Source: an uncultured Candidatus Rokubacteria bacterium
Lineage (GTDB): Bacteria > Methylomirabilota > Methylomirabilia > Rokubacteriales > CSP1-6
Reading direction: 5' to 3'
DNA length: 64,000 nucleotides
Assembly: GCA_963789955.1 (NCBI GenBank)
Contig: CAWBMV010000017.1
Coordinates: 99,716-163,715, forward strand
In this document: piece by piece, positions 1 through 64,000 of the stretch
Layout: each line of letters begins with the position of its first letter
Numbering within the stretch: the first letter of the stretch is position 1
Position numbers and translations under genes: made by a program
The notes under the pieces: model-generated
Seen by the model: the letters and a program-made list of their open reading frames with translations, nothing else
Databases searched by the model: none
What the model was told of the DNA's origin: nothing

Positions 1-848
<848 letters not shown>

Positions 849-926
849 TTACTCGTTAGTTGGCCGTCGCCGTCCGGCGTTATCGCCGACGGGGCGGTGC
901 CGGCCAGGGCTTATCGGTGTGCTGAG

Positions 927-2078
927 CTACACTCCCGCGTCGTCGCGCAGATCCTTGACCCGGTTCGTCCGCTCCCACGCGAACTCGGGCTCGGAGCGCC
1001 CGAAGTGGCCGTAGGCCGCGGTCTTCTTGTAGATCGGCCGGCGCAGGTCGAGGTACTTGATGATTCCGGCCGGCGTGAAATCGAAGTGGCGCCGGATCAT
1101 CGCCTCGAGCACCTTGTTCGGGACTTTTCCCGTTCCGAAGGTGTCGACCATGATCGAGACCGGCTCGGCGACGCCGATCGCGTAGGCGACCTGCACCTGG
1201 GCCCGCTGGGCCAGGCCCGCGGCGACGACGTTCTTGGCCACGTGACGCGCCATGTAGCACGCGGAGCGGTCGACCTTCGTCGGATCCTTGCCCGAGAAGG
1301 CGCCGCCGCCGTGCGGGCACGAGCCGCCGTAGGTGTCGACGATGATCTTGCGTCCGGTGAGGCCGGTGTCGCCCATCGGGCCGCCGGTCACGAACCGTCC
1401 GGTCGGGTTCACGTGGATCACGCACTTCTGGAGGTCGATCAGCTCGGCCGGGATCACCGGCTTGATCACCTGCTCGATGATGTCCTCACGGATCCGCTGG
1501 GCGCCGGCCTCGGGACTGTGCTGGGTGGACACGACGACCGTCTCCACCGAGCGCGGCACGCCGTCGACGTAGCGGATGCTGACCTGAGACTTTCCGTCCG
1601 GCCGCAGGTAGTCGAGCGCCCCCGACTTGCGCCGCTCCGAGAGCCGCATCACGAGCTTGTGCGCGAGCATGATCGGCATCGGCATGAGCTCTTGGGTCTC
1701 GGTGCAGGCATAGCCGAACATGAGCCCCTGGTCACCCGCGCCCAGCTTGTCGACGCCCTGCGCGATGTCGGACGATTGCTCGTCGATCGCCGCGATGACG
1801 CCGCAGGTCTCGTAGTCGAAGCCGAACTTCGCCCGCGTGTAGCCGACTTGCTTGATCGTGTCGCGCGCGATGCGCGGAATGTCGACGTAGCACGACGTGG
1901 TGATCTCGCCCGCCACCACGACGAGCCCCGTGGTCAGCAGGGTCTCGCAGGCGACGCGGCCGGTGGGATCCTGGCTGATGATCGCGTCCAGCACCGCATC
2001 GGAGACCTGGTCGGCGATCTTGTCGGGGTGACCCTCGGTCACCGACTCCGACGTGAACAAATACTCGTCGTGCGCCAT
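927..2078 (-). CDS. metK: S-adenosylmethionine synthetase
   Basis: Motifs [45 protein letters not shown] favours the start at 2078. Confidence 0.97.
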
Positions 2079-2121
2079 CGACATCCTCCCGTGCATCACG
2101 TCACGCGATGCAAACGCCGCA

Positions 2122-2130
2122 ACTGTAACA
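2122..2130 (-). promoter_or_regulatory. Extended -10 element (TGtTACAGT) for metK
   Basis: Lies in the short intergenic gap, followed by a small hairpin (TGCATCGCG-TGA-CGTGATGCA) and the RBS. Confidence 0.45.
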
Positions 2131-2146
2131 CGAATTCCGAGCGCGG

Positions 2147-3193
2147 CTAAGTGGCTCGGAGACGGCGCTTCATCTCGTCGAGCACGGGGATCGGCCAGGG
2201 GTCGGTGCCGGCGCCGACGGCCAGGTAGTAGCTCGTCCACGCGCCGAGGTAGGCCAGTCCCAGGAGGCGCGCCGCCCGCCCCGCGCCTCGAGTCGAGCAC
2301 TCGCTGACGTCGCCGGCGGCGGCCGCGATCAGGTCGCGCATGACCGTGAAGCGTCGCGCGATCTCCGGCAGCTCGTCACGGTCTCGCAGGAAGACCGCGT
2401 GCATCGTCGCCGCGACCGGCGCCCGCCACGCCTCGATCTCGTTGTGGTTCATCTCCGGGATCGCGCCGGCGATCGCGAAGCGCTTGGCGTTCTCCTCGAC
2501 CTCGGTCTTCCAGCGGTACGCGACCCCGCCGGTCGACGGACCTCCGTAGAACGCGGGGAAGCGCTGGCCGATGGCGAGCGCCAGGCGCTTGGCCTCGTTC
2601 TGCGCGGCGGGGCGAGACGGCGCGAGCTCGGCGGCGAGCGTGGTCACGACGTCGAGCGCTTCCGCGATCTCCGTCTCGGTGGCGATGGCGAGGTCCGCGT
2701 CGGCCAGGATCCTGAGCGCCGGAAAGAACAGGTAGCCGAGCGCCATGCGCGGCATCAAGCCGTCCGGCAAGGTGACTCGCGACAGCCCGCGCGCGCTGGC
2801 GAGCGCTCCCAGGCGGCCGCCGGCGGTGAGCGTGACCATGGGCACCGAGCGTGCGAGCGCCTCCTCGGCCGCCGAGAGGACCTCCGCGGTATCGCCGGAG
2901 TACGACGAGGCGACGACGAGCGCGTGCTTGCCGGCCGTCGTCGGCAGCCCGTATCCGCGGTGGACGATGATCGGCACGTCGAGACGCTCCGCCGCGCACC
3001 CCGCGATCAGCTCGGCGCCGGCCGCCGATCCGCCCATCCCGACGAGGACCACGAGCTTCGGGCGCGGGAGCGACATCGGAGGCGTCGCGCGGAGCGCGAG
3101 CGCGGCGCGACACTGGGCCGGGAATCCGGCCAGGACCTCGCCCGCGCGATGCGGATCGATCCGCTCGAATCCGGACGGATCGTCGAGCATCAT
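2147..3193 (-). CDS. Bifunctional phosphoglucose/phosphomannose isomerase (SIS domain)
   Basis: Motifs [38 protein letters not shown] overlap with the GH57 stop at 3190-3192. Confidence 0.9.
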
Positions 3194-5302
3194 CGCCGGG
3201 CTACCGTCAGCGCGGTCTCGAGTATTCGCTCCTCGTCGGCGCCGACGTCGAGCGACCACACGAGCAGGAGCGCGGTGCCCTGATAGATGCGCTCGAACCC
3301 GCCCTCCGAGAGCGACACCGTCTCGACCGGACCCCAGGCGAGCTCCGCCGCGGGGTTCCACCGAAGCCGGGCTTCCACCGCCGCCCACTCGTCCACCAAG
3401 GTCACCTCCGTGCGATCCATCGCGCGTCCCGAGCTCCCGAGCATGGGGCGCGCGGCGAGGTCGAAATATCGGTCGGGCGCGTTCCCGGCCGTGAGAGCCA
3501 GATTCCACTGGACCGCCCAGCGTCCGGTGAGCCGCTGTCCGGCGGCCGGCCGCACCCGATAGCGCACCTCGAGCGTGGCGCTCGCGAATCGTCACGCGCT
3601 TCTCGACCGAGAGCGGCAGCTCCGGTGTCGCCGCGCGCGAGAACAGGATCGACGCGCCGCCGGCGCTGTCCTCGACGACGCACTCGAGACGCTCGGCGCC
3701 GAGCACGCCGCGCGCCGCGCGCCATGGCGCGACCGGATCGAGCGCGTCGGGCCCCTCGGCGAAGAACCCTTCGATCAACGAGCCGCGCCGTAGCGCGTCG
3801 TACGCGAGCAAGGCGTCGAGGCCGGCTTCCTTCGGCGCCGCGTCGCCGTGGATCGTCCGCGCCGCGTCCGCGGCGCCGGCACCGGCGCGCGCCCGCACCT
3901 TGTCGTGATACGCCTCGGACCGGCGCGCCAGCACGTCGGCGACATCGAGGCCCGCCGGGAAATAGCCGAGCTCCGTGACCATGCCGCCGGCCTCGGGCTC
4001 GAGCGTGACGGCCAGCTCCCGCGTGCGCACGTAGATCTCGACCCGCCCGTCGCCGTCGCCGTCTTCGCGCGTCCACGCCGTCTCGGGCACGGCGCCGGCC
4101 TCGACCAGCGCCCGCTCGGCCTCGAGGAGCGACGTCTTCACGGCACGGCGTAGATGCGGGAGATAGCAGCCCCCGAAGACGCCGTGCCAGTACGCGTCGT
4201 TGGCCTGTCCGCGCCAGAGCGCGACCTGGCCGCGGCCGAGTCGCGCATCGTCCGGGCGCCGGGCGAGCGCGCCGTGGATGGCGCGCGACAGGCGCAGCAT
4301 CTTCCAGTAGGTGTCGCCGACCTCGGGATACTTCACGAGGAAGCTCCGCCAGAAGCCGCCGCGCAGCAGGCCGGCCAGCCGCTCGCCGTCGGCCAGCCGG
4401 CCGACCTCGGCCTTGGCCGCCTCGAGCGCGCGCGCGGCATCGGTGGGCAGCGCCCATTCACCCATCTCGCCGTACGAGGCCGTCGGCAGATAGACACGGC
4501 CGGTGGCCGGAACGCGCTCGACGACGTCGGCCAGGGTCGTCGCCTCGAGCCAGGGCGTCGACAGCAGCCGGTCGAAGAAGCGGTCGAGCCATCCGTGCTC
4601 GTACACGTGCGCGTAGGTGCCCGGCCAGATCCCGAACTTCTCGCCGTCGTCGGCCATCGTGATCGCGGTCGCGCGTCCCCGCCAGGCGCTCAAGTACTCG
4701 AACGTCTCGTCGACGTCGGCGAAGGGAATCAGGTAGCGCAGCCGCTGGTTGATCGGGAACACGCGAAGGCTCTGGCCCTGCTCGTCCGTCATGTAGTAGC
4801 CGCCGAGCGTGTCGACGTCGAGTCCGGCCAGCGCGAAGTGCCGATCATCGACCAGCACGTACTCGACACCGGCCTCACCGAGCACGCGCGGCAGGTGCGG
4901 CTCCCAGACGCGCTCGGCGAGCCACATGCCGCGCGGGCGCACGCCGAAGTGCGACTTGAGGAACGTCGTCAGCCGCTCGATCTGGCCGATCTTGTCGTGA
5001 TCGGGCAGCACGGCCAGGATCGGCTCGTAGAAGCCGCCGGTCAGGAGCTCGACCTGCCCGCGGGCGGCGACGGTGCCGAGGAGATCGAAGGTGCGGGGCG
5101 AGCGCTCGCGCAGCCACTCGAGCAGGCTGCCGGTGAAGTGGACGCTCAGCCGGACTTCAGGCCGTTGGTCGAGCCGTTCGAGGAAGGGGCGATACGAACG
5201 CTCGGTCGCCTCGACCATCACGTGGTCGAAGTTGCCGACCGGCTGATGGTTGTGGATGCCGAAGCAGAACGCCAGGCGTTCCATCGGCCACGGGGCCCTC
5301 AC
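3190..5302 (-). CDS. GH57 alpha-amylase/4-alpha-glucanotransferase (frameshift near 3585)
   Basis: Motifs HNHQPVGN, GGFYEPIL, GMWLAERVWEP, DDGEKFG, NDAYWHGVFGGCYLPHLR. The C-terminus (ETVSLSEGGFERIYQG) is in the 3190..3567 frame. Alternative start ATG 5284. Confidence 0.88.
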
Positions 5303-6168
5303 TCGCGCTCGAGGTCGCGATGAACGACCGTCGGCGCGTACCCGAGGCCGGACAGAAACCGGCCGAGCTCCTCCGCGAGCGTGACCGAGCGGTGACGACC
5401 GCCGGTGCAGCCGATCGCGACGGTGAGATAGGCCTTCCCTTCCCGCTCGTAGCAGGGCAGGACGAACTTCAGGAAGTCCTCGAGACGGCGGAGCATCTCC
5501 TTGCTTTCCGGATGATCCAGCACGAAGGTCCGCACGTGCTCGTGGCGGCCGTCGAGCGGGCGCAGCGATTCGACGAAGTGCGGGTTCGGCAGGAACCGGA
5601 CGTCGAACACCAGATCGGCGTCGAACGGCACACCGTGCTTGAATCCGAACGAGACCAGCGAGGTTGCCAGGCCGGGCCGGGACTTCGGCGCGACGTAGAG
5701 CTCGACGAGCCGATCCTTGAGCTGATGGACCGTCAGCGCCGAGGTGTCGAGGATCCGGTCGGCGACCTCACGCAGGTCCGAGAGCGCCTTGCGCTCGGCG
5801 CGGATCCCGTCGAGCGCGTTGCCCTCGCCGGCCAGCGGATGCCGGCGCCGCGTCTCGTGATACCGGCGCACCAGCGATTCGTCGCTCGCTTCCAGGAAGA
5901 GCACCTCGACCGTGTGGCTGCGCGCCCGCAGCTCGCGAATCGTGTCGAACAGGCGCGAGAGATAGGCGCCCTCGCGCACGTCGACCCCCAGCGCGACGCG
6001 ATGGATCGGCTGCTCGGAGCGCATGATCAAGTCGGCGAAGGTCGGGATCAGGGTCGTGGGCAGGTTGTCGACGCAGAAGAATCCCATGTCCTCGAAGCAC
6101 TTGATCGCGTAGCTCTTGCCCGCGCCGCTGAGCCCGGTGATGACGACGACGGAGAGAGGGGCCGGCAT
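5299..6168 (-). CDS. rapZ: RNase adapter RapZ / P-loop ATPase
   Basis: Motifs ITGLSGAGKS, CVDNLP, SFGFKHG, DVRFLPNP, GCTGGRHRSV. Confidence 0.95.
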   Translation of the reverse strand: MPAPLSVVVITGLSGAGKSYAIKCFEDMGFFCVDNLPTTLIPTFADLIMRSEQPIHRVALGVDVREGAYLSRLFDTIRELRARSHTVEVLFLEASDESLVRRYHETRRRHPLAGEGNALDGIRAERKALSDLREVADRILDTSALTVHQLKDRLVELYVAPKSRPGLATSLVSFGFKHGVPFDADLVFDVRFLPNPHFVESLRPLDGRHEHVRTFVLDHPESKEMLRRLEDFLKFVLPCYEREGKAYLTVAIGCTGGRHRSVTLAEELGRFLSGLGYAPTVVHRDLERE

Positions 6169-6180
6169 GAGGCCCGCGCC

Positions 6181-7647
6181 TCACCGCTTCCGCGGCGCCA
6201 GGCGGCGCTGGTGGGAGGGCAGGATCCCGAGCTCCTCGCGGTACTTGGCGACGGTGCGGCGCGCGATCGTGAGCCCGCGCTTCTGCAGCGCCTGCGCGAC
6301 CTCCTGGTCGGATTGCGGCTTCGCCGGGTCCTCGACCGCCAGGAGATCCTGGATCATCTTCTTGACCGAGACCGACGACACCATCTCGCCGTCGCCGGAC
6401 GCGATGCCGCTGTGGAAGAAGAACTTCAGCTCGAACAAGCCCTGCGGAGTCTCGACGTACTTGTTCGTCGTCACGCGGCTGATCGTCGACTCGTGCATCC
6501 CGATGTCCTCGCCGACGTCCCGCAGAGACAGGGGACGCAGGTGCGGCAAGCCGCGGTCGAGGAAATCGCGCTGGAACTTCACGATCGACTGCGTGACCTT
6601 CCGCAGGGTGCGCTGCCGCTGGTCGACGCTCTTGATCAGCCACAGCGCGGACCGGAGCTTCTGCTCGACGTACTGGCGCGCCTCGTCGACGCCGGAGTTC
6701 TTCAGCAGCGAGCGATAGAGCGAATTGACGCGCAGGCGCGGGACGCCGTCCTCGTTCAGGACGATCGTGTATTCGTTGCCGAGCTTGTAGACGTAGACGT
6801 CGGGGACGATGTAGCGCGAGTCGTTGCCGCCGAAGCGGCGGCCCGGCTTCGGCTCGAGCCCCATGATCTCCTCGACCGACTCCATGATCCGGTCGAGCGA
6901 GAGCTTCATGGCGCGCGCGATGTCCGGGTAGCGCCGGCGGCTCAAGTCGTCGAAGTACACCTCGATGATCTCGACCGAGACCGGGTCCGGGAGCGGATCG
7001 CGGCGGAGCTGGAGCAGGAGGCACTCCTGGATGTTCCGCGCCGCCACGCCCGGAGGATCGAAGCCTTGCACGAGCGTGAGGACCTTGCCGACTTCCTCGG
7101 CGGTGACGGAACACCGCTGGGCGAGCTCTTCGAGCTCGGCGCGCAGGTAGCCGTCCTCGTCGAGGTTGCCGATGATCTCGTTCCCGATCCGCCTGACGGC
7201 GGAGTCTTCGGTGGCGAAGCGCAGCTGCTCGTCGAGATGGTCGGTCAGCGAGACCTGGTTCCGGACGACGTTCTCGAACGGCAGGTCCTCGCGATCTTCC
7301 TGCGAGACGAGCGAGCGCTCCTCGTGGTCGTCGTCGGCCGTGATCACCGCGGTGAAATCGAACGGCAGCTCGTCCGTCTGGCGCTCGCTGGTCGGCGGGG
7401 CGTCGGTCGTCACCTGCTCGACCGTCGGCGCCGGCGGCGTGTCGGCGGTCACCGGCGCGTCGGCGGGCGGCGTCTCCGGCGTGTCGGGCGTGACCTCTTC
7501 GAGCAGCGGATTCTCGAGGAGCTCCTTCTGGACGACGTCCTGGAGCTCGAGCGTGGACAGCTGCAGCAGCTGGATCGCCTGCTGCAGCAGCGGAGTCATG
7601 ACGACCCGCTGGCTCTGCCGTAACGAGAGGCGCGCCTCCATCGCCAT
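6181..7647 (-). CDS. rpoN: RNA polymerase sigma-54 factor
   Basis: Region I MTPLLQQAIQLLQL, HTH HESTISR, RpoN box ARRTVAKYRE. Confidence 0.98.
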   Translation of the reverse strand: MAMEARLSLRQSQRVVMTPLLQQAIQLLQLSTLELQDVVQKELLENPLLEEVTPDTPETPPADAPVTADTPPAPTVEQVTTDAPPTSERQTDELPFDFTAVITADDDHEERSLVSQEDREDLPFENVVRNQVSLTDHLDEQLRFATEDSAVRRIGNEIIGNLDEDGYLRAELEELAQRCSVTAEEVGKVLTLVQGFDPPGVAARNIQECLLLQLRRDPLPDPVSVEIIEVYFDDLSRRRYPDIARAMKLSLDRIMESVEEIMGLEPKPGRRFGGNDSRYIVPDVYVYKLGNEYTIVLNEDGVPRLRVNSLYRSLLKNSGVDEARQYVEQKLRSALWLIKSVDQRQRTLRKVTQSIVKFQRDFLDRGLPHLRPLSLRDVGEDIGMHESTISRVTTNKYVETPQGLFELKFFFHSGIASGDGEMVSSVSVKKMIQDLLAVEDPAKPQSDQEVAQALQKRGLTIARRTVAKYREELGILPSHQRRLAPRKR

Positions 7648-7665
7648 GGGGGTCGTTCGCCTCGC

Positions 7666-8388
7666 CTAGAGCGCGAACCGCTCGCCCAGGTAGATCTCCC
7701 GGGCGACGGGGTTGTGGGCAATCTCGGTGGCGGTGCCGGCGACCAGAATCTTGCCGCCGTAGAGGATGTAGGCGCGGTCCGTGATGGCCAAGGTCTCGCG
7801 CACGTTGTGGTCGGTGATGAGGATGCCGATCCCGCGCTCGCGGAGCCGGCCGACGATCTCCTGGATGTCGCCGATCGCGATCGGATCGATGCCGGTGAAC
7901 GGCTCGTCGAGCAGCAGATACTGAGGCGAGGTCACGAGGGCGCGGGTGATCTCGAGCCGCCGCCGCTCGCCGCCCGAGAGCGTGTACGCCGGGTGGCGGG
8001 CCAGCGGAGTCAGATCGAGCTCCGCCAGCAGATCGTGCGCACGCTCGCGGCGCTCGTCGCGCGTGAGATCGAGCGTCTCGAGGATCGCGAGGAGGTTCTC
8101 TTCGACCGTGAGCTTTCGGAACACCGACGACTCCTGCGGAAGATAGCCGACGCCCATCCGGCATCGCTGGTACATCGGGAGCTTCGTGATCTCCTGGCCC
8201 TCGAGGAAGATGCGGCCGCCGTCGGCCTGCAGGAGGCCGACCATCATGTAGAACGAGGTGGTCTTCCCCGCGCCGTTCGGACCGAGCAGGCCGACGATCT
8301 CACCGCGCTGGATGTCGAGCGAGACGGAGTCGACGACCTTGCGGCTCTTGAACCATTTCTCGAGACCCTGCGCGACCAGACCTTCCAT
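7666..8388 (-). CDS. lptB: LPS export ABC ATPase
   Basis: Motifs GPNGAGKTT, GYLPQESSVFRKL, LSGGERRRLEI, ITDHNVRETL. Canonical position upstream of rpoN. Confidence 0.96.
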   Translation of the reverse strand: MEGLVAQGLEKWFKSRKVVDSVSLDIQRGEIVGLLGPNGAGKTTSFYMMVGLLQADGGRIFLEGQEITKLPMYQRCRMGVGYLPQESSVFRKLTVEENLLAILETLDLTRDERRERAHDLLAELDLTPLARHPAYTLSGGERRRLEITRALVTSPQYLLLDEPFTGIDPIAIGDIQEIVGRLRERGIGILITDHNVRETLAITDRAYILYGGKILVAGTATEIAHNPVAREIYLGERFAL

Positions 8389-8389
8389 G

Positions 8390-9010
8390 TCAGTTCGTGC
8401 ACACTTCCGCCGCGCGTCGCGGCGCCGGCTGGCCGTCCTGCTTGCCGTCCTTCTGCGAGTAGAAGATGCCCTTGACCCGCTCCTGCTTGCCGCCTTCCAC
8501 GATCGTGCGGTCCTGGGCGACGTAGATCGTGATCGTGTCGCCCGAGACGACGTTGTCGTCCTGCCAGACCCGCGCGTTGCCGATGAGCACGACGCGCTGG
8601 TCGAGGTCGAAGTATTCGGCGCGCTGGGCCGTGCCGGTGCGGCAGTCCTTGGTGATGATCCGCACGGATCCGGTCGAGACCGTCCGCAGAACCCGGTCGC
8701 CCTTCTCGTCCATGTACACCTCGACCCGGTCGGCGTACTGCACGGAGTTGTCCCGGCGGGCGACGACGTTGCCGCTGAAGATGACCAGGCTCGCCTTGCC
8801 GAACCGCTCCATCTTGTCCGCGTCCACGGTGAGCGGCAGCGCGTTGTCGTCCTTGCCGATCTTCGCCTTGGGCGCGGCACCGTTGGCCGCCGGCTGGTCG
8901 GTGGGAGCCGCCGAGGTTTTCGGCGCCGGGGTCTTCGGCGCGGACTGACCGCCCGACACCGCGGGCGCCAGCACCACGAGAAGGGCCGCCAGGATCGTCT
9001 TCGACCTCAC
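8390..9010 (-). CDS. lptA: LPS transport periplasmic protein LptA/OstA
   Basis: Signal peptide, then FSGNVVARR...GNARVWQDDNVVSGDTI. GTGA overlap with lptC. Confidence 0.88.
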   Translation of the reverse strand: MRSKTILAALLVVLAPAVSGGQSAPKTPAPKTSAAPTDQPAANGAAPKAKIGKDDNALPLTVDADKMERFGKASLVIFSGNVVARRDNSVQYADRVEVYMDEKGDRVLRTVSTGSVRIITKDCRTGTAQRAEYFDLDQRVVLIGNARVWQDDNVVSGDTITIYVAQDRTIVEGGKQERVKGIFYSQKDGKQDGQPAPRRAAEVCTN

Positions 9011-9561
9011 GGACGCCCGCCCGTGAAGACCGCGTGGACGCGTCCGGCTAAGGTCGTATACTCCTCGGCCATTCGGACCTCGAGCGCCGAGCCGTCGGCC
9101 ACCGTGCCGCCCCGCGAGATCCGAACCGGCGCGTCGGTCCAGAGCCGCTTCTCCGCGCCCTGCCAGCGGAGCACGCTCGTCTCGAGGCGCACGCCGTCGC
9201 TCGACGTGAGCACGACGTTTTTCCGGATTTCGAGATTCTTGGTGGCCTGGAACAGGTCGCCTTCCTCGCCCACGATCGTCCACGAGCGCTCGCGATCGAG
9301 CACGTCCACCGCGATCGCGCGGAGCGCCGTGCGTCCCTCGGCGTCGAACATCAGGGCCTGCTCGGCCTTGAGCCGCCAGCGCACTCCTCCGGTCACCTCT
9401 TCGATCTGGGCTTCCTTGATCCGGAGGTCGGCGCTGGACGCGACGGTGCCGACGGGCTCGCTGGGCGGGACCCGGCTCTTCGCGATCAGCGTTCCCGCGA
9501 CCGCGAATACGAAGACGACGACCATTCCAAGAATCGCCGCCGCCACGAATCGTGTTCTCAT
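9007..9561 (-). CDS. lptC: LPS export protein LptC
   Basis: N-terminal TM helix, then WRLKAEQA...LETSVLRW...LWTDAPV. Synteny with lptAB. Confidence 0.85.
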   Translation of the reverse strand: MRTRFVAAAILGMVVVFVFAVAGTLIAKSRVPPSEPVGTVASSADLRIKEAQIEEVTGGVRWRLKAEQALMFDAEGRTALRAIAVDVLDRERSWTIVGEEGDLFQATKNLEIRKNVVLTSSDGVRLETSVLRWQGAEKRLWTDAPVRISRGGTVADGSALEVRMAEEYTTLAGRVHAVFTGGRP

Positions 9562-9571
9562 CGCTCTGTCG

Positions 9572-9612
9572 ATTCTAAAGGTAAGTCGGACCGGAATGCA
9601 ATTTCGATACCA
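9572..9612 (-). promoter_or_regulatory. Sigma70-type promoter (TTGCAT-18-TAGAAT) overlapped by a sigma54 -24/-12 site (TGGTATCGAAATTGCA)
   Basis: AT-rich intergenic region between kdsD and lptC. Exact GG-N10-GC spacing at 9597-9612. Confidence 0.6.
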
Positions 9613-9658
9613 CGCTATCACATTGTGTGGACGGAAAAAAGCGCAAACACCCTGAAAT

Positions 9659-10639
9659 CTATACGATCTTGGCTCTGAGGATATCGTGCATGTGGATGAG
9701 CCCGACAGGTCGCCGGGCCTCGTCCACGATGACCAAGCTGGTTATTTGCCACGTCTCCATCACCTCGAGTGCCTTGGCCGCGAGGTCCTCGCTCCGGATG
9801 GTTTTTGGCTCGCGGCTTGCCACCTGGCCCGCCGAGAGATCGTCGATCGACTTACCGGTCAGGTGGAGCCTGCGGAGGTCGCCGTCGGTGACGACCCCGA
9901 CGAGCCGGCCGGCCCCATCCGTGACGGTGGTCATGCCTTTGCGCTTGCGCGTCATCTCGACGATGACGTCCCGGAGCGGGGTACTTTCCGGCACGATCGG
10001 CAGGGCGTCTCCCGTGAGCATGAGATCCGCCACCCGGAACAGGGCGCGCCAGCCGAGCGAGCCGCGCGGGTGCAGCGCCGCGTAGTCTTCCGGACGAAAT
10101 CCGCGGAGCTCGAGGAGCACCATGGCCAGCGCGTCGCCGACGGCGAGCGCGGCGGTGGTGCTCGACGTGGGCGTCAGGTTCATCGGGCACGCCTCTTCCG
10201 GCACGCTGACGTCGAGCACGACCTCGCACTGACGGGCCAGGGACGAGGTGGGATTGCCGGTCAGGAGCAGGATGGGCACTCCCAGTCGCTTGAGCGGCGG
10301 AAGGATCGCCAGCGCCTCGTCCGTCTCCCCCGAGTTCGACAACGCCAGCACGACGTCGCCCCGCGCGACCATCCCGAGATCGCCGTGGACTCCTTCGGCC
10401 GGATGGAGGAAATGAGCCGGAGTGCCCGTCGACGCGAGTGTCGCGGCGATCTTGCGGCCGATCAGCCCCGACTTGCCCATGCCGGTGACGATCACGCGCC
10501 CGGCGCAGCCGCGCAGGAGCTCGACCGCGCGCTCGAAGCGCTCGTCGAGCTTGGGAATGAGCCCGAGGATCGCCTCGGCCTCGATGCGCAGCACGCGCTC
10601 GGCCAGGCGACGCAGGTCCGGCTTCTTGTCGTCGCTCAC
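9659..10639 (-). CDS. kdsD: Arabinose-5-phosphate isomerase (KpsF/GutQ, SIS plus CBS)
   Basis: Motifs [38 protein letters not shown]. Confidence 0.94.
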
Positions 10640-11478
10640 GGGTGGACGGCGGCTCCGATGGCGCCGAGCTGTCCGAGGAGCCGCGGCAGGTCGTCGATGC
10701 GCAGCATGTTCGGCCCGTCCGAGAGCGGACGTCCGTCGGGCAAGGTGCGATCGGGGTTCTCGTGCATCTCCATGAAGAGCGCGTCGACACCGAACGCGAC
10801 CGCGGCGCGCGCCAGCGCCGGCACGTACTCGCGCTCGCCGCCGGATCGGTCGCCGGCGCCGCCGGGCAGCTGCACGGAGTGAGTCGCGTCGAACACGATC
10901 GGATATCCGAAGGAGCGCATGATCGCGAGACCGCGCATGTCGACGACGAGATTATTGTAGCCGAAGCTCGTGCCGCGCTCGGTCAGCAGGATGGCCTCGT
11001 TGCCCTTCGACAGGATCTTGTCGACGACGTTCTTCATGTCTCGCGGCGCGACGAACTGCCCCTTCTTCACGTTCACCGGCTTGCCCGTGGCCGCCGCCGC
11101 GAGGAGCAGGTCGGTCTGCCGGCAGAGGAATGCCGGGATCTGGATCACGTCGAGGACCTCGGCGGCGGGATCGACCTCGCTGACCTGGTGGACGTCCGAC
11201 AGCACCGGAACCCGGAGCGTGTCGCGGACCTTTTTCAGGATCCGCAGCCCCTCGACGAGACCGGGTCCGCGATAGCTGTTGACCGAGGAACGGTTCGCCT
11301 TGTCGTAGGACGATTTGTAGATGAACGGCACCCGACAGTCGGCGGCGATGGCGGCCAGCCGCTCGGCCGTCATCAGGGCGTGCCGCTCGTTCTCGATGGC
11401 GCAGGGGCCCCCGATGAGGGCCAGCGGCGCGCCGCCGCCGATCGTGACGGAGCCGACCGCGACCGGACGCGTGGTCAT
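10636..11478 (-). CDS. kdsA: KDO8P synthase
   Basis: Motifs [42 protein letters not shown]. Confidence 0.96.
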
Positions 11479-13076
11479 GGCGCGGTGTGCGCGAGCGCGG
11501 CCTTGATGAAGCCGGCGAAGAGCGGATGCGGCTCCCACGGCCGGGAACGGAACTCGGGGTGGAACTGCCCGGCGACGAAGTACGGATGCTCGGCGATTTC
11601 GATGATCTCCACCAGCTGCTTCTCGGCCCAGATCCCGGAGATGCGCAGGCCGGTCTTCTCCAGCCGCGGCAGATAGTCGTTGTTCACCTCGTAGCGATGG
11701 CGATGACGCTCCTGGATGATCCCCTGCCCGTACAGCCGCGAGGCGAGACTGCCCTCGCCCAGGACGATCGGATAGAGGCCCAGTCGCATCGTGCCGCCCT
11801 TGTCGGCGAGCCCGCGCTGTTCCGGGAGCAGATCGATCACCAGATGCGGCGAATTCGGATCGAACTCCGAGGAGCTCGCGCCGCCGAGGCCGCAGACGTT
11901 GCGCGCATACTCGATGACGGCGCACTGCATGCCGAGGCAGATGCCGAGGTACGGCACGCGCCGCTCGCGGGCGTAGCGCACCGCTTCGATCTTGCCCTGG
12001 ATGCCCCGGTCGCCGAAGCCGCCGGGTACCAGGATGCCGTGGACGCCGGTGAACTGCGCGTCGGCGCCGTCGCGCTCGATGTGCTCGGCGTCGACCCACT
12101 GCACGTCGACCCGCGCCTCGTTGGCGATCCCGCCGTGGGCCAGCGCTTCCACGAGGCTCTTGTAGGAGTCCTTCAGCTCGACGTACTTGCCGACGACCGC
12201 GATGCGTGTCTCGACCAGGGGCGACTTCACGCGACGCACCACGGCCTCCCAGCGCGAGAGATCGATCCGGCGGGGCTCGAGGCCCAGCAGCTTCACGATG
12301 ATCTCGTCGAGTCCCTCGCGGTGGAAGTTGAGCGGGACCTCGTAGATCGTCTCGACGTCCTTGGCCGTGATGACGGCCTCCTCCTCGACGTCGCAGAAGA
12401 GCGCGATCTTCGACTTGATGCCCGGCGGCAGATAGCGATCCGTGCGACAGAGCAGGATGTCCGGCTGGATCCCGATCGCCCGCAGCTCCTTGACCGAGTG
12501 CTGCGTGGCCTTCGTCTTGAGCTCCGAGGCCGCCTGCATGTACGGCACGAGCGTCAGGTGCACGTAGATCACGTTCTCGCGCCCGACGTCCTTCCTGAAC
12601 TGGCGCACGGCCTCCAGGAACGGAAGCCCCTCGATGTCGCCGACGGTGCCGCCGACCTCGACGATGACCACGTCGGTGTCGCGGGAGACCTTCCGGATGG
12701 ACGCCTTGATCTCGTCGGTGATGTGGGGAATCACCTGGACCGTGCGTCCGAGATAGTCGCCGCGCCGCTCCTTCTGGATGACCGAGTAGTAGACCTTGCC
12801 GGTCGTCACGTTGTGGTCGCGCGTCACGCGACTCGACGTGAATCGCTCATAGTGGCCCAGGTCCAGATCGGTCTCGCCGCCGTCATCGGTGACGAAGACC
12901 TCGCCGTGCTGGTACGGGCTCATGGTCCCCGCGTCCACGTTGATGTACGGATCCATCTTCTGCAGCGTCACGCGAAAGCCGCGTGCCTCCAGCAGCGCCC
13001 CGATCGAGGCCGCCGCCAGACCCTTGCCGAGGGACGACACGACGCCGCCGGTCACGAAGATGTATTTCGGGGCCAA
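11475..13076 (-). CDS. pyrG: CTP synthase
   Basis: Motifs [40 protein letters not shown] start after an AAAGGAGGA RBS. Confidence 0.97.
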
Positions 13077-13077
13077 C

Positions 13078-14718
13078 TCATCCTCCTTTCGCGATCCGTT
13101 GTCGGACGTGCTCTTCTTCCATGGCACGGCTTGTCAGGGTTCCGTCGAGACGCGCGTCGCGCAGCTCGGCCAGGACGCGCGCGACCGCCGGCCCGCGCGG
13201 CACGCCAAGGGCGACGACGTCATCGCCGCTCAGAGACGCGACGCGCGGATCGAGCGAGGCGAACCAGTCGACCGTCGAGCGGACTGCGCGGTCGCCGGTC
13301 AGCCAGAGCCACGCGAGCTCGGTCGGCGCGCATCCGCGGAGCTCGCGCGCCCGCTCGCTCGGCGCGCCGGCCGCGGCGAGCTTCGCGGCGAGCGCCGCGG
13401 AACCGGCGTGCGCCCGCTCGAGCGTGGCCAGCGGACCACCCGCGAAGCCGAGCCGCGTGAAGAGCGAGCCGCCGTCCGAGCGCGAGGCGGCCAGCGCCAG
13501 CGCCGCGAGCCCGACCGCGTCGGTGTCGAGGCCGCGGCCGCGGGCCCAGGCGAGGGTCTCCGGCAGCGCGCCGAGACGGCGCCGACTCGCGGCCGCGAAC
13601 CGATAGCTCGGGTCCAGCAGACGGAACGCTCCCGAGCGCCCGAGCCGGAGGAGGATGGTCCCGGCCTGCGGTTCGCTCAGGATCAGCTCGAGCTCGGCGG
13701 CGATGCGCTGACCCGAGAGCGCGGCATACGGCACGAGCCGGAGCGCCAGGGCCTGCGCGCTGATCGTGGCGCGATCCGGCGCGAGCCCGAGGCGCGCGGC
13801 GTATCGTGCGGCGCGGAAGATGCGCGTCGGATCCTCGACGTACGAGAGCGGGTGCAGCACGCGGAGCCGCCGGCGCGCGAGGTCGAGCCGGCCACCGAGC
13901 GGATCGATCAAGCCGAACTCTCCGGAGGAGAGCTCGATCGCCATCGCGTTGACGGTGAAGTCGCGCCGTCGCAGATCGTCCGCGATCCCCGCCGGCAGCA
14001 CGCGCGGCAGCGCGCCCGGGGACTCGTAACGCTCCGAGCGCGACGTGGCCACGTCGATCTTCCCGAGCTTCGGAGTCTCGACCGATGCCGTCAGGAACCG
14101 GCGATGCTCGACGACCGAGCCGCCGAGCGCGTGCGCGAGGCGTTGGGCCAGCGCGGGCCCGTCCCCCTCGACCACGATGTCGAGGTCGCGCCGGCTCGGC
14201 GTGGCGCCGCGCCACAGATCGCGCACGAGCCCGCCGACGAGGTAGGCGCGGCCGTCCTGCTCCTCGGCGATCCGCCCGACCGTTCCGAGGAGCTCGCGCA
14301 CCTCGTCCGGCAGCCCGCGGACGACTCGGCCGGCCGCCGAGGCGTCGGCCAGACGGGCACCGGTGAATCGGCCGCTGACCGCGCCCGCGGCGCCTCGCGG
14401 GCCCCGCACGACGACGAGCGGCGCGCCGGTCGCCAGGAGCCGGCGGACCTTTCCCTCGCCCGCGCCCGGATCGACCTCGGGCACGGCGCGCGCGAGCTGC
14501 GCGGCGCGGAGCGCGCCGAGACCGAGCGACGTCGCGCGAACGAGATCGTCGCGGAGCACGTACGAGGCGCCGGCGGCGACGACGGCGGCGTTCCGCTTGC
14601 GCGCGAGCACGAGCGCCTCGGTCACGCCGACTCCGGCCGCGGCCGGCGCGATCGCGACGTCGGCGAGATCGGCGGCGGCGAGGCTCACTTGCGGATACAC
14701 GTGCGCCCGCTTCGCCAT
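13078..14718 (-). CDS. Class II tRNA nucleotidyltransferase with a degenerate CBS-like N-terminus
   Basis: Motifs [53 protein letters not shown]. Confidence 0.88.
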
Positions 14719-14720
14719 GT

Positions 14721-15605
14721 TCACGCCCGCGGATGGAAGCGCCGATACATTTGCAGCAAGGTCGCCGACGGCAGATGCGTGTAGATCTGCGTCGTCGCGA
14801 TGTCGGCATGGCCGAGCATCGCCTGGATCGAGCGCAGGTCGGCGCCGCCTTCGAGGAGATGGCTCGCGAACGAGTGGCGCAGCACGTGCGGCGAGATGCG
14901 CTGGCGGAGGCCGGCGCGAGCCGCGGCGTGCCGCACGATCGTCCACAGCGACTGCCGGGAGAGACGACCGCCCCGCGGGTTCACGAACACGCGGCCGCTG
15001 TCCCGCGCGCGCGTGTAGAGGGGCCGGATGTCGCGGAGGTAGCGACTGACCCACTGCGCGGCCTCGCCGCCGACCGGAACGAGGCGCTGCTTGCGTCCCT
15101 TTCCCGTGCACACCACGTATCCCGCGCTCAGGTTGACGTCGTCCAGGGTCAGCCCCAGACACTCGGAGGCGCGCATGCCGGTGGCGTAGAGCAGCTCGAG
15201 CACGGCGCGATCGCGTACGCCGCGCGGCTCGGTCAGGTCGGGCGATTCGACGAGCGCCGCCGCGACGTCGCGTGAGAGCGTGCGCGGCAGCGCCCGCGCC
15301 CGTCGCGGCGTCTCGAGATTCTCGGTGGGATCTCGGCGAAGCCCGCCCTCGCGGACCAGATGCTTGTAGAGCCCTCGCAGCGCCGAGATGCGTCGCGCGA
15401 CGCTGGCCGGGCGCAGGCCGCGGGTCCGCAGGCGCTCGAGGTACCCGACGATATCGTCGGGGCCGGCGCGGCGCAGTGTGCGGTGCTGATCGTGGAGGAA
15501 CTGGGTGAAGTCGGTGAGATCGCGGCGGTAGGCACTGAGAGTATTTCGGGAGGCCCCCCTCTCTGCCTGGAGGGCGCCGAGATACTCGACTACGACATCG
15601 GTCAT
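14721..15605 (-). CDS. xerD: Tyrosine recombinase XerD
   Basis: Motifs ERGASRNTLSAYRRDL, ELLYATGMRASE, GKGRKQR, SPHVLRHSFASHLL, LGHADIATTQIYTH. Confidence 0.92.
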   Translation of the reverse strand: MTDVVVEYLGALQAERGASRNTLSAYRRDLTDFTQFLHDQHRTLRRAGPDDIVGYLERLRTRGLRPASVARRISALRGLYKHLVREGGLRRDPTENLETPRRARALPRTLSRDVAAALVESPDLTEPRGVRDRAVLELLYATGMRASECLGLTLDDVNLSAGYVVCTGKGRKQRLVPVGGEAAQWVSRYLRDIRPLYTRARDSGRVFVNPRGGRLSRQSLWTIVRHAAARAGLRQRISPHVLRHSFASHLLEGGADLRSIQAMLGHADIATTQIYTHLPSATLLQMYRRFHPRA

Positions 15606-15621
15606 AGAGTGACCACGTCGG

Positions 15622-15650
15622 ATTCTATCACGACGCTCGACAATCGTGAA
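15622..15650 (-). promoter_or_regulatory. Sigma70 promoter for the xerD operon (TTCACG-17-TAGAAT)
   Basis: Near-consensus hexamers with a 17-bp spacer upstream of xerD. Confidence 0.55.
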
Positions 15651-15694
15651 GGGCGTGCGCGGCCGAAAAAGCGCGCGTCGTCGTGCGCGCCGCG

Positions 15695-17268
15695 TCAGGG
15701 TTCGCCGTCGCGCCGGCGACGACGGTAGAGACTCAGGAGCGCGGTGCGCTCGGTGATGCCGAGCGCGGCGCTCGCCGCCCAGAAAACGCCGGCACCGACC
15801 GCGATCGCCACCGCCAGCCACGCGACTTCGACCACGAACGACGATCGCGCCGGCCACAGCGCCAGCGCGAGCCAGCACACCGCCGCCAGCGGCAGCGACG
15901 CCAGCAGGGTCCGCGCCGCGCCGCTGACGAGCGCGCGCCCGCCGAGCCGGCCGAGCCGCAGGCGCGCGATCACGAGCAGCGCCACCAGATTCACGTACGA
16001 GCCGATCGACGCGGCGGCCGCCAGGCCGGCGTGGCCGAGCGGCCCCATCAGCGCCAGCGCCGCCACGACGTTCGCGACGATCGAGACGACGCCCCACCGC
16101 ACCGCCGTGGCCGCTTCGCCGCGGGCGTAGAAGGTCTGCGCCACGATGCGCGAGCCGGAGAAGCCGGCGAGGCCGATCGCGTACCACGCGAGCGCTTCCG
16201 CGGTGGCCGCCGTCTCCGCCGGGCCGAACCGCCCGCGCTCGAAGAGCACGCGCACGATCGGCGTGCGGAGCACCACGAGCCCCACGGTGGCCGGCACCGA
16301 CACGTAGAACGCGAGGCGGAGCGCGAAGTTCAGGGTGTCGGCCAGCGCGCGATGGTCCTGCGCCGCGGCGTGGCGCGACATCACCGGCAGCGAGGCCGAG
16401 GCGAGCGCGATGCCGAACACGCCGAGGGGAAATTCCATCACGCGGTCGGCGTAGTACAGATACGAGATCGAGCCGAGCGGCAGCAGCGAGGCGAGCAAGG
16501 TGTTGACGAACACCATCAGCTGCACCGCCGCCAGCCCGAAGACCGCCGGCAGCAGGAGCCGCGTGATCCGCGCGATCGCCGGATGGCGGAGATCGCGCGA
16601 CGGGCGCCACCAGGAGCCCGCCCGCCGAGAGACTCGGGACCTGGACGAGGAGCTGTCCCACACCGCCCGCGAGGACGCCGATGGCCAGCGACACGATGGG
16701 CTGGTCCAGATGGCGCGCGACCAGCAGGACGGCGAGGATCATGCCGACGTTGAGCACCGCCGGCCCGATCGCGCTCGCGAAGAATTTCCCCTGCGAGTTG
16801 AGGATGCCCGGTGGCCATTGCGGCGAGGCCGACCAGGATCAGAAACGGGAACATGATTCGCGTGAGGGTGACCGCCAGCGCGGCCTGAGCCGGATCGTCC
16901 ATGAAGCCCGGCGCGATCGCTTGCAAGATCGCGGGCGTGAAGACGATGCCGAGCCCGGTCGTCACCGTCAGGGCCAGCAGCGACAGGCCGAGGACGGCGC
17001 GAAGCATCCGGAGGAGCTCGGGCCGGTCGCCGCGCGCCATGTAGTCCGTGAAGACCGGGATCATCGCGGTGGACAGGGCGCCTTCGGCGAGGAGCCGCCG
17101 GAGGATGTTGGGGATGCGGAAGGCGACGAAGAACGCGTCGGTGAGCGGGCCGGCGCCGAAGGCCCTTGCCACCACCATGTCCCGCACGAACCCCAGAAGC
17201 CGGCTCAGCAGGGTCGCGCTGGCGATCCCGCCGAGCGCCCGGACGACCTGCCCTTCGCTCGCCCTCAT
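15695..17268 (-). CDS. murJ: Lipid II flippase MurJ (frameshifts near 16810 and 16610)
   Basis: Motifs SRLLGFVRD, DAFFVAFRIPNILRRLLAEGALS, YLYYADRVMEFPLG, spread over three frames. Confidence 0.92.
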
Positions 17269-17269
17269 C

Positions 17270-17298
17270 TTGATATTCCCCGGTCCCTGCGGCATGAT
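17270..17298 (+). promoter_or_regulatory. rpsT promoter (TTGATA-17-CATGAT)
   Basis: Hexamers with a 17-bp spacer in the divergent murJ/rpsT gap. Confidence 0.5.
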
Positions 17299-17342
17299 GC
17301 AACGCGGATTCGACATCGACTGGCACCACGAGGAGCTTTGAT

Positions 17343-17594
17343 TTGGCGAACACGAAGTCGGCAATGAAGCGGGATCGACAGAACGAGCGCCGGCGGCTGC
17401 GCAATCGCTCCCTGCGCACCAAGCTTCGCGGCGCGATCAAGACGGCGCGTTCCGCCGAGGGCACCACGAAGCCCGCCGCCGTCCTCGAGGCGATCCGCGC
17501 GCTCGACAAGGCGGTCAGCAAGGGCGTGGTCCACCGCAACACGGCCGCGCGCAAGAAGTCCGCGCTCGCCCGGCGTCTGGTCGCCGCGAAGTAA
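17343..17594 (+). CDS. rpsT: 30S ribosomal protein S20
   Basis: MANTKSAMKRDRQNERRRLRN...DKAVSKGVVHRNTAARKKS. TTG start with GAGGAG RBS. Confidence 0.97.
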   Translation: MANTKSAMKRDRQNERRRLRNRSLRTKLRGAIKTARSAEGTTKPAAVLEAIRALDKAVSKGVVHRNTAARKKSALARRLVAAK

Positions 17595-17656
17595 CCCGCT
17601 CCTCCTCCTCACGCGGCGCCTCGGCCCGCCCGGGCGCCTTCCACCGCTCGCGCGGC

Positions 17657-19027
17657 TCATCGCGACGCCGCGCCCGAGTCGCACGCCGAGGACGCCCGCG
17701 TCGCCGAGCGTGATTCCGGGCGAAGCTCGCGGAGTGCGTCGATCGCCGCGTCGGCGAGGCAGCGGCCCGCCGCGTGCCCGTAGATCGTCGCGCACGCGAC
17801 GTACGTCGCGGCGCGCGTGTCCTCGCGCGTGGTGAAGTAGCCGAGATAGTCGTTCGACAGCCCGGCGACGAAGACCGACGCGAAGCGACCGTGCGCCTCG
17901 TGCTTGATCGCCTGGCCGAGCGCCGTCTGGAGCTCGCCGGGGAACGTCACCCAGGCCGTGTCGCCGAGCGCGGCCGCGACCAGCGAGACGGCGCGAGGCA
18001 TGGCGAAGCCGAGCGGCACCGCGAAGAATCCGGGCACCCAGCTCCCGAAGCAGCGCTCGAGCGACACCGCCGGCGACGGAAGCGAGACGTTCGCTCCGAG
18101 ATTCGCAGGGTGCTGACGGGCCGGGGCCGCGCTTGCGCCCAGCCGGCTTCGACCGCCGCGGACAGCTCCGCGGCCGTGTCCAGCATGGCGCGCTCGCCGT
18201 GGTGCGCGGGGCTCACGTCACCGACGGCACCGTTGACGAAGAGCGCGGGCGCGCCGAGCTTCTGCTTCGAGCCGCGCGGACGCGACGCCCATGACGTCGC
18301 CCGACAGGCGCAGGTTGGCGGCCGAGAGCATCGTGCCGTGGATCGCGAAGTTCCACACCAGCGCGAGCGGCGTCCCGCCGACGGTGGTGAGCTTCAGCAC
18401 GACGATCTCGGGGTCGAGCGCTTTGCCGAGCCGGCTCACCGTGACCGCCGGCGCCGACACGCTCGTCGCCGCGGCGAGCGCCGGGACCCGCGTGCGCTCG
18501 GCCTGCTGGATCGCCGCGACGGCACTCGCCACGAGTGCGTCGCGTACCGCCGGGTCGAATCGATCGACCGCCACCAGGCCCATGAGCCCCGAATCTATGA
18601 ACGCGCCGGGCCCCGAGTGCGTATGGGAGGCCGAGACCACGAGCGTCGCCTTGGGCACGCCCGAACGGGCGAGCTGGTCCTCGACGGCCCGGACGAACGT
18701 ACGATCGACCGCCACGAGGTCGAGCGTGATCCACGCGAGGCGAGTCGCGCCGGCCTCGAGGACGAGCGCGCGCGTCGTCAGCGGATCGCGCTCGCCGATC
18801 GAGGGCTTGAACCAGAACGCGTGCGCATAGCGGCCGAAGACGTCGGGGAACGCGAGCCGCCGCTTCAGCCCCCCGTAACCGGCCAGCGGCGCGCCCGGCG
18901 GGACGCGCACGGTGACGGACGCCGCGCCGGCGGTCACGCACTCGGCGCAGCGCTCCGCCGCAGTCGCGACTGCCGTGAGGCCGGCGCCTCCGAGGAGGAG
19001 GCCGAGCGCGATCGAGCGGCCGATCAC
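17657..19027 (-). CDS. Secreted neutral/alkaline ceramidase-family protein (several frameshifts at 18080-18270)
   Basis: Signal peptide; motifs PLAGYG, DPLTTRALVL, SASHTHSGP, NFAIHGT, FVNGAVGDVSP, FPGELQT, GLSNDYLGY. Confidence 0.75.
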
Positions 19028-20034
19028 CTCTCCGCGCACAGGTCGGCCACCAGGGCGACCATCTCCGCCCGCGGCTCTCCACTGCTCTTGAGCCGGCGTT
19101 CGGTGTCCCAGCACCGACGGAGCTTCCACGCGAAGCGGGCTTCGGTGCCGCTGGCAGAGCCGGTGAGCGTCTCGATCACCATCGGCGGCCGACGCAGGGC
19201 GCGGGCGATCTCCTCCACCGTCCGGCCCCGGCGTCGGAGCGCGACCGCGGTCCACGCCGTTCTCACGTCGCGCGCCAGCACCGTGAGCAGGAGCATCGCG
19301 TCCTCGGTGGCGAGCAGGCGGTCGAGTGTCTTGAGCGCGCCGGCGCGGTCGCGGCGCTCGACGGCTCGCGTCAGGTCGAAGATGTCGTCCAGCCGCTGCT
19401 CGCCGACGATCGCGCCGACGTCCTTGACGCCGACGTTGCGGTTGTCGGGTCCACCCGCGAGCGCGGCCTTGCGCGCCTCGCCCAGCAAGGTGGCGGTGTC
19501 TTCTCCCGTCAGCTCCACCAGAAGCCGCGCCGCCTCGTCGGTGATCGTCAAGCCTTCGAGGGCCGCGCGCTGACGGATCCAGCCCGCGAGGTCGCGGGCG
19601 CCGCGTGTCGGGAGCTCGACGATCGCCGCCGCCGGCAGCGCGCCGAGCAGCCAGTGGTCGGTGCGCCGATCGCGCGAGGCGCGGAGCGGCTCGTCGGCCA
19701 GCAGCAGGAGACAGCTCGCGGGGTTCGGGCTCTTCGCGTAGCCGCCGAGTATCTCCGCGCCCTTCGCGGCGAGCGCCTGCGCGCGCCGGACGGCCACGAG
19801 TCGCCGGTCGACGCCGAGCGGCAGGGTCGAGGCCGAGCGCACGATCTCGTCGGCGTTGCTCTCGCGGGCGTCGAAGACCTCGCGACCCCAGGCGGCCATC
19901 GCGCGATCCGGGAACAGGCCGCGGGTCGCGGCGTCGAGCGCGTCGTCGAGCAGCTGGACGTCGCCGCCGTGCAGCAGGGCCAGCGCCGGCGCCTCGCCGC
20001 GCTCGGCCTGTTTGATGAATGTCGCGTAGTCCAT
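19024..20034 (-). CDS. holA: DNA polymerase III delta subunit
   Basis: Conserved leuS-lptE-holA synteny; LLHGGD, TLPLGVDRRLV, IFDLTRAV. Confidence 0.88.
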   Translation of the reverse strand: MDYATFIKQAERGEAPALALLHGGDVQLLDDALDAATRGLFPDRAMAAWGREVFDARESNADEIVRSASTLPLGVDRRLVAVRRAQALAAKGAEILGGYAKSPNPASCLLLLADEPLRASRDRRTDHWLLGALPAAAIVELPTRGARDLAGWIRQRAALEGLTITDEAARLLVELTGEDTATLLGEARKAALAGGPDNRNVGVKDVGAIVGEQRLDDIFDLTRAVERRDRAGALKTLDRLLATEDAMLLLTVLARDVRTAWTAVALRRRGRTVEEIARALRRPPMVIETLTGSASGTEARFAWKLRRCWDTERRLKSSGEPRAEMVALVADLCAER

Positions 20035-20337
20035 TTACCGAGTAGTTTGAGGCCGCAACGGGTGAGGGTGGCCTGATGTAGGTGCGAGTGGCTCCGCTCG
20101 CCCGGTCATTTCGTCGGCGACGGTCGGCCCCGCGTGGAGTATCGAGGGCCCGTGGGCCGACAATCCGAGATTGCGCGCGTTTCCGCGGGGGTTTCCGTTC
20201 GAGGAACTGAGACGGCGCTGGAGATTCACGCCGCGGTCCCCTCGGCCGGCAGCTTGAGAAAATCCTTGAGGTGCCGCGGGTCGATGCGGTCGGCCCGGGA
20301 GCGGCTCGCGGCGCGGCGCGTCGGGTGGTTCGCGGGG

Positions 20338-20849
20338 TCAAAACCTGTCGATGGTCAGGCTGACGATGGAGCGGGCGACGAAGGTGGCCGCGGTGCGCAC
20401 CGCCGCCTCCTCGCTCGAGATGGTCTGCGATACCGCTCCCTGCACCTGAAAGTCGGCCTGCTCCTTCAGCCCCTGCTGGTCGAACAGGGTCTCGTTCTTC
20501 CGCACGTCCCGCAGGCGGAGGTTCATCGTCACGATCAGGCGGTACTGACGGACGTTGGCCTGGTTGTCGAACGCGATGGACTGCACGCTGTAGCCGGTCA
20601 CTTCGCCATTGAGGATCGCGTCGGCCTCCTCCGGCTTGACCACACGGAGCCGGCCGTTCGAGGCGTAGGCCTCCACGACCGCGCTGGTGAGGAAGTTCTC
20701 GACGCCGGGCTCGGCCGTCTTGTTCGTGAACACCGGCACCGCCACCGTCTTGATGTGGTCCGGGAGGTTGCCGCGGAACGAATAGCCGCAGCCCGCGAGG
20801 CCGACGGCGAGCAGGGCCAGGCCGAGTGCCGGCGCGCGGCCGGGCCGTG

Positions 20850-20853
<4 letters not shown>
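20338..20853 (-). CDS. lptE: LPS assembly lipoprotein LptE
   Basis: Lipobox LAGC followed by GYSFRG and IKTVAVPVFTNKT. GTGA overlap with leuS. Confidence 0.85.
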
Positions 20854-23339
<2,486 letters not shown>

Positions 23340-23420
23340 GATTAAGCTAGATATTTAACATACTTAGCCCGCAGGGGCAAGAAGTGGTGCGGGGTCGGGC
23401 CGGCGAGACGACCCGGAGAG

Positions 23421-23672
23421 CTACTTCTTCACGCCGAGCATGCCGAGCGCCTCGTTGGCCTCGCGCATCGAGTCGGCGTGCTTGCCTTCCTTGTGGAGCG
23501 CCGCCGCGCGATCGAGCTTGGCCAGGGCGTTCTTCACGTTCGGGTCGTTCTGGTTCATCGTGGCCGCGGCGTCGCGACCCTGCTTGATGAGCACGGGACA
23601 CATCGAGGCGGACGCCGCCGACGACACGAGCGTCAGCGCCAGTACTGCGGCGCATCCCAGTCGGAATCGCAT
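23421..23672 (-). CDS. Small secreted protein with Cys-Pro and HxxGxH motifs (paralogue 2)
   Basis: MRFRLGCAAVLALTLVSSAASA/SMCPVLIKQGRDAA...LHKEGKHADSMREANEALGMLGVKK. GGAGAGG RBS. Confidence 0.8.
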   Translation of the reverse strand: MRFRLGCAAVLALTLVSSAASASMCPVLIKQGRDAAATMNQNDPNVKNALAKLDRAAALHKEGKHADSMREANEALGMLGVKK

Positions 23673-23696
23673 CGTGACACCTCTCCGAGGGGCTCT

Positions 23697-23729
23697 GGCG
23701 TGACGCGGCCGATCCGGCCGCGTCACGCC
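23697..23729. repeat. Perfect 15-bp inverted repeat between the two mini-genes
   Basis: GGCGTGACGCGGCCG-ATC-CGGCCGCGTCACGCC; no U-tract. Confidence 0.8.
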
Positions 23730-23745
23730 CAAACCGGTGCGCGCT

Positions 23746-24000
23746 CTACTTCTTTACGCCGAGATCTGCGACAGCTTCGTTGGCCAGCTTGAGCGAGTCC
23801 GCATGCTTGCCACCGTCGTGGAGCTTCTGCGCCTCGTCGAGCTTGGCGACCGCCGCCTTCACCTTCGGATCACTCGCGTTCATCTTCGCGGCCGCTTCTC
23901 GGCCCTCTTTGATCACCTTCGGGCAGGAGCTTGCGAACGCTCCACCCGCTGTGAAGGCCAGCGCGACCGTTACCGCCGTGACTGCCATGAGCTTTCTCAT
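23746..24000 (-). CDS. Small secreted protein with Cys-Pro and HxxGxH motifs (paralogue 1)
   Basis: MRKLMAVTAVTVALAFTAGGAFA/SSCPKVIKEGREAA...LHDGGKHADSLKLANEAVADLGVKK. GGGGAGG RBS; ATGA overlap with the uvrC stop. Confidence 0.85.
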   Translation of the reverse strand: MRKLMAVTAVTVALAFTAGGAFASSCPKVIKEGREAAAKMNASDPKVKAAVAKLDEAQKLHDGGKHADSLKLANEAVADLGVKK

Positions 24001-25875
24001 GTGCCGTCACCTCCCCTTGAGCCCGGTTGGCTCCGGCCATTGTAACAGTCGGTGGACGGCTCCGGTTCCATCTCGATCGTCGGATGGAAGTGGTCGAAGA
24101 TCCGCTGGGCCAGCTTGGGGGTGACTTTCGGCACCGACGCCAGCTCCGCGACCGAGGATTCTCGCACCCGGCGCGCCGAGCCGAGCGTCTTGAGCAGGCT
24201 CGTGCGGATCGACGGCCCGATGCCCGGGATCGTGTCGAGCACGGACTGGATCGTCCGCTTCGTGCGGAGCTTCTTGTGATACGTGATCGCGAAGCGGTGA
24301 GCTTCGTCCCGGATCCGCTGCAAGGTGTGCAGCGCCGGCGACGTCGGATCGAGGACCAGCGGGTGGAGTCGCTCGGGCTGATAGACCTCTTCGGCCTGCT
24401 TCGCGAGCCCGACCGCCGGAATGTAGTCGAGCCCGAGATCCTGCAGCACCTTGAGCGCGGCGTTGAGCTGGCCGCGCCCGCCGTCGATCAGCACGAGGTC
24501 GGGGAGCACGCTGCCCTGCTCGAGGGCCTTCGCGAAGCGACGCGACAGCACCTCGGCCATCGAGGCGAAGTCGTCGGCGCCGGCAACGGTCCGGATCCGG
24601 AATCGCTTGTAGTCGTCCTTCTTCATGCCGCCGTTTTCCCAGACGACCATCGAGCCCACCTGCTCGGTCCCCTGGATGTTGGAGATGTCGTAGCCCTCGA
24701 TTCGGTTCGGGAGCCCCGGCAGGTCGAGCGCGCGCTGGAGCTCTTCGAGGACCAGCTGCTGGCGGTTGTCGCGGGAGAGCAGGCGGTTCTGGAGCGCGAT
24801 CGCCGCGTTCGCCTCGGCCATGGCGACGAACTGCCGCTTGCTGCCGCGCTGCGGCGCCAGCACCTGCACCCGCCGCTCGGAGAGCGTCGAAAGCCACTCG
24901 GTCGTGAGCTCGGCTTCCGGCAGCTCCTCCGACAGGAGGATCTCCGGCGCCGGAGTGACCGCCTTGCCGTAGAACTGGCGGACGAACGCCGAGAGGATCT
25001 CGCCGTCGCTCCAGCCGGCGACCTTGTCGAAGAAGAACGGCTCCTGGCCCACGAGCCGGCCCTTGCGCACGAAGAAGAGCTCGACGCACGCGTCACTGCC
25101 CTGGCGGACCACGCCGACGACGTCCTGGTCCACGTCGTCCGTCGAGATGATCTTCTGTCGCTCGCGGACCTTGTTGAGCGATTGGATCTGGTCGCGCAAC
25201 ACGGTCGCGCGCTCGAACTTCAGCTCGGCGGCCGCCGTCTTCCATCTCCTTGGTGAGCCGCCGGGCCAGCTCCTCGTCGCGCCCCTCCAGGAAGTGCGCG
25301 ACGTCCTCCACGGTCCGGGCGTAGCCTTCGCGCGTCTCCCAACCCGTGCAGGGCGCGTTGCAGCGATGGATCGCGTACTGGATGCACGGCCGCTCGAGCG
25401 AGCCGTCGATCGTGATCGAGCACGTGCGCAGCGGAAAGAGCTGGCGCGTCAGCCGCAAGGTCTCGCGCATGGCGGTGGCCGGATAGAACGGGCCGTAGTA
25501 GCGCGCGCCGTCGTGCTGGACCTTCCGGGCCACCACCAGACGCGGGAACTCTTCGTTCGTCGTCAGTTTCAGGAACGGGTAGTGCTTGTCATCGCGCAGG
25601 ATGATGTTGTAGCGGGGCCGGTGCCGCCGCACCAGGTTCGCCTCGAGCATGAGCGCCTCGAGCTCGTTGTCGGTCACGATGTACTCGAGGTCGCGAATCT
25701 GGCGGACGAGCGCGTCGGTCTTGGGGTCTCGCGGGCGCGACTCCTGGAAGTAGGACCGGACGCGGCTCCGCAGGGACGCCGCCTTGCCGACGTACAGGAC
25801 CTGCTGCTTGCCGTCCCGGTAGAGGTAGACCCCCGGCCGGTCGGGCACCCGGGCGATCTTCTCGTCGAGATCCAT
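23997..25875 (-). CDS. uvrC: Excinuclease ABC subunit C (frameshift near 25240)
   Basis: GIY-YIG PGVYLY...YVGKAASLRSRVRSYF; RIEGYDISN; PDLVLIDGGRGQ; RDEAHRFA; HhH domain. Confidence 0.95.
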
Positions 25876-25901
25876 ACCTTAGACTACCGCGCCGGCTCGG
25901 C

Positions 25902-27884
25902 TCACTTGATCTGCTGCTTGCGCAGTGACTTGAGGCGGTCGCGCAGCTCGGCCGCCTGCTCGAAGTCGAGGCGCTTGGCCGCCTCCTTCATCCGCGCCTC
26001 GAGCTCGCCGATGCGCGCCTGCAGCGCCGCCGGCGACTCGAACGTCTCGGCCGTCGCTTCCTCGACCGGCACCGTGTAGTAGTCGCGCTCGTAGACCGTC
26101 TGGAGCAGCTCGCGGATCGTGGACTTGATCGACTCCGGCGTGATGCCGTGCGCGTCGTTGTAGGCGCGCTGCAGCTCCCGTCTCCGCTCGGTCTCCTGGA
26201 TCGTCGCCGCCATCGAGTCCGTGACGTGGTCGGCGTACATGATGACCTCGCCGTTGACGTTACGGGCCGCCCGTCCGGAGGTCTGCATCAGCGAGGTCGC
26301 CGAGCGCAGATAGCCTTCCTTGTCCGCGTCCAGGATCGCCACCAGCGAGACCTCGGGAATGTCGAGTCCCTCGCGCAACAGATTGATGCCGATGAGGCCG
26401 TCGAACTTGCCCAGACGGAGATCGCGGATGACCGCGACCCGGTCCAGGGTGTCGATGTCGGAATGGAGATAGCGCACGCGGAGCCCGAGCTGCTGGTAGT
26501 ACTCGGTGAGATCCTCGGCCATCCGCTTGGTCAACGTGGTCACCAGGACCCGCTCGTCCCGGTCCGCGCGCGCGCGCAGCTCCGCGAGCAGGTCGTCGAC
26601 CTGATCCTTGGCCGGCCGCACCGTGATTCTCGGGTCGGTGAGCCCGGTCGGCCGGATCACCTGCTCGGCGAGCGCGTCGCCCGCGAGCTGGAGCTCGTAG
26701 GCCCCGGGTGTGGCCGAGACGTAGATCGTCTGGCCCGTGCGCCGCGTGAACTCGTCGAACGTCAGCGGCCGGTTGTCGAACGCGGACGGCATCCGGAAGC
26801 CGTACTCGACGAGCGCCTCCTTGCGTGAGCGGTCGCCGTAGTACATGCCGCGGATCTGCGGCACCGCGACGTGGCTCTCGTCGATGATGATCAGCGCGTC
26901 CTTCGGCAGGTAGTCGATCAGGGTCGGCGGGGCCTCGCCCGGGCGATGCCCGGTCAGATGTCGCGAGTAGTTCTCGATGCCGTGGCAGAAGCCGAGCTCG
27001 CGCAGCATCTCCATGTCGAAGATGGTGCGCTGCTCGAGCCGCTGCGCCTCGAGCAGGCGGTTCTTCTGGCGCAGGAACGCCAGCCGCTCGCCGAGCTCTT
27101 CCTGGATGGTCACGAACGCGCGCTCGAGCTGCGCCGCCTCGGTCACGTAGTGGCTCGCCGGATAGATGTGCACCCGATCGACGCGCTCGAGTACGGCGCC
27201 GCGCAGCGGATCGATTCGGGAGATCGCGTCGATCACGTCCCCGAAGAGCTCGACCCTGAGGGCGATCGACTCTTCGTTGGCCGGGAACACCTCGACCACG
27301 TCGCCGCGGACCCGGAAGGTCCCGCGATGGAAATCGTAGTCGTTGCGCTCGTACTGGACCGCGACCAGGCGCCGGATGATCTCGTCCCGATCCACCCGTT
27401 CGCCCTCGCCCAGCTCGATGTGGAGACCCTGATACGTGTCGGGCTCCCCGATGCCGTAGATGCACGAGACCGAGGCCACCACGAGGACGTCGCGCCGCTC
27501 CAGCAGCGACTTGGTCGCGGAGTGGCGCATCCGGTCGATCTCGTCGTTGACGAGGGCGTCCTTCTCGATGTACGTGTCCGACTGCGGGATGTAGGCCTCG
27601 GGCTGGTAATAGTCGTAGTACGACACGAAGTACTCGACCGCGTTCGACGGGAAGAAGGCCCGGAACTCGCTGAAGAGCTGGGCGGCCAGGGTCTTGTTGG
27701 GCGAGATGACCAGGGTCGGCCGGTCCACGCTCGCGACCACGTTGGCGATCGAGTAGGTCTTCCCCGAGCCGGTCACGCCGCGCAGCACCATGTGGCGGCG
27801 GCCCTCGCGCACGAAGCCCGTCAGCGCCGCGATGGCCTGCGGCTGGTCGCCGCGGGGCGAATACTCTGACGACAGCTGGAACAC
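25902..27884 (-). CDS. uvrB: Excinuclease ABC subunit B
   Basis: Motifs [32 protein letters not shown] and a C-terminal UVR domain. Confidence 0.98.
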
Positions 27885-27895
27885 GTCGGACTACG

Positions 27896-28426
27896 TCAGG
27901 AAGGCGTCGGAACCGCGAGGAGGTATTTTCGCCAGGAGTCCAGGAGCGAGTGCGCGTGCGGGTGCCGGAGCATGTGCGTCGAGAACACGAACTTGGGATG
28001 CACCGGCTCGCGGATCAGTCGCATCCCGACCTCGTCGGCGAGGCGGTTGCCTTTTCGCAGATTACAGCGCAGACAGGCCGCGACCACGTTCACCCAGCTC
28101 GTCTCACCCCCGCGCGAGCGCGGCACCACGTGGTCGACCGTCAGCCGCTCGCCGCGCCGGTTGCAGTACTGGCAGGTGTAGCCGTCACGCCTGAGGATGT
28201 TCTTCTTGTTGAACGCCACCCGATCCAGGAACGGCTTGCGGATGTACATGGCGAGCCGGATGACTGCGGGGAGCGCGAACGTGACCGAGGGCGACCGGAC
28301 CACGCGCGGCGAGGCTTCGACGGCTTCCGCCTTGCCGGCCAAGAGCAAGGTGATCGCACGGCGGGCGTTGGTGAAATGCAGAGGCTCAAAAGTGTAGTTG
28401 AGCACTAATACCGCAATTTCATCCAT
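27896..28426 (-). CDS. HNH endonuclease (McrA-like)
   Basis: VLVLNYTFEPL...RDGYTCQYC...TVDHVVPRSRGG...NVVAACLRCNLRKGN. Confidence 0.92.
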   Translation of the reverse strand: MDEIAVLVLNYTFEPLHFTNARRAITLLLAGKAEAVEASPRVVRSPSVTFALPAVIRLAMYIRKPFLDRVAFNKKNILRRDGYTCQYCNRRGERLTVDHVVPRSRGGETSWVNVVAACLRCNLRKGNRLADEVGMRLIREPVHPKFVFSTHMLRHPHAHSLLDSWRKYLLAVPTPS

Positions 28427-28438
28427 AGTTACCGAGTT

Positions 28439-28467
28439 AGTCTAGTCGCCGCGTCCCGGGGTGTCAA
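28439..28467 (-). promoter_or_regulatory. Sigma70 promoter TTGACA-17-TAGACT for HNH-uvrB
   Basis: Perfect -35 hexamer with a 17-bp spacer. Confidence 0.7.
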
Positions 28468-28468
28468 A

Positions 28469-29414
28469 TCACGGGGCCGAGCCTCGGACGAGCTGCCGGA
28501 AGAAGAACGCCAGGTTCGCCGGCCGCTCGGCGAGCCGTCGCATGAAGTAGCCGTACCAGTCCTCGCCGTAGGGCACCAGGACCCGCAGGCGGAGGCCCGC
28601 CGCGCGGAGCGGCCCGTGCAGGTCGTGGCGGATCCCGTAGAGCATCTGCAGCTCGTACCGGTCGGCGCCGACCCCTCCCTGCTTCGCGCGCCGCCCGGGC
28701 CCGGTCGAGCATCCGCTCGTCGTGAGTGGCGAACGCCGGATAGACGCCGCGCGCCAGCGCCTCGGCCGACAGCAGCCGGTCCGTCAACCCGGCGTAGCTC
28801 GCGTCGACGTCGCGCTTGTCGGGGAACGCGAGCTCCGGCGGCTCGCGATAGGCGCCCTTGCACAGGCGGACGGCCGCGCCGATCTCGATCAGCCGCTCGA
28901 CGTCCTGCGCCGTGCGGCGAAGGTAGGCCTGGACGACGCAGGCCAGGTTGGAATGCGTCGGGTGAAGAGCCCGGTAGAGCTCGAGCGTCCGGTCCGTGTA
29001 GGCCGAGGATTCCATGTCGACCCACACGAGCGTCCGGGTGGCGAGGCCTCGCGATGCCACCCGCTCGAGGTTCGCGCGGCACATCGGCTCGCCGAGATCC
29101 AGCCCGAGGTGCGTGAGCTTGAGCGACGGAACCGCTCGAAGGCGCCGGCGCGCGATCTCGTCGAGCATCCCGAGGTACGCGTCGGCCGCGTGGGCGGCAT
29201 CGTCGGCGGTCGCGACGTGTTCGCCGAGGTGAGTCACCGCGGCGTCGACGCCGTCGGCGTTCAGGCGCGCGACGACCCCGAGGGCATCCTCGAGCACCGG
29301 CCCGGCGACGAAGCGTCGGACGAACCGCCGCGCCGCCGGCAAGCGGTCCATCGCCTCACCGATCCGGCGATGCGTCGACAGCCTAAGAAGGATCGCCCGG
29401 CCGAGATCCGTCGT
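28469..29414 (-). CDS. Monofunctional proline dehydrogenase (frameshifts near 28685; start uncertain, first ATG at 29351)
   Basis: Motifs RRFVAG, SLKLTHLG, VDMESS, VQAYL, RLCKGAYREP, ATHDE, QMLYGIR, VPYGEDWYGYFMRRLAERPAN. Confidence 0.88.
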
Positions 29415-30336
29415 GCGCCTCGATCGCGTCCACGATGACGCCTTCGCGCAATCCGAATTCGCTGACTCGAAGCTCGTCGATGCCGATCTGATCCAGGGTG
29501 GCCATCACGATCGCCGTCCCGGGAATGATGAGATCGGCGCGGCCCGGCTCGAGGCATGGCAGCTCGGCCCGTTCTCCGACCGATAGCCCGCACAGCCGAC
29601 CCAGGAGTCGCTCGACCGTGGCGCGGCTCAGCACGTGCCCCTGCACGCGGTCCGGATCGTAGCGGAGGAGGCCCAGGTCGAGCGCCGCCAGCGCCGTCAC
29701 CGTTCCGGCCGTCCCGATCAGGTGCGCCACGCGGGCCGAGCGAATCGCTTCGGGAAGCTCGAGGCCGAGGCGGCGGCGTACCTCGTCGTAGAGCTCGCGA
29801 TAGAGCTTCGGATCGGCGATGCCGGGGAACGGAAACCGCTCGGCCAGCGGGACGACACCGAGGCGGAGGCTGATCATCGATCGGATCGCGTCACCCTCGG
29901 ACAGCACGTACTCGGTGCTCCCGCCGCCGATATCGAACGTCAGCACGAGACCCGACAAACGCCCCAGCCCGTGACCGACGCCGAGGAGCGTGAGGCGCGC
30001 CTCGACCTCGCCGCTGACCACGTTCACGCGCTGACCGGTGGCCTGCTCGACCGCGGCCGCGAAGGCGCGACCATTCGAGGCTTCGCGAACCGCGCTCGTG
30101 GCCACGATGCGGATCTCGCTCGCGCCGAGGCGCGCGCCGCGCGCGACGTAGTCGCGCACCGCCGCGAGCGTACGCGCCATCGGGGCATCGCCGAGCGCGC
30201 CGGTGCGCGCGAGGTTCTCCCCCAGGCGCGTGATGGTCTGGTCCTGGTCGGCGATGCGCCATTTCCCGCCGCCGATCACGTCGGCGACGAGCAGCCGCAC
30301 GGTGTTGCTGCCGACATCGATGGCGCCGAGGCGCAT
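29383..30336 (-). CDS. ppx: Ppx/GppA family exopolyphosphatase
   Basis: Motifs AIDVGSNTVRL, ATSAVREASN, DIGGGSTE, GRADLI, GLREG. Confidence 0.9.
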   Translation of the reverse strand: MRLGAIDVGSNTVRLLVADVIGGGKWRIADQDQTITRLGENLARTGALGDAPMARTLAAVRDYVARGARLGASEIRIVATSAVREASNGRAFAAAVEQATGQRVNVVSGEVEARLTLLGVGHGLGRLSGLVLTFDIGGGSTEYVLSEGDAIRSMISLRLGVVPLAERFPFPGIADPKLYRELYDEVRRRLGLELPEAIRSARVAHLIGTAGTVTALAALDLGLLRYDPDRVQGHVLSRATVERLLGRLCGLSVGERAELPCLEPGRADLIIPGTAIVMATLDQIGIDELRVSEFGLREGVIVDAIEAHDGSRPGDPS

Positions 30337-30401
30337 GGCCGAACGCGACGACGCCCCGCCGGGAGTGCCGGCGGGGCGTGTGGACATCTGAATGGGGTGG
30401 G

Positions 30402-30803
30402 TTACTTCCCCTTCAGGGTTCGAATGTAGTTCACGAGCTCCCAGCGCTCCTTCTCCGGGAGGTGCTTCCAGGGCGGCATGGCGCCGCGGCCGTTCGACAT
30501 CTTCCAGAAGATCTCGCCGTCGGTCTGCTTCTGGACGTTGGCCGACGTCCAGTTCGCCGGCTTCGGCGGAGGCAGCGCCGCGGCGGCCGGGCCGTCACCA
30601 TGGCCCGAAGCGCCGTGGCACGAGACGCAGTTGGTCTCGACGGCCTTCTTCGCGTTGCCGACACCCTTGACCGGATTCTTCAGCGCTTTTGCTTCTGGCG
30701 GCGCAACCCAGGGCCCCTGGGCCGAGACCACCACGGCGCCGGCCGAGACGACGAGAGTGATCGCGGCGACGGCGATTCCTACCGACTTCTCGAAGGCGCT
30801 CAT
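30402..30803 (-). CDS. Periplasmic monoheme cytochrome c
   Basis: Signal peptide, CVSCH, distal Met in GRGAMPPW. GAGGAGG RBS. Confidence 0.92.
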   Translation of the reverse strand: MSAFEKSVGIAVAAITLVVSAGAVVVSAQGPWVAPPEAKALKNPVKGVGNAKKAVETNCVSCHGASGHGDGPAAAALPPPKPANWTSANVQKQTDGEIFWKMSNGRGAMPPWKHLPEKERWELVNYIRTLKGK

Positions 30804-30823
30804 GAAGCCTCCTCTTCGAACGA

Positions 30824-30841
30824 TCGTGACGATCTTCACAA
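30824..30841 (-). promoter_or_regulatory. Rex/CRP-like palindrome TTGTGAAGATCGTCACGA upstream of the cytochrome c gene
   Basis: TGTGA-N6-TCAC arrangement located between a TTGACC...TTAAAT promoter and the RBS. Confidence 0.5.
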
Positions 30842-30878
30842 AAACAAAATCCATTTAACACTCCTACGACGAAAGAGG

Positions 30879-32710
30879 TCAAGCAGTTATTCGGCGATTT
30901 CGCATGGACGCCACCCAGCAGATCGTCGCGAGGGCGCCGTAGGCACCGGCGAGGTGCCCCGGAATCACCGAGGGCGGCGCCCAGGGCCAGAAGAGCGCGC
31001 CGCTGACCAGCGGCGAGTGGATCACTCCGAACAGCGCGGCGGCGCTCGCGACCACGAACAGGAGACCCGCGGTCACCAATTGGTGGTCGATGATGGCCGC
31101 CAGCGCCCAGCCCCACAGCACGGCGGTCAGGATGAATCCGTTGCCGAGCACGACGAGCGCTTGATAGGTCTGGCCGGCGTCCCCGCCGAGGGCCGTGGGC
31201 GCCACGCCCAGGGTGGCGAAGAGACTCCCCGTCTCGATCAGCACCACCGCCGCCACGACCGGGATGAAGGTCATCGCGACCGCCGCGCCGTGGCGCGGCG
31301 GCGTGGCCAGGAAGCCCTGGGCGGTGATCTCGAGCCCGACGAAGATGAGGATCGGCGCGATCGCGGCCTCGGGTAGCACCGCGACGAGGAGCGAGAGCAG
31401 ACCGGTCGCGGCCCCGGCGCCGATCACCAGGCCGGTGGCCAGGGTATAGCCCGCTCGCGCGCCCATCGCCTTGTACGCGGGATGACCGATGTAGGGCGTG
31501 TTCTGGACGACGCCGCCGCAGCTGCCGGCCAACGCGGTCGCGACCGCCTCGATGAGCAAGATGTCGCGGGTACGGTATTCGTCGCCGGCCGCCGCGGCGC
31601 TCTCGGTGTTGTCGATGCCGCCGATGATCGTCACGAGCGCGAACGGGAGCGCGATCGACAGATAGGGCAAGGTCTGCGGCAACGCCTCGAGCCAGCCGAA
31701 CGTCGGCCAGGGCAGCGAGAGGCGCAGCGGTCCCAGCGCGATCACACCGCTTGGCCCCAGATCGAGCGCCGCGCGCGCCCCAGAAGATCGCCGTGCCGGC
31801 GAGCACGGCGACAAATGCTCCGGGAAGCCCGAGCGGCATCCGCACCCGGCCGAACAGAGCGAGCAGCAACAGAATCAGCGCGACCAGGCCGACCAGCGGG
31901 TCACGGAGGATCTTCAAGGTCGGGAAGGAAAGCGATCAGGAGAATCGAGACTCCGCCGATCGATCCGAGCAGCGCGGCACGCGGCACGACCCGTCTGGCC
32001 CAGTCTCCGGCGAAGGCGAGTCCGAGCTTGGCAAGGCCGATGGCGATCGTCGCGGCCATGCCGACCTTCCACGCGAGCACCGGATCACCGGTCGCGAGCA
32101 TCACGGGACCGAGCACGCCGAACACCATCGCGAACAAGGTCGGCGTGTCGATCCCGAACGGCATCGCCGTGACGTCCTCACGGCCGCTCCGGCGCATGAG
32201 CCGCACCGCGAGCCACGTGTAGGCCAGATCGCCGAGGAGCACGCCGAGCGCCGTGCCCGGGACCATGCGCTGGAGCACCAGGTCCGCGGGGAACTTGAAG
32301 ACACCGATCAGCAGCGACGACAGGATGACGAGCTGGGTGATGTTGTCGAGGGCGAGGCCGAGGAACCCGTTCAGGTCCCCGGCCCGGATCCAGCGCGAGG
32401 AGCTAGGGTGTGCGGACGTCGGCGACGCCCCGGGTGGCGGGACGAGCTCACGGGCGAGCGCCTTGATCCGCTCCGCCAGGGTCGAGCACCAGGCGAGGCT
32501 TCCGCGGTTGTCGGCGACGTCGCGGAACTCGAACTCGAGCGCCGGCCCGAGGTGATGGAGGAAGCTCAGTCGCGCGCCGTACGACTTTCCTTCACGCTCG
32601 TCCCCGGCGTCCAGGATGACCTCGAAGCGGGGATCGACGCGCTTGGCGTGCGCGGTCAGGAAATTCCAGAGCCAGCGGGCGACTTCCGGGTAGGTCCCGC
32701 CTGAAAACAC
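30879..32710 (-). CDS. NCS2/AzgA-like nucleobase permease with an extra N-terminal region (frameshifts near 31915 and 31775)
   Basis: Motifs GDLNGFLGLALDN, TAMPFGIDTP, IDNTESAAAAGDEY, TPYIGHPAYKAMGARAGY; many TM helices. Confidence 0.8.
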
Positions 32711-32779
32711 AGCGGCGATTCTAGCACCGGGAGATCGACGCGATCATCCCGGGAGGCGCGCTCTCAACTCGTCTGAATC

Positions 32780-32808
32780 ATGGAGGGGCCGGCAACCGGC
32801 CCCTCCAT
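32780..32808. terminator. 13-bp perfect hairpin downstream of nrdJ
   Basis: ATGGAGGGGCCGG-CAA-CCGGCCCCTCCAT, 12 bp after the nrdJ stop; weak U-tract. Confidence 0.55.
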
Positions 32809-32820
32809 CTGGGTGGCTGA

Positions 32821-35109
32821 TCAGCACTCGTTGAAGCCGCACGAGAGGCACTTCTTGCAGCCTTCCTCGTACACGAACGTCGCCTGGCCGCACTCCTTGC
32901 AGAGATCGCCGATCTGCTTGCGTGAGGCAGCGGATGCCGGAGCCTCGGGCAGCGGCTTGACCTCACCGATGTGCTCGGCCAGGGTGCGCGACAGCGCGTC
33001 CGGCAGCGAGAGGATCTTGTCGGGGCCGAAGCCCGTCGGCTGGCCGCCTCCGATGCGGGCGAGCTGGCTGATCACCTCTTCGAGCCGCCGCTGAGCGGAG
33101 AGCGGCGAAGGTAGCCTGAGAATGAGCGAAATGAGTCGCCCGAGCGATTCGGCCACCGCCATCGTGTCCGAGCCGCCCTTGCCGACCTGGACGAACACTT
33201 CGAACGGCTCGTGCTCGTCGTTCTCGGTGATCGTGATCCACGCCGTGCCGATCGGTGTCTGGGTCCGGTAGGTCGAGCCCTTGAGGCCGCGGGGACGCGG
33301 CTTGATGACCGGCTGGCCCATCGGGGTGGCGACGGCCGGGCTCTTGTCCTTCTTTCCGACGCCGATGTTCAGGACCTGCTCGCCCTTGCATCCGTCGCGG
33401 AACACGGTGATGCCCAGGCACCCGAGCTCCCACGCCAGGCGGTAGGCGCGCGCCACGTCGTCTTCGCTGGCGTTGTTCGGCAGGTTGATCGTCTTCGAGA
33501 CGCCGTTGTCGGTCGAGCGCTGGAACGCGGCCTGATGGCGCACGTGCCACTCGAAGCCGATCTCGTGCGAGGTCTTGAAGACCTGGGATGCGTGCTCCGG
33601 GAGGCCGCGGATACCGTGGAGCGAGCCGCGCTTGGCGATTTCCTGCATCAGCGCGTCCGAGAAGAACCCCTGCTCCTTCGCGAGCCGCTCGAAGGTCTCG
33701 TTCACGAAGGTGAGCACCCGCTCGCCGTCCGACTGCTTCACACGGTGCTCGAAGGCCAGCGCGAAGATCGGCTCGACGCCGGACGAGCAGCCGGCGATCA
33801 TCGAGATCGTCCCGGTGGGCGCGATCGTCGTGACCGTCGAGTTGCGCATCGGCCGCTGCGCGCGATAGATCGAACGGTCCCAGTTCGTGAACGTGCCGCG
33901 CTCGTCGGCCAGCTTCGCCGACTGATCGTGCGACGTCTCCTTCACGAACGCCATGAGCCGGTCGGCGAGGTCGATCGCTTCCTGGGAATCGTACGGGATG
34001 CCCATCGTGAACAGGAGATCGGCCCAGCCCATGATGCCCAGACCGATCCGACGGTTGGCCTTCACGGTCTCGTCGATCACCGGCAGCGGGTACGGGTTCA
34101 TCTCGATGACGTCGTCGAGGAAGCGCACCGCGAGCCGCACCACCCGCTCCATCTCGTCCCAGTCGACCGACCACTCGCCCGCGTCGCTCCGCCGGGCGAA
34201 CTTCGAGACGTTGAGCGAGCCGAGATTGCACGCCTCGTTCGGCAAGAGCGGCTGCTCGCCGCATGGATTCGTCGCCTCGACCACGCCGATCGCCGGCGTC
34301 GGGTTCGCGGGGCTCGCGTTGATCCGGTCGATGAAGACCATGCCCGGATCCCCGGTGCGCCAGGCGGCCCGGACGATGCGATCGAAGACCTCTTTCGCCA
34401 GCAGCCGGCCCGTGACCGCACCGCTGTGCGGGTTGATCAAGTCGTACTCGCTGCCCGACGCGAGCGCGTCCATGAAGCGGTCGGTCACCGCCACGGAGAT
34501 GTTGAAGTTGGTGATGCCGCCGTCGAGCTTGCAGTCGATGAACTCGAGGATGTCCGGGTGATCGACCCGGAGGATCCCCATGTTCGCCCCGCGGCGCGTT
34601 CCGCCCTGCTTCACCGCCTCGGTCGCGCTGTTGAAGACCTTCAGGAAGGAGACGGGGCCCGACGCGCGGCCGCCGGTCGACGCGACGATGTCGTCCTTCG
34701 GGCGCAGCCGCGAGAACGCGAACCCGGTCCCGCCGCCCGACTTGTGGATGATCGCCGCCGCCTTGACGGAGTCGAAGATCTCCTCCATCGAGTCGCCGAC
34801 GGGCAGCACGTAGCACGCGGAGTACTGCAGGCCGTTGCCCTTGCCGGCATTCATGAGGGTGGGCGAGTTCGGCAGGAAGTTGCCCTCGATCATGATGTCG
34901 TAGAACGCCGTCGCGATCTCCCGGACCGCCGCTTCGCTCCGCCCGTACCGCGCCTCACCCCGCGCGATCGTGAGCGCGACGCGCCAGCACATCTCCTCCG
35001 GGGTCTCGACCACCTCGCCCCCCTGCCTCGTCAAATAGCGCTCCCTCAGAACCCGCAAGGCAGGCTCGGTCCACTTGCCGACTTTCGCTGGGCGAGTTTC
35101 CGACAACAT
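32821..35109 (-). CDS. nrdJ: Class II (B12-dependent) ribonucleotide reductase with TSCPD/zinc-ribbon C-terminus
   Basis: Motifs PNSPTLMNAG, SACYV, TNPCGEQ, EACNLGS, TIAPTGTIS, CKECG...EGCKKCLSCG. GGAGG RBS before ATG 35109. Confidence 0.95.
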   Translation of the reverse strand: MLSETRPAKVGKWTEPALRVLRERYLTRQGGEVVETPEEMCWRVALTIARGEARYGRSEAAVREIATAFYDIMIEGNFLPNSPTLMNAGKGNGLQYSACYVLPVGDSMEEIFDSVKAAAIIHKSGGGTGFAFSRLRPKDDIVASTGGRASGPVSFLKVFNSATEAVKQGGTRRGANMGILRVDHPDILEFIDCKLDGGITNFNISVAVTDRFMDALASGSEYDLINPHSGAVTGRLLAKEVFDRIVRAAWRTGDPGMVFIDRINASPANPTPAIGVVEATNPCGEQPLLPNEACNLGSLNVSKFARRSDAGEWSVDWDEMERVVRLAVRFLDDVIEMNPYPLPVIDETVKANRRIGLGIMGWADLLFTMGIPYDSQEAIDLADRLMAFVKETSHDQSAKLADERGTFTNWDRSIYRAQRPMRNSTVTTIAPTGTISMIAGCSSGVEPIFALAFEHRVKQSDGERVLTFVNETFERLAKEQGFFSDALMQEIAKRGSLHGIRGLPEHASQVFKTSHEIGFEWHVRHQAAFQRSTDNGVSKTINLPNNASEDDVARAYRLAWELGCLGITVFRDGCKGEQVLNIGVGKKDKSPAVATPMGQPVIKPRPRGLKGSTYRTQTPIGTAWITITENDEHEPFEVFVQVGKGGSDTMAVAESLGRLISLILRLPSPLSAQRRLEEVISQLARIGGGQPTGFGPDKILSLPDALSRTLAEHIGEVKPLPEAPASAASRKQIGDLCKECGQATFVYEEGCKKCLSCGFNEC

Positions 35110-35149
35110 TCGAGGCCTCCTCTCCAATGATAGCGGCAGAAGCTTCAGG

Positions 35150-35197
35150 TCACTACATCTTGTGGTGTGCGCGAATCTAGCACGCTGAATCTAGCGT
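35150..35197. promoter_or_regulatory. Tandem NrdR boxes overlapping the nrdJ promoter
   Basis: TCACTACATCTTGTGG (35150-35165) and ACGCTGAATCTAGCGT (35182-35197) start 32 bp apart and resemble acaCwAtATaTwGtgt. Candidate TTGACG and TAGATT hexamers flank box 2. Confidence 0.75.
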
Positions 35198-35300
35198 CCG
35201 TCAAGAAAAAAGGTATCCACCGCGCATCCACCGACTGTCCACCGACGCGCGCCAACCTCTTTCCGAGGCGCCCAACGCCGCATGGTATTCTCTTGTGCCT

Positions 35301-36685
35301 ATGTCCAGTCCTCGGAGCATCGCGTCGTTCACGCCGATCGCTTCCTTCGTTTTCGTAATGTTGACGGGCGTTGCCGGCGCACAGACTCCGACACCGGCGC
35401 CGCCGACGCAAACGCCCGCGCAGCAGACGCCCGCGCCCGCGCCGGCGTCCGCTGCGGGTCGCCGGCCGCGTGCTCACACTCGACGAATGCATCGCGATCG
35501 CGCTCGAGGCGCAGCCGCGCATCCAGGCGACGCTCGCCGACTATGCCGCGGCGCGCTATCGCGTGAATCAGGCCTTCTCGCCGCTGCTCCCGCAGCTCAG
35601 CGGCGTCGTGAGCGCGACGCGAAGCAACATCCCGACCGTCGCCACCAACGCCGCGGGCACGAACGTGACCATCACGCAAACGCGACAGTTCGGCGACAGC
35701 TTCCTCGCCCAGGTTCAGCTCTCGCAGCTCCTCTTCGACTTCGGCAAGAGTCTGGCGGCGACCGACGCGGCGCGAAAGCTCGCGGAGGTCGCGGTCGAGG
35801 ACGTCGAGCTCCAGCGGCAGCTGATCTCCTTGACGGTGAAGGAGGCGTACACGAATACCCTCTTCAGCCAGCGGCTGATCCGCGTGCAGGAGCAGGCGGT
35901 CGAGCGCGCCGAGCTGAACCTGAGATCGGCCAAGGGATTCTTCGACGTGGGCACGCGCCCCAAATCGGACGTCGCGCGCGCCGAGGTGGACGTGGCGAAT
36001 GCCCGCGTCGACCTCATCAGGGCACGGAACGCGCTGCGCCAGGCGCTCGTCGCGCTCAACATCGCGATGGCGATCGACGTGGATGCGCCGACCCAGATCG
36101 TCGACAACCTGATCTACCAGCCGGTGACGATCGATCGCCAGAGGCTCCGCGCCGATTCGCTCCGACAGCGTCCCGAATACCGGCAGTCCAAGCTGCGCGC
36201 GTCCGCCGCCGAGGCGCTGGAGCGGCAGACCTTCCGTAACTTCTTTCCCGATGTCACCGGGACCGGCGCCTACGGCGGCGCGCAGACGCCAGCTCAACGA
36301 GGCGTGGTCGGTCGGCCTGGCGTTGAACTGGAGCCTCTTCGACGGCGGCAACCGGATCGCGCGCTACAACGAGGCGAAGGCCAACGTCGAAGGCGCGAAG
36401 GCGCGGGTCAAGTCGACCGAGCTCGACATCATCCAGAACGTCGAGCAGGCCGAGATCGCCGTCGAGGAAGCCCAGGAGCGGATCCTGGCGGCTCAGACCT
36501 TGGTGGCGTCGGCCCAGGAGAATTTCCGGCTGGCCCAGGGCCGGTTCGACGCCGGCGTCGGCACGATCCTCGAGCTGACCGACGCGCAGCTCGCGCTCAC
36601 CCAGGCGCAGAACACCGAAAGCCAGGCCCTGGCCGACTACCGGATCGCGCTCGCGAGGCTGGATCGTGCGGTTGGTCTCCGCTGA
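35301..36685 (+). CDS. TolC-family outer membrane efflux protein (frameshifts near 35450 and 36285)
   Basis: LTLDECIAIAL, QLLFDFGK, NWSLFDGG, GRFDAGVGTILELTDAQ. Confidence 0.88.
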
Positions 36686-36727
36686 CCCCGAGGAAACAGT
36701 TCGCCCGCCACGACGTCTAACAAGTTG

Positions 36728-38384
36728 ATGAAGCGGGTCGTTTCTCTCGTCGTCGTCGCGCTGCTGGTGGGGGCGCGGTGTGGGGCTACCTCTACGCGCA
36801 GAGTCGCGGCAGCGTCCCCAAATTCCGGATGGTCCGCGTCGAGCGCGGTCCCCTCACCGCCGCGGTCTCGGCGACCGGCAACCTCAACGCGGTCATCACG
36901 GTGCAGGTCGGCAGCCAGGTGTCCGGCCAGATCAAAGAACTCCTGGTCGACTTCAACTCGATCGTGAAGAAGAACCAGGTCATCGCGCGCATCGACCCGG
37001 ACATCTTCGTGGCCAAGGTCAACCAGGCGAAGGCCGACCTCGATTCGGCCAAGGCCATGGTGCTGAATCAGGAGGCGCAGGTCGAGCGGGCCCGCGCCGA
37101 CGTCGAGAACGCGCGCGCCGCCTATTCCGAGTCGAAGGCCCAGACGGCCAAGGCCCAGGTCGCGGTCGTCGACGCCAAGCGCGATTTCGACCGCAAGACG
37201 GAGCTGTTCGCCAGAAAGCTCATCGCGCGGAGCGATCTGGACTCCTCGCAGGCCGCGCACGACTCCGCCATCGCGCAGGTCGAGTCGGCGAAGGCGCACG
37301 AGCAGGCGCTCGATTCGGCGATCCAGTCGGCGACCGCTCAGCTTCGCGTCGTCCAGGCCATGCTGGCATCGGCGCGCGCGGGTGTCGACCAGAAGAACGC
37401 CGCGCTCAAGCAGGCGCAGGTCGATCTCGATCACACGACGATCCTGGCGCCGGTGGACGGTGTCGTGGTCTCGCGTCAAGTCGACGTCGGCCAGACGGTC
37501 GCGGCGAGCCTGCAGGCGCCGATCCTGTTCACGATCGCCCAGGACCTGACGAAGATGCAGGTCGAGACGAGCGTGGACGAGGCGGACATCGGCCGGCTCA
37601 AGCTGGACGATCGCGCGAACTTCACGGTCGACGCGTTTCCCGGGCGAGACGTTCACGGGCACCGTGACCCAGATCCGCAAGGCGCCTCAGGTGGTCCAGA
37701 ACGTCGTGACCTACACGGTCATCGTGGGCGTCGAGAATCCGTCGGGCAAGCTGATGCCGGGGATGACGGCCAACGTGAAGCTCGTCGTCGCCCAGAAGGC
37801 CAACGCCCTCAAGATCCCGAACGCCGCGCTCCGGTTCCGGCCGGCGGGTGTCGACGCGCCGACACCGGCCGGGCCGGGGCGGGCGGCGCCTCGGGGACCG
37901 GGGGTGGCGGCGCGCGGGTGGTGCGCCACCCTCGGTGGAGCAAATCCGTGAGCGCCTCGTCAAGGGGCTCGGTCTCACCGAGGACCAGCAGAAGAAGCTC
38001 GAGCCGATCTTACTCGAGGGCCGCGAGCAGCTGCGGAGCCTTCAGGGTCTGCCCGACGCCGAGCGCCGGCCGAAGGCGCAGAAGATCCGCGAAGCCCAGC
38101 GCGCGCGCATTCGCGAGCTCCTCACCGACGATCAGAAGGTGCGGTACGACGAGATGACGGCGACCGCCGGCGAAGTCCGCAGCGGCACCGCCGGCCGCGT
38201 CTGGGTCATCGGGCCCGACGGCAAGCCGGCCGCGATCACCCTCACGCTCGGGCTCAGCGACGGAGCCTCGACCGAAGTGCTGCGCGGCGACGTGCGCGAG
38301 GGCCAGGAAGTCATCGTCGGGTCCGCGGGCGGGACCGGTCGCGGCGCCCAGCCCCAGCAAGGCGCGCCGCGTCTGAGGCTCTAG
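36728..38384 (+). CDS. Efflux periplasmic adaptor (MacA/HlyD-like; several frameshifts)
   Basis: VQVGSQVSGQI, long alpha-hairpin, APVDGVV...GQTVAASLQAP, LMPGMTANV, LGLSDG. Confidence 0.85.
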
Positions 38385-38386
38385 CC

Positions 38387-39132
<746 letters not shown>

Positions 39133-39136
<4 letters not shown>

Positions 39137-40367
39137 ACATCTGGCAGAGCGTCCGTATCGCGGGCCGCGCCCTCCGCGTCAACAAGCTGCGGAGCGCCCT
39201 GACGATGCTCGGCATCATCATCGGCGTCAGCGCGGTGATCGCCATGGTCGGCGTCGGCTCCGGCGCCCAGGCCCGCGTCGCGGAGCAGATCCAGAGCCTC
39301 GGGTCGAACCTGATCATCGTGCTGTCGGGCAGCACGAACAGCGCCGGCGTCCGGCTCGGCATGGGCAGCCAGCTCACGATCTCGGAGGACGATGCCGACC
39401 GCGATCGCGCGAGAGATCCCGAGTGTGCAGGCGGCCGCGGGATCGGTCCGGGGCAATGCGCAGGTCGTCTACGGCAATCTCAACTGGGCCACCCAGATCC
39501 AGGGCGTCACGCCCTCGTACTTCGAGGCGCGCGACTGGCCCGTCGACGAGGGCCGTCCGGTGCTCCAGGAAGACGTGGACGGCGCGACCAAGGTCGCCCT
39601 GCTCGGCCAGACGACGGCGCTCAACCTGTTCGGGGAGTCCGACCCTCTGGGCCAGATCATCCGGATCAAGAAGGTCCCCTTCACGGTGATCGGCATTCTC
39701 TCGCGCAAGGGACAAAACTCGTGGGGGCAGGATCAGGACGACATCATCCTGGTCCCGCTCTCGACGGCGAAGAAGAAGGTGCTCGGCGTGAGCCAGGCCA
39801 ACGCCCGCGCGGTCGGCTCGATCTCGGTCAAGGTGCGCCCCGGCGAGGACATGAGCGAGGCCGAGGATCAGATCCGCGGGCTCCTGCGCCAGCGCCACCG
39901 GCTCCAGCCGTTCCAGGACGACGACTTCTGGCTCCGGAACCTTTCCGAGATCCTCCAGACTCAGGAAGAGTCGTCGCGGGTGATGACCTATCTGCTGGCG
40001 GCGATCGCGTCCGTCTCGCTGCTGGTGGGCGGCATCGGCATCATGAACATCATGCTGGTGTCGGTGACCGAGCGCACGCGCGAGATCGGTCTGCGCATGG
40101 CGGTCGGCGCCCGGCGCCGGCACATCCTGCTGCAGTTCCTGATCGAGGCGATCACGCTCTCGCTGATCGGCGGCATCGCCGGCATCGCGCTCGGCGTCGC
40201 CGGCTCCGAAGCGATCAGCTATTTCGCCGAGTGGCGCACGCTTGGTCGCGCCCGAGTCGATCCTGATCGCGTTCGGCTTCGCCGCGGCGATCGGCATCTT
40301 CTTCGGCTTCTACCCGGCCCGCAAAGCCTCGCGGCTGGATCCGATCGAAGCGCTGCGCTACGAATAG
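39133..40367 (+). CDS. MacB/FtsX-family ABC permease (frameshifts near 39395 and 40245)
   Basis: [55 protein letters not shown]. Confidence 0.9.
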
Positions 40368-40418
40368 CCCCGCGCAGAATGGGGCGCCGCGCCCGTCTCC
40401 TGCTATTTTGGAGGGGCG

Positions 40419-40887
40419 ATGGCCCGTCGCGCGCCGCCGCCGGCGAAAGACTCGAAAAGCCTCCAAGCGCAAGACGCGCCGGATCCGCGTCACGCTCCCG
40501 CGGCCCACCCGCGCCGAGACGCTCCTGCTGACCCTCGCGAAGGATCTCGCCGAGGCCCCGCTCGACCGCGCGCTCCGAAAGCTCGCCGACGCGTTCACGC
40601 CGACCGCCGACCTGCCTCGCGAGGTCTACGCGGCCTGGACCAAGAGCCGGCGCGAGAAGACGGCGTCACTGGCCCTCAGCTGGGCGCGCGAGCAGGTACG
40701 GCTGAGCCTCGAGGAGACCATCGCGCGCGCGCCGAGGGCGCGCCCGGCTCTCGGGCTCGCGCCCGACACCCTGGCGTGGCTCCTGCTCGCGGCGTGCGAG
40801 GCGATCGCCCACGAGCCGCCGTCGGCGGTCGCCGATCGCGTTCGGACGGTGCTCGAGCTCAGCGGTCACGCCGCGCCGGGCGGCTGA
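40419..40887 (+). CDS. Hypothetical protein with an Arg/Lys-rich N-terminus and a helical TetR-C-like body (probable early frameshift)
   Basis: GGAGGGG RBS before ATG 40419. The 40408 frame reads RRRRRKTRKASKRKTRRIRVTL...WAREQVRLSLEE...LAWLLLAACEA. Confidence 0.55.
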
Positions 40888-41314
40888 GCGCTTCCAGGAG
40901 CAGCACCGCGGCGCCCGCGAGCATCGTGAGGCCGTTGAGCTGGACCGATGACCGGTGGGCGAGCGCGAACGCGGTGTCGTCGCGGGTGCGCCGCGCCGAT
41001 TCGGCGCGCGGCAGGACCACGATCGAGGCCCAGAGCAAGAGGCCGAGCATCGTTCCGCAGAGCGCGACGCCGGCGAGCGCGCGCCCGCGCGGCCTCATGC
41101 CCGACACCGTCAGGACCGCGGAGGCGGTCAGCGCGATCGCGCACAGGACGATTCCCCAGTCGTAGTAGCGCGGGAGCACCGCGGATACGAGCTGGCCCGC
41201 GACGCCGCGGTCGATCACCCGGAAGGCGAGCGGCGCGACGGCGAACGAGAAGAACGTGCTGATCGCGAGCCAGCCGGCGATACAGACCACGACGAGTACG
41301 CGCAAGATATCCAT
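40859..41314 (-). CDS. DUF4149/TMEM205-like membrane protein
   Basis: Four TM helices; FFSFAVAPLAF...AGQLVSAVLPRYY...FALAHRSSVQLN. Confidence 0.75.
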   Translation of the reverse strand: MDILRVLVVVCIAGWLAISTFFSFAVAPLAFRVIDRGVAGQLVSAVLPRYYDWGIVLCAIALTASAVLTVSGMRPRGRALAGVALCGTMLGLLLWASIVVLPRAESARRTRDDTAFALAHRSSVQLNGLTMLAGAAVLLLEALSRPARRDR

Positions 41315-41362
41315 CGATCCCCCTTTGGGCGACGCCGTCTCCCGTTCGGCCACGCGGCGACC

Positions 41363-42693
41363 CTACCGTCGTCCCGCGGCGCGATCCAGCTGGGCCAGCG
41401 CGATGCGATAGTCGGCGAGGGCCTGCGGCCTCGGTATTCTGCGCCTGCGTGAGCGCGAGCTGGGCGTCGGTCAGCTCGAGGATCGTCCCGACGCCGACGT
41501 CGAACCGACCCTGGGCGAGCCGGAAGTTTTCCTGGGACGACGCGATCAGCACGCGCGCCGCCTGGATGCGCTCCTGGGCGGCCTCGACGGCGATCTCCGC
41601 CTGCTCGAGATTCTGGATGAGCGTCAGCTCCGCGACCTTGACGCGGGCGTTGGCGGCGCCGTGAATGGCCTTCGCTTCGTCGTAGGCCGCGATCAGATTG
41701 CCGCCGTCGAAGATGTTCCAGGTGAACGCGAGCCCGAGCGACCAGTTGGGATTCAGCTCGAGCTGCGATCCGCCGTAGGAGCCGGTCCCGCTGACATTCG
41801 GCAGGAAGTTGCGCGACGCCACCTGGACCCCCGCCGCGGCGGCCGAGCTCTGCAGCTTCGCCTGCCGGTACTCCGGGCTCTGCCTGAGCGCTTCCGCCCG
41901 GAGCGCCGCCCGGTCGATCGTCGTCGGCTCGTATTCGAGATTGTCCTTGATCTCGGTCGGAGTGCTCGCGTCGATCGCCATCGCCGTGTTGAGCGAGACC
42001 CGCGCGATCTTGAGCGCGTTGCGCGCGTTGATCAGATCGACCTTCGCGTTGGCCACGTCGACCTCGGCGCGGACGGCCGTCGACAGCGGTTGGGTCCCCA
42101 CGTCGACGAAGCCCTTCGCCGACGCCAGGTTGAGCTCGGCGCGCTCGAGCGCCTGCTCCTGCACGCGGATCAACCGCTGGGCCAGCAGGATGTTGGTGTA
42201 CGCCTCCTTCACCGTGAGCGCGATCAGCTGGCGCTGGAGCTCGACGCCTTCCGCCGACACCTCGGCGAGCTTTCGCGCCACCTGCGTGGTCGCGAGCGTC
42301 TTGCCGAAGTCGAAGAGCAGCTGCGACAGCTGGACCTGCGCCAGGAACGTGTCGGCCGGCTGGCGGCTGATCTGCACCGCGGCGACGCGGCCCATTGTCA
42401 ACGTCGTGGGGATGGTGCTGGTGTTGCTGCGTGTCGCCGTCACCGAGCCCGCGAGCTGCGGCAGGAGCGGCGCGAACGCTTCACGGACCCGCGCCCGCGC
42501 GGCCGCGTAGTCGTAGAGGGTGGCCTGGATCGCCGGCTGAGCCTCCAGGGCGATGGCGATGCACTCCTCGATCGAGAGCGCTTGCCCGGCGACCCGCGGG
42601 GCGGCCGGGACGGGCGCCGCCTGAGCGAGCGCGACCGCGGGCAGGCTCGCAGACGAGGAGGAGTGTCAGAAACGAAGCTCGCAGGGTCATCAT
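41363..42693 (-). CDS. Second TolC-family protein (frameshifts near 42640 and 41425)
   Basis: LSIEECIAIAL, FLAQVQLSQLLFDFGK, GRFDVGVGTILELTDAQ. GGAGG RBS. Confidence 0.88.
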
Positions 42694-42769
42694 TCGCATT
42701 CCTCCATGGACGAGTTCGTGGCGACGGCGTCGATACGACTCCGCGCGAGGCCCGCAACACTCGTTGCGG

Positions 42770-43693
42770 CTAATCGAGAGCGAGCACGCGCTCGGCGAAG
42801 AGCTCGGTCATGCCCGTGGCCGGGAAATCGGCGAAGCCGAGCATGAGATCAGTGGCGCCGGCGGCCGCGTACTCCGCGATCCGCGCGCGCACGGCGTCCG
42901 GCGTACCGATCAACGCCGTCTCGAGGATCGCCGCGCCGTCCTCGATGCCGCGGGCGGCGCAGAACTGACGGCGCGCCTGATCCGCCGCGGCTTCGGTGAT
43001 GCCGACGACGACATCAACCTCGACCGAGCGGCGATAGTCCCACCACGGCCGTCCCGCATCCTCGAGCAGGCTCCGGAGGCGGCCCCAGCGGAGCGCGAAC
43101 GCCCCCGGCGTCAGATACGAGGCTTCCCAGCCCGCCGCCCGCTGTGCGGCGACGCGGAGCGCCCCTGGACCCATGGCCGCGAGCCAGATCGGGGGCCCCG
43201 GCTTCTGGACCGGCGGCGGCTCGAGCCGCGCGTGACGGAGCGAGTAGAAGCGGCCCTCGTAGTCGACGGGCTCGCCGGTCCAGAGCTGCTCGAGGATCTC
43301 GATCGTCTCGGCGGCGAGCGCGACGCGCGTCGGCGCATCCGGATACGGGATCGCGTGGCTTCGCCACGCCGCCACCGTCGCCGAATCCTCGGCGCCCACG
43401 GCGAGCCGCAGGTCGAGGCGGCCACCGGAGAGATGATCGACGGTGACCGCGCGCTTGGCGAGCCACGACGGATGATGAGACGACGGATCGAAGCAATACG
43501 TTACAGCCGGGCCGAGCCGGGCGCGCCGGGTGAGGCCCGCGAGCGCGCCGAGCATCGTCCAGCCGTCGTGCGTCCATCCCCAGAGCCCGTCCCCGTACGT
43601 GACGCGCGCGTAGCCGAGCTCGTCGACCGTCCGCCAGTAGTGCCGGAGCGCGACGACGTCGGTTCCCCAGGTTTGAACACCGAACGAGATCAC
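42770..43693 (-). CDS. LLM-class flavin/F420-dependent oxidoreductase
   Basis: LAKRAVTVDHLSGGRL, PVQKPGPPIWLAAMGP, IGTPDAV. Confidence 0.85.
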   Translation of the reverse strand: MISFGVQTWGTDVVALRHYWRTVDELGYARVTYGDGLWGWTHDGWTMLGALAGLTRRARLGPAVTYCFDPSSHHPSWLAKRAVTVDHLSGGRLDLRLAVGAEDSATVAAWRSHAIPYPDAPTRVALAAETIEILEQLWTGEPVDYEGRFYSLRHARLEPPPVQKPGPPIWLAAMGPGALRVAAQRAAGWEASYLTPGAFALRWGRLRSLLEDAGRPWWDYRRSVEVDVVVGITEAAADQARRQFCAARGIEDGAAILETALIGTPDAVRARIAEYAAAGATDLMLGFADFPATGMTELFAERVLALD

Positions 43694-43767
43694 GGACCGA
43701 GGATCACCGACGCATCCGAGGGAGTCAAGATTGACGCGCCTCGCGGCCGACGGTAGAGTGCGCCGCG

Positions 43768-44336
43768 ATGCGAGTCCGCTCGCTGGCCCTCGTCGCCGTC
43801 GTCCTCGCGGCCGGTTCGCCGGCGGGAGCTCAGACGCCGGTCGACGCGGCGCGCGCCCTCGTCGCTCGCTACCACGAGGATCCCGCGGCGCTCGACCGCG
43901 CGCGCGATCTCCTCGACGCGGCGCTCGCCAAGGACCGGAAGGTCGAGACGATGGCGATGCTCTCGTACGTCCAGTTCCTCATCGGCGACGTGCGGGCGAC
44001 CACCGCCGAGGCCAAGCTCGCCGCGTACGACCGGGGTCGTGAGATCGGCCAGCGGGCCGCCGAGCTCGCGCCCAAGAGCGTCGACGCGCACCTCTGGTAC
44101 GCGATCAATACGGCGCGCTGGGGCGAGACCAAGGGCGTGCTCCGCTCGCTCTTCCTCCTGCCAACGATTCGCCGGGAGCTCGACATCTTGCTCGAGCTCG
44201 ATCCGCGCTTCACCAACGCCGCCGCGAGCTGCAGCGAGTCGTCGACGAGACCAGCCCGTCGGTGATCGCCGACTGGACCGTGAAGGACGCGCCACGAGCC
44301 CGAAAGCTTCTCGAGTCGATCAAGGACCGCACGTAG
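43768..44336 (+). CDS. Secreted TPR-like protein, apparently internally deleted or frameshifted near 44215
   Basis: Signal peptide; AHLWYAINTARWGETKGVLRSLFL. The C-terminus RELQRVVDE...KDAPRARKLLESIKDRT* is in another frame. TTGACG-17-TAGAGT promoter at 43731-43759. Confidence 0.65.
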
Positions 44337-44347
44337 CGATCGGCGTC

Positions 44348-44980
44348 GTGATCCGCCGGCTCCGGCGGCACGCGCCGCGCTGGAACCCGACCGCGCTGGC
44401 GGTTCTCGCCGGACGGGATCGCGATCCGTTCCGTGTCCTCATCGCCTGCATTCTCTCGCTGCGCACGCAGGACACGACGACCGGGCCGGCGTCCGACCGC
44501 CTGTTCGCCGTGGCCGCGACGCCGGAGGCGATGCGGAAGCTGCCCGCACGCCGCATCGAGCGGCTGATCTATCCGGTCGGGTTCTATCGCACGAAGGCGC
44601 GCGTCATCCTCGGAATCTGTCGAGACCTGCTCGAGCGCTTCGAGGGGCGCGTGCCCGACACGATCGACGAGCTCCTCACCCTCAACGGCGTCGGGCGCAA
44701 GACGGCGAATCTCGTCGTGACCATGGGCTACGGCAAGCCCGGGATCTGTGTCGACACGCACGTGCACCGCATCTCGAATCGGCTGGGGTACGTGAAGACC
44801 CGCAACCCCGAAGAGACCGAGATGGCCCTGCGCGGCAAGCTTCCGCGCCGTTACTGGATCGGCTACAACGACCTGCTCGTCTCCTTCGGCCAGAACATTT
44901 GCGTCCCCATCTCCCCCCGCTGCTCCGTGTGCCCCGTGACCACGCTCTGCCCCCGAGTCGGCGTGACCACCAAGCGTTAG
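44348..44980 (+). CDS. nth: Endonuclease III
   Basis: DPFRVLIACILS, HhH LNGVGRKTAN, VDTHVHRI, 4Fe-4S motif CX6CX2CX5C. Start uncertain. Confidence 0.93.
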   Translation: MIRRLRRHAPRWNPTALAVLAGRDRDPFRVLIACILSLRTQDTTTGPASDRLFAVAATPEAMRKLPARRIERLIYPVGFYRTKARVILGICRDLLERFEGRVPDTIDELLTLNGVGRKTANLVVTMGYGKPGICVDTHVHRISNRLGYVKTRNPEETEMALRGKLPRRYWIGYNDLLVSFGQNICVPISPRCSVCPVTTLCPRVGVTTKR

Positions 44981-45849
44981 CGTCCGGGCCGACGCCGCAG
45001 TCGCCTCAGCACGGCGAGATTGCGGAGATCGGCCGCAGGTTCGGGCTCTTTGGGCGTCTCCAGGACCTTCGGCACCCGGACGAAGCGGCGGTCGTTCAGC
45101 AAGAGCCGGAACGGCGCCAGTCCGAGACGCCCGCGGCCGATGTTCTCGTGACGATCGAGCCCTGAGCCGAGCGGCGCCTTGGCGTCGTTCAGATGGAACG
45201 CCAGCACGCGGCGACGCCCCACCGTGGCCTCGCACTCGGCCATCGCACGGTGGTATCCGGCCTCGGTGCGGAGATCGTAGCCGGCGGCGAAAAGATGGCA
45301 CGTGTCGAGACAGACGCCCAGGCGCTCCGGTCGAGCGGCGCGCTCGAGCAAGGTCGCGAGCTCGCCGAACGTCCGGCCGATCGTATTCCCCGCTCCCGCG
45401 GTGTTCTCGAGCGCGACCTTCACGCGGTAGCCCGCGGTGCGCGCCAGCGATTCGTCGAGTGCGGCGGTGACCCGAGCGAGCCCGGCCTCCAGGCCGGTGC
45501 CCATATGAGAGCCGGGATGGATGACGACGCACGAGAGCCCGAGCGCTTCGGCGCGCTCGAGCTCGTCCGTGAACGCGGCCACCGCCTGTGACCACAGGCC
45601 GGAGTGCGGGTTCCCGAGATTGATGAGGTAGCTCGAGTGGGCGAAGACGTGCCGGATCACGTGCGTCCGGCGCGCCGCCCGGAACGCCCGCACCTCGTCC
45701 GCCTCGAGGGGCCTGGCGGCCCACTGGCGCTGGTTTTTCAGAAAGATCTGGACCGCGCCGCAGCCGACCGCGCGGCCGCGCTCGAGGGCGCGATGGAGGC
45801 CGCCGGCGATGGACATGTGGGCCCCGATCTCGTCGCGGCGCTGTGTCAT
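44977..45849 (-). CDS. nfo: Endonuclease IV
   Basis: Motifs GAHMSIAGG, HSSYLINL, HPGSH, LENTAG, DTCH, HLND, DRHENIG, LETP. Confidence 0.95.
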   Translation of the reverse strand: MTQRRDEIGAHMSIAGGLHRALERGRAVGCGAVQIFLKNQRQWAARPLEADEVRAFRAARRTHVIRHVFAHSSYLINLGNPHSGLWSQAVAAFTDELERAEALGLSCVVIHPGSHMGTGLEAGLARVTAALDESLARTAGYRVKVALENTAGAGNTIGRTFGELATLLERAARPERLGVCLDTCHLFAAGYDLRTEAGYHRAMAECEATVGRRRVLAFHLNDAKAPLGSGLDRHENIGRGRLGLAPFRLLLNDRRFVRVPKVLETPKEPEPAADLRNLAVLRRLRRRPGR

Positions 45850-45883
45850 GGCGGTCACGGTAGCACTCTGCTATTCTGCCTCC

Positions 45884-46855
45884 ATGAAACCTTTCACGGT
45901 CCCCTCGGCGTACACGACGACGTTCACCCTCGAGTACGGCGTCGCCGAGGCCGACATGCGGCGACTCTACGAGAACGCCAAGCGCGATCAGTGGAACGCC
46001 TCCAAGGACGTTCCCTGGGCCGACCCGTTTCCGTCGGACGGGCGCGTGATCGCGGACGAGCTGATCGACATCTACGGCAGCCCGCTCTGGGACAACCTGC
46101 CGGAAGCCGATCGCGTCGCGTTGAATCGCCGCATCGCCGCCTGGCGGCTCTCGGTGCTGATGCACGGTGAGCAGGGTGCCCTGCTAGCGTGCAGCCAGAT
46201 GGTGGACATCGTGCAGGGGGCCGACGAGAAGTTCTTCCAGGCCACCCAGGTGGTGGACGAGGCGCGCCACAACGAAGTGCTGAGCCGCTACCTCACCGAT
46301 CGTCTCGAGGGTCTGACGTACCCGATGCCGGCGAACGAGAAAGACCTCTTCGACTCGATCCTGTCGGAGAGCCGCTGGTACCTGAAGACGATCGCGCTGC
46401 AGCTCGTGGCCGAGACGTTCGCCGTCGCGCTGTTCAAGATGATGAGCGAGAGCGCCCGCGATCCGGTCCTCGGCACGATCTGCAAGCGGATCCTCCAGGA
46501 CGAGTCGCGCCACATGGGATTCGGCATGCTGGCGCTCCCCAAGGTGGTGAACGAGGCGTCGGCGAGCGAGCGGCGCGAGCTCGAGGACTACACGTGCTTC
46601 GCGCTCGAGAAGACCTTGATGGGCTTCTTCCCGCTCGAGGCCTACCAGGACGTCGGCTTCACGCCGAAGCAGATCGAAGAGGTCAAGCGCTATCGGCGCG
46701 AGACGGCCGCGGCGAACGACTACGCGCCGTTCCGCAAGTACTTCAAGAAGGACATGCACGGCGCGATGGTGTCGAACCTCGCCCGGCTCGGCCTCCTGAC
46801 CGAGCGCGTGCGGCCGCGGCTCGAAAAGCTCGGCGTCAGCCTGCCGGCGAGCTGA
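45884..46855 (+). CDS. Ferritin-like diiron protein (AurF/oxygenase-like)
   Basis: HGEQGAL...DEARH...VAE...DESRH diiron ligand pattern. Confidence 0.8.
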   Translation: MKPFTVPSAYTTTFTLEYGVAEADMRRLYENAKRDQWNASKDVPWADPFPSDGRVIADELIDIYGSPLWDNLPEADRVALNRRIAAWRLSVLMHGEQGALLACSQMVDIVQGADEKFFQATQVVDEARHNEVLSRYLTDRLEGLTYPMPANEKDLFDSILSESRWYLKTIALQLVAETFAVALFKMMSESARDPVLGTICKRILQDESRHMGFGMLALPKVVNEASASERRELEDYTCFALEKTLMGFFPLEAYQDVGFTPKQIEEVKRYRRETAAANDYAPFRKYFKKDMHGAMVSNLARLGLLTERVRPRLEKLGVSLPAS

Positions 46856-47306
46856 CCGGCCCGACCAGCTCGCCGAGCCGTAAGGTTCGGTAGCGCCACA
46901 TCTCGGCGATCTGCCGGCGCACGAGCATGGTGTGCGCCACGCGCCCGAGCGGTCCCAGCGGCAGCCGATACGTCACCCGATCTTCCACCCACGTCCCGCC
47001 GCCTTCCTCGAGAAAGCGGTGGCGATGCTCCCAGCGCGCGTACGGACCGCGCACCTGCACGTCGACGAATCGATACGGCGGATCCCACTCGCGGATGAAC
47101 GCGCGCCAGCTCACCGGCACGCCGAGCCAGGACATCCTGAGATCGACGACGGCACCGGCCGAGAGCGCCGGCGGGCCGGCGACGATCGCGAGACGAAACG
47201 CCGGCGGTGTGAGGAGCACGAGGTTCTCGGCCGCGGCGAAGAACGAGAAGACGTCGGGGCGCGCCCTGGCGAGCCACACGCGCGACTCGAGGATGTAGTC
47301 GGCCAT
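46836..47306 (-). CDS. SRPBCC family protein
   Basis: VFSFF...ENLVLLTPP...FVDVQVRGPYARWEHRHRF...DRVTYRLP. Confidence 0.85.
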   Translation of the reverse strand: MADYILESRVWLARARPDVFSFFAAAENLVLLTPPAFRLAIVAGPPALSAGAVVDLRMSWLGVPVSWRAFIREWDPPYRFVDVQVRGPYARWEHRHRFLEEGGGTWVEDRVTYRLPLGPLGRVAHTMLVRRQIAEMWRYRTLRLGELVGPVSSPAG

Positions 47307-47329
47307 GACGCGCGGGCTATGATAGGCAG

Positions 47330-48340
47330 GTGCCCGGAGCGAGTCAAACACGCGCCTACGTGACTCTGCTCCTGAGCGTGGCGCTGTGGGGAAGCTTTCC
47401 GGCCACCGCGAAGCTGGCGCTCGTCGATTTCCCGCCGTTTTTTCTGGCCGCCGTCCGCTGCACCGCCGCGTCGTGCTTCCTGCTCCTGCTGCTGGCGCGC
47501 TCGTCGAGCGACACGATCCGCGGGCTCGGCCCGGGCGCCGCCGGCACGTTCCTCGTGCTGGGTGCGGCCGGCATCTGGGGCTCGATGCAGTTCACGTATC
47601 TCGCGATCTACAACACGACCGCCGGCAACGCTGTCATCCTCCAGGCCGCCACCCCGGTCATCGTCGTGCTGATCGCGCGCTTCTACCTGGGGGAGCGCCT
47701 GCTTCGCGTGCAGTGGCTCGGCGTCGCCGCCTCGGTGCTGGGCGTCCTGCTGGTCATCACGCGCGGCCCCTTCGCCATGCTGCAGCCGGCCGAGCTGCAC
47801 TCCGGCGACTTCATCACGCTGCTGTCGCTCTGCAGCTGGGCGGTCTATACGGTCTACGGCAAGCGCGTGCTCGCCTCGTACTCTCCACTGCTCGCGACGA
47901 CCGCCGCGTACATCATGGGCACGTTGCTGGTCCTGCCGACTGCCGCGATCACGGCGCCGCTCTTTCCCACGCCGCGTCTGGCGTCGCTGACGGCGTGGAC
48001 GATCGTCTTCTACCAGGGCATCCTCGGCGCGGTCGCTCACATCTGGTGGTACGAGGCCGTGCTGGTGGTCGGGCCGAGCCAGGCCGCGATCTTCACCAAC
48101 CTGCAGCCGATCATCGGCATCGTCCTCGCCCCGCTCTTGCTCGGCGAGCGCATCGGCATCTGGCACGTCATCGGCACTCTCTTCATCCTGGCCGGCGTCG
48201 GCCTCACCACCCGCCCCTTCTCCCCGCAAATCCCCCGCCGCCCCAACCCGCACCACCACGCGACCAACGCACAGAGCCCGACAATCGATCCCGAACTAGA
48301 CCGCAAGAAGACCCCGGACAGAACCGCCACGACGATTTGA
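47330..48340 (+). CDS. DMT/EamA family transporter
   Basis: About ten TM helices; LWGSFPATAK, FYLGERL, FTNLQP, LLLGE. Confidence 0.88.
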   Translation: MPGASQTRAYVTLLLSVALWGSFPATAKLALVDFPPFFLAAVRCTAASCFLLLLLARSSSDTIRGLGPGAAGTFLVLGAAGIWGSMQFTYLAIYNTTAGNAVILQAATPVIVVLIARFYLGERLLRVQWLGVAASVLGVLLVITRGPFAMLQPAELHSGDFITLLSLCSWAVYTVYGKRVLASYSPLLATTAAYIMGTLLVLPTAAITAPLFPTPRLASLTAWTIVFYQGILGAVAHIWWYEAVLVVGPSQAAIFTNLQPIIGIVLAPLLLGERIGIWHVIGTLFILAGVGLTTRPFSPQIPRRPNPHHHATNAQSPTIDPELDRKKTPDRTATTI

Positions 48341-48379
48341 AGGCGCAGGGGTGAGAGCTCTGACGCCGAGGGTTAGAGA

Positions 48380-48523
48380 GCCGGTGCGGCGGGAGGGCGG
48401 CGTGGGGGGTGCGATCAGCGGAGTGGGACCCCCTCGTCCCGCCCGCGGCTCGCAGAGCCGCGAATCAGGCGAGTGGGTGACGGAGCCGATCGCACCCCCC
48501 GCGCCCTCCCGCGCCGTACCGGC
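48380..48523. repeat. About 144-bp REP/MITE-like element with long imperfect terminal inverted repeats
   Basis: GCCGGTGCGGCGGGAGGGCG..GGGGGGTGCGATC pairs with GATCGCACCCCCC.GCGCCCTCCCGCGCCGTACCGGC; internal hairpin CGCGGCTC-GCA-GAGCCGCG. Confidence 0.7.
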
Positions 48524-48549
48524 GAAGCTACGCAGCGGGGACGTGAGAG

Positions 48550-49019
48550 CTAGACCGAGTTTGCGAATCTCGGAGAGGATCTTGTCCGGCTCGGGCAAGC
48601 TCCCCTTTGCCGTACCGCTCGATGAACCGGATCTTGCCCTGCTTGTCCACGATGAAGGTCGCGCGCACGTTCGCGTTCCACTCCGGCCAGAAGACGCCGT
48701 AGTCCCTGGCCGCCGTGCGGTGGACGTCCGAGAGGAGCGGATAGCGGCTGATGCCGACGGACTTGGCCCAATTGTCGTGGCTGAACGGGCTGTCAGTGCT
48801 GATACCCAGCACCTGGGTATTGACTGCCTCAAAGTCGCCGATGCGCCTATCGAAGGCAGGCATGCAGGTGCTTCAGCCCGGCGTCCAGTCGAGCGGATAG
48901 AAGAGGATGACGACGTTCTTGCCGCGGAATTCGGCGAGGCCGACCTCCTTGAGCCCGATCGTCCTCAGCGTGAAGTCGGGCGCGGTGTCACCGACGTTCA
49001 GGACTTTGGTCTCAGTCAA
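48550..49019 (-). CDS. Selenocysteine-containing peroxiredoxin (AhpC/TSA, AhpE-like); in-frame TGA at 48873-48875; C-terminal frameshift near 48600
   Basis: TTG 49019 gives MTETKVLNVGDTAPDFTL...VVILFYPLDWTPG-TGA-STCMPAF...VLGISTDSPFSHDNWA...YPLLSD...RATFIVDKQGKIRF...LPEPDKILSEIRKLG. Confidence 0.88.
48789..48863 (-). promoter_or_regulatory. Candidate SECIS / recoding structure 3' of the UGA
   Basis: Hairpin ATGC-CT-GCCT-TCGAT-AGGC-GCAT begins 9 nt after the UGA. A second hairpin is ATACCCAG-GTG-CTGGGTAT. Confidence 0.55.
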
Positions 49020-49945
49020 TCCGGGAACCCCCCTTTCGCGAATTTTCGCGGTGTGCGGTCGTTCATCCTAACACGCGAATCCGCGACCCGTGCCGGGGGC
49101 TTGCGCACGGCGGCCCATGCCCGGTTCCGTCGGCTCTCGAGCGCGGCGACGTCGACGCCGAGAAACGCGGCGGCCGTGACGACCCGCTTGGTCTCCCACA
49201 AACGCGCGAAGCGCTCGGCGTATCCCGCGTCGCGCAGCGCGTGATGATCCATGATGACGCGACACCCCGTCGCTTCGATCACGCGGATGAGCTGGTCGAT
49301 CGCGCGCTCGATCGCGTCGCGGCCGACGTCGCGCTCGAGATAGGACACCGGCCCGGACAGATACAGGAGCGTCGGGCGCTGCTGGATGAGATACGCCGCC
49401 GCGACGGCGGACGCCGGGCCCTGGAGATCCGAGGCGAACACGAACCGCTCGCGCTCCGCCGGGTCGACGATCGTCAGCGCGACGATCGAGCCGAAGGGCG
49501 AGCCGTCGACGCCGTGCGGCAGCGGAGGCGAGACGCAAAGCTCCAGGTCCGCCTCCCGGCGGTGAGCGCCGTCGGCGCGCTCGACCTTCGCCTGCCCGTC
49601 GAGCGCCTTCCACAGCGCTTCCCCGCGCTGAGCCTGTTTGCCGCTGATCATCCGGCGCGGGTCCTTGGCGAGCACGATCCGCCCGGCATACGACACGGGA
49701 TCCGACCGGAAGTGGTCCTCGTGGTAGTGGCTCACGAAGACGAAGCTGGAGCGCGACGCGTAGGCCGAGATCCGATCGTTCGCCCGGCGGAGCGCTTGCC
49801 ACTCGTCCTCGGTCGGGGGCAACCCGAAGCGCGCGGGTGCCAGGGTCGCGCCGGGATCGATGAGGATCCCCGTTCGCCCGACTTCGACGTACGTCGCCAT
49901 CGAGCGGACGCCGAGCGATTCGGCGGCGAGCGGAATGACCTTCAT
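49016..49945 (-). CDS. Metallo-beta-lactamase-fold hydrolase (UPF0282-like)
   Basis: MKVIPLAAESLGVRSMAT, IDPG..LAPARFGLPP, SHYHEDH, PLPHG, ASDLQGP, DHHALRD. Confidence 0.82.
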   Translation of the reverse strand: MKVIPLAAESLGVRSMATYVEVGRTGILIDPGATLAPARFGLPPTEDEWQALRRANDRISAYASRSSFVFVSHYHEDHFRSDPVSYAGRIVLAKDPRRMISGKQAQRGEALWKALDGQAKVERADGAHRREADLELCVSPPLPHGVDGSPFGSIVALTIVDPAERERFVFASDLQGPASAVAAAYLIQQRPTLLYLSGPVSYLERDVGRDAIERAIDQLIRVIEATGCRVIMDHHALRDAGYAERFARLWETKRVVTAAAFLGVDVAALESRRNRAWAAVRKPPARVADSRVRMNDRTPRKFAKGGFPD

Positions 49946-49961
49946 GCGCGATCGGGTGCCG

Positions 49962-50723
49962 CTAGATGCAGCGGCCGCCGTCCACCTCGACGCACGTGCC
50001 GGTGATCATCGCCGCATCGTCCGAGGCCAGGAAGACGGCGGTTCGCGCGAGATCCTCGGGCTGGTTGAGACGGCCGAGCGGAACCGTGGCGACGTAGCGA
50101 GCGCGGCTTTCGTCGTCCACCGCGCGCTTGCCCATGAACGCCGGCAGCATCGGGGTGTCGGTCGCGACCGGCGCGATCGAGACGACCCGCACGCCATCGC
50201 CGGCGGCCTCGAGCGCCAGGCTCTTGGTCAAGGTGACGACGGCTCCCTTGGACGCCGCGTACGCCTGCATGCCGGGCCGCGGTCTGATGGCGGCGGTCGA
50301 CGCCGTGATCAGGAACACCCCGCGCCGCTGCTTCTTCATGATCGGCAGGGCGTACTTCGCGCCGAGCCATACGCTCTTGACGTTGACGGCCATGATCCGG
50401 TCGAAGAGCGCCTCGTCGACATCCTCGACGTTCTGGGGCGACTGCGGGACACCGGCGTTGGCGAAGAAGACGTCGAGCCGTCCCCAGGTGGCCACCGCCT
50501 TCTCCACGACCATCTGGTTGTCGGCGGCGCGGGTGACGTCCGCCCGCACGGCCACCGCCTGACCCCCGGCCTTCTCGATCTGCTCGACCGTGGACTTGGC
50601 GCTCGCTTCGTTCAGGTCGACCACGACCACACGCGCCCCTTCCTTCGCCATCGCCAGCGCCGAGGCGGCGCCGATACCCGAGCCCGCGCCCGTGATCACC
50701 GCGACCCTTCCGTCGAGTCTCAT
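49962..50723 (-). CDS. Short-chain dehydrogenase/reductase
   Basis: Motifs TGAGSGIG, NAG, YAASK, VDGG. Confidence 0.93.
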   Translation of the reverse strand: MRLDGRVAVITGAGSGIGAASALAMAKEGARVVVVDLNEASAKSTVEQIEKAGGQAVAVRADVTRAADNQMVVEKAVATWGRLDVFFANAGVPQSPQNVEDVDEALFDRIMAVNVKSVWLGAKYALPIMKKQRRGVFLITASTAAIRPRPGMQAYAASKGAVVTLTKSLALEAAGDGVRVVSIAPVATDTPMLPAFMGKRAVDDESRARYVATVPLGRLNQPEDLARTAVFLASDDAAMITGTCVEVDGGRCI

Positions 50724-50747
50724 CTCCGAGCCTCCAAGCTTCCGTCG

Positions 50748-51767
50748 TTACAGGGCTAGTTCGGCCATCGTGCGAGCCGCCAGGCGGTCGCCCGCCACCA
50801 TGAGCGTCGTCACGCCCGAGGAGCGCCACTCGCTCACGAGCTCGCGGATCCGCTCGCGCGGACCACACAGCGCGACCTCGTCCACGAGAGCGTCGGGTAC
50901 GGCCGCTTCGGCTTCCGGCTTGCGGCCGGCGAGGTAGAGATCCTGGACCTTCTTCGCCGCCTCCTCGTAGCCGTAGCGGCACGCGATGTCGTTGTAGAAG
51001 TTGCGGCCGCGCGCGCCCATGCCGCCGACGTACAACGCGAGCCTGGCCTTCACGCTCGCCCGGCACGCGGCGACGTCGTCACCGACGACCACCGCGACCA
51101 TCGGCATGACGTCGAAGGCCGCGGGCGCCGCGCCGCGGGCGCTGAAGCCCGCCTGCAGCCACTCGCGGAACATCGTCATGCGCCGGACCGAGAAGAACGT
51201 CGGAATCCAGCCGTCGGCGATCTCCGCGGAGAGGGCGACGTTCCTGGGGCCGACCGCGGCCAGGTAGATGGGCAGGTCGGCCCGGCCGTGCAGAATCGAC
51301 TTGAGGGGCTTGCCGAGGCCCGTCGCGTCGGAGCCCGCGTAGGGGATCTGGTAGTAGTCGCCGCGATGCTCCACCGGCTTCTCCCGCCGGAGGATGTCCC
51401 GCACGATCGCGACGTACTCGCGCGTGCGCTGGAGCGGCCGGCCGAACGGCTGGCCGTGCCATCCCTCGACCACCTGGGGTCCCGACACTCCGAGCCCGAG
51501 CCGGAAGCGGCCGCCGGAAAGACCGTCGAGCGTCATGGCGGTCATCGCCGTCGCGGCCGGCGTGCGCCCGGCCATCTGCATGATCCCGGTGCCGACGTGG
51601 ATGCGCGTGGTCAACGCCGCGATCCACGCGACGGGTGTCACGGCGTCGGAGCCGTAGGACTCGGCCGACCAGATCGAGTCGTAGCCCAGCCGCTCGACCT
51701 CGCGGACGAGATCCATGTCGAGCGTCATGCGAGCACCCGAGTAGCCGAGGGTGAGCGCTAGCCGCAC
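50748..51767 (-). CDS. LLM-class F420-dependent oxidoreductase
   Basis: [45 protein letters not shown]. Confidence 0.9.
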
Positions 51768-52134
51768 GCGAGGCGCTCCGGATCGAAGCCCCGCCTCGAA
51801 CGGCGAGGTCCCACGGTCACGGCTCGCCGGCCGGCGGCGCCGTTCTGCCATCGAAACCGGCTCATGACGACCCGTCCGCGTCGGAACACGATGCCCTCCT
51901 GCTCGAGCCGGATCCGCTGGGTGACCATGCCCGTCATCCTCGAGCGGCGGCTGATGCCGCCCTGCGAGTTGACGACGCGATGCCACGGAACCCCGTCGGC
52001 CCGGCTCATCACCTGCCCCACCGCGCGCGCCGAGCGAGGCTTCCCGACGAGCGCCGCGATCTGGCCGTAGGTCGCGACGCGTCCGCGCGGAATCCGTCGG
52101 ACCTGCGAGAGCACGGCCGCGTGTCGAATCTCAC
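51758..52134 (-). CDS. Alkyltransferase-like (ATL/MGMT family) protein
   Basis: [13 protein letters not shown]...ARAVG...VPWHRVVN; Trp replaces the catalytic Cys. Start may be GTG 52134 with a frameshift, or 52114. Confidence 0.85.
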
Positions 52135-53924
52135 GCCGACGCGGCCCCCGTCTGCAGCTCGTAGAGCCTCGCGTAGAGGCCGCCGAGCCGCAGGAGCTCG
52201 GTGTGGGTTCCGTCTTCGTGGACCCGGCCGCGGTGCAATACCAAGATTCGATCGGCGGCGTGGACCGTCGAGAGCCGATGCGCGATGGTGATGCTCGTTC
52301 GCCCCGCGAGAAGTCCAGTCATCGCCTGCCGGATGAGCGCTTCGGATTCAGGATCGACACTCGACGTCGCTTCGTCCAGGACGAGAACGGCCGGATTGTA
52401 CACGAGGGCCCGGGCGATGGCCAGCAGCTGGCGCTGGCCATGCGAGACGTTCGCCCCGCGCTCGCCCAGGAGCTCGCCGAGACCCCGGGGCAGATCGGTG
52501 ACGAAGCCCGCGCGCGAGGTTTCGATCGCCCGCGCGAGGTCCGCCGGTGACACCGCGCCGTCGGCGCCGAGGCGAAGATTCTCCTCGATCGTTCCCGCGA
52601 AGAGGACGCTGTCCTGGAAGATGATGCCGACGTGACGCCGGAGGCTCGCCAGATCCCACTCGCGGACGTCGACGCCGTCCACCAGGACGCGTCCCTGGCG
52701 GACGTCGTAGGAACGATTCAGCAGGCGCGCGCAGGTCGTCTTGCCTTCGCCGGTGGCACCGACGATCGCGACGCGCTCGCCGGGCGCCACGCGGAACGAG
52801 CAGTCGCGCAGCACCCAATCGTCCCGGTCGTACGCGAACCACACGGAATCCAGCTCGATCGCCGGCGCGCCCGACCTCGCCGGCCGCGGACGCGGCGCCG
52901 CCGGCGACACGATCGCGGGAGCGCGATCGAGCAGGCCGAAGATGCGCTCGGACGACGCCATCGCCCACTGCATCACCGTGTACTTGGCGCCGAGATCGCG
53001 GATGGGCAGGAAGAAGCGACTGGTGTACTGGATGAACGCGACGAGCGCGCCGAACGTCAGGGACTCGGCCACGATTCGGCCGCTCCCGTACCAGATCAGG
53101 AGCGCCAGCGCGATCGACCCGAGCGCTTCGACCACCGCATAGAGCGAGGCCTCCCATCGCGTCGAGCCGAAGAGCGCCTGCCGGTATTCGGTGTTGAGCC
53201 GGCGGAATCGCTCACGCTCGTAGCGCTCGCGCACGAAGAGCTGCACGACGGTCATGCCCTGGAGCGATTCCTGGAGGAAGCCGTTCAGGCGCGCCAGGCG
53301 CCGGCGGACCTCGCGGTAGGCATCCCGGGCGTTCAGCCGGAAGTACGTGGCCACGATCAGGAGCACCGGCATCAACGAGAACGTCACCAGCGCCAGGCGC
53401 CAGTCGATCCAGAGCATCACGGCCACGACACCCGTCAGGGTGACGATGTCGGCCACGACCGCAAAGAGGCCGCTCGTGAACGCCTCGCTGACGGCCTCGA
53501 CGTCGTGGAGCACGCGGGTCATCAACCGTCCGACCGGGTTTCGGTCGAAGAAGCGCGCCTCCAGGCGCAGGAGATGATCGAAGATCGTCTCGCGCAGGTC
53601 GTGGATCACGCGCTGGCCGGTGAGCTGCATCAAGTAGGCCTCGAGCGTCCGGAGCGCGTAGAGCACCGCGAGCACGGCGACGTAGAGGCCGGCGACCCTC
53701 GTCAGGCCGACCCAGTCCGACTTCAAGATGTGCTCGTCGATCGCGACCTTCAGAAGCCACGGCTGGGCGAGCTCGACGACCGCCACGAGCGGGAAGAGCA
53801 GTAGCGATCCGCCGATCAGCCCGCGGTGCGGGCGCGCGGCTTCCATGAGCCGGACGGCCAGCCGCCGGTCGAACGCGCGACCGAGCTGCTCCTCGGCCTC
53901 GGGATCGTAGGCCGCATCAGGCAC
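52131..53924 (-). CDS. ABC exporter, fused permease/ATPase (heterodimer subunit B)
   Basis: TM domain plus GATGEGKTT, VSHGQRQLL, LDEATSSVD, IAHRLST. Confidence 0.92.
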   Translation of the reverse strand: MPDAAYDPEAEEQLGRAFDRRLAVRLMEAARPHRGLIGGSLLLFPLVAVVELAQPWLLKVAIDEHILKSDWVGLTRVAGLYVAVLAVLYALRTLEAYLMQLTGQRVIHDLRETIFDHLLRLEARFFDRNPVGRLMTRVLHDVEAVSEAFTSGLFAVVADIVTLTGVVAVMLWIDWRLALVTFSLMPVLLIVATYFRLNARDAYREVRRRLARLNGFLQESLQGMTVVQLFVRERYERERFRRLNTEYRQALFGSTRWEASLYAVVEALGSIALALLIWYGSGRIVAESLTFGALVAFIQYTSRFFLPIRDLGAKYTVMQWAMASSERIFGLLDRAPAIVSPAAPRPRPARSGAPAIELDSVWFAYDRDDWVLRDCSFRVAPGERVAIVGATGEGKTTCARLLNRSYDVRQGRVLVDGVDVREWDLASLRRHVGIIFQDSVLFAGTIEENLRLGADGAVSPADLARAIETSRAGFVTDLPRGLGELLGERGANVSHGQRQLLAIARALVYNPAVLVLDEATSSVDPESEALIRQAMTGLLAGRTSITIAHRLSTVHAADRILVLHRGRVHEDGTHTELLRLGGLYARLYELQTGAASA

Positions 53925-55666
53925 GCGCGATCTCCTCCTCGAGCTGCTGGATGCGCCAGAGGCGCGCGTAGACACCTGCCCGGCTCAAGAGCTCCTCGTG
54001 GCGGCCGCTCTCGATCACGCGGCCGGCCTCGAGGACCACGATGCGGCTGGCGGTGGACGCGGCCCGCAGCCGGTGCGTCATCAACAGCACCGTCCGTCCG
54101 GCCAGCGCCTGACGTAGATTCGTCAAGATCTCTTCTTCTTTCGACGGCGTCGACCGAGGCGAAGGCGTCGTCCAGCACGAGGACCTCAGGCGCTCCGGCC
54201 AGCGCGCGCGCCAGGGTCACCCGCTGGCGCTGGCCGCCGGAGAGCGTCAGGCCGCGCTCGCCGACCACGGCCTCGAAGCCCGCGGCGAATTGCTCGATCT
54301 CCTCCGCGATGCCCGCGACACGCGCGGCGCCGTCGAGCTCGTCACGTCCCAGGCCCTCGCGCCCGAGCGTGATGTTGTCGGCGATGGACCGCGAGAAGAG
54401 GAACCCCTCCTGCGGGACATATCCAATACTCGCGCGCAGCGCGTCGAGCGGAAGCGTGGTGACGTCGCGACCGCCGATGAACACGGTCCCGGCCGGCGGC
54501 TCCCAGAGTCGCGCCAGCAGAAGCCCCAGGGTCGACTTGCCGCTCCCGGTGGGGCCGACCACGGCCACCGTCTCGCCGGGCGCCACCTCGAAGCTCACGT
54601 CGCGCAGTGCGGGCGCTCGATCGGTGTACGTGAACGTGAGGTGCGAGAACCGGATGCCCGGGGTCGTCGTGGCCACCTGTGCCGTCGCCGGCTCGCTCCG
54701 GACGCTGGACGCCTCGACGATCTCCAGGATGCGACCCATCGAGGTCAGGCCGCGGCGGACGGTCGACAGGGTCCAGCCCAGCGCCAGGGTGGGCCACGTG
54801 AGGTACGCGAGATAGCCGTTGAACGCGACGAGCGCGCCGAGGGTCAGCCGGCCGTCGACGACGGCGCGGCCGCCCGCCCAGATCACGATCAAGGTGCCGA
54901 TGCCCGCGATCAGCCCCATCAAGGGTGAGAAGCCGGCTTCCGTCCGCGCCAGGGCCAGGCTCAGGCGCAGATATTCAGCGTTGGCCCGCCCGAAGTCGGC
55001 GCGCGCGCGCGGCTCGAGCGTGTACGCGCGCACGACGGACATGCCGGCGACGTATTCCTGGACGCGCTCGGAGAGGACGCTCAGCTGATCCTGCGCCGCC
55101 TGGGTCCGCTCGTTGACCCTCGTGTTGAAGCGCCGGGCCAGCAGGACCAGGACCGGCGACGGTGCCAGCGACCACAAGGTCAGCCACGGATCGACCGCGA
55201 GCATCGCCGCGAGCACGCCGACGAACGAGAACGTCGTCGAGACCAGGCTGAGCGCGCCGAATCCCAGGAGCGACCGCACCGCGGTGATGTCGCTCGTCGA
55301 GCGCGCCATCAGGTCGCCGGTCGAATGCGTCGCGTAGAAGCGCGGCGGGAACCGCTGCAGGGCCGCGAAGAGCTCGCCGCGGATCTCCGACTCGATGTAC
55401 TGGCACCCGCCGGTGATCGCGAAGCGCGAGCCGAGCCGCGCGACGCCGTTGAGGAGGGCGGACAGCGCGATCAGGGTGACCAGGTGCCCGACCGGCGCCG
55501 ACGCGGCATCCGCCTGCAGCGCGTCGATCGCGCGCTTCACCGTCCACGGGATCGTGAGGGAGGCGTAGGTCGCCATCCCCAGACACGCGATGCCGATTCC
55601 GTAGCGCGCTCGATAGCGCCAGACGTAGCGCCAGACCGCTCGCGCGGGCGACGTGCGCTCGGAGAT
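53917..55666 (-). CDS. ABC exporter, fused permease/ATPase (heterodimer subunit A; frameshift near 54140; start uncertain)
   Basis: STGDLMARSTSD, GPTGSGKST, LSGGQRQR, degenerate Walker B LDDAFASVD, THRL. Confidence 0.88.
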
Positions 55667-55671
55667 TGACC

Positions 55672-56592
55672 TCAGCCGCGCCTCCCCGCCGCGTGCGGCG
55701 CCAGGGCCGCGTAGACGGCGAAGATGGCGGGCGTCGGCACACCGAGACGCTCGCCGAGCCGCGCCGCGTGCCCGTGCAGCGCTTCGAGCTCGAGCCGGCG
55801 ACCCTGGAGCAGATCGTGCGCGAGCGAGGCCCGATTGCCGGGCGGAATGGTCTCGGCGAACTTCATGATCTGGTCGACCGCGTCGCTCGCGAGGTCGACG
55901 CCGGAGGCGCGCGCGAGGGCCGCGACCTCCTCGACGATCGTCCGGAACAGCCGCCAGGTGGCCGGCGTGTCGCGGATGACCCCGATGGTCTCGCGCGTCA
56001 CGGCGGTCGTTCCGCCGACCGCGCAGATCAGGAGGTACTTCTCCCAGAGCGCGCGGCGAATGGTCTTGGACAGCTCGACCGGGATCTCGGCGTGCGCGAA
56101 CGCGTCACGCAGCCGCTCGGCGCGCTCGCTCACGTGTCCATCCAGCTCTCCGAAGATGATGCGGCCCGCGGCCTGGTGCCGGATCACGCCGGGCGACTCG
56201 ATCGTCGCGAACACCTGGGCGACACCGCCCATCGCCCGCCCGGCGCCGAGCTTCTCGTCGATCTTGTCCTCGTTGTCCACGCCGTTCTGAAGCGAGAGGA
56301 TCGGCGTGTCGGGGCCGAGGACCGACCAGAGGCGCGCCGCGGCGTCGTCGGTGTCGAACGATTTGACGCAGAAGAGCACGGCGTCCGCCCGGTCGACGCC
56401 CTCGAGCCGCTCGACGACCCCGGGGCGTACGACCGTGTCGCCCTCGCCGGCCGATCGGATCGCGAGGCCGGCTCGCTTGATCGCTTCGAGATGGGCGCCG
56501 CGCGCGACCAGGGTCACCCGCTCGCCGGCGCGTTGAAGCTTCGCGCCGAAGTACCCGCCGACACCGCCGGACCCCATCACCACGATGTGCAC
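55672..56592 (-). CDS. panE: 2-dehydropantoate 2-reductase
   Basis: Motifs MGSGGVGGYFG, CVKSFD, LQNGV, LWEK, SLAHDL..GRRLE. Confidence 0.88.
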   Translation of the reverse strand: MHIVVMGSGGVGGYFGAKLQRAGERVTLVARGAHLEAIKRAGLAIRSAGEGDTVVRPGVVERLEGVDRADAVLFCVKSFDTDDAAARLWSVLGPDTPILSLQNGVDNEDKIDEKLGAGRAMGGVAQVFATIESPGVIRHQAAGRIIFGELDGHVSERAERLRDAFAHAEIPVELSKTIRRALWEKYLLICAVGGTTAVTRETIGVIRDTPATWRLFRTIVEEVAALARASGVDLASDAVDQIMKFAETIPPGNRASLAHDLLQGRRLELEALHGHAARLGERLGVPTPAIFAVYAALAPHAAGRRG

Positions 56593-56619
56593 GAGACGTA
56601 TGATACATTGCGCGGCAGC

Positions 56620-57417
56620 ATGGCATCGCTCGAACGACGCGTGGCGGTCGACGCCGCGCGGGCCGCCGGCCAGCTCCTGAAAAGCGAGCTGCCCGGATCG
56701 CGCCGCATCGCCTACAAGGGCAGCCCGACGAACCTCGTGACCGAGATGGACGCTCGCGTCGAAGAGCTGATCGTCGGGCGCCTGGCGGCGGCGTTTCCCG
56801 ACGACGCCGTCCTCGGCGAGGAGCGCGGCGCCAGCACGGGGCGGTCCGGGCGGCGCTGGATCATCGATCCGCTCGACGGCACGACGAACTACGCCCACGG
56901 GTTTCCGGCCTTCGGCGTGTCCATCGGTCTGGAATCGGCTGGGCGCGTCGAGCTCGGCGTGATCTACGATCCCGAACCTCGACGAGATGTTCGTGGCCGA
57001 GCGAGGGCGCGGCAGCGACGGTGAACGACCGTCCGCTCGCGGTGTCGACCACGCCGACGCTCGACGAGAGCCTGCTGGCGACGGGATTCCCCTACAACAT
57101 CCGCGAGGCGCCGGACAACAACCTGAAGGAGTACGCCGCGTTCAGCGTGCGAGCCCGCGCGGTGCGGCGGCTGGGCTCGGCGGTCCTCTACCTGGCGTGG
57201 CTGGCCTGCGGGCGACTCGACGGCTACTGGGAGCTGCGACTCGGTCCGTGGGACGTGGCGGCCGGCAGCCTGCTCGTCGAGGAAGCCGGCGGCCGGGTCA
57301 CCGACTTGACGGGCGGCACGCTCGATCTCGACGCGCCCTCGCTCGTCGCGACCAACGGCCACATCCACTCGGCGGTTCTCGACGTGCTCGAGGCAGGTCC
57401 GGGGAGGCAAGCCGTGA
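56620..57417 (+). CDS. suhB: Inositol monophosphatase family protein (frameshifted)
   Basis: Motifs LVTEMD, LGEE, WIIDPLDGTTNYAHG, ATGFPY, RRLGSA, PWDVAAG. Confidence 0.85.
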
Positions 57418-58795
57418 CGCCGTCCGTCGCGCGGCGCCTGGCCCGCTTCGTCATCGCGCTCGAGTTCAAAGACCTGCCGGCGCCGGTGATCGACCAAGCC
57501 GGTCTCCTCACGCTCGACACCCTGGGATGCTGTCTGGCGGCCTCCCGCCATGACTTCGGCGCGCCGCGCGCGCGACCGCCGAGCGCCTCGGCGGCAAGCC
57601 GGAGAGCGCCGTGGTCGGCAGTAGAGTGCGGGTCGCCGCCGCCAACGCGGTACTCGCCAACGCGACCCTGGCTCACGGGCTCGACTTCGACGACACGCGT
57701 GAGGACGCGATCGTGCACACGGGGTCGGTCGCGGTCCCGACGAGCCTTGCCGTCGGCGAGGCGACCGGCGCGTCGGGGCGCGCGGCGCTACGCCGTCGTC
57801 GCCGCCGTCGAGGTGATGTGTCGCGTCGGGCTCGCCGTCCCGGCAAATCTCCACGCGCGCCACTACCACCCGACCGCGCTCACCGGGACCTTCGCCGCGG
57901 CCGCCGCCGCGGGCAAGCTCTATGGCTTGACCGAGGACCAGCTCGTACGCGCCTTCGGCATCTGCGGGAGCCAGACCGCGGGGATCATCGAGTATCTGGC
58001 CGACGGCACGTGGACGAAGCGCTTCGCGCCGGGCTGGTCGGCGCATGCCGGCATCGTCGCCGCGCTCCTCGCCGCAGTCCGGGTTCACCGGGCCCGAGTC
58101 GGTCTTCGAGGGCGAGCACGGGTTCTATCGCGCGTTCGCGGGCGACGTCCAGACCGAGCGGCTCGACGAGCTGCTCACCGGCCTCGGCCGCGTCTGGGAG
58201 CTCGAGCAACTGACCTTCAAGCCCTATCCGTGCGGCTCGATCGCCGCAGCCGTACATGGACTGCGCGCTGCGGCTCCGAGACAGTCGCGGCGTGCGCGCC
58301 GAGGACATCGTCGAGATCCGATGCCGGACCGCCGCGGGACCGGTGCCGCGCCTCTGGGAGCCGCTCGCGTCCAAGCACGCGCCGCAGAATGGTTACGCGG
58401 CGAAGTTCAGCCTGCCCTATCTCCTGGCGGTGATCCTGACCCGCGGGCGGGCCAGTCTCGCCGAGTTCGAGGACGACGTCGTGCCAGCACACCGGAGATG
58501 TGTCGCCGTGGCGTCGCGAGTCGAGCTACGAGGTCGATCCGACGATCGACTACCCGCGTCAGTTCGTCGGCCATCTCGCATCCGGCTCAAGGACGGGCGC
58601 ATCGTCGAAGAGTGCGCCAGGATCATCCCCGGGCCGGTCCGGATTCACCGATGGCGCCCGGCGAGATCGAAGCGAAGTTCCGCGGCGACGCGAGCCTCGT
58701 CATGCCCGAGAGCGCGTCGCGCGCGTGATCCGGACGTCCGGGCGCTCGAGGCCGCGCCGAATCTCGAACCGCTGATGCAATCGCTCGCCCTGTGA
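57414..58795 (+). CDS. MmgE/PrpD family protein (multiple frameshifts)
   Basis: LDTLGC, NATLAHGLDFDD, HYHPT, FTGPESVFEGEHGF, FKPYPCG, AKFSLPY across frames. Confidence 0.8.
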
Positions 58796-58805
58796 GGAGC
58801 CCTTG

Positions 58806-59808
58806 ATGAGACGATCGCGTCGCCCTCGTCGGCCTGCTCGTGTGCGGTCGGCACACTCGTCGCCGGCCCGTCTCCACGCAGCCCCGCCTCGAGGCCGCGA
58901 AGAAGGCGGGCGGTCGTCTCGTACACCTCGCTCGTGCTTCCCACCGCCGAGAAGGTCGGCAAGCTCTTCGAGACCGCCTATCCCGGGGTCGAGGTGGAGG
59001 TCCATCGGACGGGCTCGCAGCGCATCCTCCAGCGCGTGATGCAGGAGCTCCAGGCGACCTCAAGCTCGTCGACGTCGTCCACACCTCCGATGCCGGCCAC
59101 TTCGTGCTCCTGAAGGAGAAGAAGCTCTCGATGCAGTTCTCCCCGGCCGGCGTCGACAAGTACCCGGCGGGGTTCAGGACAAGGACCGCTACTACTTCGC
59201 GCTCCGCGCCACCGTCGACGCGATCACCTACGACACGAAGCTCTAGTCCCGCGGCCGAGGCGCCCAAGACGTGGAAGGATCTGCTCGACCCGATGGAAGG
59301 GCAAGCTCGTCACCGCGCATCCCGGCTACAGCGGCGTCATCTCGACGCAGTGCTCGCGCTCGTCCAGCTCCACGGCTGGGACTACTTCGAGCGGCTCGCG
59401 CAGAGCAGGTGATGCTCGCCAGTCGCCGTCGATCCGGCGGGTGTGGTGCGTCCGGTGAGCGTCAGGTCGCGGTCGACGGCGGCGACTACTACTACCAGCT
59501 CGAGGAGAAGGGCATCCCGATCGAGATCGTGTACCCGAGGAGGGCGTCCCGCTCGTAGTCTCGCCACCGCGATCACGGTCTGCGCACCGCATCGCAGCGC
59601 CGCCAAGCTCTTCACCGACTTCACCTTCACCGCGAGCTCCGGCGAGTCATGGCCGACAGCGAGGGGCTGTACACCGGCCACCCCGAGGTGGAGTATCCGG
59701 CCGACAAGCCGAAGCTCTACGACCTCAAGCTCCTCACCGTCGAGTCCAGGGCTCGAGAAGCGCGACGAGGAACTGAAAAAGCGCTTCGTCGAGTTCTTCG
59801 GCGCGTGA
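58806..59808 (+). CDS. ABC substrate-binding protein, Fe3+/thiamine/AfuA-like (heavily frameshifted)
   Basis: Fragments EAAKKAG, YTS, FETAYPGVEVEVHRTGS, APKTWKDLLDP, AHPGYSG, SGER, APHRSAAKLFTDF. Confidence 0.7.
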
Positions 59809-59840
59809 TCGGGCCTTCACGCCCAGTCAGCAGGGCCGCC

Positions 59841-61656
59841 ATGGACCGGTCGCTCTCCGGTGTCGGTCGTCCACGGCGGTGGTTCTTGGGCGCTGCTCAT
59901 GGCTGCTGCCGATGGGGTGGTTGGTGGCGGTGAGCTTGTTCGGGGGGACAAGGGGGCCGCCGGATTCGCGCAGCTATCGCCGTGGCGCTCGACCGACCCC
60001 GCACCTGCGCAAGGCGCTCTGGAACACCGTCGTGCTCGCGTTCTGGGTGGGGCTCTTCTCGCTGGCCATCGGCGCGCCGATGGCGTGGCTGACCGCGCGG
60101 ACCGACCTGCCCGGCAAGCGCGCGATCCGCGCGCTCATGCTCGCCTCCTTCGTGACGCCACCGTTCCTCGGTGCCTTCGCGTGGGTGATGCTGGCCGGCC
60201 CGACCAACGCCGGGCTCCTCAACAAGCTCTGGCGCAGCGCAGCGGCTCCGACGAGGCCCTGTTCAACATCTTCAGCATGCCCGGGCTCGTCTTCGTCGTG
60301 ACGATCTACACGTTTCCGTACGTCTACATCATGATCGCCAATACCCTCGGGCTGATCGCCTCCGATCTCGAAGAAGCGGCGGCGATCCTCGGCGCCGGCC
60401 GGCTCACCGTGGCGCGCACCGTGACCTTGCCGATGGCCGCCCCCGCGCTCCTGAGCGGCTTCATCCTGTCGGTCCTGCAGGCGCTCGCGCTGTTCGGCTC
60501 GCCGGCGATCCTGTCCTTGCCCGCCGGATTCCACACGATCACGACGCAGATCTGGACGTTCTTCCAGTTTCCGCCGAAGACCGAAATGGCCGCGGCGTTC
60601 TCGATGCCGCTGCTGCTGGCGACGGCGCTTCTGTTACTCGTACAGAAGCGGCTCCTGGGGCGACGCGGCTACGCGGCGGTCGGTGGCAAGGGTGGCCAGC
60701 GCCGGACGATTTCGCTGGGGCCCTGGCGCTGGCCCGCCTTCGCCGCGGTCATGGCCGTGATGGCGTGTCCGTCTCTGCCCTACGCGGTGCTGGCGAAGGC
60801 TTCGCTCGCGCGGGCCTGGGCCCAGCCGCTCAGCTGGGACAACCTCACGCTCGCGAATTTCTCGTTCACCTTCTTCGAGTACAGCGCGACCCAGGGGGCG
60901 ATCGTCAACACGCTCGAGCTCGGCGTGATGACCGCCTGCGTCGGCGCCGGGCTCGTCACCGTGCTGTCCTACGTGACGAGCCGCCGTCTGATCGTCGGTC
61001 ATCAGCTGGTGGCGTTCCTGGCCCTGGCGCCCGTCGTGATCCCGGGAGTCGTGCTGGCCGTCGGGCTGTTCATCGCCTGCACGCCGCCGCCGCTCCTGCT
61101 CTACGGCACGCTCTTGGTACCTGTTCATCGCGTATCTGACCAAGGAGATCCAGGATCGGCTACGCCCAGTCCGACACGACCTTCCGGGCGATCCCTCCCG
61201 AGCTCGAGGACACAGCCGGACCTGGGCGGCGGCCGTCTGCGCGTGCTCCGCGACATCACCGCGCCGCTCGCCCGCAGCGGGGTCATCGCCGCGTGGTGCT
61301 TCATCTTCATCGGCGTGATCCGCGAGCTGTCGGCCTCGATCATCCTGTTCACGCCGGCGACCAAGGTGATGTCGGTGGTGATCTTCGACCTCAAGGAAGA
61401 GGGCCAGTTCGGCGCCATCGCGGTCCTCGGGCTCGTGATGCTCGTCATGACCTTCGCGACCGTCGCCCTCGTGCAGCGCGTGCTGGGGCGGGATTTTCTG
61501 GGCGCGCGCCGGTCGGACCGACCGGAGCTCCCGCCCCCTCGCGTCGCTCCCGCCGCCGTTTTCGGCCGAGAATTGCCGCGTGCTATGGTGTTCTTACCGT
61601 TGCTCGCGGGTCCAGCGGGCATGCGTGTTTGGCGACAGATCAACGACAGACGATGA
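59841..61656 (+). CDS. ABC permease, FbpB/ThiP-like with a duplicated module (frameshifted; true end probably near 61520)
   Basis: RTDLPG, TPPFLGAFAW, DLEEAAAILGAG, second EAA-like loop, IRELSASIIL. Confidence 0.78.
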
Positions 61657-62761
61657 CGGAATCGACGCGTCTCTCGATCGCGCTGGTCGGCCCCTTGCCG
61701 CCTCCCCGGGCGGAATGGCGAATCAAACGAGGCAGCTCGCGCGGCTTCTCCAAGATTCCGGAACGATCGTTGAAGTCGTGCGCTCGAATGCGCCGTACCG
61801 GCCGGCCTGGGTCGAGCGGCTGCGCGGCGTGGGCGGTATTTCGGCTCGCGCCGTTTCTGGCGAGTCTCTGGCGCGCCGGTGGACGTGTCGACGTCTTTCA
61901 CGTGATGGCCAACTCGGGCTGGGCGTGGCACCTCTTCGCCGCGCCGGCGGTGTGGATCGCCCGGTGGCGCGGCCGGCCGGTCGTCGTGAACTACCGGGGC
62001 GGCGAAGCTGAAGCGTTCATGGCGCGGGAGGCGCGCTGGGTCGTCCCGACCTTGGCCCGGGCGTCGGCGGTGATCGTGCCGTCGGGCTTTCTCGCGGGGG
62101 TCTTTCGAAAGCACGGGATCGGCGCCGAGATCGTGCAGAACATCATCGATCTCTCGCGGTTCCGTACCAGGCCGTGCGCTCGCCCGCCGACCTGCACCTG
62201 ATCGTGACCCGCAACCTCGAGGACATCTACGACATCCCGACGGCCCTCCGCGCGTTCGCGGCGGTCAAGCGTGTCCACGGCGGAGCCCGTCTGACGATCG
62301 CCGGCTCCGGACCCGCGCGCGCCGACCTCGAGCGCCTCGCGCGCGAGCTCGGCGTCGCCCGCGACGTGGCGTTCGCCGGGCGCATCGACAACGAGCAGAT
62401 CGCGGATCTCTACCGCTCCGCGAGCCTGCTCGTGAATTCTTCTCGCGTCGACAACATGCCGATCTCGCTGCTGGAGGCGATGGCCAGCGGGCTGCCGATC
62501 GTGAGCACCGACCCCGGGGGGATTCCATTCCTCGTCGAGGACGGCACGCCGGCCCTGCTCGTCCACCCGGGCGATCCGGACGCGATGGCCCGCGCCATCC
62601 TGCGCCTGCTCGACGACCGCGCGCTGGCGGACCGCCTGGTGGCCGCGGGGCTGGCGGCGGTCCCAGGCTTACACGTGGGATCGCGTCAAGCCCCGCCTCC
62701 TCGACGTCTACGCTCGGGTGCTCGCGCATCCGGCGCCGTCCGCGGGTCCGTCGGCCCCTGA
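61653..62761 (+). CDS. Glycosyltransferase family 4 (frameshifted)
   Basis: IALVGPLPP..GGMANQTRQL, HVMANSGWAW, NYRGGEA, TRNLEDIY, NSSRVDNMPISLLEAMASGLP. Confidence 0.82.
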
Positions 62762-62799
62762 TTCGGCCGGCGCGTCGAAGCGGGTGACGCGTCGGTGAC

Positions 62800-64000
62800 G
62801 TGTTGAAGGTCCAGCTCGACTCGTCCCGCTGGGCGACGCACGGCGATACGCGCGCCCACGGCTACGCTCACCTCGATACACGCTCCCTCGACGCTCGGCG
62901 GCTCGCCGAGTATGCGAACGCGTGCCTGGATCTGGATGCATGGCGCTCGCTGATCGGCCGGCTCAACGGCTGCTTCGGGATCGTCACCAGCCGGCCGGGT
63001 CTTGCCGGCCGCCGTGGATCGGATCCGAAGCATTCCCCTACTTCGTGCGCGATGCCGACTCCTGGCTGAGCGACGACGCGGGCTGGCTCCGGAGCGTCCT
63101 CGGGCGGAGCGAGGAACACCCTCGCCGAAGAGGAGTTCGGCCTCACCGGGTACGTGACGGGGCGCGAGACGCTCGATCGGAGCATCTTTCAGATCACCGC
63201 CGGCTCTGTCGCCGACTTCTCGCGACCGACCGGCTCGCAGCCGAGCGTCGCTCGCTACTACCGCTTCCATCACACGGACTTCACGAAGGCGCCGCGCGAG
63301 CGGCTGATCGAGGATCTCGTCGGCGTCCACGAGCGGGTGTTTCGCCGTCTCGTCGGGAGCGTGGGCGATCGAACGATCGTCGTCCCGATGAGTGGCGGCT
63401 ACGACTCGCGGTTGATCGGCGTGTCGCTCCGAGATCTCGGCTGTCGCAAGGTGATCTGCTACAGCTACGGCGTGCCGGGCAACTGGGAGTCGAAGATCTC
63501 CCGCGAGCTGACCGACTATCTCAGCTCCCTGGCTCTTCGTCCCCTACTCCGGTGATCGCTGGACCGAGTGGAGCCGAACGCCGGAGTTCGAGCGCTATCT
63601 GGACTGGGCTGGCGCGCTGGCGTCCGAGCCGCATCTTCAGAGACTGGCCGGCGGTGCGAGCCCTCAAGCTCGAGCAACGGGTTCCCCCGGACAGCGTGTT
63701 CGTCCCCGGCCACTCCGGCGATTTCCTGGCGGGCAGCCACGTGCCGAAGTGGTTCGTCGACGCGCCGGAGATCTCTCGCGAGCGGCTGATCGACACGATC
63801 TTCCGGGCCCACTATTCGCTGTGGGAGTGGCCGCAGCGAGAGCGCCAGCGACTGCGCGAAGCCTTCGCGCGGCGCATCGAGGGCATCGTCGGCCCGATCG
63901 GCCGCTCGACACCGGAAGAGGCCGCCGACCTTTACGAATGGTGGGATCTCGAGGAGCGGCAGGCGAAGTTCATCTGCAATTCGGTGCGGGTATACGAGAG
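62800..64000 (+). CDS. Asparagine synthase-like amidotransferase of a polysaccharide locus (frameshifted, runs off the window)
   Basis: LNGCFGIV, AVDRIRSIPL, GYVTGRETL, VPMSGGYDSR, CYSYG, PGHSGDF, ERQAKFICNS. Confidence 0.75.

Follow-up and report, generated by a model that had tools for sequence, protein, structure and literature searches.

A selenocysteine peroxiredoxin gene of Rokubacteria with a predicted SECIS hairpin about 60 nucleotides past the UGA

Results

A peroxiredoxin gene with a UGA at the peroxidatic position

The window analysed here, a 64,000-nt stretch of a contig from an uncultured Candidatus Rokubacteria bacterium, contains on its minus strand (48550..49019) a peroxiredoxin (Prx) gene of the AhpC/TSA family, encoding about 155 residues with an in-frame UGA at residue 49. 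The frame from 49019 to 48550 translates as LTETKVLNVGDTAPDFTL...FYPLDWTPG*STCMPAF..., the TGA being its single internal stop, and ends at a true TAG stop (48550-48552, minus strand). The open reading frame track began this gene at the ATG at 48863. The first-pass annotation had extended the frame upstream to a TTG at 49019 that overlaps the stop of the preceding gene (TTGA), and the frame is indeed open to that point. Translation likely initiates at this TTG (49017-49019, minus strand), which lies next to an SD-like purine run (49028-49036); an ATG, GTG or TTG was found at the matching position in most of the 20 relatives whose starts were compared. The stretch 48250-51200 yielded neither a sigma-70 promoter nor a terminator. 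Metatranscriptome contigs of relatives corresponded to parts of the Prx gene; contigs cannot show expression.

The encoded protein matched Pfam AhpC-TSA (PF00578) over residues 9-132 (E 3.3e-39, 134.1 bits against a cut-off of 26). Pro42, Thr46, position 49 and Arg119 matched the Prx active site, and in alignments with solved Prxs position 49 fell on the peroxidatic Cys and Arg119 on an Arg. These alignments agree with the earlier placement of the sole in-frame stop (TGA, 48873-48875, minus strand) at the peroxidatic Cys of the PxxxTxxC motif, where it is predicted to encode selenocysteine (Sec; PxxxTxxU). The conserved active-site Arg119 (48663..48665, minus strand) was invariant in one alignment and was R in 77/77 sequences. 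An AlphaFold model of the protein, built from 13 sequences, had a mean pLDDT of 56.9 and was too poor for fold or geometry to be read from it.

The gene upstream (49016..49945, minus strand), annotated as MBL-fold in the first pass, overlaps the Prx gene by 4 nt and is PRK04286/UPF0282-like, its match to NCBIfam PRK04286 lying below the cut-off. It adjoined the Prx gene in 78/80 close loci and 21/22 distant loci. An AurF-like diiron protein, an SRPBCC-type protein, an EamA transporter and an SDR are encoded nearby (45809-48340 and 49962-50723). Of the 80 close loci, 41-70 had homologues of these neighbours, which were rare in distant loci, so that the PRK04286-like gene is the sole stable neighbour. 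Past the Prx stop lies a GC-rich, palindromic, REP-like intergenic element (48341-48555), with nine further BLAST hits in the genome.

The TGA is not an assembly error

The assembly is rich in single-base indels, and lone stops or frameshifts therefore need confirmation from relatives. Apparent frameshifts were also seen in the window at 39133-40531 and 40866-42443, and at the N-terminus of selD on contig C6. Two indels lie at the 3' end of the Prx gene itself (48553..48596, minus strand): a surplus base at 48596 that contigs of two independent soil runs (X1 and X2) do not have, and a second indel just before the TAG. Relatives have a C-terminal tail of the GELPxPDKILxExxKLx type. We therefore rejected the last ~16 residues read from the window, ARAGQDPLRDSQTRS, as a frameshift artefact, and conclude from the 3' indels and the tail of the relatives that the true protein has 155-156 residues.

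The TGA itself was crossed with 0-1 differences by contigs of independent soil runs (X1 and X2, 48792-48909; X3, 48792-48907), and the best matches across the 61 genomes searched all had exactly one TGA (49/49, E <= 1.1e-47), which argues that it is not an assembly error. Together with the retention of TGA in most close loci described below, these data led us to reject a sequencing error or a pseudogene.

The UGA is almost certainly read as selenocysteine

Sequence comparison with relatives supported the earlier claim that Sec occupies the peroxidatic position. Residue 49 was aligned with either TGA or Cys, the result that the first-pass annotation had named as a check: among the 80 best-matching of 529 genome loci, whose titles were mostly Candidatus Rokuibacteriota/Methylomirabilota, 77 had TGA and 3 a Cys codon (TGC/TGT). 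Metagenomes provided 8 further Cys loci. The Cys versions had about four origins on the second tree, from which a frameshifted locus (L037) was left out. In two of the three Cys-type genomes tested selB was still present, and a TGA paralogue was retained in the remaining one.

The organism had also been proposed to use the Sec trait, and selA, selB, selC and selD were all found in its genome (6.77 Mb, 68% GC). The genes for tRNA-Sec(UCA), SelA and SelB lie on contig C1 and that for SelD on contig C6, all above curated cut-offs; SelB is a normal 627-residue factor with winged-helix domains, and the SelD gene likewise contains an in-frame UGA. A self-BLAST plus motif screen, which was crude and gives a lower bound, identified at least 35 selenoprotein candidates. 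Of the 30 candidates scanned, 28 had a match spanning the TGA to a redox or selenoprotein family, in addition to six Prx genes and SelD; the other two were ordinary stops. A dicodon read-through screen, which 68 TAG, 51 TGA and 17 TAA passed, picked up mainly neighbouring genes in the same frame and was dropped. The candidates comprise six Prx, TlpA/AhpC-like, AhpD/CMD- and YciW-related, DsbA and rhodanese proteins, as well as UGSC (six), PrdB-like (two), FdhA-type (two), SelW, PDO, ArsC-related, CYCXC and SelD proteins; example sites are C1:604271, C1:621440, C25:9684, C34:114116, C22:21546, C22:541858 and C1:591195. A Methylomirabilota metagenome-assembled genome has 63 predicted selenoprotein genes (PMC13188914, citing Deng et al. 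2026); the set found here is the same in kind, and large for a soil bacterium. Two Sec-Prx genes on separate contigs (L147, C1:604271; L148, C32:1751) are 99% identical and may represent a strain duplication in the bin, whose contamination is 5.1%.

The UGA could instead be a true stop in a split or dead gene, a sequencing error, or a codon read as Cys, for example by a SelC*-type tRNA. Such readings can point to the many indels of the assembly, two of them inside this gene, and to protein databases, which contain mostly the ~103-residue downstream piece; UGA-to-Cys tRNAs do exist in some bacteria (PMC13582414). They are nevertheless very improbable: TGA is kept in nearly all close loci and in several families, the protein being conserved on either side of it, the independent contigs agree on it, and no UCA tRNA was found other than a canonical tRNA-Sec adjoining selAB. 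Unusual ARAGORN calls ('atgg' and a 94-nt Gln tRNA) resemble false positives more than SelC*-type tRNAs. We infer that the UGA at residue 49 is almost certainly decoded as Sec.

A short peroxiredoxin with a lineage-specific cysteine

The protein is a genuine and otherwise ordinary member of a known family, since Sec-peroxiredoxins have been described before. Sec-Prx (PF00578, TxxU/PxxxTxxU) is listed as an experimentally verified selenoprotein family (PMC13188914) and is counted among the selenoproteins (PMC1794560), and 43 Sec-Prx genes were reported from the Sargasso Sea (PMC1088965). The experimentally verified PrxU of Eubacterium (Peptoclostridium) acidaminophilum likewise has a UGA at the peroxidatic position of PxxxTxxU. 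The present protein, at ~155 residues, differs from PrxU in lacking its C-terminal extension and in having a Cys at +3 (TxxUxxC). None of the NCBIfam curated cut-offs was reached by this Prx, including those of the PrxU equivalog NF040737 (75.3 against 270) and the AhpC (Prx1) equivalog TIGR03137 (68.5 against 272).

AhpE proteins are short and have no Prx1-type C-terminal arm carrying a resolving Cys. The AhpE-like assignment made in the first-pass annotation is plausible from the length of the protein and the reach of its alignment. In its favour, the present protein falls in the length class of Mycobacterium tuberculosis AhpE (Rv2238c) and other short Prx of AhpE/BCP size, full-length Cys homologues being equally short (155 residues), and the alignment with AhpE is longer (residues 5-141/143) than those with Prx1 chains (to 133-135). 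Against it, AhpE, which has Cys in place of Sec, scored slightly below Prx1-type chains (E 1.3e-21 against 1.7e-23; profile 89 against 103 bits), and no NCBIfam family could be assigned.

The Cys at +3 (Cys52; 48864..48866, minus strand) is a candidate resolving Cys. It was present in 80/80 close loci and replaced by Glu in 21/22 distant orthologues, a difference explained by one change on the second tree. Any resolving role for Cys52 would therefore be lineage-specific; it is possible that, in the close clade only, this residue resolves oxidised Sec49. No paper on AhpE plus CXXC was found. The orthologues with Glu at +3 (L133, L134, L136-L144) often have another Cys, in a GISCDS strand (11/18), as an alternative resolving candidate.

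A conserved hairpin is predicted 53-71 nt past the UGA

A 7-bp hairpin is predicted at +53..+71 past the UGA (48802..48820, minus strand). Its pentaloop, GGUGC in the window (48809-48813), has the form G60-G61-U62-N-N and places a G at +61; the hairpin is the putative SelB-binding SECIS. Codon choice in this region was strongly skewed. Codon +18 was AAT in 68/68 Asn codons and codon +23 was GGT in 74/77 Gly codons, whereas elsewhere in the same genes AAT made up 23/440 and GGT 44/793; codon +19 was ACC in 70/70 Thr codons and codon +22 CTG/TTG in 71/71 Leu codons. This codon usage far past the UGA reveals an RNA-level constraint.

In agreement with such a constraint, the distal stem was unbroken in 102/109 orthologues, as compared with 0.5 expected from a synonymous redraw. 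Counting unique sequences, it was unbroken in 93/100 TGA windows and 3/8 Cys windows, and G60, G61 and U62 were found in 100/100 windows. The hairpin has the loop and stem of a canonical SECIS (a 3-9 nt loop with an early G, a 4-16 bp stem). Covariation was observed at pair 55-69 (AU 79, GC 14, GU 5), where A55-U69 has changed to G55-C69. Overall, 93.7% of cells were paired, as against 30-40% in slid controls; the shuffle test is inflated by relatedness among the sequences, and the three pairs that changed on both sides were no more than shuffles gave (460/500). The four central pairs are invariant and uninformative because the loop sits in codons for [QE]-V-[LV]-G, a strand motif conserved among Prx. 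One Sec-Prx with a proximal-type hairpin (L161) forms the stem around a non-G loop, and codons alone can therefore yield the stem.

In the unconstrained fold of the window's own sequence, the distal loop was paired with +1..+8, and the distal hairpin appeared once the first 10-12 nt were kept from pairing, as they would be inside a ribosome. The pairing of the first 8 nt past the UGA (48865-48872) with the distal loop (48808-48815) was also seen in some orthologues. It could be due to chance or could act as a switch that hides the loop until the ribosome covers these nucleotides.

Loci that have reverted from Sec to Cys are a weak test of the hairpin, and their pattern was mixed. The hairpin was unbroken in three of them (L064, L121, L124) and G61 was changed in others (L092/L122). 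The hairpin was eroded in the largest Cys clade, but a pair was already missing from the TGA sisters of that clade. An independent-pairs test of the four Sec-to-Cys events on the tree was not significant, the events being too few.

A predicted spacer hairpin separates the UGA from the distal hairpin

A second hairpin is predicted between the UGA and the distal stem, at +14..+49 (48824..48859, minus strand). Its pair 15-48 showed compensatory change (CG 65, GC 21, UA 5, UG 3 of 100 windows). The spacer was closed in 89/89 distal-type genes, as opposed to 1/22 Cys Prx and 0/11 Sec-Prx genes of the proximal type. The 89 distal-type genes comprise 40 sampled from orthologues and others that include 21 divergent genes chosen by the distal pattern alone; in these the spacer was closed in 21/21, with 9.9 expected. 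The apical loop of the spacer varied in sequence and length and mostly had no early G, and the inner helix of the spacer was 75% paired.

The distal hairpin recurs in several peroxiredoxin subfamilies

Both hairpins were also present in a second Prx family, about 35% identical and with two copies in the genome. Here the distal pair 54-70 was C-G in place of U-A in 19/25 windows, and the GGU loop was found in 24/25, the 25th being a mismatch; the 25 include one wrong regex match (L189), which was left out of the Cys-paralogue and proximal-loop, loop-signature and spacer-closure counts. In three Prx1-type Sec genes the distal stem was unbroken with G-C at 58-66, while it was unbroken in 0/22 Cys Prx paralogues. 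These three genes (L158, L197, L198; Prx1/AhpC-type, from three genomes) have TGA, and Cys is found in all other phylum members identified, including the 73% identical L199. The distal hairpin is present in the Sec copies and absent from L199, possibly reflecting a recent Cys-to-Sec gain that used a ready-made motif.

Searching for a TGA followed after 52 nt by the hairpin gave matches in 100/151 genomes of the class, and a reversed control gave 0. The 30 matches that were translated were all Prx-like, with both the spacer and distal folds and with very different spacer sequences. The hairpin pattern alone had 7 hits in the present genome, of which 3 had a TGA 52 nt upstream, all in Prx genes. 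Looking beyond Methylomirabilota yielded little. For a genome labelled as another phylum, the relatives showed the same gene types. A viral scan with the pattern produced one chance hit in AT-rich, non-Prx DNA, and no viral relatives were found. Plasmid hits were distant; the two examined were a Cys Prx and a prxU with a proximal hairpin.

Other Sec-Prx paralogues, L145 (G000, C1:621314-621739) together with L156, L157 and L162-L165, have a canonical proximal hairpin. The active site of the L145 type is altered to YCYDWGGI-U-TPE, without the Pro and Thr of PxxxTxxC.

The SECIS-type loop is distal in these genes and mostly proximal elsewhere in the genome

Published bacterial SECIS elements have 16-37 nt between the UGA and the apical loop (PMC13188914; PMC10778597). 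The bSECISearch model describes a 4-16 bp stem capped by a loop of 3-9 nt that begins with G followed by G/U at the first two positions (PMC13188914), and the SelB-bound loop of the Escherichia coli SECIS contains G23/U24 (PMC8659212). In the present gene the loop begins at +60, a spacing of 59 nt that is outside this range, and a qualifying proximal loop was found neither in this gene nor in most orthologues. As in the bacterial consensus (E. coli fdhF), the hairpin lies within the coding region 3' of the UGA; it differs from the consensus in this spacing and in the intervening hairpin of conserved structure. By comparison, the hairpin of P. acidaminophilum prxU is proximal, its AGUU loop lying at +17, within the published range, and that gene has no unbroken distal hairpin.

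The other selenoprotein genes of the genome provided an internal reference. A hairpin with an N-G-[G/U]-N-N loop and its G at +18..+24 was found in 24/32 of them, in 18 with a pairing probability >0.5, and none had this loop signature distally at >0.5. The signature was derived from these same genes and is absent from 8 of the 32. This Prx gene and the two second-family copies had the signature nowhere proximally, and all three had it at +61; random Cys codons had it at +61 in 0/400 cases. Among orthologues it was proximal in 1/107 and at +61 in 102/107. Since the distal loop is of the same type as the proximal SECIS candidates of this genome and is present where a proximal one is missing, SelB likely binds at the distal hairpin.

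One alternative is a SECIS at the canonical distance: SelB would bind at the tip of the first, long hairpin (apical loop, ~+29..+34), leaving the distal one a purely auxiliary part. That loop does lie within the published 16-37 nt (PMC13188914) and the first hairpin is conserved with a compensatory change. A looser published rule, a G-containing loop at 16-37 nt, predicted a SECIS in 15/107 orthologues and 12/25 second-family genes, where G occurs in the first two loop positions. This alternative is nevertheless unlikely, given a loop that varies in sequence and length and an inner helix paired to only three quarters, and given that the loop signature of this genome is placed distally in almost every orthologue.

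Alternatively, Sec may be inserted while the distal hairpin serves to pause ribosomes, to protect the mRNA, or as one arm of a junction recognised by SelB. Both hairpins are under selection, the distal one is kept in several Cys orthologues, and its loop can pair with +1..+8 in some sequences, all of which would fit such roles. We consider them quite unlikely: the loop is the SECIS-type pentaloop of this organism on a hairpin that occurs where the proximal one is missing, the hairpin is absent from all 22 Cys Prx paralogues, and one Cys lineage altered exactly G61. The reading that we prefer is that the GGU-loop hairpin about 60 nt past the UGA is probably the SelB-binding SECIS, which the spacer would bring to normal distance.

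Discussion

Collectively, these comparisons point to a distinct class of bacterial SECIS in which a GGU-loop hairpin lies 60 nt from the UGA, behind a spacer hairpin free of sequence constraint, and SelB would read the folded distance. The same class would be used by at least three Prx subfamilies across Methylomirabilia, which would have recruited the [QE]-V-[LV]-G codons as a SelB site. We put the probability of this reading, both parts together, at roughly two in three (0.68). Atypical bacterial SECIS classes are known (PMC13188914, PMC9312934, PMC12013277), and the passages concerned with them do not describe this layout. Our literature searches turned up no account of a bacterial SECIS that is distal or built of two hairpins, although subscription journals or supplements may contain one.

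We propose the following mechanism. While the UGA occupies the A site, the ribosome would cover the 10-12 nt that follow it. The region +14..+49 would form a single long hairpin with an unconserved loop, and +53..+71 the 7-bp stem with its G-G-U-N-N loop. Looping out ~36 of the 61 nt would leave the loop G at an effective +25, near the +18..+24 usual in this genome, and an ordinary SelB-GTP-Sec-tRNA complex would be delivered. The product, with Pro42, Thr46, Sec49 and Arg119, would be expected to reduce H2O2 or organic hydroperoxides. In the close clade Cys52 may resolve the oxidised selenium, after which thioredoxin-fold or AhpD-type partners would re-reduce the enzyme.

The layout of the SECIS is more important than the protein itself, which belongs to a known family; the Sec-Prx described here is one more such gene split in two by gene callers. 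If confirmed, the layout would relax the 16-37 nt rule behind bacterial SECIS prediction and would give a concrete structure to one of the 'atypical' SECIS classes left undefined in reviews. Natural compensatory variants make the question of SelB spacing directly testable. The arrangement also suggests that bacterial selenoproteins may be expressed with the SelB loop ~20 codons past the Sec, clear of the active-site residues.
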